Positions 1 through 7,173 of a DNA stretch of 7,173 nt are shown here, piece after piece. The stretch is from NCBI GenBank assembly GCA_048939465.1, contig JBHLPL010000100.1:1-7173 (forward strand), read 5' to 3'. Both the position numbers and the translations under genes were made by a program. The stretch's first letter is position 1. Every line of letters begins with the position of its first letter. The notes under the pieces were generated by a model. It had not been told where the DNA came from, searched no databases, and was given only the letters and a program-made list of their open reading frames with translations. Source of the stretch: Promethearchaeota archaeon (GTDB taxonomy: Archaea; Asgardarchaeota; Odinarchaeia; Odinarchaeales; JBHLKK01).

Positions 1-618
1 CGAAATTTCAACAAGAAAATCGGATCAATTCAACCTAGAGGAGAAGTCGGTCTCTTGTATGAGGTTCTTCGAAAAAAGGGTCTAGAGTTATACTGCGACT
101 TTACGCCGCTTGGATATTTCCATCAAGATTTGGCGATTCTAAAATGGTTTTCTGATCAAGGGGAAAAAATCGATTTTGATTTTTTGATCTTCTACGAATA
201 TGATATGCTTACTACTAAGCCAATCTCGGAACTATATGGAAAATATACTTCCTACGACGCAAGTTTTGCTACTTACCACAAACCATCTCTATCTTGGTAT
301 TGGTACAAAAGGCCTTTAGGATCATTGAAATCCATGCATGAATGGCTGCGAAAATACGGTCAAGACCTTACGCTGTATGCGGGCCTGTTTGCTGGCCACA
401 TGGTATCAAGAAAGGTTCTGACAAAGCTTAAAGAGATGAAACTGCCTTTCGCTTTTTGCGAAATGAGGTGGCCAACAGTTATCACCCAACTTGGCTATTC
501 GTGCAAGAATCTGGATTTTCCAATGATGGGATACGGAAACCCAAAATCGTCTAATATGATTAAAAAGAATGTGAATCTGGGTATATTTCATCCCATCAGA
601 GGAGATGTAGACTTGTAA
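1..618 (+). CDS. Hypothetical protein, 5'-truncated; possible GT-A-like glycosyltransferase or glycan-related protein
   Basis: Frame 1 has no stop from base 1 (RNFNKKIGSIQPRGEVGLLYEVLR...), so the TTG at 55 is probably internal and the gene starts upstream of the window. It ends at TAA 616-618. It contains a hydrophobic strand ending in an acidic motif (FDFLIFYEYDML, ExD-like) and a C-terminal GIFHPI, reminiscent of GT-A-fold proteins. It lies next to a sugar epimerase. The CDS is well supported; the function is tentative. Confidence 0.6.
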   Translation, partial: RNFNKKIGSIQPRGEVGLLYEVLRKKGLELYCDFTPLGYFHQDLAILKWFSDQGEKIDFDFLIFYEYDMLTTKPISELYGKYTSYDASFATYHKPSLSWYWYKRPLGSLKSMHEWLRKYGQDLTLYAGLFAGHMVSRKVLTKLKEMKLPFAFCEMRWPTVITQLGYSCKNLDFPMMGYGNPKSSNMIKKNVNLGIFHPIRGDVDL

Positions 619-822
619 GAAACTAATTTTGGAATTACTTGAGAAAAAATCAAATCTTAAACCTCAGTTTACCATCAATCCATCTTACGACCTGAAGACG
701 GACTATCCTCAATATTGATATCACCTTGATCAATAGATCCACCAAAACAACTTTTCCTGAATCAGAATCTTATAGCTTGATCATAAGTACTTTGTTTTGA
801 AGATTAAAAAAATGAAAACATT

Positions 823-838
823 AAGAAATCCTTTTAGC
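823..838 (+). promoter_or_regulatory. Candidate archaeal BRE/TATA promoter for the epimerase gene
   Basis: AAGAAATC (823-830) followed by CTTTTAGC (831-838), about 50 nt upstream of ATG 891. Weaker match than the other three candidate boxes. Confidence 0.3.
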
Positions 839-890
839 TAGTACCAACAAGAATATATCATAGTCACATGTTCCCTTGGGAGTTGTGAAG

Positions 891-1844
891 ATGATCGCTT
901 TGGTAACTGGAGGTGCGGGTTTCATAGGGTCTCACTGTGTTCAGACTTTGGCAAGAAAGGAAACAGATGTTAATATTAATATACTTGACAATTTTCAAAG
1001 TGGATCTGAGAGCAATCTTGAGAGTATTTCAGGGAAAATCAATCTTGTTAGAGGTGACGTTCGGGATTTTAAACTGGTGAAGCATCTTGTCGCTGACTGT
1101 GACCTAGTTGTGCATTACGCTGCTAACGCCTCGGTTCCTGCCTCTGTTGAAAATCCGTTATATGATTTCGAGACCAATGCTTTGGGCACTTTCAATATTC
1201 TTGAGGCAGCTCGTCAGAGTAAGAAGGATGTGGTTATTGCTTACGCATCCTCTGCTGCATTGTACGGAGATCTTACCGACATGCCACTCAAAGAGGAATT
1301 GTGCGCTAGACCCATCTCCCCCTACGGTGTTAGTAAGCTATGTGGTGAAAACTACTGTAAACTATATCACAGAATCTATGGTCTTAAAACGGTTTCATTA
1401 AGATACTTCAATGTTTTTGGTCCTCGTCAACCACGGTACGTTATGTTCGATTTTCTTCGCAAATTGTCCGACAATCCTCATGAATTGGAGATATTGGGAT
1501 CAGGTAAACAGGTCCGTGATTTTATCTATGTTGCTGATGCGGTAAACGCAACCATAATGGCCGCAAACACTCCACCAGCTTACGGCGAAGCCATAAATGT
1601 TTGTACCGGTGTTGGAACCTCTGTTATGGATATTGCTGAAAGCATTCTGGATCTTTTGGGTTTGGAGAAGACAGAAATCGTGTGTACAGGCAAGAGCTGG
1701 GAAGGGGATGCGGACATTCTGGTTGGGGATCCGTCAAAACTCGTCAATTTTGGATTCAGACCTAAATATCCATTAGGTGAAGGTCTTCGGGAATTAATCA
1801 AATGGTACACTAAGGCTTTTCCGACAAAGTTGCGTCTTATCTAA
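891..1844 (+). CDS. NAD-dependent epimerase/dehydratase (extended SDR, GalE/WbpP-like nucleotide-sugar epimerase)
   Basis: Motifs: Rossmann TGGAGFIG, acidic ILDN at the end of beta2, HYAANASVPASVENP, catalytic SSAALYG and YGVSK (YxxxK), LRYFNVFGPRQ, QVRDFIYVAD. ATG 891 is preferred over TTG 876 because GGGAG (878-882) sits 8 nt upstream and the Rossmann strand starts immediately. Substrate specificity cannot be assigned from sequence. Confidence 0.93.
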   Translation: MIALVTGGAGFIGSHCVQTLARKETDVNINILDNFQSGSESNLESISGKINLVRGDVRDFKLVKHLVADCDLVVHYAANASVPASVENPLYDFETNALGTFNILEAARQSKKDVVIAYASSAALYGDLTDMPLKEELCARPISPYGVSKLCGENYCKLYHRIYGLKTVSLRYFNVFGPRQPRYVMFDFLRKLSDNPHELEILGSGKQVRDFIYVADAVNATIMAANTPPAYGEAINVCTGVGTSVMDIAESILDLLGLEKTEIVCTGKSWEGDADILVGDPSKLVNFGFRPKYPLGEGLRELIKWYTKAFPTKLRLI

Positions 1845-1910
1845 TAAGCTCACAGTATTAGGGCTATCCTAAGCAATAGGTTCTCGCACTGTGTTCGCCA
1901 AATGGGGTCT

Positions 1911-1926
1911 AAAAAACGTTTTAATA
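1911..1926 (+). promoter_or_regulatory. Candidate archaeal BRE/TATA promoter for the Trm112-like gene
   Basis: AAAAAACG (1911-1918) plus TTTTAATA (1919-1926), about 42 nt upstream of ATG 1969. SD-like GGTGAT at 1959-1964. Confidence 0.55.
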
Positions 1927-1968
1927 CCCGTAACCATATAAACGCCTTGTCAATCTATGGTGATTCTA

Positions 1969-2550
1969 ATGAATCCTTGGCTGGTAAATATTCTGGCCTG
2001 TCCAATTTGCAAACATCATCCGTTGAAAGCCTATTTCTACAGTTGGGAGACACCCGATGAGGAAATTAGAGAAGTCTCTAAAAGTGAGATGAATTTCGAT
2101 GTGGACGCTCGCTCATTAGAAGTGCTAGTTCGAGAGTTTGTAGAGGGTATCATTAGTATTACTGCTCTTGATGCTATTAAGGATTTAAGTGGAAATAGAA
2201 TAACTTCTCAGCTTGCAGCAAATGCAAAAGATACTGCCACAAAGCTTGAGAAAACTATTAAGTCCGGGAAAAGTGTAGAAGAAATTCTGAAGGACTCCAA
2301 GCCTGATTTGAATATTATACACTCTTATTTTCATTTGATTTCGGTAGCTGAAGGCCTTCTTCTATGTGATGGCTGTGACAGATGGTACCCAATCGGTAGT
2401 AGCGTTGTGGGCGTTCCTGAGATGTTACCAGATGATCTACGACGTAGGAAATCCGATATGGCTTTCTTGAGAAAGTGGAGAAAGCACATTCCTGAAAAGG
2501 TGTTGAGAGAAGGCAGACCCGTTAATTTGGCTGGCAGTTCTCAGGAATAA
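1969..2550 (+). CDS. trm112: Trm112-family methyltransferase activator (zinc-knuckle) with a long central insertion, 193 aa
   Basis: N-terminal MNPWLVNILACPICKHHPL and C-terminal EGLLLCDGCDRWYPI...VPEMLPDDLR are the two halves of the Trm112 fold. Four Cys ligands have codons at 1999, 2008, 2365 and 2374. The tail (FLRKWRKHIPEKVLREGRPVNL) resembles that of TACK-type archaeal Trm112. ATG 1969 is preferred over 1957 because of GGTGAT at 1959-1964 and because Trm112 proteins usually start about 10 aa before the first Cys. Confidence 0.85.
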   Translation: MNPWLVNILACPICKHHPLKAYFYSWETPDEEIREVSKSEMNFDVDARSLEVLVREFVEGIISITALDAIKDLSGNRITSQLAANAKDTATKLEKTIKSGKSVEEILKDSKPDLNIIHSYFHLISVAEGLLLCDGCDRWYPIGSSVVGVPEMLPDDLRRRKSDMAFLRKWRKHIPEKVLREGRPVNLAGSSQE

Positions 2551-2581
2551 GAGCAATTATGGAGAGAATTTTGTTCTAGTG

Positions 2582-2589
2582 TTTTTTTT
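2582..2589 (+). terminator. Candidate archaeal oligo-T terminator
   Basis: T8 run about 30 nt downstream of the Trm112 stop codon and upstream of the next candidate promoter. Confidence 0.45.
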
Positions 2590-2642
2590 AACTAACTATT
2601 CTGCCCCTCCATGAAACACTTCCAGAGGATCTGAACCGCCGG

Positions 2643-2657
2643 CAAAAAGTTTTTTAA
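2643..2657 (+). promoter_or_regulatory. Candidate archaeal BRE/TATA promoter for the AAA-Lon gene
   Basis: CAAAAAG (2643-2649) plus TTTTTTAA (2650-2657), 35 nt upstream of ATG 2693. Confidence 0.55.
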
Positions 2658-2692
2658 GGATCTAATCTTTCAGAACCTCAAAGGTTGAGATT

Positions 2693-5600
2693 ATGGCACT
2701 GATAGGAACAGAGCTCTGGGAGATACTCCTATTCTTGGCTTCCTTGGCAGTTTTCATTTATTTATATGTATTAACCGAGCGTGATCTGCGCGCTAGTCGG
2801 AAAGATTTATGGTCTACTCAGGATTCAACGGCTTTGGCGCTCCGTTATCTTTTCTTTGGCTCCATAAATGCCTTTCTTATATCGGGTCTGCTAGTGTTTT
2901 CTATTTGGATTTTGAATATTCTCTTTGAGGGGCTTGCATCTGCAATCTTGGGAATATCCCTCATTGTCCCATTGATTTCTCTCGTGGCGTCCATAGCCTT
3001 TGGTATCGCCTATGGGATAGCTAAAAGCAAGCATCTGTATGATCTTGCAGATGAAGAGGTCTACGGGTTTAAGCCCTGGTGGGCTCGTCACCGAAGACTG
3101 CGAAAGGCTTTAAGTTTATCTCTATATCTGAGCACCGGAAATTATCGTCGCTGGAGAAATGCTCAATTAACTCCGAGGAAGTTGCGAAGACTCAAACGCG
3201 ATATAGATAGATCTTTTACGAAAACCCGTGAGGATTTGATAGGGAGAGACCAAGAGTTTCAGACTGTAATGTCCAGCATCCTATATCATACGGTCAGAGA
3301 TGAACGTATTCGCGAGGTTCTAAAGAATAATCCACCTTCTAAATTCTTCATTCTTAAAGGGATGACTGGAACCGGCAAAACTCTATTGGCCGAGGTATGT
3401 ATGCGAGAGGGAATGTTAAGAGGCATTAGAAGTCAGACCAACGTTGTTGCGCTCTCGATAAAGGGCTCAGACGTCTTTAACCCATACTATGGTCAATCCG
3501 CAAGAAATCTTAGCTCGATCTTTAGGGCAACCTTGAATACTCCAAGCGTTTTATTCTTTGACGAGTTCGACAGTTTTGCCAAGAGCATAAGAAAGGGCGA
3601 GTCTCACTGGGCTCAATTGGAGGATTTGAGGGTTCAGACTACGTTCATTGAGGGATTAAAGAAAGTCTTAGATACGGAATCCAGGATTGTTGTTATAGCA
3701 GCTACGAATTCTTATGAGTCTGTCCGAGACGACATTAGACGACGTGCCTTTATAATGGATCTTGATCAGAATGTAAGCAGCGAGATGTTGATAGCTGTAT
3801 TGAACGCAGAATTGGAGAAGAACGGATGGACATATCTTGATCCTGAAGAGATAATAGAAGCCCTTGAGCGGGCAGTGAGCGTATATCGTCAGACTCAGTT
3901 AACCCCTTTTGACATTATTGATGCCTGTCAAAAAGTAAGGAATCTCAAGATAGAGCCCATACGGAAGACAATATTCGAATTTGCAGAAAAGCCCGTTAAA
4001 ACAAAATACACAGTCTCCGTTGATGATTTCAGGACCATTGCCAGAGGTTTAAGGGGATACCTTGAAAAAGAAAAGAGTAGCGAGGTTATGACTTCAATCC
4101 TCAGGATAAAACCTGCTGTAACCTACAAAGATGTTGGTGGCCTCTATGGCATAAAGGAGAAGATCTTCAAAAGCATCTCTCTGAGTCTCCGTCCAGATCT
4201 AGCAACAAAACTCGGTTGGATTCCCCCCAAAGGCTTTATTCTGTGGGGGGAGCCAGGTTGCGGTAAAACTCACATATCCAAAGCTATTGCAAAAGAGAAT
4301 AATGCAACATTCTTCTATGCTCCTGCTGCTCAACTCTTAATAAACGCGAAATGGGTTGGTGAGCCTGAAAAGAATGTTCGAGACTTGTTTGACTTTGCGA
4401 GGAAAGAAGCACCCAGCATCATCTTCTTTGATGAATTCGATATCATTGCTGGTAAGCGAAGAGGTGATCCCGTAGGTGATAAAATAACTGCTCAGATATT
4501 AACAGAGTTGGATGGACTACAGCCTTTAGAAAATGTAATTGTTATAGCCGCTACAAACAAGTTGAATACCGTAGACGAAGCCATCATCAGCAGATTCGAG
4601 CCAAATATGATCGAAATTCCGCTTCCCAGAAATGATGAAGAGAGACTCGATATTGTAAACATTCATCTGAACCGATACTTGGCACATCTTCATTCTGACG
4701 TTACAGCAGACAAGATCATCCAAATCCTGAAACGCCATCGTATGGTGTCTCCAAGAGTTGTCGCAGAAATTATCCGAGAGGCTAACCGTTTACGGTCCCA
4801 AGAACTTTTCGCAGTGTGGGAATCCTGCGGTGATGCTAGTGAGGGATTCGTGTCCGAAATCTTCAAAGAGGACCTTGAACGACTTCTTGGCGTATTGGAG
4901 ATTATGAAAAGAGAAAAGAAAAGCTCTATCGATATTAAGGAGCTAGACAGCGAAAACTACAAGGTTCGTCTGTATCACTTTGAGAAAGCAGCTGAACTCT
5001 TAGAGCAAGAGATTGATGTAGAGCTAGTGGAGGCTCAAGAGAGTCTAATACCCGAAAAAGCCGAGATTGGCTTGTCATTTGGTCTTGCAACGGATATTTC
5101 GGGAAGACGGGGAATTATCCTGATTGTTGAGTGTTTGGTAAATAAGAATGGAACTGGTAAGGTTTCAGTAACTGGAGCTGCTAAAACTGTTGTTATTGGT
5201 CCGGCTACGACCGTTGATGATGTAAGCGTCATTGAGAGTGCAACGAATGCTGTTACCTATATACGCCATTATATCAAGGAAAAGCTGGATGTGGACATCT
5301 CCAACTACGATTTTGCCTTCCAAATAATCAGTCCGTTGGAAGGATCTGCTGGCATGGGAGTAAGTGGGCCTAGTCTAGGAATTGCATTTAGCACAGCGGC
5401 AATCTCTGAACTGGCCAAGATAAAGATGAAACCAAATGTGGTTATGACGGGCAAAGTTGATATTAAGGGTAACGTTGGTCCTGTTGGAGGATTAGGATGG
5501 CGAGGAACTGGCAAGTTCTTGGCTGCAATTAGAACCAAGAAAGTCAAGATAAAGAAATTCCTAATTCCTAGATGGAACTATGAGAAATCAAGAGATGAAT

Positions 5601-5725
5601 GGGCAATTCTCAATGAGAAAAAGATTGAAGTTGTCCCTGTCAGTAAACAGGCCGAAGCATGGATCAGTACGTTTGACATGAAGGAAGGCGATATCCTAAG
5701 GCAAATTAGACCTGACATTGAATAA
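2693..5725 (+). CDS. Membrane-anchored tandem AAA+ ATPase (Cdc48/VAT-like D1-D2) fused to a C-terminal Lon (S16) protease domain, 1010 aa
   Basis: Hydrophobic segments at aa ~8-27, ~52-78 and ~81-110. D1: Walker A GMTGTGKT (aa 223-230, nt 3359-3382), pore loop PYYG, Walker B LFFDEFD, IAATN. D2: TYKDVGGL, Walker A GEPGCGKT (aa 519-526, nt 4247-4270), pore loop KWVGEPE, Walker B IFFDEFD, IAATN...IISRF. Lon domain: FGLA...GIILIVEC, VTG...ESATNA, GVSGPSLG (Ser894), VMTGKVDIKGNVGPVGG, GKFLAA (Lys941), FLIPRWN. Confidence 0.92.
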   Translation: MALIGTELWEILLFLASLAVFIYLYVLTERDLRASRKDLWSTQDSTALALRYLFFGSINAFLISGLLVFSIWILNILFEGLASAILGISLIVPLISLVASIAFGIAYGIAKSKHLYDLADEEVYGFKPWWARHRRLRKALSLSLYLSTGNYRRWRNAQLTPRKLRRLKRDIDRSFTKTREDLIGRDQEFQTVMSSILYHTVRDERIREVLKNNPPSKFFILKGMTGTGKTLLAEVCMREGMLRGIRSQTNVVALSIKGSDVFNPYYGQSARNLSSIFRATLNTPSVLFFDEFDSFAKSIRKGESHWAQLEDLRVQTTFIEGLKKVLDTESRIVVIAATNSYESVRDDIRRRAFIMDLDQNVSSEMLIAVLNAELEKNGWTYLDPEEIIEALERAVSVYRQTQLTPFDIIDACQKVRNLKIEPIRKTIFEFAEKPVKTKYTVSVDDFRTIARGLRGYLEKEKSSEVMTSILRIKPAVTYKDVGGLYGIKEKIFKSISLSLRPDLATKLGWIPPKGFILWGEPGCGKTHISKAIAKENNATFFYAPAAQLLINAKWVGEPEKNVRDLFDFARKEAPSIIFFDEFDIIAGKRRGDPVGDKITAQILTELDGLQPLENVIVIAATNKLNTVDEAIISRFEPNMIEIPLPRNDEERLDIVNIHLNRYLAHLHSDVTADKIIQILKRHRMVSPRVVAEIIREANRLRSQELFAVWESCGDASEGFVSEIFKEDLERLLGVLEIMKREKKSSIDIKELDSENYKVRLYHFEKAAELLEQEIDVELVEAQESLIPEKAEIGLSFGLATDISGRRGIILIVECLVNKNGTGKVSVTGAAKTVVIGPATTVDDVSVIESATNAVTYIRHYIKEKLDVDISNYDFAFQIISPLEGSAGMGVSGPSLGIAFSTAAISELAKIKMKPNVVMTGKVDIKGNVGPVGGLGWRGTGKFLAAIRTKKVKIKKFLIPRWNYEKSRDEWAILNEKKIEVVPVSKQAEAWISTFDMKEGDILRQIRPDIE

Positions 5726-5748
5726 GCACCCAAAACTTCCTAGGCTAG

Positions 5749-5762
5749 TTCATTTTTCCTTT
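5749..5762 (+). terminator. Possible T-rich terminator after the AAA-Lon gene
   Basis: Pyrimidine/T-rich tract TTCATTTTTCCTTT about 25 nt after the stop codon at 5725. Confidence 0.3.
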
Positions 5763-5843
5763 ACTGTATTCCCGAATCTATAATCCTATATTTGATGAAG
5801 ACATCATTTCTCGAAGTTTTCAGTCTCGCAGGTCAATTTCCTC

Positions 5844-5860
5844 ATAAAAATCTTTTTAAT
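5844..5860 (+). promoter_or_regulatory. Candidate archaeal BRE/TATA promoter for the sulfatase-like gene
   Basis: ATAAAAATC (5844-5852) plus TTTTTAAT (5853-5860), the same layout as the boxes at 1911 and 2643. Confidence 0.5.
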
Positions 5861-5931
5861 AGGATAGCTCTCTAATAGTGGCGATTAGTTTACCTGAGGC
5901 TTATATCAGTGTGAATCATTATAATAATAGT

Positions 5932-7173
5932 GTGGTGATCAGGATTCCTCTCGACAAAAATGAGCCCGCGAATTTAGTTCTTATAACTATCGACTGTCTC
6001 AGATATGATGTTACGAAGTCGCTCATAAAAGAGGGAAAACTACCTTACATTCAGAAACTCGCCAAGAATGGCTTATTCTTTCAGAAAGCTATTTCTACTG
6101 CACCTTGGACCGTTCCATCTGTAATGTCATTTCTGACGTCCACATACCCTCTTATGTATGATGGGTATGTCAACTTCTCACCAAGAAAGTCATTTGTCAG
6201 TTTGCTGAGAAAGGCCGGTTATTCAACAATATCATGTCAGACCAACCCCTGGCTTTCTAGATATTTTGGCTTTGATAGAGGCTTCTCTCGCTTTGTTGAT
6301 GACAAAAGAAGAACTGAGCAAAATCTGCTCGCAAAACTGGAGAAAATTAACCTTAGAAATCACAACCCCTTTCTATACAGCTCAGGGGCTATCGTAAGGT
6401 TCCTGGCGTGTTTTTTCAGCGCCTATTTCAATGTGTGGCCGAAATTCTGCCTACAGTCAGATCAGCTGACCGCTGCAAATCTAAAGCTGGTGAAGGAAAA
6501 CAAAATGCCGTTTTTCAGTTGGCTTCATTATATGGATTGCCACGAACCTCATATCCCCGACAAACCGAATTCTTTTACCTCATACAAATTCGGTCGAATA
6601 CAAAGCAAGCTCCTCGAGAATAAACTACTTTCTAGGGATGAGATTTTATGGCTTTTTGGTTGGTATAAAGATTCAATAGTCCGTGTTGACCAATCAATCG
6701 GACTCCTTCTGTCAGAGCTCGAAGGAGCGGGCATAACCTTGGACAACACGTACTTCGTTTTAACCAGTGATCACGGACAAGAGTTCTTTGAACACGGAAG
6801 GTTCGGTCATTTGCTTCATCTCTATGATGAATTGATACACGTTCCACTCATTATGGCAGGTCCTAAATCATCACCAGGAGTCATTTCAGAGCAAGTAAGT
6901 CTCATAGATTTGCCTTCTACGATGCTTGGGCTTTTAGGAATCTCCGAAACACCTGCGAACTACTTAGGCAGAGATTTGAGCTCGTTTCTAATGGAATCTA
7001 GACCAAAAATCCCTGAGATTCCTGCGATTGGTGAAGAAGGAGTTAAGAATCGGAAATCCATGCTGGAATATGATAGATCCAGAATCCTAAAATTAGATCT
7101 AGGATATCGGCGGATATCTTATAGGTTTGACGGTTGGAAATACATATATAATGAAAATGGCTCTGATGAGCTA
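5932..7173 (+). CDS. Sulfatase-like hydrolase/transferase (alkaline phosphatase superfamily, Thr at the nucleophile position), 3'-truncated
   Basis: Manual translation of frame 1, which is open from 5863 to the window end and not in the ORF track: NLVLITIDCLRYD, LAKNGLFFQKAISTAPWTVPSVMSFLTSTYP, NPWLSRYFGFDRGF, FFSWLHYMDCHEPH, VDQSIGLLL, FVLTSDHGQEFFEHGRFGH, LYDELIHVPLIM, VSLIDLPSTMLGLLG, GRDL, WKYI. There is no in-frame ATG before the first motif. GTG candidates are at 5878, 5911, 5932 and 5935, so the start is uncertain. Confidence 0.9.
   Translation, partial: MVIRIPLDKNEPANLVLITIDCLRYDVTKSLIKEGKLPYIQKLAKNGLFFQKAISTAPWTVPSVMSFLTSTYPLMYDGYVNFSPRKSFVSLLRKAGYSTISCQTNPWLSRYFGFDRGFSRFVDDKRRTEQNLLAKLEKINLRNHNPFLYSSGAIVRFLACFFSAYFNVWPKFCLQSDQLTAANLKLVKENKMPFFSWLHYMDCHEPHIPDKPNSFTSYKFGRIQSKLLENKLLSRDEILWLFGWYKDSIVRVDQSIGLLLSELEGAGITLDNTYFVLTSDHGQEFFEHGRFGHLLHLYDELIHVPLIMAGPKSSPGVISEQVSLIDLPSTMLGLLGISETPANYLGRDLSSFLMESRPKIPEIPAIGEEGVKNRKSMLEYDRSRILKLDLGYRRISYRFDGWKYIYNENGSDEL

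What the first reader, a model, noticed from the sequence alone, without database searches (positions are those of the whole stretch)
2693..5725. Single-chain membrane-anchored Cdc48-Lon chimera: TM3 + AAA-D1 + AAA-D2 + Lon protease
Seen in sequence: one uninterrupted 1010-aa ORF carries an N-terminal membrane bundle, two complete AAA+ modules and a Lon S16 proteolytic domain with the Ser and Lys codons intact (AGT 5372, AAG 5513). Established knowledge: LonA has an N-domain, one HCLR-clade AAA and the protease. Archaeal LonB has one AAA with TM helices inserted inside it. FtsH has N-terminal TMs, one classic AAA and a Zn protease. Cdc48/VAT has an N-domain and two AAAs, and uses the separate 20S proteasome. 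This protein combines FtsH-like topology, a Cdc48-like double-ring motor and a Lon chamber. Inference: a hexameric, proteasome-independent machine that extracts and degrades membrane or membrane-proximal proteins, roughly an ERAD-like dislocase and protease in one chain. I know of no characterised protein with this architecture.
Basis: partly seen in the sequence, partly recalled or inferred. Interest (0 to 1): 0.92.

Follow-up and report, generated by a model that had tools for sequence, protein, structure and literature searches.

The report
Membrane-anchored double-AAA Lon protease
This archaeal gene encodes one protein that joins a three-helix membrane anchor, two Cdc48-type ATPase motors and a Lon-type protease; it belongs to a widespread, unnamed and unstudied family that probably degrades proteins at the membrane in archaea lacking the usual membrane protease LonB.

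Summary
ORF 2693-5725 (+) encodes 1010 aa: three N-terminal hydrophobic helices, two classic AAA modules with intact Walker A/B motifs, and a Lon S16 domain with Ser894 (AGT 5372) and Lys941 (AAG 5513).

It is not an assembly chimera. Contigs from separate metagenome studies bridge all three domain junctions, and about 1012-aa homologues occur in closed Odinarchaeia-like genomes.

The tandem motor is colinear with the genome's own Cdc48 (32% identity). The protease is a distinct Lon type: Pro precedes the Ser as in LonA, and 46 rather than 42 residues separate Ser and Lys.

The family is common but patchy in Thermoproteota (54 of 401 sampled genomes). There the anchor is usually a separate, overlapping upstream gene. 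The single-chain form is one monophyletic fusion confined to an Odinarchaeia-like order. No genome in that order, and none of the 401 Thermoproteota, has canonical LonB.

Most likely it is a membrane-tethered, ATP-driven, processive protease analogous to FtsH and LonB. Activity, hexamer formation and substrates are untested.

I found no description in the searchable literature, and databases call it only "AAA family ATPase". This scan had already flagged the same family on other DNA at least six times.

The parts
2693..5725 (+). Whole gene: 1010-aa membrane-anchored AAA-AAA-Lon protease (stop codon 5723-5725)
   Evidence: The ATG start is supported because TM1 aligns with the Odinarchaeia homologues from residue 1.
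2650..2689 (+). Possible archaeal TATA-like T/A run (2650-2657) and Shine-Dalgarno-like GGTTGAG (2683-2689) ahead of the ATG
   Evidence: Read directly from the sequence. Not tested. Low confidence.
2714..2782 (+). TM helix 1 (about residues 8-30), N-terminus outside
   Evidence: Hydropathy and AF2 helix 8-35.
2783..2845 (+). Cytoplasmic loop with a conserved R/K..W...DS.A motif shared with the separate anchor proteins
   Evidence: BLASTP alignments to the Bathyarchaeia and Nezhaarchaeota anchors. Five K/R residues fit the positive-inside rule.
2846..2923 (+). TM helix 2 (about residues 52-77)
2954..3028 (+). TM helix 3 (about residues 88-112)
3029..3292 (+). Fusion joint (about residues 122/123, ...YDLADEE | VYGFKPWW...) followed by a basic helical linker with invariant W129, W130 and W154. 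Split-gene homologues start here.
3293..4102 (+). AAA module D1 (about residues 201-470): Walker A 3359-3382, pore loop PYYG 3482-3493, Walker B 3548-3565, sensor-1 N339, Arg cluster R349-R351
4103..5047 (+). AAA module D2 with an extended helical lid and linker (about residues 471-785): Walker A 4247-4270, pore loop KWVG 4349-4360, Walker B 4418-4435, sensor-1 N622, a single Arg finger R634, invariant S686-P687-R688
5048..5722 (+). Lon S16 proteolytic domain (residues 786-1010). No HbYX tail.
5372..5374 (+). Catalytic Ser894 codon AGT, preceded by Pro893 (LonA-type centre, GPSLG)
   Evidence: The criterion comes from PMC9569914.
5513..5515 (+). Catalytic Lys941 codon AAG. 46 residues lie between Ser and Lys, because of a 4-residue insert before the Lys relative to LonB.

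Best explanation
The gene encodes a membrane-tethered, ATP-dependent, self-compartmentalised protease.

Proposed mechanism:
1. Three N-terminal helices (N-out, C-in) hold the protein on the cytoplasmic face of the membrane.
2. A basic helical linker leads to two stacked classic-AAA rings, D1 and D2, which derive from a Cdc48/VAT-type tandem.
3. By analogy with Cdc48, FtsH and Lon, six subunits should form a stack. Substrates would enter at the membrane-facing D1 pore.
4. Substrates would be pulled through both rings by the aromatic pore loops (PYYG in D1, KWVG in D2).
5. They would be delivered directly into a Lon Ser894-Lys941 chamber at the distal end.

The most likely role is quality control and turnover of membrane or membrane-proximal proteins. 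In bacteria that job belongs to FtsH and in many archaea to LonB, which this lineage lacks.

Shown here: the domain composition and order, conservation of all catalytic motifs, homology of the anchor to a separately encoded partner, and the phyletic pattern.

Inferred: hexamer formation, ATP-coupled proteolysis, direction of threading, and substrate class.
For: Domains and motifs:
- Pfam and NCBIfam find two AAA modules plus Lon_C.
- In a 74-sequence family alignment spanning 36-100% identity, K229, D290/E291, R349-351, D580/E581, N622, R634, S894, K941 and the pore-loop residues Y266, G267 and G556 are invariant. K525 and the D1 sensor-1 N339 are conserved in at least 90% of the sequences.

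Motor origin:
- Residues 178-675 align colinearly with residues 198-669 of the genome's own Cdc48 (32% identity, E 1e-54).
- The best solved relatives are VAT and p97 for both D1 and D2.

Protease:
- The closest solved protease domains are those of A. fulgidus and T. onnurineus LonB, and the Ser and Lys align.

Anchor:
- Residues 1-122 match the separate, overlapping upstream 3-TM protein of Bathyarchaeia (36% identity, E 1e-14) and of Nezhaarchaeota (31%, E 3e-12).
- That upstream gene is present in 7 of 7 loci of the close subfamily.
- The fusion therefore acts as a Rosetta-stone link between anchor and motor.

Phyletic pattern:
- Canonical LonB (above the TIGR00764 cut-off) was found in 0 of the 6 genomes checked in the window's own order (G000, G298, G300-G303), including one closed 98%-complete genome.
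- LonB was also found in 0 of 401 sampled Thermoproteota, against 55 of 201 Asgard genomes overall.
- The family is present in 7 of 7 genomes of the own order and in 54 of 401 Thermoproteota.

Other:
- The gene is real DNA, not a chimera.
- The C-terminus has no HbYX motif, so docking on the proteasome is not expected.
Against: - There are no biochemical or expression data. No RNA run holding the gene was listed.
- The AF2 model has pTM 0.49, so the relative placement of the domains is not reliable.
- D2 has only one Arg at the Arg-finger position and a 2-residue deletion relative to Cdc48. Its hydrolysis mechanism may therefore differ.
- The complementarity with LonB is largely a property of whole phyla and is not a set of independent events. 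87% of sampled Thermoproteota have neither protein, and one Asgard genome (G397, 9% contamination) has both.
- A more distant subfamily has no adjacent membrane gene in 4 of 7 loci, so membrane anchoring may not be universal in the family.
Confidence: 0.72

Rival explanations
1. It is a specialised regulatory or defence-type protease. It would act on one or a few specific targets, for example a membrane-bound regulator or, as in AAA-plus-protease anti-phage systems, an infection trigger. It would not be a general quality-control machine.
For: - The distribution is patchy: about 13% of sampled Thermoproteota and one order of Asgard archaea.
- Anchors in some lineages carry a signal peptide plus an extracellular domain of about 150 aa, which could sense something outside the cell.
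- D2 matches the anti-phage AAA ATPase IetA/IteA (PADLOC E 1e-41, NCBIfam E 2e-36).
Against: - The IetA matches are weaker than those to Cdc48 and PAN (E about 1e-60), so they reflect general AAA similarity.
- No defence genes lie nearby, and the neighbours differ at every locus examined.
- Sequence conservation is very high for a defence gene: 55-66% identity over about 900 aa between an Asgard archaeon and Thermoproteota.
- Only one copy of the gene was found in each genome searched.
- The fused form in this window has no extracellular domain.
Confidence: 0.15
2. It is mainly an unfoldase or dislocase. The Lon domain would serve as an oligomerisation platform or would only process the protein itself or its anchor, and bulk degradation would be left to the 20S proteasome.
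For: - The genome keeps a complete proteasome set: five Pfam Proteasome (PF00227) family genes, two Cdc48 and PAN-like ATPases.
- ATPase-dead or non-peptidase Lon homologues are known (PMC9569914).
Against: - Ser894, Lys941 and the surrounding G-P-S-x-G and G-x-G-K motifs are invariant across the family.
- The C-terminus is the Lon domain and has no HbYX tail to dock on a proteasome.
- The domain order AAA then protease is that of all known fused AAA+ proteases.
Confidence: 0.06
3. It is an assembly or gene-calling artefact that joins a membrane protein gene to an AAA-Lon gene.
For: - In most relatives the two parts are separate, overlapping genes.
- The window is a short 7.2-kb metagenomic contig.
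Against: - Contigs from different studies run uninterrupted across the joint near position 3060 and across the other junctions.
- The frame is continuous.
- Six independent fused homologues, one on a 1.4-Mb contig, form one well-supported clade.
Confidence: 0.01

Closest known systems
Archaeal LonB (MEROPS S16.005; e.g. Archaeoglobus fulgidus 1Z0E, Thermococcus onnurineus 3K1J)
   Same: - Both are membrane-bound, single-chain ATP-dependent Lon-type proteases of archaea.
- Its protease domain is the best solved match to the protease domain here (E 5e-12).
- Both use a Ser-Lys dyad.
   Different: LonB:
- One HCLR-clade AAA+ module.
- TM helices inserted between Walker A and Walker B.
- Asp before the catalytic Ser.
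- 42 residues between Ser and Lys (PMC9569914).

This protein:
- Two classic-clade AAA modules.
- N-terminal TM helices.
- Pro before the Ser.
- 46 residues between Ser and Lys.
- TIGR00764 score of 67 bits against a cut-off of 516.6.
Cdc48 / VAT / p97 (type II classic AAA unfoldases)
   Same: - The D1-D2 tandem is colinear: 32% identity to the genome's own Cdc48, and the best solved matches are VAT and p97.
- The aromatic pore loops in both rings resemble those of VAT. That comparison is from my memory of the VAT literature, not from a tool.
   Different: - There is no N-terminal double-psi-barrel domain.
- There is no HbYX tail.
- D2 has a single Arg finger.
- The D2 lid is extended.
- A covalent protease replaces delivery to a separate 20S proteasome.
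- The TIGR01243 score is 206.6 bits against a cut-off of 802.65.
FtsH (bacterial and organellar membrane AAA protease)
   Same: - The topology and logic are the same: N-terminal TM anchor, then classic-clade AAA, then a C-terminal protease chamber.
- The presumed job, degradation of membrane proteins, is the same.
   Different: - FtsH has one AAA ring and an M41 zinc metalloprotease.
- FtsH has two TM helices flanking a periplasmic domain.
- The TIGR01241 score is 145.5 bits against a cut-off of 600.
LonA and the proposed LonBA subfamily (Bacillus subtilis LonBA, PMC9569914)
   Same: - The catalytic centre is A-type, with Pro before the Ser (GPS).
- LonBA also has its membrane segment at the N-terminus.
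   Different: - LonA and LonBA each have a single HCLR-clade AAA+ module and a 42-residue Ser-Lys spacing.
- LonA has the LON N-domain.
- The TIGR00763 score is 75.4 bits against a cut-off of 608.
MBA, membrane-bound AAA proteins of Sulfolobus (Serek-Heuberger et al. 2009, pmid 19143614, cited in PMC3493965)
   Same: As I recall the paper, these are double-AAA archaeal proteins with an N-terminal TM segment in place of an N-domain.
   Different: - As I recall, they have no protease domain.
- The paper is not held in the library, and I could not obtain Sulfolobus MBA sequences to compare, so any relationship is untested.

Membership tests
Lon protease family (MEROPS S16) | Lon_C proteolytic domain recognised above the curated threshold | tested here: met
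   PF05362 scores 61.2 bits against a cut-off of 21.1, over residues 786-985.
Lon protease family (MEROPS S16) | Catalytic Ser-Lys dyad present | tested here: met
   Ser894 and Lys941 align with Ser509 and Lys552 of AfLonB. Both are invariant in 74 sequences.
Lon protease family (MEROPS S16) | Exactly 42 residues between the catalytic Ser and Lys (stated for LonA and LonB in PMC9569914) | tested here: not met
   There are 46 residues between them. A 4-residue insert lies before the Lys.
Lon protease family (MEROPS S16) | A single HCLR-clade AAA+ module directly upstream of the protease domain | tested here: not met
   Two classic-clade AAA (PF00004) modules are present, and their best matches are Cdc48, VAT and PAN.
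LonB (archaeal, S16.005) | Membrane anchor inserted inside the AAA module between Walker A and Walker B | tested here: not met
   All hydrophobic helices lie within residues 1-112, ahead of both AAA modules.
LonB (archaeal, S16.005) | Asp before the catalytic Ser, and a score above the TIGR00764 cut-off | tested here: not met
   Pro893 precedes the Ser. The score is 67.4 bits against a cut-off of 516.6.
LonA | LON N-terminal substrate-binding domain, and a score above the TIGR00763 cut-off | tested here: not met
   Pfam finds no LON domain. The score is 75.4 bits against a cut-off of 608. Pro before the Ser is the only LonA-like trait.
Cdc48 / VAT / p97 | Tandem classic AAA modules D1 and D2 in colinear order | tested here: met
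   The CDC48 model aligns in one stretch over residues 178-785. BLASTP against the genome's own Cdc48 is colinear. Foldseek aligns about 620 columns to p97.
Cdc48 / VAT / p97 | N-terminal double-psi-barrel and beta-clam N-domain, and a score above the TIGR01243 cut-off | tested here: not met
   Pfam finds no CDC48_N or CDC48_2 domain. The score is 206.6 bits against a cut-off of 802.65.
Cdc48 / VAT / p97 | C-terminal HbYX motif for docking on the proteasome (archaeal members, PMC3493965) | tested here: not met
   The C-terminus is the Lon domain and ends ...RPDIE.
FtsH | M41 zinc metalloprotease domain after a single AAA module | tested here: not met
   Pfam finds no Peptidase_M41 domain. TIGR01241 scores 145.5 bits against a cut-off of 600.
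Unnamed AAA-AAA-Lon family of Thermoproteota and Odinarchaeia (as defined here) | An N-terminal WW/basic segment, then D1, then D2 with its extended lid, then a GPS-type Lon domain with the 46-residue Ser-Lys spacing | tested here: met
   Identity to named members is 55-89% over 87-100% of the length. The invariant columns are shared.
Unnamed AAA-AAA-Lon family of Thermoproteota and Odinarchaeia (as defined here) | Association with a 3-TM anchor, either fused or encoded by an overlapping upstream gene | tested here: met
   The anchor is fused in this window. It is homologous to the separate anchors. A separate anchor gene is present in 7 of 7 loci of the close subfamily.

The most novel reading that the evidence does not exclude
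This family would be a third, so far unrecognised class of archaeal energy-dependent protease, alongside the proteasome with its ATPases and LonB. It would be a double-ring, Cdc48-derived motor welded to its own Lon chamber and held at the membrane by a dedicated 3-TM subunit. It would do the membrane-protein extraction and degradation job of FtsH or LonB in Thermoproteota and Odinarchaeia, which have neither. The fused Odinarchaeia form would be the natural single-chain version best suited to structural and biochemical study.
Probability: 0.5. Interest if true: 0.72.

Novelty: new variant of a known kind. Interest (0 to 1): 0.6.

Why it matters
Archaea lack FtsH, and canonical LonB was not found in any of 401 sampled Thermoproteota genomes or in this Odinarchaeia-like order. 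How those lineages remove damaged membrane proteins is therefore unclear. This family is a concrete, testable candidate.

Mechanistically, it would be the first AAA+ protease in which a type II (double-ring) classic-AAA unfoldase is covalently joined to its peptidase. It would also be a natural experiment on how a Cdc48-type motor hands substrate to a chamber without docking motifs.

The Lon domain fits none of the current Lon subfamilies A, B, C or BA. It combines an A-type Ser environment with a 46-residue Ser-Lys spacing, so the Lon classification would need extending.

The gene has no bearing on eukaryogenesis. It is missing from nearly all other Asgard lineages sampled, and in the tree it sits inside Thermoproteota diversity.

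Tried and rejected
- **Scan of genome contigs.** The search for related loci with the full-length alignment chose generic AAA motifs as patterns. It returned only Cdc48, PAN and FtsH-type loci, so it was useless for distribution. I used the genome search with a C-terminal profile instead.
- **Complex prediction.** I ran complex prediction on the Bathyarchaeia anchor with the first 190 residues of its large subunit. The result was no verdict (score 0.00, low pLDDT). This is not evidence either way.
- **Expression.** No RNA holder was listed among the sequencing runs, so nothing can be said about expression.
- **Literature.** None describes a TM or AAA-AAA-Lon_C protein. Serek-Heuberger 2009 (MBA proteins) and the Barthelme and Sauer Cdc48 review are not held. 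MEROPS, InterPro and arCOG identifiers could not be consulted.
- **Comparison with Sulfolobales MBA proteins.** The two genomes available were fragmented and gave only single-AAA hits. I abandoned this.
- **Defence-system reading.** PADLOC gave only generic AAA matches.
- **Recent horizontal transfer by composition.** GC is 0.42-0.44 across the gene and 0.34-0.43 in the flanks. I saw no compositional sign of recent transfer.
- **Conserved operon partners.** Apart from the anchor, the neighbours differ at every locus examined.
Full report
**1. The observation**

The window holds one uninterrupted ORF at 2693-5725 on the + strand, 1010 aa.

- Pfam finds two AAA (PF00004) stretches and a Lon_C domain at residues 786-985, scoring 61.2 bits against a cut-off of 21.1.
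- Walker A motifs lie at residues 223 and 519. Walker B motifs end in D290-E291 and D580-E581.
- A hydropathy scan gives hydrophobic stretches at about 6-30 and 52-110. The AlphaFold2 model (mean pLDDT 81.6, pTM 0.49) resolves three helices at 8-35, 42-77 and 91-112.
- Lys and Arg are concentrated in loop 28-51 and after residue 112. None occur in residues 1-7 or 78-90. The topology is therefore N-out, C-in, with the ATPases in the cytoplasm. This follows from the positive-inside rule applied to the sequence.

**2. It is not an artefact**

Logan contigs of metagenomes from different studies (mangrove and sediment) cover the gene without joints or loose ends. One contig spans 2500-5052 and another spans 4294-5800, so all three domain junctions are bridged. 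Fused homologues of 1012-1015 aa occur on independent contigs, including a 1.4-Mb one and closed genomes.

**3. The parts**

*Motor.*
- Residues 178-675 align colinearly with residues 198-669 (D1 plus D2) of one of the genome's own two Cdc48 proteins, at 32% identity and E 1e-54.
- The CDC48 model TIGR01243 aligns in one stretch over residues 178-785. It scores only 206.6 bits against a cut-off of 802.65.
- The best solved relatives of both modules are VAT and p97: E 4e-24 for D1 and 3e-74 for D2. Foldseek aligns about 620 columns of the model to p97/Cdc48.
- There is no Cdc48 N-domain and no HbYX tail.
- The pore loops are aromatic in both rings: PYYG in D1 and KWVG in D2.
- D1 keeps an RRR cluster at the Arg-finger position. 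D2 has a two-residue deletion there and a single invariant Arg, R634.

*Protease.*
- The closest solved domains are the LonB protease domains of A. fulgidus (E 5e-12) and T. onnurineus. Ser894 and Lys941 align with the catalytic pair.
- By the criteria of the Lon specialists (PMC9569914), LonA has Pro and LonB has Asp before the Ser, and both have exactly 42 residues between Ser and Lys.
- Here the Ser follows Pro893, which is A-type, and 46 residues separate Ser and Lys. A four-residue insert before the Lys, conserved in the close relatives, accounts for the difference.
- The domain therefore fits none of subfamilies A, B, C or the proposed BA. All of those carry a single HCLR-clade AAA+ module.

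*Conservation.* In 74 family members at 36-100% identity, the Walker, Arg-finger, pore-loop and Ser/Lys residues are invariant, apart from K525 and the D1 sensor-1 Asn, which are conserved in at least 90% of the sequences. So are W129, W130 and an S-P-R triplet at 686-688. This is the pattern of an active enzyme, not a decayed one.

**4. The family and the fusion**

More than 3000 database proteins match, and the close ones are called only "AAA family ATPase" or "SpoVK/Ycf46/Vps4 family".

Relatives from Bathyarchaeia, Nezhaarchaeota, Methanomethylicia (Verstraetearchaeota) and Sulfolobales or Thermoprotei MAGs are about 900-930 aa. They begin exactly at the conserved WW segment, which is residue 127 here.

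Immediately upstream of them, overlapping by 26 or 53 nt, lies a gene for a membrane protein of 124-298 aa.
- The Bathyarchaeia version (124 aa, three TM helices) is 36% identical to residues 18-122 of the window's protein (E 1e-14).
- The Nezhaarchaeota version adds a signal peptide and an outside domain of about 150 aa (31% identity, E 3e-12).
- This anchor gene was present in 7 of 7 loci of the close subfamily that I fetched.
- In a more distant subfamily, 3 of 7 loci had a different membrane protein upstream and 4 of 7 had none. An earlier scan note's statement that the protein is "always" paired is therefore too strong.

None of the other roughly 22 full-length 50%-identity cluster representatives that I checked has N-terminal TM helices.

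In a maximum-likelihood tree the six fused proteins form one clade (SH-aLRT 100). When rooted on the distant soil-Bathyarchaeota group, that clade sits inside the Thermoproteota sequences, next to a Bathyarchaeia-containing group with weak support (80). This fits a single fusion event, probably after transfer from a Thermoproteota donor. The root and the direction of transfer are not established.

**5. Distribution**

- In 400 Asgard genomes the family occurs only in the window's own genus (3 of 3), its sister family (4 of 4; small 1.3-1.4 Mb genomes with 1014-aa frames, Odinarchaeia-like) and one other genome.
- In a sample of 401 Thermoproteota genomes, 54 have it, almost all with frames of about 900-940 aa.
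- The ESM Atlas shows two archaeal AAA-plus-Lon_C clusters and, unexpectedly, a bacterial 1139-aa cluster.

**6. Genomic setting**

The genome is 1.96 Mb and 91% complete. It also encodes two true Cdc48 proteins, three single-AAA proteins, five Pfam Proteasome (PF00227) family genes and one other Lon-like protein. That other protein is 814 aa, has a degenerate Walker A (GTGR) and a B-type Ser, and so resembles LonC.

Canonical LonB (above the TIGR00764 cut-off) was not found:
- in the window's genome;
- in the five other genomes checked in its order, including one closed genome that is 98% complete;
- in any of the 401 sampled Thermoproteota.

It is present in 55 of 201 Asgard genomes. The pattern fits the idea that this family does the membrane-protease job where LonB is missing. 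It is weak evidence, because it follows large clades and because most Thermoproteota have neither protein.

The window neighbours are an NAD-dependent sugar epimerase/dehydratase, a Trm112-like protein and a sulfatase. They are not conserved at other loci.

**7. Mechanism**

The order anchor, linker, D1, D2, protease matches that of FtsH (anchor, AAA, protease) with a second ring added. The most economical reading has four elements:
- a hexamer on the cytoplasmic face of the membrane;
- substrate entry at the membrane-facing D1 pore;
- threading through both rings;
- cleavage in the Lon chamber.

The hexamer, the threading direction and the substrates are inferences from the behaviour of Cdc48/VAT, FtsH and Lon. 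None was tested here. I put 0.72 on "membrane-tethered ATP-dependent processive protease" and about 0.5 on the narrower claim that it substitutes for LonB in membrane-protein quality control.

The rivals are a dedicated regulatory or defence protease (0.15), an unfoldase with a non-degradative Lon domain (0.06) and an artefact (0.01).

**8. Novelty**

I found no description of this architecture in the searchable literature.
- A 2008 survey of Lon_C architectures does not list it (PMC2605481).
- The 2012 census of archaeal AAA groups does not list it (PMC3493965).
- The 2022 Lon classification does not list it (PMC9569914).
- No solved structure covers it.

MEROPS, InterPro and arCOG could not be consulted, and two relevant subscription papers are not held, so an existing database identifier cannot be excluded.

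This scan had already met the family on other DNA at least six times, with the same conclusions. I re-derived the main points independently and added six things:
- the read-level check;
- the Lon-subfamily criteria;
- the LonB complementarity;
- the monophyly of the fused form;
- its restriction to one Asgard order;
- the exception to anchor pairing.

I class it as a new variant of a known kind: an AAA+ protease built from known modules in an undescribed combination. It is interesting to the AAA+/proteostasis field and readily testable, but it is not a new principle.

Noticed in passing
window 1957-2550 (+): This is a Trm112-like protein of 197 aa. The two halves of its zinc ribbon (CPIC near residue 15, CDGC near residue 137) are separated by an inserted segment of about 100 residues. 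The Pfam Trm112p model of 40 positions is stretched over residues 9-146.
   Followed up: no
window 1-618 (+): This 5'-truncated ORF (205 aa shown) has no Pfam or NCBIfam match. Its function is unknown.
   Followed up: no
G000 contig C134, locus L020:544-2988: This is the genome's second Lon-like gene (814 aa). It has a degenerate Walker A (GESGTGRMT, no Lys), a LonB-type GDSAS Ser motif and a long helical insertion, so it resembles the ATPase-dead LonC type. Similar frames of about 800-830 aa occur in many other Asgard genomes.
   Followed up: partly
window 4748-4756 (residues 686-688): An invariant S-P-R triplet lies in the helical lid of D2, where by my reading classic AAA proteins have G-A-D. 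The Arg could act as a sensor-2-like residue that compensates for the missing second Arg finger of D2. I did not check the position against the Cdc48 alignment.
   Followed up: no
ESM Atlas cluster: A bacterial cluster (61 members, about 1139 aa, Thermodesulfobacteriota where known) also combines AAA with Lon_C. A related architecture may therefore exist outside archaea.
   Followed up: no
G397:C16:56327-57118 and G397:C17:9951-11753: One Asgard genome from a different family (91% complete, 9% contamination) carries both a 939-aa member of this family (41% identity) and a canonical LonB. It is either an exception to the complementarity or contamination.
   Followed up: no
L124-L127 (four related Thermoproteota genomes): Members of a more distant subfamily (920 aa, N-terminus ...EEEWWYKKP...) have no membrane-protein gene directly upstream. 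L122, L123 and L128 have a different upstream membrane protein that ends in a TM helix.
   Followed up: partly
L001:3205-4026 and L003:3115-3999: In Nezhaarchaeota and in the soil Bathyarchaeota-type group, the anchor carries a signal peptide and an extracellular domain of about 150 aa ahead of the three TM helices. The fused form in this window lacks that domain. Its fold and role are unknown.
   Followed up: no
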